Positions 1 through 44,935 of a stretch of 44,935 bases of DNA are shown here, one piece after another (the stretch's first letter is position 1; every line of letters begins with the position of its first letter). The position numbers and the translations under genes are program-made. The notes below the pieces were generated by a model. It worked only from the letters and a program-made list of their open reading frames with translations, did not search any database and had not been told where the DNA came from. This DNA comes from a virus. Its lineage: Duplodnaviria; Heunggongvirae; Uroviricota; Caudoviricetes. Where the stretch lies: IMG/VR virus record IMGVR_UViG_643348551_000004. One strand, written 5' to 3'.

Positions 1-1164
1 TTACGCCTTCTTTATATCCTCCATAATTCCAGAGTGGGACATATTTGGGACATTATCACCAAAAATGTCGTCTATTTTCCTCGCATGCTCTGTCAAATGA
101 TTAGGCGCAAGGTGAGCATACCTACGAACCATTTCTATGGACTCCCATCCGCCCATTTCCTGAAGCACTGATAATGGGACGCCTGACTGAATCAGCCAGC
201 TTGCCCAGGTATGTCTGAGGTCATGGAAACGGAAATCTTCAATTCCTGCACGACGACAAGCTGATAGCCATGATGTCTTGCTGTCGATGCGCATCTTCCT
301 GACCGCAGGCGTTGATGTTCCATCTGCTCGCTTAGCCGCCTTGGTATGTACAAACACCCATTTGTGATGCTTGCCTATTTGATCACGCAACACTTTACAG
401 GCGGTATCGTTCAGCGCCACACCAATGGCGCGGTTTGATTTGCTCTCTTCTGGATTCACCCAGGCAACTCGTCGCTGCATGTCGATTTGTTGCCATTCCA
501 GATTTATGATGTTCGACTTTCTCAGACCAGTTGCCAGCGCAAACTTGACGACAGATTTCAGTGGTTCGGGGCACTCATCAATAAGGCGTTTTGCTTCCTC
601 CTTTTCCAGCCATCTGACTCGCTTGTTTCTGACCGCTGGTATCTTGATGACAGGCGCTTTTTCCAGCCACTTCCAGTCGCGTTCTGCAGCACGGAGAATG
701 GCCTTTATCATGGCAAGATGCTTTGCCTTTGTCTGAGTTGATACTGGCTTTGGTTCATAAACAGGCAGTTCTTTACCTTTCCTGATGGCGGCCTGAACTT
801 TCTGTTTCCATATTTCTTTCGTCTTTCTGTTATGCATTCTGCTTACAGCAGAGTAAATCTTTGCCTCCGAGATATCTTTAAGCCTTATACCCTCAAAATG
901 TTCAAGCCAGAACTCAATCCGGCTTTTATCTGAATCGAGAGATTTTTTATCAGCTTTTTCCTCAAGCCATCTTAGGCAGGCCTCTTCAAAAGTGACATCA
1001 GGTAAATCCCCTAGCTTTTCTACTCGCCAGAGTTCTGCTTTTCGCTTGTCGTGCAACTCCTGAGCTTGCCGCTTGTCCTTTGTGCCAAGAGATTCCTTAG
1101 TTCGTTTCCCGCCCGGGAGCGAATACGAGGCATACCATATTTCATTTCTGCGGAAGAGTGACAT
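1..1164 (-). CDS. intD: Tyrosine integrase, DLP12 IntD type (387 aa)
   Basis: Full-length ORF. C-terminal catalytic motifs are [10 protein letters not shown] and VRRYAHL (R..HxxR..Y). The sequence matches K-12 IntD as I recall it. Confidence 0.93.
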
Positions 1165-1391
1165 TTTCTTTCCTCTGTTATGCCATCACCCGCGCTCACC
1201 TTGATAGTATGCAGCGGAGACTGAAGCGCCGCAATGCAGGCTTGTCGCGTTGTGAGGTAAGGAGATTTTGGTTTAGTGGGGTCTTTGCGTGTTGCCTGTA
1301 GGCGGCCTGTTCGTATCCAGTTGGTAGCGGTAGGTCTGGATATCTTGAGAAACTGACAGGCCTCATCGAGTGTGAGGCTGTATGATTCCAT
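1020..1391 (-). CDS. xis: Excisionase-like HTH protein (start taken at MESYSL; overlaps int by about 145 nt)
   Basis: ATG at 1391 is preceded by AGAGGT. The segment [26 protein letters not shown] looks like a Xis/AlpA-type HTH. It sits immediately upstream of int. The 3' extent is uncertain because the frame runs deep into int. Confidence 0.6.
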
Positions 1392-1641
1392 GGTTACCTC
1401 TGCTTTTTGAACGCATGTCACGTAACTTCTTAATGTGTTCTGCCGTTTCGATCTCTTCTGCTATCCGATCTGCATCAGCTTTATTCACAGGTTCAAAGTC
1501 ATGATTAAAGCGGAACATGCTGGCGATACATGTTCTGCCTTTTCGGATGTAGTGAACTTTGTTGTGGGTAGAACGCAGGATTTTGCAGGGAGTGCCGTGG
1601 TGGTCGACGTACCAGGTGTTAGGAAAAATGATTCTGAACAT
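1363..1641 (-). CDS. Small prophage protein of unknown function (92 aa; possibly DUF4222-like)
   Basis: ORF with a good SD (GAGGTG, 5 nt, then ATG). It is co-oriented with xis/int. The family assignment is from memory only. Confidence 0.55.
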   Translation of the reverse strand: MFRIIFPNTWYVDHHGTPCKILRSTHNKVHYIRKGRTCIASMFRFNHDFEPVNKADADRIAEEIETAEHIKKLRDMRSKSRGNHGIIQPHTR

Positions 1642-1906
1642 TTTTACACCTCAATTGGACGATGTTGAAATTTGCTGCTTTGAGGCCATCACAGTCCCCA
1701 TTGTTTGTTCTTAAGTTCGATCTCCTCCTGCAACTTGCACAAGTCCGACAACCCTGAACGGCCAGGCGTCTTCGTTCATCTATCGGATCGCCACACTCAC
1801 AACAATGAGTGGCAGATATAGCCTGGTGGTTCAGACGACGCATTTTTATTGCTGTATTGCGCTGTAATTCTTCGATTTCTGATGCTGAATCAATGATGTC
1901 TGCCAT
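1619..1906 (-). CDS. TraR/DksA-family C4 zinc-finger protein (95 aa as read)
   Basis: The motif CCECGDPIDERRR...CRTCASC is a CxxC-N17-CxxC pattern typical of phage TraR-like proteins. The tail after the last Cys looks frame-shifted (see findings). Confidence 0.65.
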   Translation of the reverse strand: MADIIDSASEIEELQRNTAIKMRRLNHQAISATHCCECGDPIDERRRLAVQGCRTCASCRRRSNLRTNNGDCDGLKAANFNIVQLRCKNVQNHFS

Positions 1907-1954
1907 CTTCCATTAATCTCTGAATTGTTGGTTAATACGCTTGAGGGTGAATGC

Positions 1955-1982
1955 GAATAATAAAAAAGGAGCCTGTAGCTCC
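1955..1982 (-). terminator. Possible intrinsic terminator (minus strand)
   Basis: Read on the minus strand it is GGAGC-TACAG-GCTCC followed by TTTTTTATTATT. The stem is short (5 bp), so this is weak. Confidence 0.35.
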
Positions 1983-2274
1983 CTGATGATTTTGCTTTTC
2001 ATGTTCATCGCTCCTTAAAGATGCCGTTTAACATGCCGATCGCCAGGCTTAAATGAGTCGGTGTGAATCCCTCAGCGTTACCGTTTCGCGGTGCTTCTTC
2101 AGTACGCTACGGCAAATGTTATTGATGCTCCTGTCTGGTGACAGCCATCGGGCTTGTATTATGTATAAGTTCTGATAAAAGCCTCCGATATATTAAATTT
2201 AAATAACGAAATTCATCTTCTTGATAAGTTGTGATAGCATCATTAAAAGTTTCAGTTCGTTGAGCAGGGATTAC

Positions 2275-2853
2275 ATGGTAAATCAGCAACAGCAACAGAT
2301 TAACGAAAATCTAAAAATTGAGGCAATCCGTTGGTATCAGAAGCTGCAGGAGATTACTTATCTTGAAGCAGGACAACACATGCGGGCTTTAAATCAGCTC
2401 ATGTGGCAAATCCCTAGTTTCGTAATTGCTGTCAATGGTGGGTTGTGGTATGCAACAACACTGGCAAATGAAAGTTCCCTATGGATTATCTTTGCAGTGT
2501 TAGCATTGTTTGATTTCACAACAATGATTACACTTTATCGCTTAAGGTCTTTAATTGGTTCGAAAATAGCACTACAAAAAAACATTGAAGATCCTTCAAA
2601 AAACTATATTTTAAATGAAATTACTAGAGACGCTGGATTTAAATTGCCCTCTAGCTATGATAATAAGGAAACTGGTTACATAGTAGTGTCGTGCTGGGCA
2701 GTAATGCTTATTGTTTGCTTCTTTGTTAATATTGCTGGAGTATATCATCCAAACTTGTTTTCAAAAGACATTTCACATAATACATACAAAGCAACAATTA
2801 AAAATATTGAGTCAGGATTATTTATCGAAGCAAAATCAGGATTATCAAAGTGA
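2275..2853 (+). CDS. Predicted 3-TM membrane protein with an N-terminal poly-Q, unknown function (192 aa from MVNQQQQQ)
   Basis: ATG at 2275 follows AGGGA. Hydrophobic spans are IPSFVIAVNGGLWYATTLA, LWIIFAVLALFDFTTMITLY and YIVVSCWAVMLIVCFFVNIAGVY. The region is AT-rich and on the strand opposite its neighbours. Confidence 0.7.
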   Translation: MVNQQQQQINENLKIEAIRWYQKLQEITYLEAGQHMRALNQLMWQIPSFVIAVNGGLWYATTLANESSLWIIFAVLALFDFTTMITLYRLRSLIGSKIALQKNIEDPSKNYILNEITRDAGFKLPSSYDNKETGYIVVSCWAVMLIVCFFVNIAGVYHPNLFSKDISHNTYKATIKNIESGLFIEAKSGLSK

Positions 2854-3452
2854 CTTCGTGGAAGTTTTATGACAATAATGCTGATCGCTTATTTGCCGAT
2901 TATATATCACTTGATTTTTACTCTATCTTTCAGGATGTTGAAGAGTTTATTTTACAATCTAAGGGTGTCTCTTTGGATGTCGGTTCAGGTTCCGGCCGTG
3001 ATGCTGCTGCGTTAGATGAATTAGGTTATAAAGTAATAGCTGTTGAACCAAGTGAAAAGATGCGAAATTTGGCATCTTCATATTATAAATCTAACCATAT
3101 TATATGGTTAGATGATTCATTGCCTTTTCTTCATAGTGTTAAAGCAATGAATCTAAAGTTCGACCTTATTTTAGTCAGTGCTGTATGGATGCATCTTTCA
3201 AAAAAAGAGCAAAAAATCTCACTAGAGACGCTAACTGATCTTTTAACATTGAATGGGAGAATGATAATTACATTGCGCTTAGGACCTCCCGAACCAGATA
3301 GAAACATTAACGTTGTTAATACTGAGGAACTTCTTGAGTTAGCGTCTCAGTTAGGTCTGAAAACATTGCGAGTTACGTCAATAAATAAAGATAGTTTTCA
3401 ACGTAACCAGATAACTTGGCAGAAAGTTGTATTATCAAAAAATAATGAGTAA
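2850..3452 (+). CDS. Class I SAM-dependent methyltransferase (200 aa, small-molecule/TehB-like size)
   Basis: Motif I is LDVGSGSGRDAAAL, an acidic post-I is AVEPS, and LILVSAVWMHL follows. The GTG start overlaps the upstream stop (GTGA), which suggests translational coupling. Confidence 0.8.
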   Translation: MTSWKFYDNNADRLFADYISLDFYSIFQDVEEFILQSKGVSLDVGSGSGRDAAALDELGYKVIAVEPSEKMRNLASSYYKSNHIIWLDDSLPFLHSVKAMNLKFDLILVSAVWMHLSKKEQKISLETLTDLLTLNGRMIITLRLGPPEPDRNINVVNTEELLELASQLGLKTLRVTSINKDSFQRNQITWQKVVLSKNNE

Positions 3453-3463
3453 ATAACTTAGTA

Positions 3464-4708
3464 TTATTCGCACAGACCGTAGCGTGAAGAGCAAACCTCT
3501 ATATCGAGACTTGCTTTTACAAGATCGTAGACCTTGCCACCGCGCCCTGTTTTTGCCCACTCTACGACTTCATAAACACCCGGAGAATTAAGATCTCCAC
3601 GAGGACCATAAAATCCTGACCAGTCGATGTGTTGCACATCAGGTTTTAGCCCAAAAAGTTGAATATTTCGACCAAGTGGCAGATTGAACTGTTTCATCCA
3701 GCGTTGGCTTATCTCTCCTACGCTCATCCAGTGTACCCATCTACTAGCAAGGCGTACCTTCAACTCCCATTGTTTGTGCTTTTTGATGTGCTCTGGCCAG
3801 CGCGCAGCCGTCTCTGCAATTTCCTCTTTGTTGCATAGCACGCAATTCATGCAGCCAACACGAGACGCACCTTGCATATAAAGTGGATTTGGCTTAATTC
3901 CGAAATATTTGTGAACTGCGAATACGTCCTCAGCCGTCCATTTGTGGAGCGGCAGGAAGTTGTAGAGAAAATCGGCGTCGCGCATATCGCGGGAAAACCT
4001 CTCATATCCAGCGCGCTTAGAGGACTCATCCGCGCGAACACCAGACCATTGTACGATAACATCGCCAGCATCAAGGAGCGGCTTTATGGCTGCGTCGAAA
4101 GCTATCTGAATTTTCAGTTCGTCTGTACAGAATCGGTCGCGCAGCATAGGGAACTTGCCATGCAGAAGGGAGCAATCCAAAAAGCTATTACCGGATGGGT
4201 GCATAACGGAAAGCGCAGCATCAAGAGCAGTTTCGAACTCAATTCCCCAGCGTTCTGCTGTGCGCTTCCAGGCTTGCCCGAATTTGGTGTCAGAACGTGC
4301 GAGGGAAGGCATGACTATGCCACGGTATGCTCCCATGCGGATCATCTGTCGTTTAGACCAGTTTTTTTGCAGATAAATTCGTCGTTTGGCAAAATCTTCT
4401 TCAGTGTAAATCCGCTTCACAACCTGCACAGGGCTACAACCGATCTGCTCATGAATGCTCCTGGCGAATTCGACAGTTAGATTATGCTCATTATCCGTGT
4501 CTGCCATAACAGCATGTACCTGTTTGCCGAATAATGTGTGCGCCACTGCGAGTGTGGCAGTGCTGTCTTTTCCTGCTGAATAATTCACGATTATCTTATG
4601 ATCATTAGGGATGCGAAATTCATTTATATATCTGTTGTAGGACTCTTCTATTTCGCGAATTTTCTTGCTGATGTCTGTTGGGACAATAATTATTGCTGCC
4701 TCGTTCAT
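3464..4708 (-). CDS. PP-loop ATP-pyrophosphatase / PAPS-reductase-family protein (414 aa)
   Basis: The PP-loop is NYSAGKDSTATL. Cys clusters are GCMNCVLC and the C-terminal VCSSRYGLCE. The SD is GGGAGGCGG, and the start overlaps the upstream orf60a-like stop (ATGA). Confidence 0.8.
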   Translation of the reverse strand: MNEAAIIIVPTDISKKIREIEESYNRYINEFRIPNDHKIIVNYSAGKDSTATLAVAHTLFGKQVHAVMADTDNEHNLTVEFARSIHEQIGCSPVQVVKRIYTEEDFAKRRIYLQKNWSKRQMIRMGAYRGIVMPSLARSDTKFGQAWKRTAERWGIEFETALDAALSVMHPSGNSFLDCSLLHGKFPMLRDRFCTDELKIQIAFDAAIKPLLDAGDVIVQWSGVRADESSKRAGYERFSRDMRDADFLYNFLPLHKWTAEDVFAVHKYFGIKPNPLYMQGASRVGCMNCVLCNKEEIAETAARWPEHIKKHKQWELKVRLASRWVHWMSVGEISQRWMKQFNLPLGRNIQLFGLKPDVQHIDWSGFYGPRGDLNSPGVYEVVEWAKTGRGGKVYDLVKASLDIEVCSSRYGLCE

Positions 4709-4869
4709 ACCGCCTCCCGTTTATTATTTATCTCCTCAGCCAGCCGCTGGGCTTTCAGCGGATTTCGGATAACAGAAAGCCCGGGAAATACCCAGCCTCG
4801 CTTTGTAACGGAGTAGACGAAAGTGATCGCGCCTACCCGGATATTATCGTGAGGATGCGTCATCGCCAT
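4705..4869 (-). CDS. Lambda orf60a-like small protein (54 aa; not in the ORF track)
   Basis: My translation is [54 protein letters not shown]. It matches lambda orf60a as I recall it until the last few residues. It overlaps the exo stop and the next gene's start. Confidence 0.6.
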
Positions 4870-5540
4870 TGCTCCCCAAATACAAAACCAATTTCAGCCA
4901 GTGCCTCGTCCATTTTTTCGATGAACTCCGGCACCATCTCGTCAAAACTCGCCATATACTTTTCATTCCGCTCAATCACGACATAATGCAGGCCTTCACG
5001 CTTCATGCGCGGGTCATAGTTGGCAAAGTACCAGGCATCTTTTCGCGTCACCCACATGCTGTACTGCACCTGGGCCATGTAAGCCGACTTTATGGCCTCG
5101 AAACCACCGAGCCGGAACTTCATGAAATCCCGGGAGGTAAACGGGCATTTCAGCTCAAGGCCATTGCCGTCACTGCATAAACCATCGGGAGAGCAGGCGG
5201 TGCGCATACTTTCGTCGCGATAGATGATCGGGGATTCAGTAACATTCACGCCGGAAGTGAATTCAAACAGAGTTCTGGCGTCGTTCTCGTACTGTTTTCC
5301 CCATGCCAGCGCCTTAGCATTAACTTCCGGAGCCACACCGGTGCAAACCTCAGCCAGCAGGGTGTGGAAGTAGGACATTTTCATGTCAGGCCACTTCTTT
5401 CCTGAGCGGGGCTTTGCTATCACGTTGTGAACTTCTGAAGCGGTGATGACGCCGAGCCGTAATTTGTGCCATGCATCATCCCCCTGTTCGACAGCTCTCA
5501 CGTCGATCCCGGTACGCTGCAGGATAATGTCCGGTGTCAT
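4860..5540 (-). CDS. exo: Lambda exonuclease (Red-alpha), 226 aa
   Basis: Near-identical to lambda Exo ([30 protein letters not shown]...GEQWR). Confidence 0.96.
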
Positions 5541-6322
5541 GCTGCCACCTTCTGCTCAGTGGCTTTCTGTTTCAGGAATCCAAGAGCTTTTACTGCTTCG
5601 GCCTGTGTCAGTTCTGACGATGCGCGAATGTCGCGGCGAAATATCTGGGAACAGAGCGGCAATAAGTCGTCATCCCATGTTTTGTCCAGGGCAATCAGCA
5701 GAGTGTTAATCTCCTGCATGGTTTCATCGTTAACCGGAGTGATGTCGCGTTCCGGCTGGCGTTCTGCAGTGTATGCGGTATTTTCGACAATGCGCTCGGC
5801 TTCATCCTTGTCATAGATACCAGCAAATCCGAAGGCCAGACGGGCACACTGAATCATGGCTTTATGCCGTAACATCCGTTTGGGATGCGACTGCCACGGC
5901 CCCGTGATTTCTCTGCCTTCGCGGGTTTTGAATGGTTCGCGGCGGCATTCATCCATCCATTCGGTAACGCAGATCGGATGATTACGGTCCTTGCGGTAAA
6001 TCCGGCATGTACAGGATTCGTTGTCCTGCTCAAAGTCCATGCCATCAAACTGCTGGTTTTCATTGATGATGCGGGACCAGCCATCAACGCCCACCACCGG
6101 AACGATGCCGTTCTGCTTATCAGGGAAGGCGTAAATTTCTTTCGTCCACGGATTAAGGCCGTACTGGTTGGCGACGATCAGCAATGCGATGAACTGCGCA
6201 TCGCTGGCATCGCCTTTAAATGCCGTCTGGCGAAGAGTGGTGATCAGTTCCTGTGGGTCGACAGAATCCATGCCGACACGTTCAGCCAGCTTCCCAGCCA
6301 GCGTTGCGAGTGCTGTACTCAT
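5537..6322 (-). CDS. bet: Bet single-strand annealing protein (Red-beta), 261 aa
   Basis: Near-identical to lambda Bet ([44 protein letters not shown]...). Confidence 0.96.
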
Positions 6323-6327
6323 CCGTT

Positions 6328-6624
6328 TTATACCTCTGAATCAATATCAACCTGATGGTGAGCAATGGTTTCAACCATGTACCGGATGTGTTCTGCCATG
6401 CGCTCCTGAAACTCAACATCGTCATCAAATGCACGGGTAATGGCTTTTTTGCTGGCCCCGCAGCGTTGTAAATGATCGATGCAGAGCGATTCAAACAAAT
6501 GCTGGGGCAGGCCTTTTTCCATGTCGTCTGCCAGTTCTGCCTCTTTCTCTTCACGGGCGATCTGCTGGTAGTGACGCGCCCAGCTCTGAGCCTCAAGACG
6601 ATCCTGAATGTAATAAGCGTTCAT
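6328..6624 (-). CDS. gam: Gam RecBCD inhibitor, short (98-aa) form
   Basis: [38 protein letters not shown]...VDIDSEV equals the C-terminal 98 aa of lambda Gam. Confidence 0.93.
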
Positions 6625-6699
6625 GGCTGAACTCCTGAAAATGGCTGTGAAAATATCGCCCGCGAAATGCCAGGCTGATTAGGAAAACAGGAAAGGGGA

Positions 6700-7110
6700 T
6701 TAGCGATTCAGGCCGTTACCGCGTCCGTCGAGAAAAACTTCCACGAGCAAATCACGGGTATAAGTGCGCTCGATGCCGCGATGCAGATAAAGCCGTCCGC
6801 GTAAATTAGCTGATGCAGTCCAGGTACCATCTTTGTGTTTGACCAGCATTCCTGGCATGACCGCACCGCGATTAACGGTCTGCGTTCCGTAATGTTGATG
6901 AACCATAAAAACTCCTGCCCGTAAGCTGGGCTGCTGAACATATAGAGACTTCTGCGCGTATTCAGGCGGTGGATGGCCGCCGGTTGTCATAACTAAGCCG
7001 CCTCGTTGAAGCGACTGAGGTATAAAGTGTTGTGTTGATTTCAGCTGGTCACACCGACGTTCACGCGTCCGCTTCACCCCTCGCACTCCCCGGAGCCTGC
7101 TGAAATTCAA
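6700..7110 (-). CDS. First ORF of the pL operon, unknown function; start ambiguous (TTG 7110, GTG 7077, ATG 6990, ATG 6906)
   Basis: This is the only sizeable ORF between pL and gam. The best SD (CAGGAG, 5 nt) precedes ATG 6906 and gives 68 aa. GTG 7077 (GGAG, 8 nt) would add an Arg-rich N-terminus, KRTRERR. Confidence 0.5.
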
Positions 7111-7183
7111 GCTGCGGATCTAAGCGGTCATCGCAACGGTGAATCAGGTGATTGCCGTATCGTTGTGTTGTTGCGACATGGGG

Positions 7184-7212
7184 ATAATAGCTATTGCTAT
7201 TGATGATATCAA
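7184..7212 (-). promoter_or_regulatory. pL-like early-left promoter
   Basis: The minus strand reads TTGATA (7212-7207), a 17-nt spacer, then TATTAT (7189-7184). An operator motif lies in the spacer. It points towards gam/bet/exo. Confidence 0.7.
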
Positions 7213-7262
7213 TACTTATTGCTATTGCTAGATGTGTTTTGATATTAAATGTTTGATAGCAA
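7186..7262. promoter_or_regulatory. OL operator cluster
   Basis: TTGCTATTG occurs at 7194-7202 and 7219-7227, with an inverted variant TGATAGCAA at 7254-7262. Palindromes are AATAGCTATT (7186-7195) and TATTGATGATATCAATA (7198-7214). The same 8-9-mer recurs at OR. Confidence 0.6.
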
Positions 7263-7350
7263 AAAGAATTAATTTTGTGACTTGCATCGCATAGCGATAA
7301 CTGAAGCGAGGTCGTGGTGGTTTTTTGAACGGTGTGTGATGAGGGGAGGG

Positions 7351-7381
7351 CAAAAGAAAACCCGGCACGGTGGCCGGGTTT
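7351..7381 (-). terminator. Intrinsic terminator ending the repressor operon (t_imm analogue)
   Basis: The minus strand reads AAACCCGGC-CACCGT-GCCGGGTTTTCTTTT. A 6-bp GC stem (7361-7366 pairs with 7373-7378) is followed by a U-tract. It lies 75 nt after the 147-aa ORF stop. Confidence 0.8.
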
Positions 7382-7455
7382 AGATGATTGGTTAAGAGCG
7401 AGGGTAATGGGGAATGAAAAATCGCTTTACCTAATGCAAGGGTGCGAGCATTTTC

Positions 7456-7899
7456 TTAAGCACTAAAGAAAAAGTACATTGATAGCTTATAAAGTCCTGT
7501 TCCTGCAGCGATGATTGCTGGAACACCAAGCAATACCGCAAGCTTTGCGTCTGAAATCTTTCTATCGACAGCATCACTTGATGGCTTGTTTGTTAAGGAT
7601 TCTTTTATAGAGTCCAGACGTGCAAGAATAGTTATCATATTTTTGTCGATAGCTTTAACGTCTGTTTTAAGTTCATCAACGTCTCGTTTGATATGAGCAA
7701 CATCGGACTCCAGTTTTGCAACTTTTTCAGGCATGTTATCACTCCCAGACCCACTGCTACCACTTGATTGTAGCATGTCCCATCTTTTTCCAGATATACC
7801 TGCTAGCTGGGAAGACGCACTGGAGTGCAAACAAAATGATTCTGCCGCCTTTGCAATTTTATCATTTAGGTTTGGAGCTTCGTAATAATCGTGTTTCAT
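7456..7899 (-). CDS. Unknown 147-aa protein: Ser/Gly linker, heptad coiled-coil, C-terminal membrane anchor
   Basis: Clean ORF. Elements are SSGSSGSGSD, EKVAKLESDVAHIKRDVDELKTDVKAIDKNMITILARLDSIKESL and LAVLLGVPAIIAAGTGLYKLSMYFFF. It is reminiscent of XhlA-type tail-anchored proteins. Confidence 0.7.
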   Translation of the reverse strand: MKHDYYEAPNLNDKIAKAAESFCLHSSASSQLAGISGKRWDMLQSSGSSGSGSDNMPEKVAKLESDVAHIKRDVDELKTDVKAIDKNMITILARLDSIKESLTNKPSSDAVDRKISDAKLAVLLGVPAIIAAGTGLYKLSMYFFFSA

Positions 7900-7911
7900 A
7901 ATTAATTACGA

Positions 7912-8175
7912 TTAGTTTGTTTTAGCTTTGTCATGCTGGTCGCGAATGAAGTCAGCCAATTTAAGCATCAATTCTTCGGGCATTCTAATGGTTGCAATGT
8001 TGTACTTTATGTTCTCAACATCGTCACTTTCATCAACAGGCCATTCAGTTACATTATGAAAAAAAGAAATTGAACCTAGGCGCTGAGAGCCGTCACCAAA
8101 CGAAGAGTAGCCAAACGCGTCGGCGTATGCATCGACACAGTTATTTGATTTTTTAACAAGTGTTTTATTACTCAT
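7912..8175 (-). CDS. Unknown acidic 87-aa protein
   Basis: ORF with AAGG, 6 nt, then ATG. It ends 12 nt before the 147-aa ORF. The C-terminal ATIRMPEELMLKLADFIRD resembles a strand-helix (RHH-like) element. Confidence 0.65.
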   Translation of the reverse strand: MSNKTLVKKSNNCVDAYADAFGYSSFGDGSQRLGSISFFHNVTEWPVDESDDVENIKYNIATIRMPEELMLKLADFIRDQHDKAKTN

Positions 8176-8257
8176 TTTTTGCCTTTCCCGTAATGTTATT
8201 TTTTATAAGGTATTTTCTTCAGCGTATTACCCAAAAGCCTCATCAACACGCGGCTGA

Positions 8258-8950
8258 TTATCCGTGTTTTCTGTACGTCTGCGGCATGCTCCCAATAACC
8301 TTACCGAATATGAATACCCGGTTCATCTCGTCTTTCTCGATCGGGTCCCACGGTGAGTAGCTCTTGTTATCAGAGATAACCAGTAGCTTATCCTTCATCA
8401 TTTGCAGGCGCTTTACATGGGCGGTGTCGTCATACAGAAACGCATAGATACCATCACCGTCGAAAGATTTAACCGTGATATCAACGAACAGCAGATCACC
8501 TGGTTCGATCGTTCCTGACATGCTGTCACCACGCACGTTAATGATGCGGATATTTTCCGCCTTCCTGCCATCGAACATGTGACGAGCATCGTCAAACGAG
8601 TATTCAACCGAGCGTAGAACTTCTACAAACTCACGGTTGATTACACCCGGCCCGGCACTGACTTCTATATCAAGAACGTCAATTTTGAAGTATTTGGAAT
8701 GGCTGACAGCAGGCTTCCCTGATTGTTGACCGTCATTTCTCATCGGGCCTATGCCTGATGAGAGCCATTCTGTTCGAACACCCAATGCATTAGCTATTTC
8801 AACAATTTTTGTTGAGCCGCGCGCGTTGCCGCTTGTCAGTCTCCAGATTGTGGGTTGAGCTACGCCAGACGCCTTTGCAAGAGCGCCTTGAGACATTCCA
8901 GATTGTTCCATCGCTAGGTTTAAGCGATCAGCAAGAGTTTCTTTTTTCAT
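8258..8950 (-). CDS. cI: CI-type prophage repressor (XRE HTH + S24 LexA-like peptidase), 230 aa from MKKETL
   Basis: The HTH is MSQGALAKASGVAQPTIWRL. The likely Ala-Gly cleavage site is EVSAGPG. The Ser nucleophile is in VRGDSMSGTIEPGD and the Lys in HVKRL. No SD precedes ATG 8950, so the start looks leaderless. Confidence 0.9.
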   Translation of the reverse strand: MKKETLADRLNLAMEQSGMSQGALAKASGVAQPTIWRLTSGNARGSTKIVEIANALGVRTEWLSSGIGPMRNDGQQSGKPAVSHSKYFKIDVLDIEVSAGPGVINREFVEVLRSVEYSFDDARHMFDGRKAENIRIINVRGDSMSGTIEPGDLLFVDITVKSFDGDGIYAFLYDDTAHVKRLQMMKDKLLVISDNKSYSPWDPIEKDEMNRVFIFGKVIGSMPQTYRKHG

Positions 8951-8959
8951 AAGTTTTAA

Positions 8960-8987
8960 TTTATACGCTTGCGTATTGATGGTCAAA
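8960..8987 (-). promoter_or_regulatory. PRM-like promoter for the repressor
   Basis: The minus strand reads TTTGAC/TTGACC, 15-16 nt, then TATAAA, ending 9 nt before the cI ATG. This implies a leaderless or near-leaderless mRNA, as in lambda. Confidence 0.55.
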
Positions 8988-8994
8988 ACACGTT

Positions 8995-9051
8995 TTGCTA
9001 TTGCTTGGATTAATACGCATTGCTATTATTCATTCATTGCAATACCAATAG
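8995..9051. promoter_or_regulatory. OR operator cluster
   Basis: TTGCTATTG is at 8995-9003 and TTGCTATTA at 9020-9028, overlapping the PR -10. The palindrome ATTGCAAT is at 9036-9043 and an inverted CAATAG at 9046-9051. Confidence 0.55.
9001..9029 (+). promoter_or_regulatory. PR-like early-right promoter
   Basis: TTGCTT (9001-9006), 17 nt, then TATTAT (9024-9029). It lies about 30 nt upstream of the cro ATG. Confidence 0.65.
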
Positions 9052-9060
9052 GAATTGATA

Positions 9061-9288
9061 ATGACAAATCAAACCATTCAACTCGCAATCAGTATTACAG
9101 GTAGTCAAAAACGACTGGCAGATCTATGCGGTGTAGCCCAACCCACAGTTTGGCGTTGGCTACACGGTGGCGGAATTGATGCCCGCTATGTAATGAAAAT
9201 TGTCTCAGCCACTGGTGGAAAGATTAAACCAGCAGATATTCGTCCCGACCTCGCACCATTGTTTAACGCGAGTAATTCTGCCGCCTAA
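9061..9288 (+). CDS. Cro-like HTH regulator, YdaS family (75 aa from MTNQ)
   Basis: AGGA, 7 nt, then ATG 9061. GSQKRLADLCGVAQPTVWRWL...IVSATGGKIKPADIRPDL resembles Rac YdaS-type Cro proteins. Confidence 0.8.
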   Translation: MTNQTIQLAISITGSQKRLADLCGVAQPTVWRWLHGGGIDARYVMKIVSATGGKIKPADIRPDLAPLFNASNSAA

Positions 9289-9312
9289 ACTGCGGCGTTA
9301 ACTGATAAGGCA

Positions 9313-9858
9313 ATGACTATGCAACCACTTACATACCAACAGACTAGCGGATTTAGCCCGACTGCGGTGATAAATCGTTCTCAAACAAAACAGGCGCCAG
9401 GCCACGAAAAAATCCGTGATGCCGTTCGCGCCTGGTCGGCTGCAGATAATCAGGATGTTGTTGCCGCACTCATTGTGAATGAGTATCGGGAGCAGGGCGG
9501 CGGCACCATCGATTTCCCTGATGATGTCAGCCGTGCACGCCAGAAGCTGTTCCGCTTCCTCGATAACAAATTCGATTCTGAAAAATACCGAAATAACGTG
9601 CGTGAACTGACCCCGGCAATTCTGGCGGTACTACCGCTGGAATATCGCGGCCACCTGGTTGAGCAGGATAGCTTCATGGCTCGGCTGGCTGAAATGGAAA
9701 AGGAACTCAGTGAGGCAAAACAGGCTGTCATTCTCAACGCACCACGCCACCAGAAACTGAAGGAAATTAGTGAAGGTATTGTGTCGATGTTTCGTGTGGA
9801 CCCAGATCTGGCTGGTCCATTGATGGCGATGGTTACTACCATGCTGGGGGCGATATGA
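9313..9858 (+). CDS. YdaT-like protein (CII-position regulator), 181 aa
   Basis: It sits immediately after cro and before O. My recollection is of YdaT-family proteins paired with YdaS-type Cro in Rac-like prophages. Confidence 0.5.
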   Translation: MTMQPLTYQQTSGFSPTAVINRSQTKQAPGHEKIRDAVRAWSAADNQDVVAALIVNEYREQGGGTIDFPDDVSRARQKLFRFLDNKFDSEKYRNNVRELTPAILAVLPLEYRGHLVEQDSFMARLAEMEKELSEAKQAVILNAPRHQKLKEISEGIVSMFRVDPDLAGPLMAMVTTMLGAI

Positions 9859-9874
9859 CAGGTTCAGAAATGGC

Positions 9875-9907
9875 GAAAGCCGGTCTGCTGGAACAGAACC
9901 GACTTTC
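9875..9907 (+). promoter_or_regulatory. Long imperfect RNA hairpin in the ydaT-like/O intergenic region
   Basis: GAAAGCCGGTCTG-CTGGAA-CAGAACCGACTTTC gives 12 pairs with one mismatch and one bulge. No U-tract follows, so the function is unknown. Confidence 0.35.
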
Positions 9908-9944
9908 AGGTGCAAATCGTAACACACTCATTGCGGGAGGAATT

Positions 9945-10874
9945 ATGGCAAACACTGCTGAGATATTCAATTTTCCAGTGCCGGATGCGGCACAAAAGGA
10001 GCCGCGCGTGGCAGATCTCGATGATGGTTATACGCGCATTGCAAATGAGTTGCTGGAAGCTGTGATGCTGGCCGGATTAACACAGCACCAGCTTCTGGTC
10101 TTCCTAGCTGTCATGCGCAAAACATATGGCTTTAATAAAAAACTGGATTGGGTGAGCAACGAGCAACTGTCCGAATTGACCGGGATATTGCCGCACAAGT
10201 GTTCTGCTGCAAAAAGTGTTCTGGTAAAGCGTGGGATTTTGATTCAGAGCGGGCGGAATATCGGTATTAATAATGTGGTCAGTGAATGGTCAACATTACC
10301 CGAATCAGGTAAGAAAAATAAAGTTTACCTGAAAGAGGTAAATTTACCTGAATCAGGTAAGAAAAGTTTACCCAAATCAGGTAAAGGCGTTTACCCGAAT
10401 CAGGTAAACACAAAAGACAAACTAACAAAAGACAATATAAAACCTTTTTCGTCCGAGAATTCTGGCGAATCCTCTGACCAACCAGAAAACGATCTTCCTG
10501 TGGTGAAACCAGATGCTGCAATTCAGAGCGGCAGCAAGTGGGGGACAGCAGAAGACCTGACCGCCGCAGAGTGGATGTTTGACATGGTGAAGACCATCGC
10601 GCCATCAGCCAGAAAACCGAATTTTGCAGGGTGGGCTAACGATATCCGCCTGATGCGTGAACGTGACGGACGTAACCACCGCGACATGTGTGTGCTGTTC
10701 CGCTGGGCATGCCAGGACAACTTCTGGTCCGGTAACGTGCTAAGTCCGGCCAAACTCCGCGACAAGTGGACCCAACTCGAAATCAACCGTAACAAGCAAC
10801 AGGCAGGCGTGACAGCTAGCAAACCAAAACTCGACCTGACAAACACAGACTGGATTTACGGGGTGGATCTATGA
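9945..10874 (+). CDS. O: Replication initiator O (309 aa from MANTAEIF; the ORF is open from 9855)
   Basis: GGGAGG precedes ATG 9945, and the N-terminus aligns with lambda O (MTNTAKILNF...ADLDDGY). The C-terminal half (SSENSGESSDQPEND...WIYGVDL) is identical to lambda O as I recall it. The N-terminal half is divergent. Confidence 0.9.
   Translation: MANTAEIFNFPVPDAAQKEPRVADLDDGYTRIANELLEAVMLAGLTQHQLLVFLAVMRKTYGFNKKLDWVSNEQLSELTGILPHKCSAAKSVLVKRGILIQSGRNIGINNVVSEWSTLPESGKKNKVYLKEVNLPESGKKSLPKSGKGVYPNQVNTKDKLTKDNIKPFSSENSGESSDQPENDLPVVKPDAAIQSGSKWGTAEDLTAAEWMFDMVKTIAPSARKPNFAGWANDIRLMRERDGRNHRDMCVLFRWACQDNFWSGNVLSPAKLRDKWTQLEINRNKQQAGVTASKPKLDLTNTDWIYGVDL
10296..10407. repeat. ori: five 17-bp palindromic iterons TTACC(C/T)(G/A)AA(T/A)(C/G)AGGTAA inside O, followed by an A/T-rich stretch
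   Basis: Copies are at 10296-10312, 10325-10341, 10344-10360, 10368-10384 and 10391-10407. An A-rich tract follows at 10408-10450. The layout matches lambda ori, but the iteron sequence is different. Confidence 0.85.
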
Positions 10875-11572
10875 AAAACATCGCCGCACAGATGATTAAC
10901 TTTGACCGTGAGCAGATGCGTCGGATCGCCAACAACATGCCGGAACAGTACGACGAAAAGCCTCAGGTACAGCAGGTAGCGCAGATCATCAATGGTGTGT
11001 TCAGCCAGTTACTGGCAACTTTCCCGGCGAGCCTGGCTAACCGTGACCAGAATGAACTGAACGAAATCCGCCGCCAGTGGGTTCTGGCTTTCCGGGAAAA
11101 CGGGATCACCACAATGGAACAGGTTAACGCTGGAATGCGCGTAGCCCGTCGGCAGAATCGACCATTTCTGCCATCACCCGGGCAGTTTGTTGCATGGTGC
11201 CGGGAAGAAGCATCCGTTATCGCCGGACTGCCAAACGTCAGCGAGCTGGTTGATATGGTTTACGAGTATTGCCGGAAGCGAGGCCTGTATCCGGATGCGG
11301 AGTCTTATCCGTGGAAATCAAACGCGCACTACTGGCTGGTTACCAACCTGTATCAGAACATGCGGGCCAATGCGCTTACTGATGCGGAATTACGCCGTAA
11401 GGCCGCAGATGAGCTTGTCCATATGACTGCGAGAATTAACCGTGGTGAGGCGATCCCTGAACCAGTAAAACAACTTCCTGTTATGGGCGGTAGACCTCTA
11501 AATCGTGCACAGGCTCTGGCGAAGATCGCAGAAATTAAAGCTAAGTTCGGACTGAAAGGAGCAAGTGTATGA
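10871..11572 (+). CDS. P: Replication protein P (DnaB loader), 233 aa
   Basis: Near-identical to lambda P (MKNIAAQM.NFDREQMRRIANNMPEQYDEKPQVQQ...). Confidence 0.95.
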   Translation: MKNIAAQMINFDREQMRRIANNMPEQYDEKPQVQQVAQIINGVFSQLLATFPASLANRDQNELNEIRRQWVLAFRENGITTMEQVNAGMRVARRQNRPFLPSPGQFVAWCREEASVIAGLPNVSELVDMVYEYCRKRGLYPDAESYPWKSNAHYWLVTNLYQNMRANALTDAELRRKAADELVHMTARINRGEAIPEPVKQLPVMGGRPLNRAQALAKIAEIKAKFGLKGASV

Positions 11573-11871
11573 CGGGCAAAGAGGCAATTATTCATTACCT
11601 GGGGACGCATAAGAGCTTCTGTGCACAGGACGTTGCCGCGGTAACAGGCGCAACCGTAACCAGCATAAATCAGGCTGCGGCTAAAATGGCGCGGGCAGGA
11701 ATCCTGGTCGTTGATGGTAAGGTCTGGCGAACGGTGTATTACCGGTTCGCTACCAGAGAAGAACGGGAAGGAAAGGTGAGCACGAATCTGATTTTTAAGG
11801 AGTGTCGCCAGAGTGCCGCGATGAAACGCGTATTGAGGGTATATAAAAGAACATCAATGGGTACACAATGA
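11569..11871 (+). CDS. ren: Ren (Rex-exclusion escape) with an altered C-terminus, 100 aa
   Basis: Matches lambda Ren to ...SAAMKRVL, then diverges (RVYKRTSMGTQ). This marks the left junction of the emrE island. Confidence 0.85.
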   Translation: MTGKEAIIHYLGTHKSFCAQDVAAVTGATVTSINQAAAKMARAGILVVDGKVWRTVYYRFATREEREGKVSTNLIFKECRQSAAMKRVLRVYKRTSMGTQ

Positions 11872-11938
11872 TGAAACAGGTGAGTTGATTTCAAACTGTA
11901 GTACAATTCTCTCCAGTTTGAACAGGAAAGAATATGCT

Positions 11939-12271
11939 ATGAACCCTTATATTTATCTTGGTGGTGCAATACTTGCAGAGGTCATTGGTACAACCTTAAT
12001 GAAGTTTTCAGAAGGTTTTACACGGTTATGGCCATCTGTTGGTACAATTATCTGTTATTGTGCATCATTCTGGTTATTAGCTCAGACGCTGGCTTATATT
12101 CCTACAGGGATTGCTTATGCTATCTGGTCAGGAGTCGGTATTGTCCTGATTAGCTTACTGTCATGGGGATTTTTCGGCCAACGGCTGGACCTGCCAGCCA
12201 TTATAGGCATGATGTTGATTTGTGCCGGTGTGTTGGTTATTAATTTATTGTCACGAAGCACACCACATTAA
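11939..12271 (+). CDS. emrE: EmrE small multidrug resistance (SMR) efflux protein, 110 aa
   Basis: MNPYIYLGGAILAEVIGTTLMKFSEGFTRLWPSVGTIICYCASFWLLAQTLAYIPTGIAYAIWSG... equals K-12 EmrE. Confidence 0.95.
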   Translation: MNPYIYLGGAILAEVIGTTLMKFSEGFTRLWPSVGTIICYCASFWLLAQTLAYIPTGIAYAIWSGVGIVLISLLSWGFFGQRLDLPAIIGMMLICAGVLVINLLSRSTPH

Positions 12272-12302
12272 AAATAATTTGTTTCTAAACGACTAAAATA
12301 TG

Positions 12303-12342
12303 GAGGCTCTTATATTTATATGAGCCTCGTTTTATGCTTTTT
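12303..12342 (+). terminator. Intrinsic terminator after emrE
   Basis: GAGGCTC (12303-12309), a 12-nt loop, GAGCCTC (12322-12328), then GTTTTATGCTTTTT. Confidence 0.6.
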
Positions 12343-12527
12343 GTTAATGTCTTTATTTTTTTATGTATTCTTTTGTGCTTTCAAGATTATGGCGTAAGAA
12401 AATTGCAATACGATTATTGTTGTATATTCAAGATAATGTGACCTTAATTGTCTTTTTAAATAAAAATTAAACAAAAATTATATCTCACCACTAAGGTTTA
12501 TAAAAGCATACGTTAGCAGGTGTCACC

Positions 12528-14054
12528 ATGAAAAAAGCCATAGCATATATGCGATTTTCATCACCAGGTCAGATGTCTGGCGACTCATTAAACCGACAGA
12601 GAAGACTTATTGCTGAATGGTTAAAGGTAAATAGTGATTATTATCTTGATACCATAACATATGAAGATTTAGGATTAAGTGCATTCAAAGGAAAGCATGC
12701 ACAATCAGGAGCTTTTTCGGAATTTTTAGATGCTATAGAGCATGGTTATATATTGCCAGGAACTACATTGTTAGTTGAAAGTCTGGACAGACTTTCAAGA
12801 GAAAAAGTCGGTGAAGCGATTGAGCGTCTGAAATTGATTTTGAATCACGGTATTGATGTTATAACTCTTTGCGATAATACAGTCTATAATATTGACTCTT
12901 TGAATGATCCATATTCATTAATAAAAGCCATACTTATAGCACAAAGGGCAAATGAAGAAAGCGAGATAAAGTCAAGTCGGGTTAAATTATCATGGAAGAA
13001 AAAACGGCAGGATGCACTGGAGTCAGGCACGATTATGACGGCGTCTTGTCCGAGATGGCTCTCCTTAGATGACAAAAGAACGGCTTTTGTTCCAGACCCC
13101 GACAGGGTGAAAACTATTGAGCTAATTTTTAAACTCAGGATGGAAAGGCGCTCATTGAATGCAATAGCCAAGTATTTAAATGATCATGCTGTAAAGAATT
13201 TCTCAGGAAAAGAAAGTGCATGGGGACCTTCTGTAATTGAAAAATTATTAGCGAATAAAGCTCTGATAGGTATATGCGTACCTTCATATCGTGCAAGAGG
13301 TAAAGGAATAAGTGAAATCGCTGGCTATTATCCCAGAGTCATATCAGATGATTTGTTTTACGCTGTGCAGGAAATTCGGTTGGCACCTTTTGGTATTAGC
13401 AATAGTAGCAAAAACCCTATGTTGATAAATCTACTTCGAACAGTTATGAAGTGCGAGGCTTGTGGTAATACCATGATTGTTCATGCGGTATCTGGAAGTT
13501 TGCATGGCTATTATGTTTGTCCGATGAGAAGACTGCATCGATGTGACAGGCCATCAATAAAGAGAGATTTGGTTGATTATAATATCATTAATGAGTTGCT
13601 TTTTAATTGTAGTAAAATCCAACCAGTTGAAAACAAGAAAGATGCTAATGAAACTTTAGAGTTGAAAATTATTGAGCTCCAGATGAAAATTAATAATTTA
13701 ATTGCTGCATTATCTGTTGCGCCTGAAGTTACCGCTATAGCAGAAAAAATCAGAGTATTAGATAAGGAATTACGAAGGGCTTCTGTATCATTAAAAACTT
13801 TGAAGAGTAAAGCGGTGAGCTCACTTGGTGATTTTCATGCTATTGACTTAACCAGTAAAAATGGGCGAGAGCTATGTCGTACACTTGCCTATAAAACATT
13901 CGAAAAAATCATAATCAATACAGATAATAAAACCTGTGATATCTATTTTATGAATGGCATTGTTTTTAAACACTATCCTTTAATGAAAACAATATCCGCC
14001 CAGCAGGCGATAAGTACTCTCAAATATATGGTTGATGGTGAGGTTTATTTTTGA
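12528..14054 (+). CDS. ybcK: Large serine recombinase (resolvase domain + recombinase domain + zinc ribbon + coiled-coil), 508 aa
   Basis: The N-terminal AIAYMRFSSPGQ is the catalytic Ser motif. The Zn ribbon is CEACGNTM...YYVCPMRRLHRC. It matches K-12 DLP12 YbcK in size and position. The gene is very AT-rich. Confidence 0.88.
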   Translation: MKKAIAYMRFSSPGQMSGDSLNRQRRLIAEWLKVNSDYYLDTITYEDLGLSAFKGKHAQSGAFSEFLDAIEHGYILPGTTLLVESLDRLSREKVGEAIERLKLILNHGIDVITLCDNTVYNIDSLNDPYSLIKAILIAQRANEESEIKSSRVKLSWKKKRQDALESGTIMTASCPRWLSLDDKRTAFVPDPDRVKTIELIFKLRMERRSLNAIAKYLNDHAVKNFSGKESAWGPSVIEKLLANKALIGICVPSYRARGKGISEIAGYYPRVISDDLFYAVQEIRLAPFGISNSSKNPMLINLLRTVMKCEACGNTMIVHAVSGSLHGYYVCPMRRLHRCDRPSIKRDLVDYNIINELLFNCSKIQPVENKKDANETLELKIIELQMKINNLIAALSVAPEVTAIAEKIRVLDKELRRASVSLKTLKSKAVSSLGDFHAIDLTSKNGRELCRTLAYKTFEKIIINTDNKTCDIYFMNGIVFKHYPLMKTISAQQAISTLKYMVDGEVYF

Positions 14055-14165
14055 GTAATAATCACTTTTTCAACCGTGCTATAGTAAGAAAGTTAGGTAA
14101 GTACAATAAAATTATCTATCCTGAACGAAGCGTCCTGAGCTATGGTTTTACTATAGGGACTGCCA

Positions 14166-14495
14166 ATGGATGCTGGCGTTCTCGTTCTAGCAGTTCAACA
14201 ATCCCCAATCACAAAACAATTCACTGATAACGAACTTTGCACACTCGCCTGGTTATGGCGAGCAGGGAATGTGATGTTAATTGCCTACCAGAACGTTACT
14301 CATCTTCTTCAGGATGCGGAGCATGGTGAAGCTGGTCACTTCACTTCCATCGAGCAAGAATATCCCCAGATACTCAACAGAGCGCGAGCAATCCTCGTCC
14401 GAGAAACGGCACATGTAAAACTTCAGCCGTGGCAGGATGATAAGTGGAGTCGAGTATTGCCACATTTGCGTCAGAATGTTATTAAACAACGTTAG
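14166..14495 (+). CDS. Unknown 109-aa protein
   Basis: ORF with AGGGA, 6 nt, then ATG. I recognise no motif. Confidence 0.5.
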   Translation: MDAGVLVLAVQQSPITKQFTDNELCTLAWLWRAGNVMLIAYQNVTHLLQDAEHGEAGHFTSIEQEYPQILNRARAILVRETAHVKLQPWQDDKWSRVLPHLRQNVIKQR

Positions 14496-14554
14496 CTACT
14501 GTGTCTCTCCAATTTAGCTAACATATGGATTCATAAGAAAAAGGAGCTTTTGCC

Positions 14555-14806
14555 ATGATGTCCTTCACCAAATGTAAATTAATGCACAGCCATAAAACTA
14601 GCGTAAATGCAGCGCTCTTGGACGATACGAAATTAGTTGTAGAGAGGGATCTCCATTTTCTTCGTGAGTTATACATATCAAGCCCAGAAGAATTTGTCGG
14701 ACATTGGGTTTATGCAAATGAGCCAATATTTCATGAACATCCACTGTCTGTTGGCCTTTCTGGTATTGTCTATCACAAGGTTATTGATGAAATTGAAAAA
14801 TCATAA
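14555..14806 (+). CDS. Unknown 83-aa protein
   Basis: ORF with a strong SD (AAGGAG, 8 nt, then ATG). I recognise no motif. Confidence 0.6.
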   Translation: MMSFTKCKLMHSHKTSVNAALLDDTKLVVERDLHFLRELYISSPEEFVGHWVYANEPIFHEHPLSVGLSGIVYHKVIDEIEKS

Positions 14807-14976
14807 TCAATAAGCAATAATACCGTCACCGTTGGCCTGAACACCCTGCGGTGACTTCTGCGCATATGATTGGGAAATTATATGCGACCACAAGTTAAAC
14901 TCCTCGCCTTGCCACAGATGCAGAAATGCACCTGCGATATTTTGCATCCAGCGTTTGATCTCTGCGGAGGTGAAGC

Positions 14977-15432
14977 GTGAACCTCCCACAAGATGGTATC
15001 AAATTGCATCGCGGTAACTTCACCGCTATCGGTCGGCAGATCCAGCCTTATCTGGAGGACGGCAAATGCTTTCGCATGGTGCTTAAACCGTGGCGCGAGA
15101 GACGCAGTCTTTCCCAGAATGCACTCAGCCACATGTGGTACAGCGAAATCAGTGAATACCTCATCAGCAGGGGTAAAACGTTCGCTACTCCAGCTTGGGT
15201 AAAAGATGCTCTCAAACACACATATCTCGGTTATGAAACCAAAGACCTGGTTGATGTCGTAACCGGTGATATCACCACTATCCAGTCGTTACGCCATACC
15301 TCCGATCTTGATACCGGAGAGATGTATGTCTTCCTGTGTAAGGTTGAAGCCTGGGCGGTGAATATTGGCTGCCACCTGACTATTCCGCAGAGCTGCGAGT
15401 TCCAGCTGCTCCGTGACAAGCAGGAGGCGTAA
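14977..15432 (+). CDS. ybcN: NinB/Orf-family recombination protein YbcN, 151 aa (GTG start)
   Basis: [55 protein letters not shown]... equals K-12 YbcN. Confidence 0.92.
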
Positions 15433-15602
15433 TGGCTACACCGCTTATTCGTGTCATGAACGGACACATCTACAGAGTATCAAATCGTCGTAAGCGTAAG
15501 CCTGAGCCGAAGCCATCCGAAATACCAACACTGCTCGGATATACCGCTAGCCTGGTTGATAAAAAATGGTTGCGACTGGCAGCAAGGAGGAATCATGGCT
15601 GA
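15432..15602 (+). CDS. ninE: NinE, 56 aa (below the ORF-track cutoff)
   Basis: My translation is [56 protein letters not shown]. There is a TAATG overlap with ybcN. It matches K-12 NinE. Confidence 0.85.
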   Translation: MATPLIRVMNGHIYRVSNRRKRKPEPKPSEIPTLLGYTASLVDKKWLRLAARRNHG

Positions 15603-15885
15603 TTTGAGAAAAGCAGCGCGTGGTCGGGAATGCCAGGTAAGAATCCCTGGCGTATGTAATGGCAATTCTGAAACGTCTGTACTGGCACATATCCGGCTGG
15701 CTGGATTGTGCGGTACCGGTATCAAACCGCCAGACCTGATTGCCACCATTGCATGTTCTGCCTGCCACGACGAAATCGACCGCCGCACACATTTTGTCGA
15801 TGCTGCATATGCAAAAGAATGCGCGCTGGAAGGTATGGCGAGAACACAGGTTATCTGGCTGAAAGAGGGGGTTATTAAGGCGTGA
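15595..15885 (+). CDS. ybcO: YbcO (DUF1364 putative nuclease), 96 aa
   Basis: [34 protein letters not shown]... matches K-12 YbcO. AGGAGG precedes ATG 15595. Confidence 0.9.
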
Positions 15886-16244
15886 ATACCTACAGCATCA
15901 CATTACCCTGGCCTCCGAGCAATAATCGCTATTACCGCCATAATCGCGGGCGCACGCACATCAGCGCAGAAGGGCAGGCATACCGCGATAACGTCACCCG
16001 AATCATTAAAAACGCAATGCTGGATATCGGCCTGGCTATGCCAGTGAAAATCCGTATTGAGTGCCACATGCCGGATCGCCGTCGCCGTGACCTGGATAAT
16101 CTGCAAAAAGCCGCTTTTGACGCACTCACCAAAGCAGGTTTCTGGCTGGATGATGCTCAGGTCGTTGATTACCGCGTTGTGAAGATGCCTGTTACCAAAG
16201 GTGGGAGGCTGGAACTGACCATCACCGAAATGGGGAATGAATGA
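15882..16244 (+). CDS. rusA: RusA Holliday-junction resolvase, 120 aa
   Basis: [37 protein letters not shown]... equals K-12 RusA. There is a GTGA overlap with ybcO. Confidence 0.95.
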
Positions 16245-16381
16245 TGTTTGAGTTTTATATGGCAGAACTTCTTCGCCACCGCTGGGGGCATCTGCGCTTA
16301 TATCGTTTCCCCGGTTCTGTTTTGACCGATTACCGAATACTGAAGAATTACGCCAAAACCCTGACAGGAGCAGGAGTATGA
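16241..16381 (+). CDS. ylcG: YlcG, 46 aa (below the ORF-track cutoff)
   Basis: My translation is [46 protein letters not shown]. There is an ATGA overlap with rusA. Confidence 0.8.
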
Positions 16382-16394
16382 AGTCAGAGATAAC

Positions 16395-16427
16395 AATCAA
16401 CTAATACTGTTTTGTTGATTTTTGCTT
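16395..16427 (+). terminator. Weak terminator-like hairpin upstream of Q
   Basis: AATCAAC (16395-16401), a 12-nt loop, GTTGATT (16414-16420), then TTTGCTT. The position is analogous to lambda terminators preceding Q. Confidence 0.3.
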
Positions 16428-16466
16428 GTAATTGGCGTTCTGGTCTGATTTTTGTGGAGTAAGTTG

Positions 16467-16850
16467 ATGCGTGATATTCAGATGGTTCTTGAGCGTTGGG
16501 GAGCGTGGGCGGCTAATAATCATGAAGATGTGACCTGGTCGTCCATTGCCGCCGGTTTTAAGGGATTAATTACTTCAAAAGTAAAATCTCGCCCGCAATG
16601 TTGTGACGATGACGCGATGATTATTTGCGGGTGCATGGCCCGTCTGAAAAAGAACAACAGCGATTTGCACGATTTATTAGTAGATTATTATGTAGTCGGT
16701 ATGACATTCATGTCACTGGCAGGTAAGCATTGCTGCTCTGATGGTTATATCGGGAAAAGGTTACAGAAGGCTGAGGGCATAATTGAAGGGATGTTAATGG
16801 CATTAGATATCCGGTTAGAGATGGATATCGTTGTTAATAACTCTAATTAA
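16467..16850 (+). CDS. quuD: Late-gene antiterminator Q, DLP12/phage-21 type, 127 aa
   Basis: [60 protein letters not shown]... equals K-12 QuuD. Confidence 0.93.
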
Positions 16851-16872
16851 TATGCCAATTGTTTACTAAAAA

Positions 16873-17039
16873 TTATTAAAAATGGGGCGTTGAGACGCCC
16901 CCAAAAATAAAGGGTAATATATAACAGAAGGTTTATATAGTTAGAAGCAAGGTTGTGCTTCTAAAGGAAGTGGCTTGAGGGAGCCACTTATATGTTGGGG
17001 AGGCAACGCCTCCCGCAACATATCTTTTTCGTAATCAGA
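16873..17039 (-). ncRNA. ipeX: nmpC 3'-UTR region corresponding to the IpeX regulatory RNA (about 165 nt)
   Basis: Four hairpins lie between the nmpC stop and a minus-strand terminator (GGGGCG-TCTCAA-CGCCCC then ATTTTTAATAATTTTT, stem 16884-16901). Published work places ipeX between the nmpC stop and its terminator. The boundaries here are inferred. Confidence 0.5.
16990..17030 (+). terminator. Strong plus-strand intrinsic terminator downstream of Q (tR'-like target of Q antitermination)
   Basis: ATATGTTGGGGAGGC-AAC-GCCTCCCGCAACATAT forms a stem of about 15 bp with one bulge, followed by CTTTTTC. Confidence 0.6.
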
Positions 17040-18137
17040 TTAGAACTGGTAAACCAGACCTACAGCAACGATGTCATCAGTGCTTACACCGAGTGCTTTA
17101 GTGAAGTCATTTTTGTCAAGCAGGTTGATTTTGTAATCAACGAAAGTAGACATATTTTTGTTGAAGTAATAGGTTGCACCTACATCAACATATTTGACTA
17201 AGTCCTGATCGCCCCATACTCCAAGATCTTTACCTTTAGATTGCAGGTAAGCAACGGACGGACGCAGACCGAAATCGAACTGATATTGTGCAACAGCTTC
17301 GAAGTTTTGGGCTTTATTAGCAACGAAGTGATCAGCAAATACAGTCATATTCTGGGTTTCAGAATAGGTAGTGGCCAGGTAAATGTTGTTAGCGTCATAT
17401 TTCAGACCTGCGGCCCAAACTTCTGCATTTTTACCGGAAGCAAATACTTCAGGAAGAACTTTCCCTGCATTAACTTGAGTGTCGGTACGATCAGATTTCG
17501 CATAAGTTGCACCGATACCGAATCCTTCGTATTCATAGGTAGCAGAGAAACCGAAGCCATCACCGTTACCTTCAGTGTAGTTATCGAAATCGCTACGATC
17601 GTTTTTGCCTTGGTACTGAGCAGCAAAGTTCAGACCATCAACCAGACCAAAGAAGTCGTTGTTACGATAGGTTGCAACACCAGTGGTGCGACCAGTCATG
17701 AACACATCTGTTTGGGTCCAGGTATCGCCACCGAATTCTGGCAGAACGTCAGTCCACGCACCGATGTCGTATGCTACACCGTAGTTACGGCCGTAATCGA
17801 TTGAGCCGTAGTCACCGAATTTCAGGCCTGCAAATGCAAGACGGGTTTTGTCTTTGGAGGAACCTTGAGATTCAGCGCGGTTGCCTTTGAATTCATATTC
17901 CCACTGACCGAAACCAGTCAGTTGATCGTTGATTTGGGTTTCACCTTTGAAGCCAAGACGGGCATAAGTAGTATCACCATCATCTGCATCATTAGAGGAG
18001 AAGTAGTGCTTGGCATTAACTTTCCCGTACAGATCCAGCTTGTTACTGTCTTTATTATAAATTTCAGCTGCCTGAGCAGACATCGCCATCAGTACTGATG
18101 CAGCTACAGCAGAAATTGCCACTGTTAATTTTTTCAT
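17040..18137 (-). CDS. nmpC: NmpC/Lc-type OmpC-family general porin, intact, 365 aa
   Basis: The signal peptide is [40 protein letters not shown]...VGLVYQF shows the classic porin N-terminus and C-terminal Phe. Confidence 0.95.
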
Positions 18138-18725
18138 CGTGAGCCCTTTTTTTTGAACTATTATTAAAAAATGATGTCACTGCGCGATAAATATTCATCT
18201 AATCAATGTGATTATTTCAAGATGTAAGTTTTAGTTTCTCATTTAATTTGTGAAGTAGATCTCTATTTTTATCTGAACTTTTTCTATCGAAACCTATTTA
18301 TGGCTCTTATTTGAACAAAAATAAACCTATTAGCTAATTTATATTAATGGTTGTTATTTATGGAGGTTCTATAATTCGGCAGTTTAATTTAAATCAACTA
18401 AAAATAACGTCTGAAATTATTTATTGGTTATTTGTTGAGGTTTTCTTATGTATTTGTGGTGGTGTTTTGAACACTCGGTAGCATTCTCATAAATATCATT
18501 CAGTGGTTTACGTACGTAAAAAATTGGTTATGCTGTTAAGAGTGGTTACTTCGTCACACAGCTTAAACCCGCCGTCGAGCTGGTTTTTCCATTTTTTGAG
18601 TCTCGATATTAGCTGATAACTCAATACCTGAGTTATTCACTGACTCCGAGTCTGTTACGTTTCTGCTTTTTTGCGATACGTTGTATTCCCTCAATTTACA
18701 CCCGCTTTGTCTGCGAGGTGGGGTT

Positions 18726-18941
18726 ATGAAATCCATGGATAAGTTAACAACGGGTGTCGCCTATGGCACCTCAGCAGGTAGTGCCGGTTACTGGTTTTTA
18801 CAGCTGCTCGATAAAGTCACGCCCTCACAGTGGGCAGCAATAGGTGTGCTGGGTAGCCTGGTATTTGGCCTGCTGACGTACCTGACAAACCTTTATTTCA
18901 AGATTAAAGAAGATAAGCGCAAGGCTGCGAGAGGTGAATAA
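18726..18941 (+). CDS. essD: Class II pinholin (S21 type) with dual-start motif MKSM, 71 aa
   Basis: [71 protein letters not shown] equals K-12 EssD and is close to phage 21 S. Confidence 0.92.
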
Positions 18942-19438
18942 TGCCTCCATCATTACGAAAAGCCGTTGCTGCTGCTATTGGTGGCGGAGCAATTGCTATA
19001 GCATCAGTGTTAATTACTGGCCCAAGTGGTAACGATGGTCTGGAAGGTGTCAGCTACATACCATACAAAGATATTGTTGGTGTATGGACTGTATGTCACG
19101 GGCATACAGGAAAAGACATCATGCTCGGTAAAACGTATACCAAAGCAGAATGCAAAGCCCTCCTGAATAAAGACCTTGCCACGGTCGCCAGACAAATTAA
19201 CCCGTACATAAAAGTTGATATACCGGAAACAACGCGCGGCGCTCTTTACTCATTCGTTTACAACGTGGGTGCTGGCAATTTCAGAACATCGACGCTTCTT
19301 CGCAAAATAAACCAGGGCGATATCAAAGGCGCATGTGATCAGCTACGTCGCTGGACATATGCTGGCGGTAAGCAATGGAAAGGTCTCATGACTCGTCGTG
19401 AGATTGAGCGTGAAATCTGTTTGTGGGGTCAGCAATGA
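18941..19438 (+). CDS. rrrD: SAR endolysin (lysozyme, R21 type), 165 aa
   Basis: The N-terminal signal-arrest-release segment is [20 protein letters not shown]. It matches K-12 RrrD and phage 21 R. Confidence 0.93.
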
Positions 19439-19896
19439 ACAGAGTAACCGCGATTATCTCCGCTCTGGTTATCTGCATCATCGTTTGCCTGTCATGGGCT
19501 GTTAATCATTACCGTGATAACGCCATTACCTACAAAGCCCAGCGCGACAAAAATGCCAGAGAACTGAAGCTGGCGAACGCGGCAATTACTGACATGCAGA
19601 TGCGTCAGCGTGATGTTGCTGCGCTCGATGCAAAATACACGAAGGAGTTAGCTGATGCGAAAGCTGAAAATGATGCTCTGCGTGATGATGTTGCCGCTGG
19701 TCGTCGTCGGTTGCACATCAAAGCAGTCTGTCAGTCAGTGCGTGAAGCCACCACCGCCTCCGGCGTGGATAATGCAGCCTCCCCCCGACTGGCAGACACC
19801 GCTGAACGGGATTATTTCACCCTCAGAGAGAGGCTGATCACTATGCAAAAACAACTGGAAGGAACCCAGAAGTATATTAATGAGCAGTGCAGATAG
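19435..19896 (+). CDS. rzpD: i-spanin Rz, 153 aa
   Basis: [38 protein letters not shown]... has an N-terminal TM and a coiled-coil. There is an ATGA overlap with the endolysin. Confidence 0.92.
19655..19837 (+). CDS. rzoD: o-spanin Rz1 lipoprotein embedded in the +1 frame of Rz, 60 aa
   Basis: The lipobox is LVVVGC, followed by a Pro-rich mature region ([19 protein letters not shown]). Confidence 0.9.
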
Positions 19897-19927
19897 AGCT
19901 GCCCATATCGATGGGCAACTCATGCAA

Positions 19928-20221
19928 TTATTGTGAGCAATACACACGCGCTTCCAGCGGAGTATAAATGCCTAAAGTAATAAAACCGAGAAATCCATTT
20001 ACGAATGTTTGCTGGGTTTCTGTTTTAACAACATTTTCTGCGCCGCCACAAATTTTGGCTGCATCAACAGTTTTCTCCTGTCCAATTCCCGAAACGAAGA
20101 AGTGATGGGTGATGGTTTCCTTTGGTGTTACTGCTGTCGGTTTGTTTCCAACAGTAAACGTCTGTTGAGCACATCCTGTAATAAGCATTGCCAGAGCGGC
20201 AGAAAACAACATTTTTTTCAT
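19928..20221 (-). CDS. borD: Bor serum-resistance lipoprotein, 97 aa
   Basis: MKKMLFSAALAMLITGCAQQTFTVGNKPTAVTPKETITHHFFVSGIGQ... has the lipobox LITGC. ATG at 20221. Confidence 0.93.
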   Translation of the reverse strand: MKKMLFSAALAMLITGCAQQTFTVGNKPTAVTPKETITHHFFVSGIGQEKTVDAAKICGGAENVVKTETQQTFVNGFLGFITLGIYTPLEARVYCSQ

Positions 20222-20583
20222 CTTATTATCCTGCATTGTTAAAAACGGCAGAATCCTATGTGACAACAATTAAACGATAGTTAAATGGATTGATGAAAAT
20301 TAAAACTATATAGGTGTACGCTCAGACTATTGGAGGAAGTTGGGGACACTCAGAATCCTGTGGAATGAAATAAACCGGTCTATCCGTCTATTACCCTTTT
20401 AGCTGCGCTGTATCGTCGCCGTATTCCCGCATTAACCATGACCGTAGCCCGACGGGGAATTCCTTCTGCGTGAGTGTGCGGGAATAATCAAAAACGATGC
20501 ACACCGGGTTTTACTGTGCTGACAGACGCAGGGTTACCCTCATAGTCGCTTTTCCGGTGCGATGGTGGAAGAAACCGGGATGT

Positions 20584-20778
20584 TCATCCATCATCACTTT
20601 GGATTGATGTATATGCTCTCTTTTCTGACGTTAGTCTCCGACGGCAGGCTTCAATGACCCAGGCTGAGAAATTCCCGGACCCTTTTTGCTCAAGAGCGAT
20701 GTTAATTTGTTCAATCATTTGGTTAGGAAAGCGGATGTTGCGGGTTGTTGTTCTGCGGGTTCTGTTCTTCGTTGACAT
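20584..20778 (-). CDS. ylcI: YlcI/DUF3950 small protein (lambda p79 homologue), 64 aa
   Basis: MSTKNRTRRTTTRNIRFPNQMIEQINIALEQKGSGNFSAWVIEACRRRL... has an Arc/RHH-like N-terminus. It occupies the same position as in lambda, just left of cos. Confidence 0.8.
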   Translation of the reverse strand: MSTKNRTRRTTTRNIRFPNQMIEQINIALEQKGSGNFSAWVIEACRRRLTSEKRAYTSIQSDDG

Positions 20779-20939
20779 GAGGTTGCCCCGTATTCAGTGT
20801 CGCTGATTTGTATTGTCTGAAGTTGTTTTTACGTTAAGTTGATGCAGATCAATTAATACGATACCTGCGTCATAATTGATTATTTGACGTGGTTTGATGG
20901 CGTAGATGCACGTTGTGACATGTAGATGATAATTATTAT

Positions 20940-21160
20940 CATTTTTGCGGGTCCTTTCCGGCGATCCGACAGGTTACGGGGCGGCGACCTCGCGGGTTTT
21001 CGCTATTTATGAAAATTTTCCGGTTTAAGGCGTTTCCGTTCTTCTTCGTCATAACTTAATGTTTTTATTTAAAATACCCTCTGAAAAGAAAGGAAACGAC
21101 AGGTGCTGAAAGCGAGCTTTTTGGCCTCTGTCGTTTCCTTTCTCTGTTTTTGTCCGTGGA
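20940..21160 (+). promoter_or_regulatory. cos: cos site (cosQ-cosN-cosB); the 12-nt cohesive end GGGCGGCGACCT is at 20979-20990
   Basis: ...TCCGACAGGTTACG|GGGCGGCGACCTCGCGGGTTTTCGCTATTTATGAAAATTTTCCGG... is the lambda genome-end sequence. Confidence 0.95.
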
Positions 21161-21167
21161 ATGAACA

Positions 21168-21687
21168 ATGGAAGTCAACAAAAAGCAGCTGGCTGACATT
21201 TTCGGTGCGAGTATCCGTACCATTCAGAACTGGCAGGAACAGGGAATGCCCGTTCTGCGAGGCGGTGGCAAGGGTAATGAGGTGCTTTATGACTCTGCCG
21301 CCGTCATAAAATGGTATGCCGAAAGGGATGCTGAAATTGAGAACGAAAAGCTGCGCCGGGAAGTTGAAGAACTGCGGCAGGCCAGCGAGACAGATCTCCA
21401 GCCAGGGACTATTGAGTACGAACGCCATCGACTTACGCGTGCGCAGGCCGACGCACAGGAGCTGAAAAATGCCAGAGACTCCGCTGAAGTGGTGGAAACC
21501 GCATTCTGTACTTTCGTGCTGTCGCGGATCGCAGGTGAAATTGCCAGTATTCTCGACGGGATCCCCCTGTCGGTGCAGCGGCGTTTTCCGGAACTGGAAA
21601 ACCGACATGTTGATTTCCTGAAACGGGATATCATCAAAGCCATGAACAAAGCAGCCGCGCTGGATGAACTGATACCGGGGTTGCTGA

Positions 21688-21713
<26 letters not shown>
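21168..21713 (+). CDS. nu1: Terminase small subunit Nu1, 181 aa
   Basis: MEVNKKQLADIFGASIRTIQNWQEQGMPVLRGGGKGNEVLYDSAAVIKWY... equals lambda Nu1. Confidence 0.97.
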
Positions 21714-25394
<3,681 letters not shown>

Positions 25395-25414
<20 letters not shown>

Positions 25415-26714
25415 TCTCCCGCATATTGCCAGCATGGCTTTTAATGAGCCGCTGATGCTTGAACCCGCCTATGCGCGGGTTTTCTTTTGTGCGCTTGCAG
25501 GCCAGCTTGGGATCAGTCGCCTGACGGATGCAGTATCCGGCGACAGCCTGACTGCCGGAGAGGCACCCGCGGCGCTGGCGTTATCCGGTGATGATGACGG
25601 ACCACGACAGGCCCGCAGTTATCAGGTCATGAACGGCATCGCCGTGCTGCCGGTGTCCGGTACGCTGGTCAGCCGGACGCGGGCGCTGCAGCCGTATTCG
25701 GGAATGACCGGTTACAACGGCATTATCGCCCGTCTGCAACAGGCTGCCAGCGATCCGATGGTGGACGGCATTCTGCTCGATATGGACACACCGGGCGGGA
25801 TGGTGGCGGGAGCATTTGACTGTGCTGACATCATCGCCCGTGTGCGTGACATAAAGCCGGTATGGGCGCTGGCCAACGACATGAACTGCAGTGCAGGTCA
25901 GCTGCTTGCCAGCGCCGCCTCCCGGCGTCTGGTCACGCAGACCGCCCGGACAGGCTCCATCGGCGTCATGATGGCTCACAGTAATTACGGCGCTGCGCTG
26001 GAGAAACAGGGCGTGGAAATCACGCTGATTTACAGCGGCAGCCATAAGGTGGATGGCAACCCCTACAGCCATCTACCGGGTGATGTCCGGGAGACACTGC
26101 AGTCCCGGATGGATGCAACCCGCCGGATGTTTGCGCAGAAGGTGTCGGCATATACCGGCCTGTCCGTGCAGGCTGTGCTGGATACCGAGGCTGCAGTGTA
26201 CAGCGGTCAGGAGGCCATTGATGCCGGACTGGCTGATGAACTTGTCAACAGCACCGATGCGATCACCGTTATGCGTGATGCACTGGATGCACGTAAATCC
26301 CGTCTCTCAGGAGGGCGAATGACCAAAGAGACTCAATCAACAACTGTTTCAGCCACTGCTTCGCAGGCTGACGTTACTGACGTGGTGCAAGCGACGGAGG
26401 GCGAAAACGCCAGCGCGGCGCAGCCGGACGTGAACGCGCAGATCACCGCTGCGGTTGCGGCAGAAAACAGCCGCATTATGGGGATCCTCAACTGTGAGGA
26501 AGCTCACGGACGCGAAGAACAGGCACGTGTGCTGGCCGAAACCCCCGGTATGACCGTGGAAACGGCCCGCCGCATTCTGGCAGCTGCACCACAGAGTGCA
26601 CAGGCGCGCAGTGACACTGCGCTGGATCGTCTGATGCAGGGGGCACCGGCACCACTGGCTGCAGGTAACCCGGCATCTGATGCCGTTAACGATTTGCTGA
26701 ACACACCAGTGTAA
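25395..26714 (+). CDS. C: Head maturation protease C (ClpP/SppA-like), 439 aa, GTG start
   Basis: GAGGAGGAG precedes GTG 25395. (M)TAELRNLPHIASMAFNEPLMLEPAYARVFF... equals lambda gpC. Confidence 0.93.
26109..26714 (+). CDS. nu3: Scaffold protein Nu3, an in-frame internal start within C, 201 aa
   Basis: The ATG at 26109 (MDATRRMFAQKV...) corresponds to the lambda Nu3 nested start. Confidence 0.8.
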   Translation: MDATRRMFAQKVSAYTGLSVQAVLDTEAAVYSGQEAIDAGLADELVNSTDAITVMRDALDARKSRLSGGRMTKETQSTTVSATASQADVTDVVQATEGENASAAQPDVNAQITAAVAAENSRIMGILNCEEAHGREEQARVLAETPGMTVETARRILAAAPQSAQARSDTALDRLMQGAPAPLAAGNPASDAVNDLLNTPV

Positions 26715-26723
26715 GGGATGTTT

Positions 26724-27056
26724 ATGACGAGCAAAGAAACCTTTACCCATTACCAGCCGCTGGGCAACAGTGACCCGGCACATACGGCAACCGCGCCCGG
26801 CGGATTGAGTGCGAAAGCGCCTGCAATGACCCCGCTGATGCTGGACACCTCCACCCGTAAGCTGGTTGCGTGGGATGGCACCACCGACGGTACTGCCGTT
26901 GGCATTCTGGCGGTTGATGCTGACCAGACCAGCACCACGCTGACGTTCTACAAGTCCGGCACGTTCCGTTATGAGGATGTGCTCTGGCCGGAGGCTGCCA
27001 GCGACGAGACGAAAAAACGGACCGCGTTTGCCGGAACGGCAATCAGCATCGTTTAA
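26724..27056 (+). CDS. D: Head decoration protein D, 110 aa
   Basis: [42 protein letters not shown]... equals lambda gpD. Confidence 0.96.
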
Positions 27057-27076
27057 CCTTACCCTTCATCACTAAA

Positions 27077-27098
27077 GGCCGCCTGTGCGGCTTTTTTT
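27077..27098 (+). terminator. Terminator-like hairpin between D and E (as in lambda)
   Basis: GCCGC-CTGT-GCGGC is followed by TTTTTTT. It lies inside the Q-antiterminated late operon. Confidence 0.35.
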
Positions 27099-27111
27099 AC
27101 GGGATTTTTTT

Positions 27112-28137
27112 ATGTCGATGTACACAACCGCCCAGCTGCTGGCGGCAAATGAGCAGAAATTTAAGTTTGATCCGCTGTTTCTGCGTCTCTTTTTCCGTGA
27201 GAGCTATCCCTTCACCACGGAGAAAGTCTATCTCTCACAAATTCCGGGACTGGTAAACATGGCGCTGTACGTTTCGCCGATTGTTTCCGGTGAGGTTATC
27301 CGTTCCCGTGGCGGCTCCACCTCTGAATTTACGCCGGGATATGTCAAACCCAAGCATGAGGTGAATCCGCAGATGACCCTGCGTCGCCTGCCGGATGAAG
27401 ATCCGCAGAATCTGGCGGACCCGGCTTACCGCCGCCGTCGCATCATCATGCAGAACATGCGAGACGAAGAGCTGGCCATTGCTCAGGTCGAAGAGATGCA
27501 GGCAGTTTCTGCTGTGCTTAAGGGCAAATACACCATGACCGGTGAAGCCTTCGATCCGGTTGAGGTGGATATGGGCCGCAGTGCGGCGAACAACATCACA
27601 CAGTCCGGTGGTACGGAGTGGAGCAAGCGTGACAAGTCCACGTATGACCCGACCGACGATATCGAAGCCTATGCGCTGAACGCCAGCGGCGTGGTGAATA
27701 TCATCGTGTTTGATCCGAAAGGCTGGGCGCTGTTCCGTTCCTTCAAAGCCGTCAAGGAGAAGCTGGATACCCGTCGCGGCTCTCATTCCGAGCTGGAGAC
27801 AGCGGTAAAAGACCTGGGCGAAGCGGTGTCCTATAAGGGGATGTATGGCGATACGGCGATCGTCGTGTATTCCGGACAGTACGTGGAAAACGACGTCAAA
27901 AAGAACTTCCTGCCGGACAACACGATGGTGCTGGGGAACACTCAGGCACGCGGTCTGCGCACCTATGGCTGCATTCAGGATGCGGACGCACAGCGCGAAG
28001 GTATTAACGCCTCTGCCCGCTACCCGAAAAACTGGGTGACCACCGGCGATCCGGCGCGTGAGTTCACCATGATTCAGTCAGCACCGCTGATGCTGCTGGC
28101 TGATCCTGATGCGTTCGTGTCCGTACAACTGGCGTAA
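27112..28137 (+). CDS. E: Major capsid protein E, 341 aa
   Basis: MSMYTTAQLLAANEQKFKFDPLFLRLFFRESYPFTTEKVYLSQIPGLVNMALYVSP... equals lambda gpE. Confidence 0.97.
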   Translation: MSMYTTAQLLAANEQKFKFDPLFLRLFFRESYPFTTEKVYLSQIPGLVNMALYVSPIVSGEVIRSRGGSTSEFTPGYVKPKHEVNPQMTLRRLPDEDPQNLADPAYRRRRIIMQNMRDEELAIAQVEEMQAVSAVLKGKYTMTGEAFDPVEVDMGRSAANNITQSGGTEWSKRDKSTYDPTDDIEAYALNASGVVNIIVFDPKGWALFRSFKAVKEKLDTRRGSHSELETAVKDLGEAVSYKGMYGDTAIVVYSGQYVENDVKKNFLPDNTMVLGNTQARGLRTYGCIQDADAQREGINASARYPKNWVTTGDPAREFTMIQSAPLMLLADPDAFVSVQLA

Positions 28138-28178
28138 TCATGGCCCTTCGGGGCCATTTTCTCTCTGTGGAGGAGTCC

Positions 28179-28574
28179 ATGACGAAAGATGAACTGATTG
28201 CCCGTCTTCAGGTGCTGGGTGAGCAACTGAACCGTGATGTCAGCCTGACGGGGACGAAAGAAGAACTGGTGCTCCGTGTGGCAGAGCTGGAAGAGGAGCT
28301 TGATGACACGGATGACGCTGCCGGTCAGGACACATCTGTCAGCCCGGAAAATGCGCTGACCGGACATGAAAATGAGGTGGTATCAGCGCAGCCGGATACC
28401 GTGATTGATACGGCTGCTCTGGTCACGGTCGTGGCACTGGTGACGCTGCATACTGATGCACTTCACGCCACGCGGGATGAGCCTGTGGCATTTGTGCTGC
28501 CGGGAACGGCGTTTCGTGTCTCTGCCGGTGTGGCAGCCGAAATGACAGAACATGGCCTGGCCAGAATGCAATAA
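28179..28574 (+). CDS. FI: DNA-packaging/head completion protein FI, 131 aa
   Basis: MTKDELIARL..LGEQLNRDVSLTGTKEEL.LRVAEL.EELDDTD... is close to lambda FI. Confidence 0.92.
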   Translation: MTKDELIARLQVLGEQLNRDVSLTGTKEELVLRVAELEEELDDTDDAAGQDTSVSPENALTGHENEVVSAQPDTVIDTAALVTVVALVTLHTDALHATRDEPVAFVLPGTAFRVSAGVAAEMTEHGLARMQ

Positions 28575-28585
28575 CGGGAGGCGCT

Positions 28586-28939
28586 GTGGCTGATTCCGAT
28601 AACCTGTTCGATGCTGCCATTGCCCGCGCCGATGAAACGATACGCGGGTACATGGGAACGTCAGCCACCATGACATCCGGTGAGCTGTCCGGTGCTGTGA
28701 TACGTGGTGTTTTTGATGACCCTGAAAATATCAGCTATGCCGGACAGGGGGTGCGCGTTGAAGGCTCCAGCCCGTCCCTGTTTGTCCGGACTGATGATGT
28801 GCGGCAGCTGCGGCGTGGAGACACACTGACCATCGGCGAGGAAAACTTCTGGGTGGACCGGATTTCGCCGGATGATGGCGGAAGCTGTCATCTCTGGCTT
28901 GGGCGTGGCGTGCCGCCTGCCGTTAACCGTCGCCGCTGA
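28586..28939 (+). CDS. FII: Head-tail connector FII, 117 aa (GTG start)
   Basis: MAD.DNLFDAAIARADETIRGYMGTSAT.TSGE.SGAVIRGVFDDPENISYAG... equals lambda FII. Confidence 0.95.
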   Translation: MADSDNLFDAAIARADETIRGYMGTSATMTSGELSGAVIRGVFDDPENISYAGQGVRVEGSSPSLFVRTDDVRQLRRGDTLTIGEENFWVDRISPDDGGSCHLWLGRGVPPAVNRRR

Positions 28940-28950
28940 AAGGGGGATGT

Positions 28951-29529
28951 ATGGCCATAAAAGGTCTTGAGCAGGCCGTTGAAAACCTCAGCCGTATCAG
29001 CAAAACGGCGGTGCCTGGTGCCGCCGCAATGGCCATTAACCGCGTTGCGTCATCCGCGATATCGCAGTCTGCGTCACAGGTTGCCCGTGAGACAAAGGTA
29101 CGCCGGAAACTGGTAAAGGAAAGGGCCAGGCTGAAAAGGGCCACGGTCAAAAATCCGCAGGCCAGAATCAGGGTTAACCGGGGGGATTTGCCCGTAATCA
29201 AGCTGGGTAACGCGCGGGTTGTCCTTTCCCGCCGCAGACGTCGTAAAAAGGGGCAGCGTTCATCCCTGAAAGGTGGCGGCAGCGTGCTTGTGGTGGGAAA
29301 CCGTCGTATTCCCGGCGCGTTTATTCAGCAACTGAAAAATGGCCGGTGGCATGTCATGCAGCGTGTGGCCGGGAAAAACCGTTACCCCATTGATGTGGTG
29401 AAAATCCCGATGGCGGTGCCGCTGACCACGGCGTTTAAACAGAATATTGAACGGATACGGCGTGAACGTCTTCCGAAAGAGCTGGGCTATGCGCTGCAGC
29501 ATCAACTGAGAATGGTAATAAAGCGATGA
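28951..29529 (+). CDS. Z: Tail completion protein Z, 192 aa
   Basis: Lambda order and size. MAIKGLEQAVENLSRISKTAVPGAAAMAINRVASSA... Confidence 0.93.
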   Translation: MAIKGLEQAVENLSRISKTAVPGAAAMAINRVASSAISQSASQVARETKVRRKLVKERARLKRATVKNPQARIRVNRGDLPVIKLGNARVVLSRRRRRKKGQRSSLKGGGSVLVVGNRRIPGAFIQQLKNGRWHVMQRVAGKNRYPIDVVKIPMAVPLTTAFKQNIERIRRERLPKELGYALQHQLRMVIKR

Positions 29530-29921
29530 AACATACTGAACTCCGTGCAGCCGTACTGGATGCACTGGAGAAGCATGACACCGGGGCGACGTTTTTTGAT
29601 GGTCGCCCCGCTGTTTTTGATGAGGCGGATTTTCCGGCAGTTGCCGTTTATCTCACCGGCGCTGAATACACGGGCGAAGAGCTGGACAGCGATACATGGC
29701 AGGCGGAGCTGCATATTGAAGTTTTCCTGCCTGCTCAGGTGCCGGATTCAGAGCTGGATGCGTGGATGGAGTCCCGGATTTATCCGGTGATGAGTGATAT
29801 CCCGGCACTGTCAGATTTGATCACCAGTATGGTGGCCAGCGGCTATGACTACCGGCGCGACGATGATGCGGGCCTGTGGAGTTCAGCCGATCTGACTTAT
29901 GTCATTACCTATGAAATGTGA
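29526..29921 (+). CDS. U: Tail terminator U, 131 aa
   Basis: [54 protein letters not shown]... equals lambda gpU. Confidence 0.95.
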
Positions 29922-29928
29922 GGACGCT

Positions 29929-30669
29929 ATGCCTGTACCAAATCCTGTAATGCCGGTGAAAGGTGCCGGGACCACGCTGTGGGTTTATAAGGGAAGCGGT
30001 GACCCTTATGCGAATCCGCTTTCAGACGTTGACTGGTCGCGTCTGGCAAAAGTTAAAGACCTGACGCCCGGCGAACTGACCGCTGAGTCCTATGACGACA
30101 GCTATCTCGATGATGAAGATGCAGACTGGACTGCGACCGGGCAGGGGCAGAAATCTGCCGGAGATACCAGCTTCACGCTGGCGTGGATGCCCGGAGAGCA
30201 GGGGCAGCAGGCGCTGCTGGCGTGGTTTAATGAAGGGGATACCCGAGCCTATAAAATCCGCTTCCCGAACGGCACGGTCGATGTGTTCCGCGGCTGGGTC
30301 AGCAGTATCGGTAAGGCGGTGACGGCGAAGGAAGTGATCACCCGCACGGTGAAAGTCACCAACGTGGGCCGTCCGTCGATGGCAGAAGATCGCAGCACGG
30401 TGACGGCGACAACCGGCATGACTGTGACGCCTGCCAGCACCTCGGTGGTGAAAGGGCAGAGCACCACGCTGACCGTGGCATTCCAGCCGGAAGGCGCAAC
30501 CGACAAGAGCTTCCGTGCGGTGTCTGCGGATAAAACAAAAGCCACCGTGTCGGTCAGTGGTATGACCATCACCGTGAAAGGTGTTGCTGCAGGCAAGGTC
30601 AACATTCCGGTCGTATCCGGTAATGGTGAACTTGCTGCGGTTGCAGAAATCACCGTCACCGCCAGTTAA
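29929..30669 (+). CDS. V: Major tail tube protein V (with C-terminal Ig-like domain), 246 aa
   Basis: [56 protein letters not shown]... equals lambda gpV. Confidence 0.96.
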
Positions 30670-30684
30670 TCCGGGGAGTCAGCG

Positions 30685-31107
30685 ATGTTCCTGAAAACCG
30701 AATCATTTGAACATAACGGTGTGACCGTCACGCTTTCTGAACTGTCAGCCCTGCAGCGAATTGAGCATCTCGCCCTGCTGAAACGACAGGCAGAACAGGC
30801 GGGATCCAGTCTCAATCGACAGGTGAGCGTGGAAGATCTCGTCAGAACCGGTGCTTTTCTGGTGGCGATGTCCCTGTGGCATAGCCATCCGCAGAAGACA
30901 AAGATGCCGTCCATGAATGAAGCCGTTAAACAAATTGAGCAGGAAGTGCTTACCACCTGGCCCACAGAGGCAATTGCTCAGGCTGAAAATGTGGTAATGC
31001 GTCTGTCCGGTATGTCTGAGTTTGTTGTGAATGATGCACCTGAACAGGCAGATGACGCCGGGCCAGCAGAGCCTGTTTCTGCGGGAAAGTGTTCGACGGT
31101 GAGCTGA
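30685..31107 (+). CDS. G: Tail assembly chaperone G, 140 aa
   Basis: MFLKTESFEHNGVTVTLSELSALQRIEHLALLKRQAEQA... equals lambda gpG. Confidence 0.95.
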   Translation: MFLKTESFEHNGVTVTLSELSALQRIEHLALLKRQAEQAGSSLNRQVSVEDLVRTGAFLVAMSLWHSHPQKTKMPSMNEAVKQIEQEVLTTWPTEAIAQAENVVMRLSGMSEFVVNDAPEQADDAGPAEPVSAGKCSTVS

Positions 31108-31523
31108 GTTTTGCCCTGAAACTGGCGCGTGAGATGGGGCGACCCGACTGGCGCGCCATGCTTGCCGGGATGTCATCCACGGAGTATGCCGACTGGCACC
31201 GCTTTTACAGTACCCATTATTTTCATGATGTTCTGCTGGATATGCACTTTTCCGGGCTGACGTACACCGTACTCAGCCTGTTTTTCAGCGATCCGGATAT
31301 GCATCCGCTGGATTTCAGTCTGCTGAACCGGCGCGAGGCTGACGAAGAGCCTGAAGATGATGTGCTGATGCAGAAAGCGGCAGGGCTTGCCGGAGGCGTC
31401 CGCTTTGGCCCGGACGGGAATGAAGTTATCCCCGCTTCCCCGGATGTGGCGGACATGACGGAGGATGACGTAATGCTGATGACAGTATCAGAAGGGATCG
31501 CAGGAGGAGTCCGGTATGGCTGA
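30685..31523 (+). CDS. T: Tail assembly chaperone G-T fusion, made by a programmed -1 frameshift
   Basis: After a slip at G GGA AAG (31083-31089), the -1 frame continues as GKVFDGELSFALKLAREMGRPDWRAMLAGMSSTEYADWHRFY... to 31523, as in lambda. Confidence 0.88.
31083..31089 (+). promoter_or_regulatory. Slippery heptamer GGGAAAG for the G/GT -1 frameshift
   Basis: An exact lambda-type heptamer lies 6 codons before the G stop. Confidence 0.88.
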
Positions 31524-34077
31524 ACCGGTAGGCGATCTGGTCGTTGATTTGAGTCTGGATGCGGCCAGATTTGACGAGCAGATGGCCAGAGTCAGGCGTC
31601 ATTTTTCCGGTACGGAAAGTGATGCGAAAAAAACAGCGGCAGTCGTTGAACAGTCGATGAACCGGCAGGCGCTGGCTGCACAGAAAGCGGGAATTTCCGT
31701 CGGGCAGTATAAAGCCGCCATGCGTATGCTGCCTGCGCAGTTCACTGACGTGGCCACGCAGCTTGCAGGCGGGCAAAGTCCGTGGCTGATCCTGCTGCAA
31801 CAGGGGGGTCAGGTGAAGGACTCCTTCGGCGGGATGATCCCCATGTTCCGGGGGCTTGCCGGTGCGATCACCCTGCCGATGGTGGGGGCTACCTCGCTGG
31901 CGGTGGCGACCGGAGCGCTGGCGTATGCCTGGTATCAGGGCAACTCAACCCTGTCCGATTTCAACAAAACGCTGGTCCTTTCCGGCAATCAGGCGGGACT
32001 GACGGCAGATCGTATGCTGGTCCTGTCCAGAGCCGGGCAGGCGGCAGGGCTGACGTTTAACCAGACCAGCGAGTCACTCAGCGCACTGGTTAAGGCGGGG
32101 GTAAGCGGTGAGGCTCAGATTGCGTCCATCAGCCAGAGTGTGGCGCGTTTCTCCTCTGCATCCGGCGTGGAGGTGGACAAGGTCGCTGAAGCCTTCGGGA
32201 AGCTGACCACAGACCCGACGTCGGGGCTGACGGCGATGGCACGCCAGTTCCATAACGTGACGGCGGAGCAGATTGCGTATGTTGCTCAGTTGCAGCGTTC
32301 CGGCGATGAAGCCGGGGCATTGCAGGCGGCGAACGAGGCCGCAACGAAAGGGTTTGATGACCAGACCCGACGCTTGAAAGAGAACATGGGCACGCTGGAA
32401 ACCTGGGCAGACAGGACAGCACGGGCATTCAAATCCATGTGGGATGCGGTGCTGGATATTGGTCGTCCTGATACCGCGCAGGAGATGCTGATTAAGGCAG
32501 AGGCCGCGTTTAAGAAAGCGGACGATATCTGGAATCTGCGCAAGGATGATTATTTTGTTAACGATGAAGCGCGGGCGCGTTACTGGGATGATCGTGAAAA
32601 GGCCCGTCTTGCGCTTGAAGTCGCCCGAAAGAAGGCTGAGCAGCAGAGTCAACAGGACAAAAATGCGCAGCAGCAGAGCGATACCGAAGCGTCACGGCTG
32701 AAATATACCGAAGAGGCGCAGAAGGCTTACGAACGGCTGCAGACGCCGCTGGAGAAATATACCGCCCGTCAGGAAGAACTGAACAAGGCACTGAAAGACG
32801 GGAAAATCCTGCAGGCGGATTACAACACGCTGATGGCGGCGGCGAAAAAGGATTATGAAGCGACGCTGAAAAAGCCGAAACAGTCCGGCGTGAAGGTGTC
32901 TGCGGGCGATCGTCAGGAAGACAGTGCTCATGCTGCCCTGCTGACGCTTCAGGCAGAACTCCGGACGCTGGAGAAGCATGCCGGAGCAAATGAGAAAATC
33001 AGCCAGCAGCGCCGGGATTTGTGGAAGGCGGAGAGTCAGTTCGCGGTACTGGAGGAGGCGGCGCAACGTCGCCAGCTGTCTGCACAGGAGAAATCCCTGC
33101 TGGCGCATAAAGATGAGACGCTGGAGTACAAACGCCAGCTGGCTGCACTTGGCGACAAGGTTACGTATCAGGAGCGCCTGAACGCGCTGGCGCAGCAGGC
33201 GGATAAATTCGCACAGCAGCAACGGGCAAAACGGGCCGCCATTGATGCGAAAAGCCGGGGGCTGACTGACCGGCAGGCAGAACGGGAAGCCACGGAACAG
33301 CGCCTGAAGGAACAGTATGGCGATAATCCGCTGGCGCTGAATAACGTCATGTCAGAGCAGAAAAAGACCTGGGCGGCTGAAGACCAGCTTCGCGGGAGCT
33401 GGATGGCAGGCCTGAAGTCCGGCTGGAGTGAGTGGGAAGAGAGCGCCACGGACAGTATGTCGCAGGTAAAAAGTGCAGCCACGCAGACCTTTGATGGTAT
33501 TGCACAGAATATGGCGGCGATGCTGACCGGCAGTGAGCAGAACTGGCGCAGCTTCACCCGTTCCGTGCTGTCCATGATGACAGAAATTCTGCTTAAGCAG
33601 GCAATGGTGGGGATTGTCGGGAGTATCGGCAGCGCCATTGGCGGGGCTGTTGGTGGCGGCGCATCCGCGTCAGGCGGTACAGCCATTCAGGCCGCTGCGG
33701 CGAAATTCCATTTTGCAACCGGAGGATTTACGGGAACCGGCGGCAAATATGAGCCAGCGGGGATTGTTCACCGTGGTGAATTTGTCTTCACGAAGGAGGC
33801 AACCAGCCGGATTGGCGTGGGGAATCTTTACCGGCTGATGCGCGGCTATGCCACCGGCGGTTATGTCGGTACACCGGGCAGCATGGCAGACAGCCGGTCG
33901 CAGGCGTCCGGGACGTTTGAGCAGAATAACCATGTGGTGATTAACAACGACGGCACGAACGGGCAGATAGGTCCGGCTGCTCTGAAGGCGGTGTATGACA
34001 TGGCCCGCAAGGGTGCCCGTGATGAAATTCAGACACAGATGCGTGATGGTGGCCTGTTCTCCGGAGGTGGACGATGA
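31516..34077 (+). CDS. H: Tape measure protein H, 853 aa
   Basis: Lambda length and sequence (MAEPVGDLVVDLSLDAARFDEQMARVRRHFSGTESDAKKTAAVVEQS...). Confidence 0.96.
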   Translation: MAEPVGDLVVDLSLDAARFDEQMARVRRHFSGTESDAKKTAAVVEQSMNRQALAAQKAGISVGQYKAAMRMLPAQFTDVATQLAGGQSPWLILLQQGGQVKDSFGGMIPMFRGLAGAITLPMVGATSLAVATGALAYAWYQGNSTLSDFNKTLVLSGNQAGLTADRMLVLSRAGQAAGLTFNQTSESLSALVKAGVSGEAQIASISQSVARFSSASGVEVDKVAEAFGKLTTDPTSGLTAMARQFHNVTAEQIAYVAQLQRSGDEAGALQAANEAATKGFDDQTRRLKENMGTLETWADRTARAFKSMWDAVLDIGRPDTAQEMLIKAEAAFKKADDIWNLRKDDYFVNDEARARYWDDREKARLALEVARKKAEQQSQQDKNAQQQSDTEASRLKYTEEAQKAYERLQTPLEKYTARQEELNKALKDGKILQADYNTLMAAAKKDYEATLKKPKQSGVKVSAGDRQEDSAHAALLTLQAELRTLEKHAGANEKISQQRRDLWKAESQFAVLEEAAQRRQLSAQEKSLLAHKDETLEYKRQLAALGDKVTYQERLNALAQQADKFAQQQRAKRAAIDAKSRGLTDRQAEREATEQRLKEQYGDNPLALNNVMSEQKKTWAAEDQLRGSWMAGLKSGWSEWEESATDSMSQVKSAATQTFDGIAQNMAAMLTGSEQNWRSFTRSVLSMMTEILLKQAMVGIVGSIGSAIGGAVGGGASASGGTAIQAAAAKFHFATGGFTGTGGKYEPAGIVHRGEFVFTKEATSRIGVGNLYRLMRGYATGGYVGTPGSMADSRSQASGTFEQNNHVVINNDGTNGQIGPAALKAVYDMARKGARDEIQTQMRDGGLFSGGGR

Positions 34078-34403
34078 AGACCTTCCGCTGGAAAGTGAAA
34101 CCCGGTATGGATGTGGCTTCGGTCCCTTCTGTAAGAAAGGTGCGCTTTGGTGATGGCTATTCTCAGCGAGCGCCTGCCGGGCTGAATGCCAACCTGAAAA
34201 CGTACAGCGTGACGCTTTCTGTCCCCCGTGAGGAGGCCACGGTACTGGAGTCGTTTCTGGAAGAGCACGGGGGCTGGAAATCCTTTCTGTGGACGCCGCC
34301 TTATGAGTGGCGGCAGATAAAGGTGACCTGCGCAAAATGGTCGTCGCGGATCAGTATGTTGCGTGTTGAGTTCAGCGCAGAGTTTGAACAGGTGGTGAAC
34401 TGA
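34074..34403 (+). CDS. M: Tail tip protein M, 109 aa
   Basis: MKTFRWKVKPGMDVASVPSVRKVRFGDGYSQRAPAGLNANLKTYSVTLSVPREEA... equals lambda gpM. Confidence 0.95.
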   Translation: MKTFRWKVKPGMDVASVPSVRKVRFGDGYSQRAPAGLNANLKTYSVTLSVPREEATVLESFLEEHGGWKSFLWTPPYEWRQIKVTCAKWSSRISMLRVEFSAEFEQVVN

Positions 34404-35101
34404 TGCAGGATATCCGGCAGGAAACACTGAATGAATGCACCCGTGCGGAGCAGTCGGCCAGCGTGGTGCTCTGGGAAATCGACCTGACAGAGGTCGGTGG
34501 AGAACGTTATTTTTTCTGTAATGAGCAGAACGAAAAAGGTGAGCCGGTCACCTGGCAGGGGCGACAGTATCAGCCGTATCCCATTCAGGGGAGCGGTTTT
34601 GAACTGAATGGCAAAGGCACCAGTACGCGCCCCACGCTGACGGTTTCTAACCTGTACGGTATGGTCACCGGGATGGCGGAAGATATGCAGAGTCTGGTCG
34701 GCGGAACGGTGGTCCGGCGTAAGGTTTACGCCCGTTTTCTGGATGCGGTGAACTTCGTCAACGGAAACAGTTACGCCGATCCGGAGCAGGAGGTGATCAG
34801 CCGCTGGCGCATTGAGCAGTGCAGCGAACTGAGCGCGGTGAGTGCCTCCTTTGTACTGTCCACGCCGACGGAAACGGATGGCGCTGTTTTTCCGGGACGT
34901 ATCATGCTGGCCAACACCTGCACCTGGACCTATCGCGGTGACGAGTGCGGTTATAGCGGTCCGGCTGTCGCGGATGAATATGACCAGCCAACGTCCGATA
35001 TCACGAAGGATAAATGCAGCAAATGCCTGAGCGGTTGTAAGTTCCGCAATAACGTCGGCAACTTTGGCGGCTTCCTTTCCATTAACAAACTTTCGCAGTA
35101 A
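34403..35101 (+). CDS. L: Tail tip protein L (Fe-S cluster Cys motif), 232 aa
   Basis: MQDIRQETLNECTRAEQSASVVLWEIDLTEVGGERYFFCNEQNEKGEPVTWQGRQYQPYP... with the C-terminal DKCSKCLSGCKFRNN. Confidence 0.95.
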   Translation: MQDIRQETLNECTRAEQSASVVLWEIDLTEVGGERYFFCNEQNEKGEPVTWQGRQYQPYPIQGSGFELNGKGTSTRPTLTVSNLYGMVTGMAEDMQSLVGGTVVRRKVYARFLDAVNFVNGNSYADPEQEVISRWRIEQCSELSAVSASFVLSTPTETDGAVFPGRIMLANTCTWTYRGDECGYSGPAVADEYDQPTSDITKDKCSKCLSGCKFRNNVGNFGGFLSINKLSQ

Positions 35102-35106
35102 ATCCC

Positions 35107-35850
35107 ATGACACAGACAGAATCAGCGATTCTGGCGCACGCCCGGCGATGTGCGCCAGCGGAGTCGTGCGGCTTCGTGGTAAGCACGCCGGAGGGGGAAA
35201 GATATTTTCCCTGCGTGAATATCTCCGGTGAGCCGGAGGCGTATTTCCGTATGTCGCCGGAAGACTGGCTGCAGGCAGAAATGCAGGGTGAGATTGTGGC
35301 GCTGGTCCACAGCCACCCCGGTGGTCTGCCCTGGCTGAGTGAGGCCGACCGGCGGCTGCAGGTGCAGAGTGATTTGCCGTGGTGGCTGGTCTGCCGGGGG
35401 ACGATTCATAAGTTCCGCTGTGTGCCGCATCTCACCGGGCGGCGCTTTGAGCACGGTGTGACGGACTGTTACACACTGTTCCGGGATGCTTATCATCTGG
35501 CGGGGATTGAGATGCCGGACTTTTATCGTGAGGATGACTGGTGGCGTAACGGCCAGAATCTCTATCTGGATAATCTGGAGGCGACGGGGCTGTATCAGGT
35601 GCCGTTGTCAGCGGCACAGCCGGGCGATGTGCTGCTGTGCTGTTTTGGTTCATCAGTGCCGAATCACGCCGCAATTTACTGCGGCGACGGCGAGCTGCTG
35701 CACCATATTCCTGAACAACTGAGCAAACGAGAGAGGTACACCGACAAATGGCAGCGACGCACACACTCCCTCTGGCGTCACCGGGCATGGCGCGCATCTG
35801 CCTTTACGGGGATTTACAACGATTTGGTCGCCGCATCGACCTTCGTGTGA
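35107..35850 (+). CDS. K: Tail tip assembly protein K (JAMM/MPN + NlpC/P60 domains), 247-aa ORF
   Basis: The JAMM motif is VHSHPGGLPWLSEAD and the NlpC/P60 Cys is in VTDCYTLF. It matches lambda gpK and overlaps I by 103 nt. Confidence 0.92.
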   Translation: MTQTESAILAHARRCAPAESCGFVVSTPEGERYFPCVNISGEPEAYFRMSPEDWLQAEMQGEIVALVHSHPGGLPWLSEADRRLQVQSDLPWWLVCRGTIHKFRCVPHLTGRRFEHGVTDCYTLFRDAYHLAGIEMPDFYREDDWWRNGQNLYLDNLEATGLYQVPLSAAQPGDVLLCCFGSSVPNHAAIYCGDGELLHHIPEQLSKRERYTDKWQRRTHSLWRHRAWRASAFTGIYNDLVAASTFV

Positions 35851-36419
35851 AAACGGGGGCTGAAGCCATCCGGGCACTGGCCACACAGCTCCCGGCGTTT
35901 CGTCAGAAACTGAGCGACGGCTGGTATCAGGTACGGATTGCCGGGCGGGACGTCAGCACGTCCGGGTTAACGGCGCAGTTACATGAGACTCTGCCTGATG
36001 GCGCTGTGATTCATATTGTTCCCAGAGTCGCCGGGGCCAAGTCAGGTGGCGTATTCCAGATTGTCCTGGGGGCTGCCGCCATTGCCGGATCATTCTTTAC
36101 CGCCGGAGCCACCCTTGCAGCATGGGGGGCAGCCATTGGGACCGGTGGTATGACCGGCATCCTGTTTTCTCTCGGTGCCAGTATGGTGCTCGGTGGTGTG
36201 GCGCAGATGCTGGCACCGAAAGCCAGGACGCCCACGGCAGCCAGTACAGATAACGGCAAACAGAACACGTATTTCTCGTCACTGGATAACATGGTTGCCC
36301 AGGGCAATGTTCTGCCTGTTCTGTACGGTGAAATGCGCGTGGGGTCGCGGGTGGTCTCTCAGGAGATCAGCACGGCAGACGAAGGGGACGGTGGTCAGGT
36401 TGTGGTGATTGGTCGTTGA
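35748..36419 (+). CDS. I: Tail tip assembly protein I, 223 aa
   Basis: MAATHTLPLASPGMARICLYGDLQRFGRRIDLRVKTGAEAIRALATQLPAFRQKL... equals lambda gpI. Confidence 0.94.
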   Translation: MAATHTLPLASPGMARICLYGDLQRFGRRIDLRVKTGAEAIRALATQLPAFRQKLSDGWYQVRIAGRDVSTSGLTAQLHETLPDGAVIHIVPRVAGAKSGGVFQIVLGAAAIAGSFFTAGATLAAWGAAIGTGGMTGILFSLGASMVLGGVAQMLAPKARTPTAASTDNGKQNTYFSSLDNMVAQGNVLPVLYGEMRVGSRVVSQEISTADEGDGGQVVVIGR

Positions 36420-36479
36420 TGAAAAACGTTTTATGTGAAACCGCTTCCGGGCGGTTTTGTCGTTTATGGAGCGTGAGGA

Positions 36480-39400
36480 ATGGGTAAAGGCAGCAGTAAG
36501 GGGCATACTCCGCGCGAAACGAAGGACAACCTGAAGTCCACGCAGTTGTTGAGTGTGATCGATGCCATCAGCGAAGGGCCGGTTGAAGGTCCGGTGGATG
36601 GATTAAAAAGCGTGCTGCTGAACAGTACGCCAGTGCTGGACAGTGAGGGGAATACCAACATCTCCGGCGTCACGGTGGTGTTCCGGGCCGGTGAGCAGGA
36701 GCAGACACCGCCGGAGGGATTTGAATCCTCCGGCTCCGAGACGGTGCTGGGTACGGAAGTGAAATACGACACGCCGATCACCCGGACCATCACGTCGGCA
36801 AACATTGACCGACTGCGCTTTACCTTCGGTGTGCAGGCACTGGTGGAAACCACCTCAAAGGGGGACCGGAATCCGTCGGAAGTTCGCCTGCTGGTTCAGA
36901 TACAGCGTAATGGTGGCTGGGTGACGGAAAAAGACATCACCATTAAGGGCAAAACCACCTCGCAGTATCTGGCCTCGGTGGTGGTGGATAACCTGCCGCC
37001 GCGCCCGTTCAGTATCCGGATGCGCAGGATGACGCCGGACAGCACCACAGACCAGCTGCAGAACAAAACGCTCTGGTCGTCATACACCGAAATCATCGAT
37101 GTGAAACAGTGCTACCCGAATACGGCACTGGTCGGCGTACAGGTGGATTCGGAGCAGTTCGGCAGCCAGCAGGTGAGCCGTAATTATCATCTTCGCGGGC
37201 GCATTCTGCAGGTGCCGTCGAACTATAACCCGCAGACGCGGCAATACAGCGGTATCTGGGACGGAACGTTTAAGCCAGCATACAGCAACAACATGGCCTG
37301 GTGTCTGTGGGATATGCTGACCCATCCGCGCTACGGCATGGGGAAACGTCTTGGTGCGGCGGATGTGGACAAATGGGCGCTGTATGTCATCGGCCAGCAT
37401 TGCGATCAGTCGGTGCCGGACGGTTTTGGCGGCACGGAGCCGCGCATCACCTGTAATGCGTACCTGACCACACAGCGCAAGGCGTGGGATGTGCTCAGTG
37501 ATTTCTGCTCGGCGATGCGCTGTATGCCGGTATGGAACGGGCAGACGCTGACGTTCGTGCAGGACCGACCGTCGGATAAGGTGTGGACCTATAACCGCAG
37601 TAATGTGGTGATGCCGGATGATGGTGCGCCGTTCCGCTACAGCTTCAGCGCCCTGAAGGACCGCCATAATGCCGTTGAGGTGAACTGGATTGACCCGAAT
37701 AACGGCTGGGAGACGGCGACAGAGCTTGTGGAGGACACGCAGGCCATTGCCCGTTACGGTCGTAACGTCACGAAGATGGATGCTTTTGGCTGTACCAGCC
37801 GGGGGCAGGCACACCGCGCCGGGCTGTGGCTGATTAAAACAGAACTGCTGGAAACGCAGACCGTGGACTTCAGCGTGGGTGCCGAAGGGCTTCGCCATGT
37901 ACCGGGCGATGTCATTGAAATCTGCGATGATGACTATGCCGGTATCCGCACCGGCGGGCGCGTGCTGGCGGTAAACAGCCAGACCCGGACGCTGACGCTC
38001 GACCGTGAAATCACGCTGCCATCTTCCGGCACCACGCTGATAAGCCTGGTTGACGGGCAGGGGAGTCCGGTCAGCGTGGAGGTTCAGTCCGTCACCGACG
38101 GCGTGAAGGTGAAAGTGAGCCGTGTTCCTGACGGCGTTGCTGAATACAGCGTATGGGGGCTGAAGCTGCCGACGTTGCGCCAGCGCCTGTTCCGCTGCGT
38201 GAGTATCCGTGAGAACGACGACGGCACGTATGCCATCACCGCCGTGCAGCATGTACCGGAAAAAGAGGCCATCGTGGATAACGGGGCGCACTTTGACGGC
38301 GACCAGAGCGGCACGGTAAATGGTGTCACGCCGCCAGCGGTGAAGCACCTGACCGCAGAAGTCACCGCAGACAGCGGGGAATACCAGGTGCTGGCGCGCT
38401 GGGACACGCCGAAGGTGGTGAAGGGCGTGAGCTTCCTGCTTCGCCTGACCGTGGCAGCGGATGACGGCCGTGAGCGGCTGGTCAGCACGGCCCGGACGAC
38501 GGAAACCACTTACCGCTTCACACAACTGGCTCTGGGGAACTACAGGCTGACAGTCCGGGCAGTAAATGCGTGGGGGCAGCAGGGCGATCCGGCGTCGGTA
38601 TCGTTCCGGATTGCCGCACCGGCAGCGCCGTCGCGGATTGAGCTGACGCCGGGCTATTTTCAGATAACCGCCACGCCGCATCTTGCGGTTTATGACCCGA
38701 CGGTACAGTTTGAGTTCTGGTTCTCGGAAAAACGGATTGCGGATATCAGGCAGGTTGAAACCAGCGCGCGTTATCTTGGTACGGCACTGTACTGGATAGC
38801 CGCCAGTATCAATATCAAACCGGGCCATGATTATTATTTTTACGTTCGCAGTGTGAACACCGTTGGCAAATCGGCATTCGTGGAGGCTGTCGGTCAGCCG
38901 AGTGATGATGCATCAGGCTATCTGGATTTTTTCAAAGGCGAGATAGGGAAAACCCATCTGGCTCAGGAGCTGTGGACGCAGATTGATAACGGTCAGCTTG
39001 CGCCTGACCTGACTGAAATCAGGACGTCCATAACGGATGTCAGCAATGAAATAACACAGACCGTCAATAAGAAACTGGAAGACCAGAGTGCAGCGATCCA
39101 GCAGATACAGAAGGTTCAGGTTGATACAAATAATAACCTGAACAGCATGTGGGCAGTGAAGCTGCAGCAGATGCAGGACGGACGCCTTTATATTGCGGGT
39201 ATCGGTGCCGGTATTGAGAACACCCCTGACGGCATGCAGAGTCAGGTGCTGCTGGCAGCAGACAGGATTGCGATGATTAATCCTGCGAATGGCAACACAA
39301 AGCCGATGTTTGTTGGTCAGGGCGATCAGATATTCATGAATGAAGTGTTCCTGAAACGCCTGACGGCCCCCACCATTACCAGCGGCGGTAATCCTCCGGC

Positions 39401-39977
39401 ATTTTCCCTGACATCAGACGGGAGACTGACGGCGAAAAATGCGGATATCAGTGGCAGTGTGAATGCGAACTCAGGAACGCTCAACAATGTCACGATTAAC
39501 CAGAACTGTACGATTAAGGGCATGCTGGAGGCGACCCAGGTCAGAGGAGATTTCGTTAAAGCTGTATCAAAAGCCTTCCCGAAAAAAGTCGGTACGTGGG
39601 GTAACACGGAAACACCAAACGGTACGGTTACAGTCACCATCAGCGATGATCATAACTTTGACCGCCAGATTATTATTCCGCCCATTATTTTTAACGGTAT
39701 AGCGTATGACGATCCGGGGAGCGGAAATAACCCGGGAGGCACGCGATACACGGGTTATGGTTTTGAAGTTCGCAAAAACGGCGTATTAATCGCATCCAGA
39801 GAAACTAAAGGGGCCATTCCCGGTAGTTACAGTGCAGTTATTGATATGCCTAGTGGTGGTGGTAGCGTCACTCTGGAGTTTAAGATTTTCCAGAAAGGCA
39901 ATCAGGGGGCAGGCAATATCACCGACTGTACGGTGATTGTGACCAAAAAAGCGGCTTCCGGCATCAGTATTCGTTGA
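36480..39977 (+). CDS. J: Central tail fibre / host-specificity protein J, 1165 aa; lambda-like except for the distal third
   Basis: The N-terminal ~880 aa are near-identical to lambda J. They are followed by a divergent coiled region and a different C-terminal ~150 aa (lambda J is 1132 aa). Confidence 0.95.
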
Positions 39978-39999
39978 AATATTTATAACCCCAATAAAT

Positions 40000-40025
40000 G
40001 GCGTCAGGAATGACGCCTTTTTTAT
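40000..40025 (+). terminator. Intrinsic terminator after J
   Basis: GGCGTCA-GGAA-TGACGCC is followed by TTTTTTAT. Confidence 0.8.
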
Positions 40026-40047
40026 TGCAGAAAAGCGAGAGGTAATT

Positions 40048-40647
40048 ATGCGTAAAGTTTGTGCCGCCATTTTGTCCGCAGCCATTTGTCTGGCCGTATC
40101 CGGTGCGCCTGCATGGGCGTCTGAACATCAGTCCACGCTGAGCGCGGGGTATCTTCATGCCCGGACCAACGTTCCCGGCAGTGATGATCTGAACGGGATT
40201 AACGTGAAATACCGTTATGAGTTTACGGATACGCTGGGGCTGGTGACGTCATTCAGCTATGCAGGAGACAAGAATCGCCAGCTGACCCATTACAGCGATA
40301 CTCGCTGGCATGAAGATTCCGTTCGTAACCGCTGGTTCAGCGTAATGGCGGGGCCGTCTGTGCGCGTGAATGAATGGTTCAGCGCGTATGCGATGGCGGG
40401 TGTGGCTTACAGCCGTGTGTCGACTTTCTCCGGGGATTATCTCCGCGTAACTGACAACAAGGGGAAAACGCACGACGTGCTGACCGGAAGTGATGACGGT
40501 CGCCACAGCAACACGTCTCTGGCGTGGGGAGCTGGCGTGCAGTTTAACCCGACCGAATCCGTGGCCATTGATATTGCTTATGAAGGCTCCGGCAGTGGCG
40601 ACTGGCGCACTGACGGTTTCATCGTGGGTGTCGGTTATAAGTTCTGA
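40048..40647 (+). CDS. lom: Lom/Ail-family outer-membrane beta-barrel protein, 199 aa
   Basis: It has a signal peptide. GINVKYRYEFTD and the C-terminal DIAYEGSGSGDWRTDGFIVGVGYKF match lambda Lom. The central loops are divergent. Confidence 0.9.
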   Translation: MRKVCAAILSAAICLAVSGAPAWASEHQSTLSAGYLHARTNVPGSDDLNGINVKYRYEFTDTLGLVTSFSYAGDKNRQLTHYSDTRWHEDSVRNRWFSVMAGPSVRVNEWFSAYAMAGVAYSRVSTFSGDYLRVTDNKGKTHDVLTGSDDGRHSNTSLAWGAGVQFNPTESVAIDIAYEGSGSGDWRTDGFIVGVGYKF

Positions 40648-40673
40648 TTAGCCAGGTAACACAGTGTTATGAC

Positions 40674-40701
40674 AGCCCGCCGGTTCAGGCGGGCTTTTTT
40701 G
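40674..40701 (+). terminator. Intrinsic terminator after lom
   Basis: AGCCCGCC-GGTTCA-GGCGGGCT is followed by TTTTTG. Confidence 0.85.
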
Positions 40702-40711
40702 TGGGGTGAAT

Positions 40712-43672
40712 ATGGCAGTAAAGATTTCAGGTGTACTGAAAGACGGCACAGGAAAACCGGTACAGAACTGCACAATCCAGCTGAAAGCAAAACGTAACAG
40801 CACCACGGTGGTGGTGAACACGCTGGCCTCAGAAAATCCGGATGAAGCCGGGCGTTACAGCATGGACGTTGAGTACGGTCAGTACAGCGTTATTCTGTTG
40901 GTGGAAGGATTCCCGCCGTCACATGCCGGGACCATCACCGTGTATGAAGATTCCCGACCCGGTACGCTGAATGATTTTCTCGGTGCCATGACGGAGGATG
41001 ATGCCCGTCCGGAGGCTCTGCGCCGTTTTGAACTGATGGTGGAAGAGGTGACGCGTAACGCGTCCGCGGTGGCACAGAACACGGCAGCCGCGAAGAAGTC
41101 AGCCAGTGATGCCGGCACATCTGCCCGTGAGGCGGCAACCCATGCGACTGATGCTGCAGGCTCAGCGCGTGCAGCCAGCACGTCAGCCGGACAGGCCGCG
41201 ACTTCGGCTCAGGAGGCGTCTTCCAGCGCAGGAACGGCATCAACAAAGGCCACTGAAGCATCAAAAAGTGCTGCCGCTGCAGAGTCCTCAAAAAGCGCGG
41301 CGGCCACCAGTGCCGGTGCGGCGAAAACGTCAGAAACGAATGCTGCAGCGTCACAAAAATCAGCAGCCACTTCAGCATCCACCGCGACCACGAAAGCGTC
41401 AGAAGCTGCCACCTCAGCCCGGGATGCGTCGGCTTCAAAAGAGGCAGCGAAATCATCAGAAACGAACGCATCATCAAGCGCCAGTAGTGCCGCTTCCTCG
41501 GCAACGGCGGCAGGCAATTCCGCGAAGGCGGCAAAGACGTCTGAGACAAACGCCAGGTCTTCTGAAACGGCAGCGGAACAGAGCGCCTCAGCTGCGGCAG
41601 ACTCTGAGACAGCAGCTGCATCATCGGCCCGTGAGGCGTCCATTAAGGCAGAGGAGGCAGCAGTCAGTGCCACCGCCGCCGGAAAATCGGCAGAAAGCGC
41701 CGCATCATCCGCTTCAACAGCCACAACGAAGGCTGGCGAAGCCACTGAACAGGCCAGCGCAGCAGCGAGGTCTGCTTCCGCAGCGAAGACATCCGAAACG
41801 AACGCGAAAGCGTCGGAAACCAGCGCAGAATCCTCAAAAACGGCTGCCGCATCGTCCGCCAGTTCGGCGGCGTCATCGGCATCATCTGCGTCTGCTTCAA
41901 AAGATGAGGCGACCAGACAGGCGTCAGCAGCGAGGGGCAGCGCCACGACGGCATCCACGAAGGCGACAGAGGCTGCTGGCAGTGCGGCAGCGGCAGCACA
42001 GAGCAAAAGTACGGCGGAATCCGCGGCAACGCGCGCCGAGACAGCAGCAAAACGGGCAGAGGATATTGCATCCGCCGTGGCGCTTGAGGATGCGAGCACG
42101 ACGAAAAAGGGGATAGTACAGCTCAGCAGTGCGACCAACAGCACTTCCGAGTCACAGGCGGCAACGCCAAAAGCCGTTAAGGCCGCGTATGACCTGGCTA
42201 ACGGGAAATACACCGCACAGGATGCAACGACAGCACAGAAAGGGATAGTTCAGCTCAGCAGTGCGACTAACAGCACTTCCGAGTCACAGGCGGCAACGCC
42301 AAAAGCCGTTAAGGCCGCGTATGACCTGGCTAACGGGAAATACACCGCACAGGACGCTACGACAGCACAAAAAGGAATTGTCCAGCTCAGTAGTGCAACC
42401 AACAGCACATCTGAAACGCTTGCTGCGACACCGAAAGCAGTGAAAGCAGCTAATGACAATGCGAATGGTCGGGTACCTTCTGCCCGTAAGGTGAATGGTA
42501 AGGCGCTTTCAGCGGATATAACACTGACGCCGAAAGATATTGGTACGCTTAACTCAACAACAATGTCATTCAGCGGTGGTGCTGGTTGGTTCAAATTAGC
42601 AACGGTAACCATGCCACAGGCGAGTTCTGTTGTTTCAATTACGTTGATTGGTGGCGCTGGATTTAACGTGGGGTCACCTCAACAGGCAGGTATATCTGAA
42701 CTTGTTTTACGTGCAGGTAATGGTAATCCGAAGGGGATTACTGGTGCTTTATGGCAGCGCACATCGACAGGGTTTACAAATTTTGCCTGGGTCAATACAT
42801 CTGGTGATACTTACGATATTTACGTTGCAATCGGAAATTATGCGACTGGTGTAAATATTCAATGGGATTATACCAGTAATGCCAGCGTGACGATTCATAC
42901 GTCACCAGCATATTCTGCTAATAAGCCGGAAGGGTTAACGGACGGTACAGTTTATTCACTCTATACGCCATCAGAGCAGTTTTATCCGCCTGGCGCACCA
43001 ATCCCGTGGCCATCAGATACCGTTCCGTCTGGCTATGCCCTGATGCAGGGGCAGACTTTTGACAAATCTGCATACCCGAAACTTGCAGCCGCTTATCCGT
43101 CAGGCGTGATCCCTGATATGCGTGGCTGGACGATTAAGGGCAAACCTGCCAGTGGTCGGGCCGTATTGTCTCAGGAACAGGACGGCATTAAATCGCATAC
43201 CCACAGCGCCAGCGCATCCAGTACGGATTTGGGGACGAAAACCACATCGTCGTTTGATTACGGCACTAAATCCACGAATAACACTGGTGCGCATACCCAT
43301 AGTTTAAGTGGCAGCACGAATGCAGCTGGTAATCACAGCCATAGAGATGGCCGTCGATTTAACCCCAGTGTTTTTAAAGATACTTATCAATATGGTTATA
43401 CAAGCTCAGGTCAAAATACCTGGGGTGTACAAGGCTCAGTAGGTATGTCTACGGGGTGGTTAGCGAATACCAGTACAGATGGTAATCATAGCCATTCACT
43501 GTCCGGCACAGCAGCATCTGCAGGTGCACACGCGCATACTGTCGGTATTGGTGCTCATACGCACTCCGTTGCGATTGGTTCACATGGACACACCATCACC
43601 GTTAACGCTGCTGGTAACGCGGAAAACACCGTCAAAAACATCGCATTTAACTATATTGTGAGGCTTGCATAA
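40712..43672 (+). CDS. stf: Side tail fibre Stf, intact (986 aa from MAVKISG)
   Basis: The N-terminus equals Ur-lambda Stf ([36 protein letters not shown]...). It has an Ala/Ser/Thr-rich shaft, three [15 protein letters not shown] repeats, HxH repeats, and the conserved end [18 protein letters not shown]. Confidence 0.93.
42089..42484 (+). repeat. Three tandem 132-bp (44-aa) repeats inside stf
   Basis: Units are 42089-42220, 42221-42352 and 42353-42484. Units 1 and 2 are almost identical at DNA level. Unit 3 diverges in its second half. Confidence 0.92.
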
Positions 43673-44247
43673 TGGCATTCAGAATGAGTGAACAACCACG
43701 GACCATAAAAATTTATAATCTGCTGGCCGGAACTAATGAATTTATTGGTGAAGGTGACGCATATATTCCGCCTCATACAGGTCTGCCAGCAAACAGTACC
43801 GATATTGCACCACCAGATATTCCTGCTGGCTTTGTGGCTGTTTTCAACAGTGATAAGGCATCGTGGCATCTCGTTGAAGACCATCGGGGTAAAACGGTTT
43901 ATGACGTAGCGTCAGGGGACGCGTTATTTATTTCTGAACTCGGTCCGTTACCGGAAAATGTTACCTGGTTATCGCCGGAAGGGGAGTTTCAGAAGTGGAA
44001 CGGCACAGCCTGGGTGAAAGATGCAGAAGCAGAAAAACTGTTCCGGATCCGAGAGGCGGAAGAAACAAAAAACAGCCTGATGCAGGTAGCCAGTGAGCAT
44101 ATTGCGCCACTTCAGGATGCTGTAGATCTGGAAATCGCAACGGAGGAAGAAACCTCATTGCTGGAAGCCTGGAAAAAGTATCGGGTGTTGCTGAACCGTG
44201 TTGATACGTCAACTGCACAGGATATTGAATGGCCAGCACTGCCGTAG
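43672..44247 (+). CDS. tfa: Tail fibre assembly chaperone Tfa, 191 aa
   Basis: [61 protein letters not shown]... equals lambda Tfa. There is an ATAATG overlap with stf. Confidence 0.95.
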
Positions 44248-44344
44248 GGTAAAACATATAAATTCTATAATTAGATGTATCTTTCCATTTACGGCAAGGA
44301 AGGGGGCTTGGAAGACGTAAAGCATCTCACACCGAGATTATTTT

Positions 44345-44935
44345 TTATATGTCAGGTGTCTGAAGTTTTGCTTTGGCTCTTAAAATGGTTTGCCGCGAGG
44401 TTTTGAATTCCCGGGCAATGGCACTTATACTTACACCTGACTTAATTCGTTCGAATGCCACCTGTTTCTGTTCTTCATTTAACACAGGTGGTCGACCAAA
44501 ACGTTTCCCTGCGCCGCGGGCTCTTACTATCCCGGAATGAGTGCGTTCAAGTAAAAGGTCTCGTTCAAATTCAGCGACTGCTGAAATTACGTGCATCATC
44601 ATTTTTCCTGTTGGACTGGTCAGGTCAATGCCCCCCAATGCTAAGCAATGCACTCTGATACCTGTTTCGGTCAGTTGTTCCACTGTTTTCCTGATATCCA
44701 TTGCATTACAACCAAGGCGATCCAGTTTTGTCACAATCAATTGATCACCACATTTCAGGCGAGCAAGCAACCGGTTAAAACCAGGACGCTCACTGGTTGC
44801 TGCTGAGCCGCTAATGTGTTCTTCGATTATTTGCTGAGGTTTGATTTTAAAACCTGCACTTTCGATTTCCCGGCGTTGATTTTCGATGGTCTGATCCAGC
44901 GTTGATATCCGACAGTAAGCAAAAATTCGAGACAT
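44345..44935 (-). CDS. pin: Serine DNA invertase, Pin/Hin/Gin family (PinR/PinQ-like), 196 aa
   Basis: [56 protein letters not shown]... carries the catalytic Ser motif and a C-terminal HTH. The start codon is the last three bases of the window. Confidence 0.93.

Follow-up and report, generated by a model that had tools for sequence, protein, structure and literature searches.

Why would a temperate phage carry two AT-rich genes that run against its own early operon, and what might their products do? The question is raised by a stretch of 44,935 nucleotides (the window), a lambdoid prophage ~99% identical to Escherichia phage phi458. In this prophage int, the genes for DUF4222 and TraR/DksA proteins, a PAPS-reductase-like gene, DUF1317, exo, bet and gam lie on the minus strand, and two ORFs within the same region, encoding a membrane (TM) protein and a methyltransferase (MT), lie on the plus strand. 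An earlier note, made from the sequence of this DNA alone, had singled out this arrangement, put the G+C content of a sampled line at about 30%, much below the flanks, described a GTGA stop/start overlap between the ORFs, and placed the end of the cassette 11 bp from the convergent PAPS-reductase-like gene. These points were all borne out: the strands of int through gam agree, G+C is 0.347 in each of the two genes (0.30-0.36 in sliding windows) compared with 0.508 for the whole window, the overlap lies at 2850-2853, and the stops are found at 3452 and on the 3464 side.

Among 5426 complete E. coli genomes, 28 have the cassette in intact form, at two attachment sites, and its gene order is unchanged in diverged copies (40-65% amino acid identity), which places it beyond chance. 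All enteric phage copies are AT-rich, with 34-40% G+C in the cassette versus 47-54% in the PAPS-like gene. Recent transfer as the sole cause of this composition was rejected, since the low G+C persists in copies that have diverged to ~40% identity.

On its left, the variable region is marked by the frameshifted remnant of a ZapA-like pseudogene (~2006-2190, minus strand), which RefSeq annotates in the FORC_041 prophage (99.9% identical). Near 2125 the similarity with other lambdoid phages ends; with positions 1900-3500 as the query, other phage records match its positions 1-226 only. The remnant and a terminator-like hairpin (1966-1984, minus strand) lie in the left flank, which the earlier note had described as ORF-poor debris with such a hairpin. 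That note had also suggested mapping a promoter in 2160-2275, and here a simple consensus scan found no strong sigma-70 site, an observation we count against the phosphorothioation (PT) reading developed below. The scan missed a candidate extended -10 element, TGaTAGCAT (2232-2240, plus strand), that is conserved in Enterobacter copies; the window and Enterobacter-type copies share a conserved block ~35-75 nt 5' of the TM start codon.

The first gene (2275-2853, plus strand; ORF and start are the same in PGAP) encodes a predicted inner-membrane protein of 192 residues. Its polyQ N-terminus (MVNQQQQQ) is followed by three hydrophobic helices at about residues 44-64, 68-88 and 134-156, as had been noticed from the sequence before. 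The glutamines are encoded by an in-frame (CAGCAA)n repeat identified with TRF (2284-2298, plus strand), and E. coli copies differ in having 5, 7, 13 or 15 of them. Further features are a conserved predicted cytosolic helix, EAGQHMRALNQLMWQIPS, the motifs NGGLWY in TM1, RLRxLIG after TM2 and CW in TM3, and a short C-terminal beta-hairpin. Homologs form 68 clusters in a direct search and 223 at E<=1e-3 in a profile search, and the protein has no family match in Pfam, PHROGs, NCBIfam or PADLOC. The known membrane effector domains in Pfam and PADLOC, among them SLATT, did not match either, with DUF1512 (E=0.032) below the cut-off. The AF2 model is helical (pLDDT 74), and fold searches with it returned generic helical bundles only; the lack of a recognisable pore or effector fold in these searches is again counted against the PT reading.

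The second gene (2850-3452, plus strand) begins with a GTG that overlaps the TM stop and encodes a 200-residue class I SAM-dependent MT containing LDVGSGSGRDAAAL. This assignment, already made in the earlier note, agrees with Pfam (Methyltransf_11, 1.3e-9, and also Methyltransf_25, 23 and 12). Across the family the SAM-binding residues D43, G45, G47, G49, E66 and D89 are invariant, and so are Y7, Y18, R50, D51, W113, H115, R143, R151, D181, R185 and W190. The closest solved folds to the AF2 model (pLDDT 94.8), at TM-scores of 0.6-0.7, belong to MTs that act on small molecules or on protein N-termini, and none is a DNA MTase; that they are not nucleic-acid MTs is a further observation held against the PT reading.

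Pfam, NCBIfam, PHROGs and PADLOC return generic MT matches and no defined family for this enzyme, and several known identities were tried. A DNA amino- or C5-MTase of an R-M system was rejected for want of an (S/D/N)PP(Y/F/W) or PCQ motif IV, the motif after strand 4 being an invariant SAVWMH; the 200 residues also hold no target-recognition or other extra domain and give no N6_Mtase, N6_N4 or DNA_methylase match in Pfam. The best PADLOC match is Mad2 of MADS (7e-15, profile positions 290-446 of 492), which is predicted to be the N6 DNA methyltransferase in a system of eight genes (bioRxiv 10.1101/2023.03.30.534895). This identity was dismissed as well, as the match covers the Rossmann core only, the neighbours are phage genes without mad1-8, and there is no (D/N)PP(Y/F) motif.

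A likeness is also offered by the chalcogen/thiol MTs of the TehB and TPMT type, which also have a class I fold of ~200 residues, a GxGxGR(D/N) SAM loop and weak Pfam matches; the phage enzyme and its relatives differ from them in their own invariant motifs (WLDDSLP, SAVWMH, TLRLGP) and in a wholly different genomic context. The match to Pfam TehB lies slightly over the cut-off (23 versus 20.4 bits) and is partial (profile positions 29-113 of 193). Against the NCBIfam TehB equivalogs (PRK11207, TIGR00477, PRK12335) the MT scores 18-24 bits where cut-offs are 218-303, and identity with the tellurite-resistance MT failed on this lack of a full-length match above the cut-offs. The same scores weigh on an idea of the earlier note, that the cassette is lysogenic-conversion cargo acting on a small molecule or the envelope, with a TehB-like resistance or metabolite MT and a membrane partner. 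Such cargo would suit the small-molecule MTs among the fold neighbours, the Pfam TehB match, the moron-typical position and the AT-richness. It gives no rationale, however, for a family-wide coupling in which the same MT is usually joined to HNH or PLD-helicase nucleases and its TM-MT form adjoins dnd/ssp genes, and we regard it as highly improbable.

How firmly do the two genes belong together? Among 38 TM-seeded metagenome loci the MT gene lies immediately 3' in 31, the contig end cuts four, and the three with a nuclease partner carry a distant relative of the TM protein. Viral contigs with enough sequence all keep the pair. TM and MT form a single ORF in three loci (L137, L141, L146), and fusions account for 12 of 150 representative proteins at 50% identity. 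Judged from sequence and gene order, TM and MT are an obligate, translationally coupled and co-inherited pair. The earlier note had asked whether the genes co-occur across genomes, and they do; nor did the MT fall into a housekeeping family, another outcome that the note would have taken as evidence against its view.

The pair does not stand alone, though. The earlier note took it for an autonomous two-gene unit and treated the PAPS-reductase-like gene as a mere boundary, a view that did not hold. This gene (3464-4708, minus strand), co-oriented with exo-bet-gam in the early-left operon, encodes a 414-residue PP-loop protein of the DndC/SspD/BrxP family with an SAGKDS PP-loop and a CMNCVLC cysteine cluster. 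It matches Pfam PAPS_reduct (6.8e-21), PADLOC SspD (6e-19), BrxP (4e-16) and DndC (6e-9), and phrog_424 (7e-66). The MT and PAPS-like genes converge on an 11-bp stop-to-stop gap (3453-3463) that contains no detectable terminator or hairpin, and this spacing is retained in E. coli EC5 although TM and MT there are only ~61% identical to those of the window. In every checked copy of the phage subfamily the PAPS-like gene is adjacent to TM-MT and convergent with it, and the block of three occupies different phage positions, beside exo or in the nin region. It adjoins exo in the 28 E. coli genomes; 15 further genomes have a 74%-identical PAPS-like gene, and in EC5, the one inspected of these, TM-MT lies in the nin region. 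At loci L104-L106 the PAPS-like partner has been swapped for a 32%-identical P2/186-type homolog with convergence preserved. As far as comparison of sequences can tell, TM-MT moves with the PAPS-like gene as a three-gene block in the phage lineage of the window.

Elsewhere the MT is usually coupled to nucleases. The family comprises at least 579 confirmed matches among species-representative genomes, several hundred of them MT-HNH proteins, and ~58 of the best 80 genome loci encode an MT-HNH_4 fusion of 570-600 residues; other loci have a separate HNH or PLD-ResIII (PLD-helicase) partner. Among distant relatives of the TM module, some are joined to a DEDD exonuclease in one protein and others have a PLD-like ORF next to them. 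In Vibrio the MT is operonic with a protein that has a sulfur-binding domain at the N-terminus (SBD; PDB 8h0l 'SBDHga1', 6.8e-27) and a C-terminal HNH domain (PDB 6yex, 3e-30), the architecture of the ScoMcrA-type SBD-HNH type IV restriction enzymes, which are PT-dependent; the window, in contrast, has neither nuclease nor SBD. In the MT-HNH proteins the C-terminal region gives HNH_4 alone in Pfam and Cas9-type HNH alone in a PDB profile search, hhalign of their middle region against the Vibrio SBD region was negative, and no similarity was found between this C-terminal region and the TM protein. Stand-alone and nuclease-fused forms of the MT do not differ in the invariant residues. Since the MT is elsewhere wired to nucleases with these same residues, the TM protein occupies the effector position. 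For the phage pair, a classical fused R-M enzyme as the meaning of MT-HNH was rejected, there being no nuclease, target-recognition domain or DNA-MTase motif.

The nuclease partners also bear on a second explanation, a two-step modification of phage nucleic acid. Here the PAPS-like enzyme would thiolate DNA or RNA and the MT would S-methylate the thio group, or erase or convert PT, with the TM protein as an anchor and anti-restriction or the marking of phage DNA as the outcome. The tight co-inheritance of the PAPS-like gene and the MT is in line with this, as are the only non-generic similarities of the MT, which are to chalcogen/thiol MTs (TehB 23-30 bits and TPMT up to 25 bits in relatives), and three invariant arginines that suggest an anionic substrate such as (thio)phosphate. 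An HNH fusion in most family members would, however, be unexpected for a biosynthetic MT, and so would exonuclease-fused relatives for a membrane partner; convergent orientation and separate operons argue against co-expression, and many TM-MT and MT-HNH loci have no PP-loop enzyme. On balance we consider the two-step modification improbable.

What links the TM-MT form to PT is its genomic company. The Dnd/Ssp hallmark of an adjacent DndC/SspD-family PP-loop enzyme is present at the cassette (3464-4708), and the stretch from int to gam in the window lacks the partners DndD and DndE or SspB and SspC. In bacteria the connection is more complete: a Moraxellaceae MAG has a single operon dndB-dndC-dndD-dndE-TM-MT, and in the isolate Microvirgula sp. 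AG722 dndBCDE is divergent from TM-MT. Dnd partners stand beside TM-MT homologs in six loci (L042, L171, L124, L137, L141, L145), the last four of which have dndC/dndD adjoining the pair, and SspB (PDB 6juf, 1.5e-23), SspC-like and PAPS-like proteins are found beside it in five others (L006, L122, L134, L138, L142). A PT-family gene occurs in 16 of the 23 TM-seeded loci that span 4 kb or more. When the 80 genome loci found with the MT as seed are considered, all three of the TM type have one, versus three of the 77 others, which are mostly MT-HNH fusions; this rarity of PT genes near MT-HNH is one more observation we count against the PT reading. The link is frequent and not universal, as several environmental loci (within L119 and L127-L136) have no PT gene within 5 kb and a second phage subfamily (219-residue TM type; Klebsiella aerogenes and others) has TM-MT antisense in the nin region without the PAPS-like gene.

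Such exceptions give room to a third explanation, in which the prophage carries a generic pair for abortive infection or of the toxin-antitoxin type: the TM protein would be a membrane toxin and the MT its regulator, its antitoxin or a sensor that responds, for instance, to the SAM level or to a phage protein. The adjacency to PT genes would then reflect the clustering of defence genes in islands and moron slots. The Klebsiella-type prophage pair without a PT gene lies beside NACHT and PD-(D/E)xK genes, and several environmental loci lack PT genes too; a HipA-like kinase recurs as a neighbour; and MT-HNH is mostly found in variable contexts without PT genes, of the kind seen in defence islands or mobile elements (Dcm, SauUSI-like, integrase, AbiEi, NERD, transposases). 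Yet co-oriented operons such as dndBCDE-TM-MT and SspC-like-PAPS-NOV_C-TM-MT, and a dndB overlapping a TM-MT fusion, are tighter than island co-location would predict. The 11-bp junction of the three-gene block survives 40% divergence and different phage positions, and the operon partner of the Vibrio MT is a PT-reading SBD-HNH protein. We judge a generic pair of this kind somewhat unlikely.

The explanation we prefer, tentatively and at a little less than an even chance, is that TM-MT is the phage form of a widely conserved, undescribed two-protein module of PT-type self/non-self conflict systems with a membrane effector. An anti-phage role is suggested by the swapping of effectors, the island-like neighbourhoods and the position as prophage cargo, and the 'exclusion or toxin/immunity' idea of the earlier note is consistent with the evidence. 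In a lysogen the cassette would be read from a promoter of its own while the early operon, to which it lies antisense, is repressed, and the two products would form a membrane-anchored MT-TM complex. The MT subunit would sense or catalyse, reading or acting on a sulfur mark or a related anionic ligand, and the TM subunit would be the output: by damaging or depolarising the membrane it would abort a superinfecting phage. The convergent PAPS-like gene, switched on together with the early genes of the lytic phase, could supply the cognate DNA mark, as M does for R in a convergent R-M pair, and read-through from its transcription might silence the cassette during lytic growth of the phage itself. 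A simple modification/effector pair is awkward here because the PAPS-like gene and TM-MT are convergent and probably transcribed at different times.

Several known systems help to place such a module. The SspABCD-SspE, DndBCDE-DndFGH and IscS-DndBCDE-DndI systems likewise set a PP-loop gene or dnd/ssp cluster beside a separate module in effector position, and in these as in TM-MT loci the linkage resembles that of R-M pairs, convergent gene pairs included. In known PT systems the effectors are nucleases or NTPases, namely DUF262+DUF1524, DndFGH and HKD-helicase (PMC11662687, PMC9646914, PMC8092258), whereas here a class I SAM MT and a 3-TM protein stand in their place, and the phage has a lone PAPS-like gene without DndD/E or SspB/C. 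Neither TM nor MT gives a PADLOC or Pfam match to the PT-dependent effectors SspE/DndI (DUF262+DUF1524), DndFGH, PbeABCD or SBD-HNH. In architecture the cassette resembles the membrane abortive-infection or exclusion cassettes of prophages, of the lambda RexAB type, with two lysogen-expressed genes that include one for a small multi-pass membrane protein and lie, within a lambdoid prophage, antisense to or outside the lytic operons; there is no relation in sequence or fold, and the SAM MT partner and the linkage to a PP-loop gene set the present pair apart.

The pair itself appears to be new. The earlier note did not recognise a membrane protein with an MT as a described phage system, and the combination is indeed missing from the curated libraries of protein families and defence systems, and no description of it was found in the literature searched. 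This literature covered work on phi458, domain-centric defence discovery, integron defence cassettes and BREX, Dnd and Ssp; the DefensePredictor text and supplements likewise have nothing on the pair (WP_000205067, WP_000248037). In passages of a survey of nucleases in Dnd neighbourhoods that match a term search the pair is unlisted; the survey reports that Dnd modification clusters are mostly without DndFGH and proposes other neighbouring genes as the real effectors (PMC10853773).

In this context TM-MT is a compact, undescribed candidate effector for PT systems, built around an enzyme common to several hundred bacterial MT-HNH proteins. The cultivable E. coli phage phi458 holds the module and a lone DndC/SspD-like gene within ~2.5 kb and offers a tractable system, which could show whether a single PP-loop enzyme thiolates DNA, and could reveal the role of a small-molecule-type MT in a system that modifies DNA and the way a temperate phage makes use of a module that runs antisense to its lytic operons. 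A bolder form of the idea, which we hold to be unlikely, is a minimal phage-borne PT immunity: the lone DndC/SspD-like enzyme would mark DNA with sulfur, and the MT would read or S-methylate PT and thereby gate the TM protein (in bacteria, the HNH nuclease), so that the cell is killed or DNA is cut. If true, this would be the first case of an MT that acts on or senses a modification of the DNA backbone, and PT systems would have their first membrane effector.

The earlier note had described two overlapping, AT-rich plus-strand genes inside a minus-strand operon, and the open reading frames, their overlap and their base composition bear this out. The first gene (2275-2853, plus strand) encodes a 192-aa membrane protein, TM, with the N-terminus MVNQQQQQ and three hydrophobic helices, and it overlaps by GTGA with the gene for a 200-aa class I SAM methyltransferase, MT (2850-3452, plus strand), which contains LDVGSGSGRDAAAL. 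Both genes have a G+C content of 34.7%, compared with 50.8% for the window, and int, DUF4222, TraR/DksA, DUF1317, exo, bet and gam all lie on the minus strand. The right junction was also read correctly, as 11 bp separate the MT stop codon from that of a convergent PAPS-reductase-like (PAPS-like) gene (3464-4708, minus strand). On the left, the terminator-like hairpin seen before is indeed present on the minus strand (1984-1966), next to a frameshifted ZapA-like remnant (about 2006-2190, minus strand) which RefSeq lists as a pseudogene in FORC_041, a prophage of 99.9% identity; the similarity shared with other lambdoid phages runs out near 2125, where the variable block has its left edge. The search for a cassette promoter yielded no strong one; the sole candidate is an extended -10 at 2232-2240, which is conserved. 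The window as a whole is a lambdoid prophage, and over positions 1900-3500 it shares 99.3% identity with Escherichia phage phi458, whose annotation lists only hypothetical proteins for the cassette region. The early-left operon of the near-identical FORC_041 prophage (locus L002) also encodes, outside the window, a Ser/Thr protein kinase (11391-12437). Evasion of DndFGH by means of a phage Ser/Thr/Tyr protein kinase is reported in a study cited by the DndI paper (PMC11662687).

TM and MT form an obligate pair that is sometimes fused. Homologs of both proteins turn up on the same contigs in Serratia, Citrobacter, Enterobacter, Klebsiella and Microvirgula, and in IMG/VR contigs found with MT the TM gene lies upstream wherever the sequence extends. 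Among 38 metagenome loci found with TM, MT is directly downstream or overlapping in 31, four are interrupted by the contig end, and three hold distant TM relatives with other partners. Distant relatives can be fused to an RNase_T/DEDD exonuclease (metagenome loci L140, 468-1607, and L144, 4200-5480, the latter after a giant DndC-like ORF of about 1200 aa at 3-3611) or be followed by a PLD-like ORF (L143). TM and MT are encoded as one ORF in L137, L141 and L146, and such fusions account for 12 of the best 150 TM-family representatives at 50% identity.

The methyltransferase is modelled with confidence as a class I fold (AF2 pLDDT 94.8), with invariant SAM-binding residues and the motif IV SAVWMH. 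Further residues are invariant across all family architectures, namely Y7, Y18, R50, D51, W113, H115, R143, R151, D181, R185 and W190. No curated family was reached, since Pfam matches were generic, that to TehB was partial, and scores against NCBIfam equivalogs fell far under the cut-offs. The best PADLOC match, Mad2, was rejected, as only the Rossmann core was covered. The solved structures closest in fold are small-molecule and protein N-terminal methyltransferases, with no DNA methyltransferase among them; a small-molecule or envelope function for the pair is a rival reading at this point, to be set beside its physical linkage to DNA phosphorothioation (PT) genes. The only non-generic similarities of MT are to the chalcogen/thiol methyltransferases TehB and TPMT, and it carries three invariant arginines. 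Both features are compatible with the speculative idea that MT reads or S-methylates thiophosphate, and a pathway of modification by thiolation and then S-methylation is a rival reading. For TM, neither a family match in Pfam, PADLOC, PHROGs or NCBIfam nor an informative fold match was found, and its motifs EAGQHMRALNQLMWQIPS, NGGLWY, RLRxLIG and CW are sharply conserved.

The wider MT family was scanned with one genome per species, giving at least 579 confirmed matches, and architectures were taken from the best 80 loci. About 58 of these 80 are fusions of 570-600 aa in which an N-terminal MT is joined to a C-terminal region of about 370 aa with HNH_4. In Vibrio loci HNH_2 is encoded by a gene of its own that lies downstream and overlaps MT; one Alteromonas locus has another HNH and one Marinobacterium locus a PLD-ResIII helicase. 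The N-terminus of the Vibrio partner matches the sulfur-binding domain of PDB 8h0l ('SBDHga1', 6.8e-27) and its C-terminus the HNH of 6yex (L069, 6591-7724; also L056, L083 and L035; Vibrio and Alteromonas loci). This layout is that of ScoMcrA-type phosphorothioate-reading nucleases (see reference 80 of PMC10853773). Neighbourhoods of the MT-HNH fusions are highly variable, with recurrent Dcm-like methyltransferases, SauUSI-like PLD-helicases, P4-type integrases, AbiEi, NERD and transposases. Eight loci (among them L021, L030, L032, L048, L051, L054 and L058, in Marinobacter and others) have a Dcm-type cytosine-5 DNA methyltransferase, often divergent, beside the fusion, and six have a SauUSI-like PLD-helicase. 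Such swapping of nuclease or membrane partners around a conserved enzyme is typical of conflict systems, and TM holds the position that nucleases hold in the rest of the family.

Outside enteric phages, the pair is found with dnd and ssp genes. A Moraxellaceae MAG has the single operon dndB-dndC-dndD-dndE-TM-MT (Pfam DndB 3e-138, DndE 1.6e-16), and in the isolate Microvirgula sp. AG722 TM-MT is divergent from dndBCDE. Among the homologous loci, dndC and dndD are adjacent to TM-MT in L124, L137, L141 and L145, and dndB overlaps a TM-MT fusion in L141 and L147. SspB (PDB 6juf, 1.5e-23) and an SspC-like protein of about 1100 aa occur in L006, L122 and L134, with a PAPS-like protein in addition in L006, and one operon in L142 comprises SspC-like, PAPS-like, NOV_C, TM and MT. 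Of the 23 TM-seeded loci that span 4 kb or more, 16 contain a PT-family gene. Within the best 80 MT-seeded genome loci, it is present in all three of TM type and in 3 of the other 77, mostly MT-HNH fusions.

In a second phage subfamily (Klebsiella aerogenes and related prophages), a 219-aa TM and MT lie in antisense orientation between lambda-P and the nin genes (L169 and L170, 8001-9271; L172, 8001-9272) with a divergent HTH_73 gene, and NACHT and PD-(D/E)xK genes are adjacent in the K. aerogenes copies L169 and L170; no PAPS-like gene was found in these three. In one environmental clade a HipA-like kinase (PDB 7ab4, 6e-9) is directly upstream of TM-MT (L127, 3479-4915; L129, 1106-2371; L131, 3648-4913), and several such loci have no PT gene within 5 kb. 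The kinase could represent an additional partner or a neighbour of the toxin-antitoxin type. Two genomes carry a HipA-like kinase near MT-HNH (L025, L047). Because such a phage subfamily and such environmental loci exist, the TM-MT pair is the core unit, often but not always accompanied by a PT partner. A PT-independent Abi or toxin-antitoxin pair is a rival reading.

In the subfamily of the window, the PAPS-like gene is convergent with and adjacent to TM-MT in every copy (all E. coli copies checked), and likewise in contigs of viral or metagenome origin whose PAPS-like proteins are 68-85% identical; in L104-L106, L115 and L116 this partner is a 32%-identical homolog of P2/186 type. The 28 E. 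coli genomes with a PAPS-like gene of at least 99% identity are the same 28 that carry the cassette. A 74%-identical gene occurs in 15 further genomes, and the one inspected, EC5, has convergent TM and MT with the same 11-bp junction, located in the pR/nin region between ren/DUF4752 and DUF1367/ninE and not beside exo. As triad and junction recur at different phage positions, the three genes constitute one moving block, in which the PAPS-like gene always runs along the early operon and TM-MT always antisense to it. The PAPS-like protein is a DndC/SspD/BrxP family member with the PP-loop SAGKDS and a CxxCxxC cluster. Distant homologs without MT occur in P2/186-like and Burkholderia phages. Its family (phrog_424, about 35% identity), for which we found no described function, is widespread in temperate-phage early operons lacking the cassette (186, P2-like, phiE125, Riah).

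Intact cassettes occur in 28 of 5426 complete E. coli genomes, all in prophages at two attachment sites (tRNA-Arg/intD and ybhC), and in 1 of 50,697 phage records. The E. coli copies differ almost only by synonymous changes and by the length of an in-frame (CAGCAA)n repeat, which encodes the N-terminal polyQ of TM (2284-2298 in the window; from 2336 in L001 and from 6116 in L003/L004) and gives 5, 7, 13 or 15 Q in otherwise near-identical prophages. In the window and ten homologous phage loci, every enteric phage copy shows TM-MT at 34-40% G+C against 47-54% for the adjacent PAPS-like gene, and the AT-richness of the pair persists among copies diverged to about 40% identity.

The physical neighbour of TM-MT is a DndC/SspD-like gene in the window lineage, and dnd/ssp clusters take that place elsewhere. 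In a lysogen, the cassette would be expressed and form a membrane-bound TM-MT complex, with MT as the sensing or catalytic subunit and TM as the killing output, leading to abortive infection or superinfection exclusion. The PAPS-like enzyme, presumably co-transcribed with the lytic early genes, could provide the cognate DNA mark, and read-through antisense RNA from its transcription might keep the cassette silent while the phage itself grows lytically. The closest known systems are PT defences with the separate effectors SspE, DndFGH, DndI and PbeABCD, as well as SBD-HNH type IV enzymes; neither cassette protein shows homology to any of these effectors. Term searches did not find the pair in a comparative-genomics study of the nucleases that neighbour Dnd clusters (PMC10853773), the DndI paper or a BREX type 4 survey (PMC12839542), nor the RefSeq accessions WP_000205067 and WP_000248037 in the DefensePredictor text and supplements. 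We conclude that TM-MT is an undescribed, widely distributed MT-effector module, which we class, with a putative function assigned from genomic context, among the phosphorothioation-associated conflict systems. The two-gene moron of the earlier note is real, but its interest goes beyond two genes, as the phage form joins a DndC/SspD-like enzyme in a three-gene unit.

Follow-up and report, generated by a model that had tools for sequence, protein, structure and literature searches.

DndC and SspD require partner ATPases and DNA-binding subunits. The sulfate-assimilation enzyme CysH has a C-terminal ECGLH catalytic motif, and E. coli already carries cysH. DndC, according to PMC10853773, is a PP-loop ATPase that has a 4Fe-4S centre with three cysteines and, separately, a cysteine dyad to which sulfur is delivered. 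PAPS reductases occur in Aca-regulated anti-defence operons, and the idea that such proteins serve DNA modification or counter-defence is not new, having already been stated in the same work (Nucleic Acids Res 2026, PMC13551039). In Vibrio phage 44E38.1, the PAPS-Dam fusion p0018, transferred together with its neighbour p0019, a gene of unknown function, led to escape from Dnd (Piel et al., bioRxiv 10.1101/2021.05.05.442762). The classical member of the protein family PHROG 424, Orf84 of coliphage 186, is the product of an early lytic gene in the antiterminated pR early operon and is annotated as 'not essential' and of unknown function. A search of the literature on PHROG 424 found no experimental study, modification, substrate or phenotype for this family.

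We analysed a stretch of 44,935 nucleotides, hereafter the window, which is Escherichia phage phi458, a lambda-like E. coli prophage. It can be induced and plaques on E. coli MC1061 (host according to the GenBank record). Drawing on its sequence and on analogy with described enzymes, we tentatively favour reading the phi458 protein Orf4 as an orphan phage-type PAPS-reductase/DndC-like PP-loop enzyme, which may transfer sulfur onto DNA in an ATP-dependent manner as a counter-defence.

Position of the Orf4 gene in the early-left operon

Orf4 is a 414-aa protein of the PAPS-reductase superfamily, encoded by an ATG-start ORF at 3464..4708 on the minus strand. It is 100% identical to UYE91737.1; the phi458 record annotates it as a 'putative transcriptional regulator', and the phi458 paper contains no discussion of it. 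Immediately upstream lies a C-terminally truncated, 54-aa DUF1317/orf60a-like ORF (4705..4869, minus strand; PF07026, 8.2e-34, profile positions 1-52 of 60), recognised by Pfam and by comparison with lambda orf60a. The upstream end of this 54-aa ORF overlaps exo (4860..5540). The ATG of Orf4 (4708-4706) overlaps the TGA of this ORF (4707-4705), and the resulting ATGA (4708-4705) is preceded by GGGAGG at 4718-4713 with a 4-nt spacer, so that the sequence reads as a translational-coupling signal at 4705..4718 (minus strand). The ORF coordinates, the ATGA and the alignment with lambda thus bear out the preliminary description, which had put the gene last in the red operon, its start coupled to the orf60a-like ORF. 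Within this red (early-left) operon the gene directly follows exo-orf60a and occupies the far end.

To locate the junction with lambda, we compared the window with NC_001416 by blastn. The gam-bet-exo-orf60a segment was 97% identical to lambda DNA, with the identity ending at window position 4697. Lambda orf60a ends in NNKRGAVCTKHLLLS, whereas the orf60a-like ORF of the window ends in NNKREAV followed by the stop. The end of identity and the differing termini indicate that the C-terminus of orf60a has been replaced, in agreement with the earlier remark that the normal C-terminus is missing. The replacement forms a mosaic block at 2126..4696, standing in for lambda 30834-31184 (orf61, orf63 and the end of orf60a) with 96-97% lambda-identical DNA on either side; window positions 1712-2125 are lambda-like again (96%). 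The preliminary description had extended the replaced block to orf63, orf61, ea22 and ea8.5. The orf61/orf63 part stands, but ea22 and ea8.5, which have no homologue in the window, both lie outside the replaced lambda segment. Comparison with lambda also found no homologue of N, cIII or kil in the phage. A promoter and terminator scan showed no enrichment, and no terminator that it gave between exo and the Orf4 gene was convincing. A passage of PMC8614690 describes the lambda exo-xis genes as expressed at the earliest lytic stage, and on the basis of gene order Orf4 would likewise be made early in lytic growth, from pL, and perhaps, as the preliminary description proposed, not in the lysogen.

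Family membership and conserved residues of Orf4

PF01507 (PAPS_reduct) matched residues 39-290 of Orf4 (profile positions 2-173 of 175) at 6.8e-21, with 75.5 bits where the Pfam gathering threshold is 22.5, and the PHROG 424 profile matched at 7.2e-66. These matches, together with 487 homologues at E<=1e-5, many of them 70-85% identical and found in other enterobacterial genera, establish Orf4 as a real gene product rather than a chance ORF. Among defence proteins, PADLOC profiles for SspD (6e-19), BrxP (4e-16) and DndC (6e-9), members of the same superfamily, matched the C-terminal half of the PAPS-reductase domain; the assignment to the PP-loop/PAPS-reductase family made from the sequence alone is thus upheld. 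By profile and by family signature, Orf4 is a member of PHROG 424, with 34.7% identity to 186 Orf84 over residues 40-414. Identities over the same residues were 31-36% for 186 Orf84, P2-like relatives, Burkholderia phiE125 gp57 and phi644-2 gp56, and Stenotrophomonas S1 gp30. Orf4 and the 186 Orf84 relatives have in common the PP-loop, three cysteines and a C-terminal C-x6-C, as well as an early lytic operon and translational coupling to neighbours. Orf4 differs in being of a 'long' subtype, which has a helix at the N-terminus (1-36) and insertions at ~118-160 and ~330-375, and its gene follows exo/orf60a, whereas those of the 186 Orf84 relatives follow a DNA methyltransferase or replication gene.

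We then compared Orf4 with curated score thresholds. As CysH it scored 35.1 bits against a cut-off of 165.1 (TIGR00434, cysH), 23.7 against 254.2 (TIGR02057, PAPS_reductase) and 50.8 against 154 (NF002537, PRK02090), and its C-terminus, VCSSRYGLCE (residues 405-414), has no ECGLH. A plain CysH orthologue, an outcome for which the preliminary description had allowed, is excluded by the NCBIfam cysH score. As an APS reductase it scored 47.1 against 235.3 (TIGR02055), with a single C194 where the CC pair of the four-cysteine Fe-S site (CC...CxxC) is expected, although the CxxC aligned. These scores bear on the reading of Orf4 as an auxiliary metabolic gene product, a genuine PAPS/APS reductase boosting host sulfate assimilation. 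Such a role agrees with the PAPS_reduct domain, with the best Foldseek matches (CysH/APS reductases) and with the usual annotation in the phage genome literature, and Orf4 shares with CysH/APS reductases a GCxxC aligned with their Fe-S CxxC and a reactive cysteine on a C-terminal tail. However, Orf4 ends in C-x6-C-E rather than ECGLH, carries a canonical ATP-type PP-loop, is 170 residues longer, and is encoded in an early lytic operon beside DNA enzymes, not cys genes, a context unrelated to sulfur assimilation. Given these differences and the scores, we consider a metabolic role extremely improbable.

Partner genes were sought in the annotation of a close prophage, 99.3% identical in the exo-int region, and among the 12 features annotated in the first 10.8 kb of phi458. 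Orf4 fell short of DndC by score (TIGR03183, 32.2 against 290.4; NF005316, 30.1 against 536), and no DndA/B/D/E was annotated in the related prophage or the first 10.8 kb of phi458. Matches to SspD and BrxP were only partial (profile positions 74-211 of 277 and 244-334 of 779, respectively), and the related prophage had no SspA/B/C, DUF4007, PglZ, BrxL or BrxC genes. Orf4 also falls ~100-350 residues short of the length of the DndC/BrxP profiles and is phage-borne and solitary, unlike DndC, SspD and BrxP with their partner subunits. IbrA is likewise a prophage-borne PAPS_reduct domain protein, but Orf4 had no DUF3440 match at E<=0.01 and, unlike IbrA/IbrB, no ParB-like neighbour; none was annotated in the related prophage or the first 10.8 kb of phi458, as the preliminary description had noted. 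QueC was rejected by all three models (Pfam QueC, 18.2 against 22; NF008317, 21.2 against 378; TIGR00364, 17.7 against 150), and no FolE, QueD, QueE or DpdA genes of the 7-deazaguanine pathway were annotated in the related prophage. Three plasmid matches considered as dnd clusters (H102, H104 and H121) proved instead to be further orphan PAPS-reductase-like genes.

To identify the critical residues, we read the motifs of Orf4 against homologue alignments. The PP-loop, NYSAGKDSTATL (residues 42-53; 4550..4585, minus strand), is of the canonical S-G-G-K-D-S type, with S44, G46, K47, D48 and S49 invariant family-wide. In RFCTDELK (residues 192-199; 4112..4135, minus strand), C194 and K199 were invariant across 27 close and 23 diverse homologues, and we infer that C194 is the first Fe-S ligand and that RFCTDELK is the probable counterpart of CC...RK in APS reductase. 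GCMNCVLC (residues 285-292) contains a conserved CxxC (C286, C289; 3842..3853, minus strand), and phmmer aligned VGCMNC of Orf4 with IGCEPC of the APS reductase 2goy. At the C-terminus, C406-S-S-R-Y-G-L-C413 followed by E414 and the stop (3470..3493, minus strand) forms a C-x6-C pair that is invariant in the family alignment and kept even in distant members (P0166, P0264). The motifs SxGKDS, FCTxELK, GCMxC and C-terminal C-SS-x-YGL-C were invariant across the 23 diverse members. The conserved cysteines are therefore C194, C286, C289, C406 and C413. The Cys clusters proposed earlier were confirmed for C286/C289 and C406/C413, but not as a CxxCxxC, since C292 was not conserved in the 27 close and 23 diverse homologues. 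A PP-loop, three cysteines and a separate pair is the pattern described for DndC, to which Orf4 is likened here by that description (PMC10853773).

This conservation also bears on whether Orf4 acts by binding, its conserved enzyme core being mainly a scaffold, as a non-modifying antagonist or regulator that titrates IscS, DndD/E, SspB/C or a restriction module, or serves as an IbrA-like co-activator. Anti-Dnd proteins of phages that act by binding are known (JSS1_004, PMC12345140); the annotation of Orf4 in the phi458 record points the same way, and no mechanism is established for the effect of the PAPS-Dam fusion on Dnd. Nevertheless, the PP-loop and the five cysteines are invariant down to ~30% identity, a catalytic signature that argues for catalysis, and both a DUF3440 match and an annotated IbrB/ParB partner are missing. 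We judge an antagonist or regulator of this kind unlikely.

The AF2 model of Orf4 was confident for residues 10-320, and the C-terminal 90 residues were poorly modelled. Foldseek against solved structures showed a fold resembling APS/PAPS reductases and TtuA (best matches 6vpu, 4bwv, 1sur and 2goy), and no DndC structure was found among the solved-structure matches. PP-loop enzymes that act on DNA, on tRNA or on small molecules are not told apart by their fold. An alternative is that Orf4 works on RNA, as a TtuA/TtcA-like Fe-S thiolase or as some other PP-loop enzyme that modifies tRNAs of the host or the phage at an early point of infection, tuning translation, for instance, or protecting tRNAs from anticodon nucleases. 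However, the profiles place it in PAPS_reduct and not in the TtuA or TilS families, and the recurrent neighbours and fusion partners of its relatives are DNA methyltransferases, not RNA enzymes, which makes an RNA target quite improbable.

Genes adjoining and fused to Orf4 relatives

To assess the genomic context of the family, we scanned 130 neighbouring genes lying within ±2 positions of the Orf4 relative at 43 dereplicated viral loci. At 15 of these loci the relative adjoined a DNA methyltransferase, and these enzymes belonged to several Pfam families. The neighbour matches included 7 C5-cytosine, 4 D12, 3 MT-A70, 1 Dam (PF05869) and 1 DndB; in 100 control genes at ±5/6, none of these methyltransferase or DndB families ranked in the top 25. 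A stop/start overlap joins an Orf4 relative to Dam in a P2/186-like element, and another joins the phiE125 relative to the methyltransferase gp56. Some relatives also adjoin a ParB-like gene (phiE125 gp58) or a DndB-like gene (L036). The contexts of 79 viral loci were lambdoid, P2/186-like or other, unclassified arrangements. Clustering of neighbouring ORFs revealed no partner gene common to all 79. The closely related prophage, 99.3% identical in the exo-int region, had no annotated DNA methyltransferase. Methyltransferase adjacency could also reflect merely a shared early or anti-restriction gene neighbourhood.

Two fusions were found, one of an MT-A70 domain to an Orf4-type protein (P0107) and one of a PHROG 799 DNA methyltransferase to an Orf4-type protein (P0125). 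A possible Rosetta-stone link between the N-terminal domain of P0125 and the class I methyltransferase that neighbours Orf4 in phi458 was considered; homology between the two was rejected (BLASTP E 0.81), the domain belonging instead to PHROG 799. Both fusions are paralleled by the Vibrio PAPS-Dam protein p0018, in which a PAPS domain is likewise joined to a DNA methyltransferase. In p0018, however, the order is reversed (N-terminal PAPS, C-terminal Dam), and the PAPS domain is shorter (aa 4-175), with no room for the C-x6-C tail. This PAPS domain was absent among the matches listed in our tblastn searches and may thus belong to a different subfamily.

Downstream of Orf4 in phi458, an AT-rich convergent pair at 2275..3452 (plus strand), defined by its ORFs, a GTGA overlap and profiles, encodes a membrane protein (2275-2853) and a class I SAM methyltransferase (2850-3452). 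The pair ends 11 bp from the Orf4 stop and travels with Orf4 in phages. Orf4 and the pair occur together in one set of 28 among 5426 complete E. coli genomes, the pair adjoins an Orf4 homologue in ~11 of 14 dereplicated viral contigs, including those with 32%-identical homologues of the short lineage, and all three genes lie within one mosaic block relative to lambda. These associations would suit a three-gene cassette, in which Orf4 might yield a thiolated compound for methylation by the methyltransferase of the pair, or Orf4 might be the lytic-phase antidote to a two-gene exclusion system expressed in the lysogen. However, 15 of 16 species-representative loci that keep the methyltransferase have no Orf4 gene within 5 kb, and the pair is absent beside most Orf4 genes. 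The two also differ in GC content (0.34 for the pair, 0.45-0.50 for Orf4 genes) and lie on opposite strands. In another phage a DndB-like gene occupies the same spot, which makes the site look like a moron hotspot. A role of the pair as obligate partner of Orf4 is unsupported, the pair being autonomous in most cellular genomes, and we hold the cassette to be very improbable.

Proposed activity and its meaning for the family

As a DndC-like enzyme, Orf4 would act early in the lytic cycle, with C194, C286 and C289 probably holding a [4Fe-4S] cluster. Sulfur would pass from a host IscS-type persulfide to the terminal cysteine pair, and ATP would be used for adenylation and then thiolation of a nucleic-acid target. 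That target would most likely be phage DNA, modified either in the backbone, as for DndC, or on a base. In phi458, Orf4 might act by itself or be helped by host factors, IscS and Dam for example, in the manner of an orphan methyltransferase, marking the phage's own DNA or countering modification-dependent immunity of the Dnd, Ssp or BREX-4 kind. The methyltransferase neighbours and fusions of its relatives, and the anti-Dnd activity gained with the Vibrio PAPS-Dam fusion and p0019, lend indirect support to the counter-defence or DNA-modification role raised in the preliminary description. In a broader form of this proposal, PHROG 424 proteins would be single-polypeptide DNA sulfur writers that take site recognition from a methyltransferase (phage-encoded, fused or host Dam) and sulfur from IscS, producing a phosphorothioate or thio-base early in lytic growth; we regard this generalisation as rather unlikely.

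Few accessory genes of temperate phages are as common as those for a 'PAPS reductase', which are generally dismissed as sulfur-metabolism helpers. These results indicate that the lambdoid/186-type family, placed in early lytic operons, is not CysH, that its catalytic signature resembles the one described for DndC, and that adjacency, coupling and fusion link it to DNA methyltransferases. Since phi458 is inducible and plaque-forming on E. coli MC1061 and E. coli tools are mature, it offers a convenient system for this family. If Orf4 does write sulfur into DNA, this would be a novel type of self-modification in phages as well as a novel counter-defence; and if PHROG 424 proteins prove to be DNA sulfur writers, they would be the first DndC-type modifiers that stand alone and would give phages a general answer to immunity based on PT.

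Insertion of the gene into a lambda-like early-left operon

The gene for the 414-aa PAPS-reductase-superfamily protein was called at 3464..4708 (-), downstream of exo (4860..5540, -; YqaJ domain) and of a 54-aa DUF1317/orf60a ORF that overlaps exo (4705..4869, -; Pfam 8.2e-34). Start and stop codon share an ATGA at 4708-4705, where the gene's ATG runs into the TGA of the DUF1317 ORF, and GGGAGG lies 4 nt 5' of this ATG. The gene is conserved and thus translationally coupled to the red operon, at whose distal end it lies. Blastn against lambda revealed 97% identity from gam through orf60a, stopping at 4697, and the C-termini differ (lambda orf60a ...KRGAVCTKHLLLS vs ...KREAV* in the window ORF). 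The ORF coordinates and the lambda alignment thus confirmed the lost orf60a-like C-terminus and the ATGA overlap noted in the preliminary description. Window 1712-2125 matched lambda 30418-30833 at 96% identity (blastn), and 4697-6706 matched lambda 31185-33193 (96-97% across both flanking stretches). The mosaic junctions are clean: because lambda-like DNA brackets the block 2126-4696 (2.57 kb) on both sides, the segment it stands in place of is lambda 30834-31184, containing orf61, orf63 and the end of orf60a. The block had been described as replacing orf63, orf61, ea22 and ea8.5, which holds for the first two but not for ea22 and ea8.5, and besides the PAPS-reductase-like gene it also carries two opposite-strand genes.

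In the window, tblastn returned no match to lambda ea22, ea8.5, xis, int, N, cIII or kil. Given the missing matches to N, cIII and kil, the early-left operon may be regulated otherwise than in lambda. The left lambda-like stretch, 1712-2125, corresponds to the unannotated ea22-orf61 gap of lambda and overlaps a TraR/DksA-type zinc-finger ORF (1619..1906) as well as a ZapA-like pseudogene, as annotated in a closely related prophage. Just upstream of the kil-like, gam, bet and exo genes, we observed a strong terminator-like hairpin (7358-7381, -; a stem of 9 bp, 6 of them GC, and a T-rich tail) and, after it, the region's best promoter-like match (7184-7212, -; TTGATA-17-TATTAT, 10/12). Two ORFs, one of 147 aa with a hydrophobic helix at the C-terminus (7456-7899, -) and one of 87 aa (7912-8175, -), lie between the repressor gene and this hairpin, the position of lambda N.

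The protein and Orf4 of Escherichia phage phi458 (OP434518.1) share 100% identity, and the phi458 paper makes no mention of the gene. Window 2000-7000 showed 99.3% identity to a lambdoid prophage region in E. coli, integrated at a tRNA-Arg gene beside intD, in which RefSeq names the protein 'phosphoadenosine phosphosulfate reductase family protein'. The gene was present in 28 of 5426 complete E. coli genomes, preceded by the DUF1317 gene in all 28. It is a genuine gene, as first observed, belonging to a widely annotated family to which the phi458 copy adds a long subtype and a new insertion site.

Family assignment and conserved cysteines

Pfam assigned residues 39-290 to PAPS_reduct (6.8e-21), with an insertion splitting the match, and matched QueC below threshold at the PP-loop only. 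PHROGs placed the protein in family 424, 'phosphoadenosine phosphosulfate reductase' (7.2e-66), and PADLOC gave partial matches to SspD (6e-19), BrxP (4e-16) and DndC (6e-9). All NCBIfam scores were far under the curated cut-offs (cysH 35 vs 165; APS reductase 47 vs 235; DndC 32 vs 290; QueC 21 vs 378), and the cysH score bears out the earlier view that this is not a plain CysH. Phage genome papers mostly label such genes sulfur-assimilation helpers, without test; beside these scores, a true sulfonucleotide reductase is highly improbable.

An AlphaFold2 model built from 27 homologues had good confidence over residues 10-320, but its final 90 residues were poorly modelled. Foldseek with this model ranked CysH and APS reductases at the top (E 2e-7 to 7e-6), followed by TtuA and GMP synthase. 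Because of these matches, the modelled fold is assigned to the PP-loop/adenine-nucleotide alpha-hydrolases, and fold alone names no substrate. A tRNA-directed thiolase, one reading of such a fold, appears unlikely beside the DNA methyltransferase neighbours described below.

A large protein database held 487 homologues at E<=1e-5, those listed being mostly 70-85% identical and from other enterobacterial genera. A HMMER scan of 1.84 billion representatives returned 3078 clusters at E<=1e-3 (249 at E<=1e-30), almost all single-domain and 300-380 aa long. Full-length phage relatives (31-36% identity across residues 40-414) include coliphage 186 Orf84, proteins of P2-like phages, Burkholderia phiE125 gp57 and Stenotrophomonas S1 gp30; we found no experimental literature on the 186 Orf84-type family. 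The phi458 protein is of the 'long' subtype, with an N-terminal helix and two insertions missing in 300-345-aa members. Weak partial matches (E<=0.05) were also seen in 1289 plasmid records, 1000 of them typed conjugative, many of those listed being ~29% identical over residues 187-315. The sole IncC plasmid examined (NZ_CP019053.1) carries a 371-aa 'PAPS reductase family' gene (record 2590-3705), 1.5 kb from the replication-initiator gene.

Conservation was read from an alignment of 23 diverse family members. Invariant positions comprised S44, G46, K47, D48 and S49 of the PP-loop (SGGKDS in most members), D70, T71, E74 and H75, F193-C194-T195-x-E197-L198-K199, R225, E228 and S229, G285-C286-M287-x-C289, and the C-terminal C406-S-S-x-Y-G-L-C413, followed by E, D or G. 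The PP-loop is of the ATP type, and the five invariant cysteines form a 3+2 pattern. Within the previously highlighted 'GCMNCVLC' cluster, C286 and C289 proved invariant, whereas C292 varies (L, S, F, V) even in close relatives. Phmmer aligned VGCMNC with the IGCEPC Fe-S motif of APS reductase 2goy. A review of the Dnd machinery (PMC10853773) portrays DndC as a PP-loop ATPase in which three cysteines hold a 4Fe-4S centre and a separate cysteine dyad is thought to accept sulfur from DndA; judged by this published description, the family's PP-loop, three cysteines and cysteine pair may correspond to that arrangement. A binding antagonist or regulator, a role in keeping with the label 'putative transcriptional regulator' in OP434518.1, is rather improbable alongside these invariant residues.

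The convergent membrane protein/methyltransferase pair

Of the opposite-strand genes, one encodes a membrane protein of 192 aa (2275-2853, +) and the other, translationally coupled to it through a GTGA overlap, a class I SAM methyltransferase of 200 aa (2850-3452, +); they converge on the PAPS-reductase-like gene with stop codons 11 bp apart. The methyltransferase matched Methyltransf_11/25 and TehB-like models and the methyltransferase part of PADLOC mad2, while the membrane protein had no match in Pfam, PHROG or NCBIfam searches. GC content was 0.34 for the pair, vs 0.45-0.50 for the PAPS-reductase-like gene and 0.52 for the red genes. The pair, like that gene, occurs in 28 complete E. coli genomes and adjoins it in all E. 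coli records among those listed; it lies beside a homologue in about 11 of 14 dereplicated viral contigs, three of which carry a short-type homologue of only 32% identity. Among 16 loci keeping the methyltransferase in species-representative genomes (Beta- and Alphaproteobacteria, Nostoc), 15 had no homologue within 5 kb, and the pair is conserved as an autonomous unit across Proteobacteria and Nostoc. A functional cassette of the pair and the PAPS-reductase-like protein, which the E. coli co-occurrence would fit, is accordingly very doubtful; most simply, the pair would be an autonomous moron occupying a hotspot that separates the int side from the early-left operon's end. At the same convergent position, one viral locus with an 85%-identical homologue (IMGVR_UViG_3300009036_000063, 1063-2786) has a DndB-family (DGQHR/ParB-like) gene (Pfam 3.7e-31) and a 195-aa ORF in place of the pair.

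DNA methyltransferase neighbours and a possible role

Clustering the ORFs of 79 viral loci revealed no universal neighbour of the family. The gene follows exo-DUF1317 in lambdoid backgrounds, whereas P2/186-like elements have it flanked by Dam and the gpA replication gene; further arrangements are unclassified. We scanned 130 neighbours (80 aa or longer, within ±2 genes) in 43 dereplicated loci and found 7 C5-cytosine, 4 D12-class adenine, 3 MT-A70 and 1 Dam (PF05869) methyltransferases and 1 DndB match, with representatives checked; these methyltransferase and DndB families were absent from the 25 most frequent of 40 families of 100 control genes at ±5/6, so that single occurrences among the controls may have escaped notice. 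The link to DNA methyltransferases is non-random. In an Enterobacter soli P2-like element (pENTAS02), ordered Dam, PAPS-reductase-like gene, gpA, the Dam stop overlaps the family gene's start, and in phiE125 (44585-46439) DNA methyltransferase gp56 is followed by the overlapping gp57 and ParB-like gp58; these overlaps suggest fixed early-operon modules. Two homologues are fused to an N-terminal methyltransferase, one to an MT-A70 domain (P0107, 54% identical) and one to a PHROG 799 DNA methyltransferase (P0125; 3e-50, NPPF motif). In several loci (L057, L031, L030 and others; cluster c21), the next downstream gene encodes a dATP/dGTP pyrophosphohydrolase with DUF551 (Pfam 3.1e-47), another nucleotide-directed neighbour. 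For phage 186, the GenBank annotation assigns orf84 to the antiterminated early lytic pR operon, calls it 'unknown function; not essential', and states that 'translation to end of orf84 appears necessary for translation of A'.

Piel et al. reported that two genes swapped between Vibrio phages, a PAPS-domain/Dam fusion and a protein of unknown function, conferred escape from host Dnd (bioRxiv 10.1101/2021.05.05.442762). Because the fusion is absent among the listed tblastn matches, its PAPS domain may belong to a different subfamily. A 2026 NAR paper described PAPS reductases in Aca-regulated operons and proposed that they aid phage evasion of R-M or PT systems (PMC13551039).

Gene order, the 186 orf84 annotation and the lambda exo-xis genes, reported to be expressed at the earliest lytic stage (PMC8614690), point to probable expression early in lytic growth. 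C194, C286 and C289 would hold a [4Fe-4S] cluster, host IscS would supply persulfide to the C-terminal cysteine pair, and the enzyme would adenylate and then thiolate DNA in an ATP-dependent manner. The DNA-modification and counter-defence role first proposed from the sequence agrees with published ideas, and the present findings lend it circumstantial support. It is a credible, still tentative reading that the protein marks phage DNA by ATP-dependent thiolation, and such a mark would defeat modification-dependent immunity.

Follow-up and report, generated by a model that had tools for sequence, protein, structure and literature searches.

What do two small genes contribute to a prophage when they lie directly downstream of its repressor, on the same strand, in the place that lambda gives to rexAB? 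Such a pair is carried by an E. coli prophage in the window (the whole 44,935-nt stretch of viral DNA that was analysed), and an earlier note on this DNA, which recognised neither product, had proposed a sensor or antidote coupled to a membrane effector. Our analysis makes the pair a good candidate for a new phage-exclusion system: we infer an anti-phage function, and the same slot in related prophages holds candidate anti-phage genes.

Layout of the immunity region

The locus contains the following features.

8994..9055, no strand: OR, an operator-motif cluster between cI and a cro-like gene (9055-9288)
8258..8950, minus strand: cI-type prophage repressor of 230 aa with HTH_3 and Peptidase_S24 domains (Pfam E 1.3e-18; phrog_4, transcriptional repressor, E 5e-69)
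8176..8257, minus strand: 82-nt spacer from the cI stop codon to gene 1, with the gene 1 ribosome-binding site GGGAAAGG 7 nt 5' of the ATG
7912..8175, minus strand: gene 1, 87 aa, matching phrog_4231 (function not assigned; E 7e-54)
7456..7899, minus strand: gene 2, a predicted tail-anchored coiled-coil membrane protein of 147 aa, matching phrog_3556 (function not assigned; E 1.5e-58)
7348..7381, minus strand: intrinsic terminator equivalent to t_imm, with a stem at 7381-7358 of 9 pairs (6 G-C) followed by TCTTTTG
7184..7231, minus strand: OL/pL, an operator-motif cluster (motifs at 7187-7231) with a promoter-like site

This layout agrees with that given in the earlier note. The order of repressor, 87-aa ORF, 147-aa ORF and terminator on the minus strand holds at every coordinate, the ORF coordinates return the claimed gaps of 82 nt and 12 nt, and the HTH_3 and Peptidase_S24 domains support the assignment of the repressor to the cI type. 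The repressor ORF has an ATG start at 8258-8950 on the minus strand, with a TTG-extended version reaching 8986; the protein is annotated as WP_001295669.1 (locus L001), and its gene is presumed to be the first of the PRM/PRE transcript. The hairpin with a U-tract that had been noticed downstream of the pair is likewise real, its 7381-7358 stem having an RNA fold z-score of -3.25. Beyond it, where OL and pL had been placed, a pL-like promoter at 7212-7184 (TTGATA-17-TATTAT) agrees with the consensus at 10 of 12 positions. The operator motif ATAGCAATAGCWAT occurs 21 times in the window against 6.3 expected, a count reached by none of 100 shuffles, and it clusters at 7187-7231 (OL) and 8994-9055 (OR).

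The gene pair therefore lies inside the immunity region in the position of lambda rexAB, as had been claimed: it is between OL and OR, 3' of cI with no minus-strand terminator intervening, and it ends at the shared terminator. In a consensus scan the spacer at 8176-8257 showed no consensus sigma-70 promoter and no minus-strand terminator, and the sole terminator-like site near it (8248-8267) is on the plus strand. A consensus scan of the whole of 7382-8257, which is a weak test, likewise found no consensus promoter, and the terminator is part of the flank that is conserved. Expression of the pair in the lysogen would thus rest on read-through from cI or, in other prophages, from mnt.

An exchangeable cargo segment

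Comparison with related prophages sets precise limits to the segment that carries the pair.

7382..8257, minus strand: variable cargo segment of 876 bp, bounded exactly by the cI stop codon and the terminator stem (breakpoints against loci L014, L015, L016 and L017)

Homology of the window to L014 and L016 stops at 7380/7381, and the terminator is conserved flank rather than cargo, being kept in prophages in which the slot is empty or holds other genes. The low G+C content reported earlier was also found here, the value being 0.38-0.40 for 7450-8200 while the exo/bet/gam and O/P flanks have 0.51-0.54. The exact boundaries, the presence/absence variation and this low G+C bear out the suggestion of acquired cargo; like a moron, the segment is present or absent between otherwise collinear prophages and deviates in composition. 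What occupies 7382-8257 in the prophage immunity region is a two-gene cargo that moves horizontally.

A survey of the slot, which the earlier note had called for, found the same repressor proteins followed by an empty slot, by this pair or by defence-candidate cargo. Behind repressor WP_000858975.1 the slot is empty (L016) or holds this pair (L017), an allele of it with 79% identity (L066) or a 126-aa hypothetical gene (L067), while behind WP_001295669.1 it holds either this pair (L001) or a HipA-like kinase with DUF3037 (L014). Closely related repressor alleles are followed by a SIR2 protein (L015) or by an acetyltransferase and ASCH pair (L064, L068). The alternative cargoes match the PADLOC candidates PDC-M66A/B, PDC-S25 (plus ThsA-type SIR2) and PDC-M11A/B, so that three alternative cargo types are PADLOC defence-candidate families. 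The pair is co-located with repressor genes and with defence-candidate cargo; because cargo hotspots also carry non-defence morons, this association argues only weakly for defence. These prophages also provide near-isogenic natural comparisons: behind one repressor allele the slot may contain nothing, this pair, or cargo of the SIR2, kinase or ASCH kind.

The product of gene 1

The 87-aa protein is acidic (pI 4.96) and has no hydrophobic segment, in keeping with its earlier description as acidic and soluble. The accompanying suggestion of an RHH-type strand and helix at its C-terminus did not stand. A ribbon-helix-helix fold would show an N-terminal strand and two helices, with a match to RHH, Arc or MetJ families, whereas the AF2 model (pLDDT 78) places strands at 6-8, 20-26, 33-46 and 54-66 and a helix at 67-86, giving a predicted four-stranded sheet with a single C-terminal helix. 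The protein has no match in Pfam at E<=1 and none in NCBIfam or PADLOC, an hmmsearch of PDB with the family found nothing, and none of the fold matches is significant. The family is tiny, a profile search of 1.84e9 protein representatives yielding only 8 close clusters, and is marked by the invariant residues Y23, G27, F38, F39, W45, A61, E67, L73, A74, I77 and Q80.

The product of gene 2

Gene 2 can be divided into the following parts.

7828..7899, minus strand: residues 1-24, with the motif (K/S)x(D/N)YYExPxLxEKLxxAA and a predicted helix at 11-24
7735..7827, minus strand: residues 25-55, a disordered Ser/Gly/Gln-rich linker and module-exchange junction
7732..7734, minus strand: in-frame ATG (Met56) at the junction of linker and coiled coil, with GGGAG 7 nt upstream
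7591..7731, minus strand: residues 57-103, a coiled coil of 6.5 heptads (a=V/M/L, d=L/I)
7489..7548, minus strand: residues 118-137, a predicted C-terminal TM helix, AKLAVLLGVPAIIAAGTGLY

An N-terminal segment, a Ser/Gly linker, a heptad coiled coil and a tail anchor had all been described previously, and each was recovered by the model, the heptad pattern and the hydrophobicity profile. The AF2 model predicts helix 11-24, disorder at 25-55 (pLDDT below 50 over residues 23-50), helix 56-103 and helix 108-146; since its only structure is helical, at an overall pLDDT of 63, the fold search was confined to the 87-aa protein. There is a single hydrophobic segment, peaking at residues 118-136 with a Kyte-Doolittle maximum of 1.80. 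The TM helix contains an invariant Pro and small-xxx-small residues, is preceded by a conserved KKPSxDAVDKKISDAK and is followed by ~10 residues. K105, P106, I115, A118 and L124 are invariant, and P127, G133, T134 and K138 are invariant or nearly so. Matches in Pfam, NCBIfam and PADLOC are coiled-coil noise only, and those of the coiled coil itself in Pfam and PDB are to generic coiled coils; a resemblance to the P22-like tail needle gp26 (PDB E 0.008-0.4) was judged to be coiled-coil bias and rejected.

Both genes are under purifying selection. The dN/dS ratio lies at 0.05-0.16 in gene 1; in gene 2 it is 0.12 over the C-terminal part and 0.16-0.59 over residues 1-55. Given the first two of these values and the conservation of the pair across genera, these are real genes and not chance ORFs.

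Gene 2 lacks a Shine-Dalgarno sequence and begins 12 nt past the gene 1 stop codon, so that its translation is likely coupled to that of gene 1. Within gene 2, Met56 is a possible internal start, which would give a 92-aa short form. All 14 divergent loci have a start codon at the junction of linker and coiled coil (13 ATG, 1 GTG), with an SD:anti-SD energy of -6.8 kcal/mol or stronger in 12, and gene callers frequently place the gene 2 start there. A synonymous-recoding control of the junction SD was not significant (the combined p of 0.03 comes from non-independent lineages), and synonymous recodings of the Gly-rich linker yield SD matches just as good in most loci.

Pairing and exchange of modules

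A gene with the same succession of motif, linker, start codon, coiled coil and TM segment comes after gene 1, at a gap of -53 to +12 nt, in 38 of the 39 IMG/VR loci as well as in the single genome locus. The exception is L051, where no gene was detected downstream of gene 1. The membrane module that follows gene 1 is of at least five types, which fall in different PHROGs. The YYExPxL motif is retained at the N-terminus of most divergent partner genes and co-occurs with gene 1 whichever membrane module comes next; as the motif tracks gene 1 across modules in this way, residues 1-24 of gene 2 are proposed as the docking site for gene 1.

Exchange also operates in the other direction. The module type found in the window pairs with at least four unrelated upstream proteins in Klebsiella, Serratia, Pantoea, Rahnella and others, and hhalign of the 87-aa profile against these alternative partners found no homology. 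Copies with alternative partners are again located after repressors or in accessory slots of tail regions. The architecture is modular at the level of domains, and the pairing of genes 1 and 2 is obligate.

Other contexts and distribution

In P22-like prophages of Salmonella, Serratia, Leclercia and others, the pair fills the interval from mnt to gene 16, directly after mnt, with gene 1 overlapping the mnt stop codon. This position is that of homologues (L002, L003/4, L008, L032-37, L048, L049) and not of the window copy. P22 itself has orf59a and sieA in this interval, and sieA is present in only 22 of 66 P22-like phages (PMC10883804). Other homologues follow an XRE-HTH repressor (L018) or lie beside KilA-N/Ant-type antirepressor genes in tail regions; for the Raoultella tail-region copy a consensus scan, again a weak test, found no flanking plus-strand promoter or terminator.

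The pair occurs in 204 of 5426 complete E. coli genomes (~3.8%), always on the chromosome and always annotated as hypothetical, and its carriers include the reference EHEC strains O26:H11 11368 and O103 RM8385. Strain JNE151685 matches the window with 100% identity over 7300-8300 and over cI. Among 50,697 cultured-phage records, gene 1 was found only in Salmonella phage UPF_BP1, and a scan of genome contigs added a single locus, in Arsenophonus. Literature searches with the accessions, locus tag and PHROG ids of the pair returned nothing, and the pair is not among the entries of the DefensePredictor supplements.

Possible functions of the pair

Taken together, these observations indicate that the two genes very probably form a membrane-associated accessory pair expressed in the lysogen. 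We consider it probable that the pair acts against other phages by some means, and an abortive, membrane-effector mechanism in particular is a serious possibility that falls a little short of even. In the scheme that we infer for lysogen expression, protein-protein interaction, membrane topology, anti-phage function and mechanism, the lysogen would most likely transcribe the cargo as the last part of the repressor transcript. Gene 1 would bind to the short YYExPxL/helix motif at the N-terminus of gene 2, which would be anchored in the inner membrane by its one C-terminal helix, with the coiled coil and N-terminus in the cytoplasm. As long as gene 1 is bound, the coiled-coil/TM module would be kept inactive, as in an antitoxin/toxin or sensor/effector pair. 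Infection by another phage would remove or alter gene 1, as a labile partner is lost or a phage component binds, and the freed tail-anchored module would oligomerise through its coiled coil, perturb the membrane and stop the infection. The in-frame junction start may add an untethered short form. A tail anchor of one TM segment, with little protein on the periplasmic side, could equally be a passive anchor, an injection blocker or a pore former.

One alternative is superinfection exclusion at DNA entry, as by P22 SieA or HK97 gp15, with gene 2 blocking a DNA-translocation channel or its partner, gene 1 serving as an assembly or specificity cofactor, and infected cells surviving. We regard this as unlikely, although several aspects of the distribution would suit it: the P22-like copies replace orf59a/sieA and lie beside the ejection-protein gene 16, some homologues are accessory genes inside tail-gene regions, where the HK97 gp15 moron is similarly placed, and membrane modules of type D bear a periplasmic tail of 28-35 residues. 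SieA is moreover an inner-membrane protein that stops DNA transport across the inner membrane (PMC10883804). The pair shows no similarity to SieA, however, which is polytopic, whereas gene 2 has one TM helix with, in types A, B and E, at most ~11 residues beyond it. A soluble, cytoplasmic partner, the swapping of membrane modules under a constant gene 1 and the reverse swapping of upstream genes over a constant membrane module are all unexpected for a protein that recognises a specific conduit.

A TA-like addiction or stress module, stabilising the prophage or benefiting the host with no role against other phages, seems to us quite unlikely. The order and coupling of the genes recall type II TA operons, a small acidic product being encoded first and the next gene, which has no SD of its own, overlapping or abutting the first, and the pair is strongly linked to prophages; on the other hand, the slots otherwise hold defence-candidate cargo or sieA, and homology to any TA family is absent. 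Since many prophage TA modules are themselves abortive-infection systems, this explanation overlaps with the preferred one of a membrane effector held in check by gene 1.

The constant presence of immunity genes beside the pair (cI, mnt, an XRE-HTH repressor, or Ant/KilA-N antirepressors) could also point to a regulator of lysogeny or induction, in which gene 1 would bind nucleic acid or protein and be sequestered at the membrane by gene 2, modulating neighbouring repressor or antirepressor circuits. This is very unlikely: the fold matches are not significant, the pair associates with three unrelated repressor types, and it is dispensable for immunity, since the same repressor alleles work where the slot is empty or carries unrelated cargo. 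Finally, an XhlA-type accessory lysis protein and partner serving the prophage's own lysis is extremely improbable, for although a coiled coil followed by a C-terminal TM segment resembles XhlA, weak matches to PF10779 and to PHROG 'hemolysin' families exist and one homologue is called 'Hemolysin XhlA' in UniRef, every score is below the Pfam cut-off, only 3 of 14 members reach E<=0.1, and the pair is in the immunity region on the strand and transcript of the repressor, not in a late lysis cassette, which by position would be the ORFs at ~18.9-19.9 kb.

On a broader reading, which we consider somewhat unlikely, the pair would be one member of previously unrecognised modular prophage membrane systems in Enterobacterales. 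Such systems may combine interchangeable coiled-coil/TM modules of at least five types with a Gly/Ser linker and a docking peptide that recruits a cognate, exchangeable soluble protein, of which at least four unrelated kinds exist, the 87-aa family among them. An untethered short isoform from the junction start could tune or trigger the system, in the manner of P22 SieB/Esc or of holin/antiholin pairs. If this reading is right, immC and immI would be marked as defence hotspots of lambdoid and P22-like phages, and abortive infection or exclusion would have gained a new sensor/effector logic of the plug-and-play kind.

Should the pair itself exclude phages, it would be a new defence or exclusion system without homology to any catalogued one, and of unusually simple build, with a soluble partner tethered by a peptide to a tail-anchored coiled-coil protein. 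The slots downstream of the repressor in lambdoid (immC) and P22-like (immI) prophages would then form one exchangeable cargo pool worth mining. Effects on phage typing, Stx-phage superinfection and phage therapy would also be possible, given the frequency of the pair in complete E. coli genomes.

Comparison with known systems

Neither gene has a significant match in Pfam, NCBIfam, PADLOC, PDB or BFVD (the fold search being that of the 87-aa model), and the PHROG matches carry no assigned function. Against PADLOC-DB v2.0.0, which includes BstA and the PD- and PDC- sets, the 147-aa protein gave coiled-coil noise (E>=0.004, at most 13.5 bits) and the 87-aa protein nothing.

The earlier description of gene 2 as XhlA/holin-like stands as regards architecture, XhlA (PF10779) and the PHROG 'hemolysin' families 1193 and 937 being small phage proteins with an N-terminal coiled coil and then a C-terminal TM segment, but fails as regards membership: gene 2 scores 12.1 bits and its relatives at most 19, where the cut-off is 34.7, and families of generic coiled coils do equally well or better. 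XhlA genes sit in lysis cassettes, whereas gene 2 is in the immunity region and has an extra N-terminal motif and linker.

Type II TA operons share with the pair their gene order, a small acidic upstream protein and overlapping or abutting frames, the small upstream gene being translationally coupled to the next. They also share cognate-specific variable parts (here gene 1 and the N-terminal motif) combined with a conserved downstream module. The pair differs in having no homology to any Pfam or NCBIfam TA family and in that the putative toxin would be a tail-anchored membrane protein with its own tethered docking peptide.

Lambda RexA/RexB is the closest counterpart in position, lying on the cI strand inside OL-OR, with cI on one side and the immunity terminator on the other. 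It too consists of two genes, the first encoding a soluble and the second a membrane protein, and lysogen expression is presumed for the pair as well. RexAB excludes T4 rII by membrane depolarisation. Homology was rejected (blastp against RexA and RexB, E>=3.4), there being no Pfam or PADLOC match either. RexA has 279 aa and RexB is a polytopic, channel-like protein of four helices, whereas in the pair the first product has 87 aa and the second is a coiled-coil protein with a single-pass tail anchor, a tethering peptide and a linker.

P22 SieA resembles the pair in that pair homologues occupy the same mnt-to-gene-16 interval in P22-like prophages without sieA, and in being a prophage-encoded inner-membrane protein, as is predicted for gene 2. 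SieA is polytopic and acts alone (PMC10883804), whereas gene 2 has one hydrophobic segment and is always partnered, the pair being two coupled genes with one soluble product. In addition, sieA has its own promoter, in contrast to the P22-like copies of gene 1 with their overlap of the mnt stop codon. Homology was rejected here as well: the best blastp values were E 0.14 for the 87-aa protein (over 29 columns) and 1.5 for the 147-aa protein, orf59a also gave nothing, and the SieA motif FxRYPxEAxxFNK (PMC10883804) is absent from both proteins.

The general plan of the pair finds a parallel in the mycobacteriophage systems Butters gp30/gp31, Sbash gp30/31 and CarolAnn, each of which combines a cytoplasmic and a membrane protein that the prophage expresses and that interact functionally and exclude heterotypic phages (PMC7542560, PMC6426596, PMC6426606). 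Hosts and proteins are unrelated, and homology is not expected. The mycobacteriophage membrane partner has several predicted TM segments, whereas gene 2 has one tail anchor, joined to a coiled coil, and is subject to modular exchange.

Layout and boundaries of the cassette

Two small ORFs and an intrinsic terminator follow the prophage repressor gene, arranged as listed here.

8258-8950, minus: repressor ORF with HTH_3 and Peptidase_S24 Pfam domains
82-nt spacer, minus: repressor to gene 1
7912-8175, minus: gene 1, 87-aa ORF
12-nt spacer, minus: gene 1 to gene 2
7456-7899, minus: gene 2, 147-aa ORF
7381-7358, minus: stem of the intrinsic terminator, 9 pairs and then a T-tract (fold z-score -3.25)
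7212-7184: pL-like promoter

The operator-like motif ATAGCAATAGCWAT has 21 matches in the whole window against 6.3 expected, with clusters at 7187-7231 and 8994-9055. As these clusters flank both sides, the repressor, gene 1, gene 2 and terminator form a unit within an OL-OR immunity region, just as rexAB lies inside that of lambda. The earlier note had put a two-gene cassette in this rexAB slot, and both the placement and its coordinates for the repressor, ORFs, gaps, terminator and OL/pL are correct. It had also read a lower G+C as a mark of acquired cargo. G+C is indeed 0.38-0.40 over both ORFs versus 0.51-0.54 in the flanks, and acquisition is supported by exact breakpoints and by polymorphism of the slot under the same repressor alleles. 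Relative to related E. coli prophages, homology breaks at 7380/7381 and 8258, which makes the cI stop codon and the terminator stem the exact limits of the variable segment; the terminator itself is part of the conserved backbone, outside the cargo. The survey of this slot that the earlier note proposed shows contents that vary among prophages with identical or nearly identical repressor alleles.

Contents of the repressor-to-terminator slot in E. coli prophages (L-numbers are comparison loci)
WP_000858975.1 repressor: empty, 119 nt (L016, O104:H4 2011C-3493)
WP_000858975.1 repressor: gene 1/gene 2 pair (L017, O26 RM10386)
WP_000858975.1 repressor: 79%-identical allele of the pair (L066)
WP_000858975.1 repressor: 126-aa hypothetical protein WP_001226567.1, without family match (L067 1991-2371)
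WP_001295669.1 repressor: gene 1/gene 2 pair (L001)
WP_001295669.1 repressor: HipA-like kinase and DUF3037 protein (L014 805-2378)
Closely related repressor alleles: 533-aa SIR2 protein (L015 786-2387)
Closely related repressor alleles: acetyltransferase-like and ASCH pair (L064 1103-2519; L068)

Several of these cargoes match PADLOC candidate families: the HipA-like kinase with DUF3037 matches PDC-M66A/B, the SIR2 protein PDC-S25 and the ThsA SIR2 domain, and the acetyltransferase-like/ASCH pair PDC-M11A/B. These matches and the slot comparisons mark the slot as an exchangeable cargo hotspot that repeatedly holds defence candidates.

Elsewhere in the immunity region, an N-like antiterminator gene is absent at 6906-7184, between pL and a kil-like gene assigned by homology to an annotated gene of L001, an E. 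coli prophage carrying the pair. A Klebsiella relative has an N_peptide gene at the corresponding position, and early-left antitermination may differ in mechanism in the window prophage. The ORF with its stop at 6700 has no Pfam match. Right of OR (9055-9858), a YdaS-type HTH protein takes the cro position and a YdaT-domain protein the cII position, an arrangement common among lambdoid prophages of E. coli. The two Pfam families carry toxin names but occupy regulatory positions here. Beside the integrase (1-1164), a 210-aa ORF without Pfam match and a 200-aa SAM-dependent methyltransferase (2221-3452, plus), together with a 414-aa PAPS-reductase-domain protein (3464-4708, minus), appear to make up a further accessory block near int. 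DLP12-like cargo comprises an SMR/EmrE-type efflux gene (11885-12271), a 508-aa ybcK-like large serine recombinase (12528-14054) and, on the opposite strand, a 365-aa NmpC-like general porin (17040-18137). The sole Rfam match at gathering threshold in the whole window is IS009 (RF02111, 226.7 bits; 44015-44213, plus), near the end of the tail-fibre region.

The two proteins

The gene 1 product is acidic (pI 4.96) and lacks any hydrophobic segment. Its family is tiny, comprising 10 clusters when grouped at 90% identity; at 50% identity there are 8 representatives among 1.84e9 proteins searched, all of 89-99 aa. The conserved core reads D-x-F-G-Y-S-S-F-G, then further on S-I-S-F-F-K-x-V-x-x-W, and lastly A-T-I-R-M-P-E-x-L-x-L-x-L-A-x-F-I-x-x-Q-H; in the AF2 model (pLDDT 78), four strands (6-8, 20-26, 33-46 and 54-66) precede a C-terminal helix (67-86). 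Gene 2 encodes a protein with the following parts.

Residues 1-24: conserved motif (K/S)x(D/N)YYExPxLxEKLxxAA, predicted helix 11-24
Residues 25-55: disordered Ser/Gly/Gln linker
Residue 56: Met
Residues 57-103: 6.5 clean heptads
Residues 105-119: conserved KKPSxDAVDKKISDAK
Residues 118-137: TM helix with an invariant Pro and small-xxx-small residues
Residues 138-147: C-terminal tail past the TM helix, about 10 residues

This anatomy bears out the build described in the earlier note, namely an N-terminal segment, Ser/Gly linker, heptad coiled coil and C-terminal hydrophobic anchor. The XhlA/holin-like resemblance drawn there is one of architecture only: XhlA scores below threshold, generic coiled-coil families score equally well or better, and we reject membership. 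PDB profile searches with the coiled coil (profile A4) also place P22-like gp26-type tail needles ("DNA stabilization protein"; 5bu8, 5bu5, 4lin; E 0.008-0.4) among the top matches. These most likely represent trimeric coiled-coil bias and are worth mention only because it is in P22-like phages that the pair takes the place of sieA.

Both genes are conserved across genera under purifying selection. In gene 1 dN/dS is 0.05-0.16; within gene 2 it is 0.12 over the C-terminal two thirds and 0.16-0.59 over the partly disordered N-terminal third. Given a hydrophilic N-terminal part of 117 residues and no signal peptide, the gene 2 product is expected to be tail-anchored with its N terminus inside. 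Gene 2 lacks its own SD, its start lies 12 nt past the gene 1 stop, and the gap in relatives is -53 to +12 nt, which points to translational coupling; the two proteins probably form a complex.

Modular exchange

A gene built on the gene 2 plan follows gene 1 in 38 of 39 IMG/VR loci, the downstream gene going undetected only in L051, and in one further genome locus. The coiled-coil/TM module behind gene 1 is of at least five types, assigned to different PHROG families, each of unknown function.

Type A: window
Type B: UPF_BP1, L053
Type C: Leclercia, L052
Type D: Serratia, Arsenophonus, L057
Type E: Raoultella

Type A has 320 profile matches, every named one from Enterobacterales, and is also joined to different N-terminal peptides and preceded by unrelated genes. 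These upstream partners are a 140-153-aa beta-rich class (Klebsiella, Serratia fonticola, Pantoea, L072), a 119-aa CxxC protein (L069) and a 93-aa protein (Rahnella); hhalign found no homology among the upstream partners, gene 1 included. Such loci lie immediately after S24 or HTH repressors or in tail-region islands.

Exchange takes place at the Gly/Ser linker, and a start codon sits exactly at the linker/coiled-coil junction in all 14 divergent loci (13 ATG, 1 GTG; 7732-7734 in the window). SD-like Gly codons precede it, with SD:anti-SD pairing of -6.8 kcal/mol or stronger in 12 of the 14, and gene callers often begin there, annotating just a 90-93-aa short form. A test at codon level gave no significant sign of selection for an internal RBS: recoding the Gly-rich linker synonymously gives about equally good matches. 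An E. coli homologue of 134 aa (P0070) is a natural deletion fusion of gene 1 residues 1-57 to a type B module, which apparently arose through a DVENIK sequence that the two genes share; the copy has probably been inactivated.

A second slot and distribution

Among cultured phages (50,697 records), gene 1 occurs only in the P22-like Salmonella phage UPF_BP1, where the pair immediately follows mnt and precedes the ejection-protein gene 16. The same layout recurs in Serratia and Leclercia P22-like prophages, in several IMG/VR contigs and in four E. coli genomes, with an overlap of 4-23 nt between gene 1 and the mnt stop codon. In P22 itself this interval holds orf59a and sieA, the latter present in just 22 of 66 P22-like phages (PMC10883804). 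A third small gene follows the pair in the Serratia (L003 6957-7262; 101-aa protein with signal peptide) and Leclercia (L008 6704-6805; 33-aa hydrophobic peptide) prophages, and these may be extra morons or added components.

Further homologues are found after an XRE-HTH repressor in Arsenophonus (L018), after another S24 repressor in L053, or in tail-region accessory islands adjoining KilA-N/Ant-type antirepressor genes. The pair thus adjoins prophage immunity genes at every site found, and from this association we infer expression in the lysogen. Consensus scans found no promoter within the window cargo or for the Raoultella copy.

Of 5426 complete E. coli genomes, 204 contain the pair: 150 have copies of 99% identity or more (O26:H11 11368 and O103 strains among them), about 50 the 79% allele and 4 the P22-like copy. 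These copies are always chromosomal and always annotated "hypothetical protein". Neither gene is listed in the DefensePredictor supplements, and full-text literature searches with accessions, locus tag and PHROG ids gave no match, though an earlier characterisation may exist in print.

Possible function and comparison with known systems

The traits to be explained are the constant pairing and coupling, a soluble partner that co-varies with a short N-terminal peptide, an interchangeable membrane module, residence in slots of lysogeny-expressed prophage genes (as is presumed here), and the defence candidates or sieA that these slots otherwise hold. The pairing, co-variation, module exchange, placement and slot company are best fitted by an antitoxin/toxin-like or sensor/effector pair aborting infection via the inner membrane, a reading that we favor tentatively. 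The gene 1 product would dock on the tethering peptide of gene 2 and hold the tail-anchored coiled-coil protein inactive. Removal or alteration of gene 1 by an infecting phage would free the module to oligomerise and perturb the inner membrane, aborting the infection. A block of DNA entry like that of SieA/gp15 would suit the P22-like copies, which sit where P22 has sieA; we consider it unlikely. A pure addiction module, a lysogeny regulator and a lysis accessory are less likely still.

That the pair has some anti-phage role is reasonably probable. Well delimited as it is, it makes a credible candidate for an exclusion or abortive system of prophages not described before, its function being a proposal. 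Its main interest lies in the modular tethered architecture and in the link between the cargo slots of immC (lambdoid) and immI (P22-like) immunity regions. Neither protein matches a PADLOC system or a toxin-antitoxin family in Pfam or NCBIfam. Lambda rexAB shares its position with the pair, and P22 orf59a/sieA with the P22-like copies, in both cases without homology. Because the equivalence is positional and the matches fall below threshold, we liken the pair to known systems in its working rather than class it as a member of one: RexAB is thought to act in the way proposed here, from infection through membrane perturbation to abortion, and so are the two-gene systems of mycobacteriophages.
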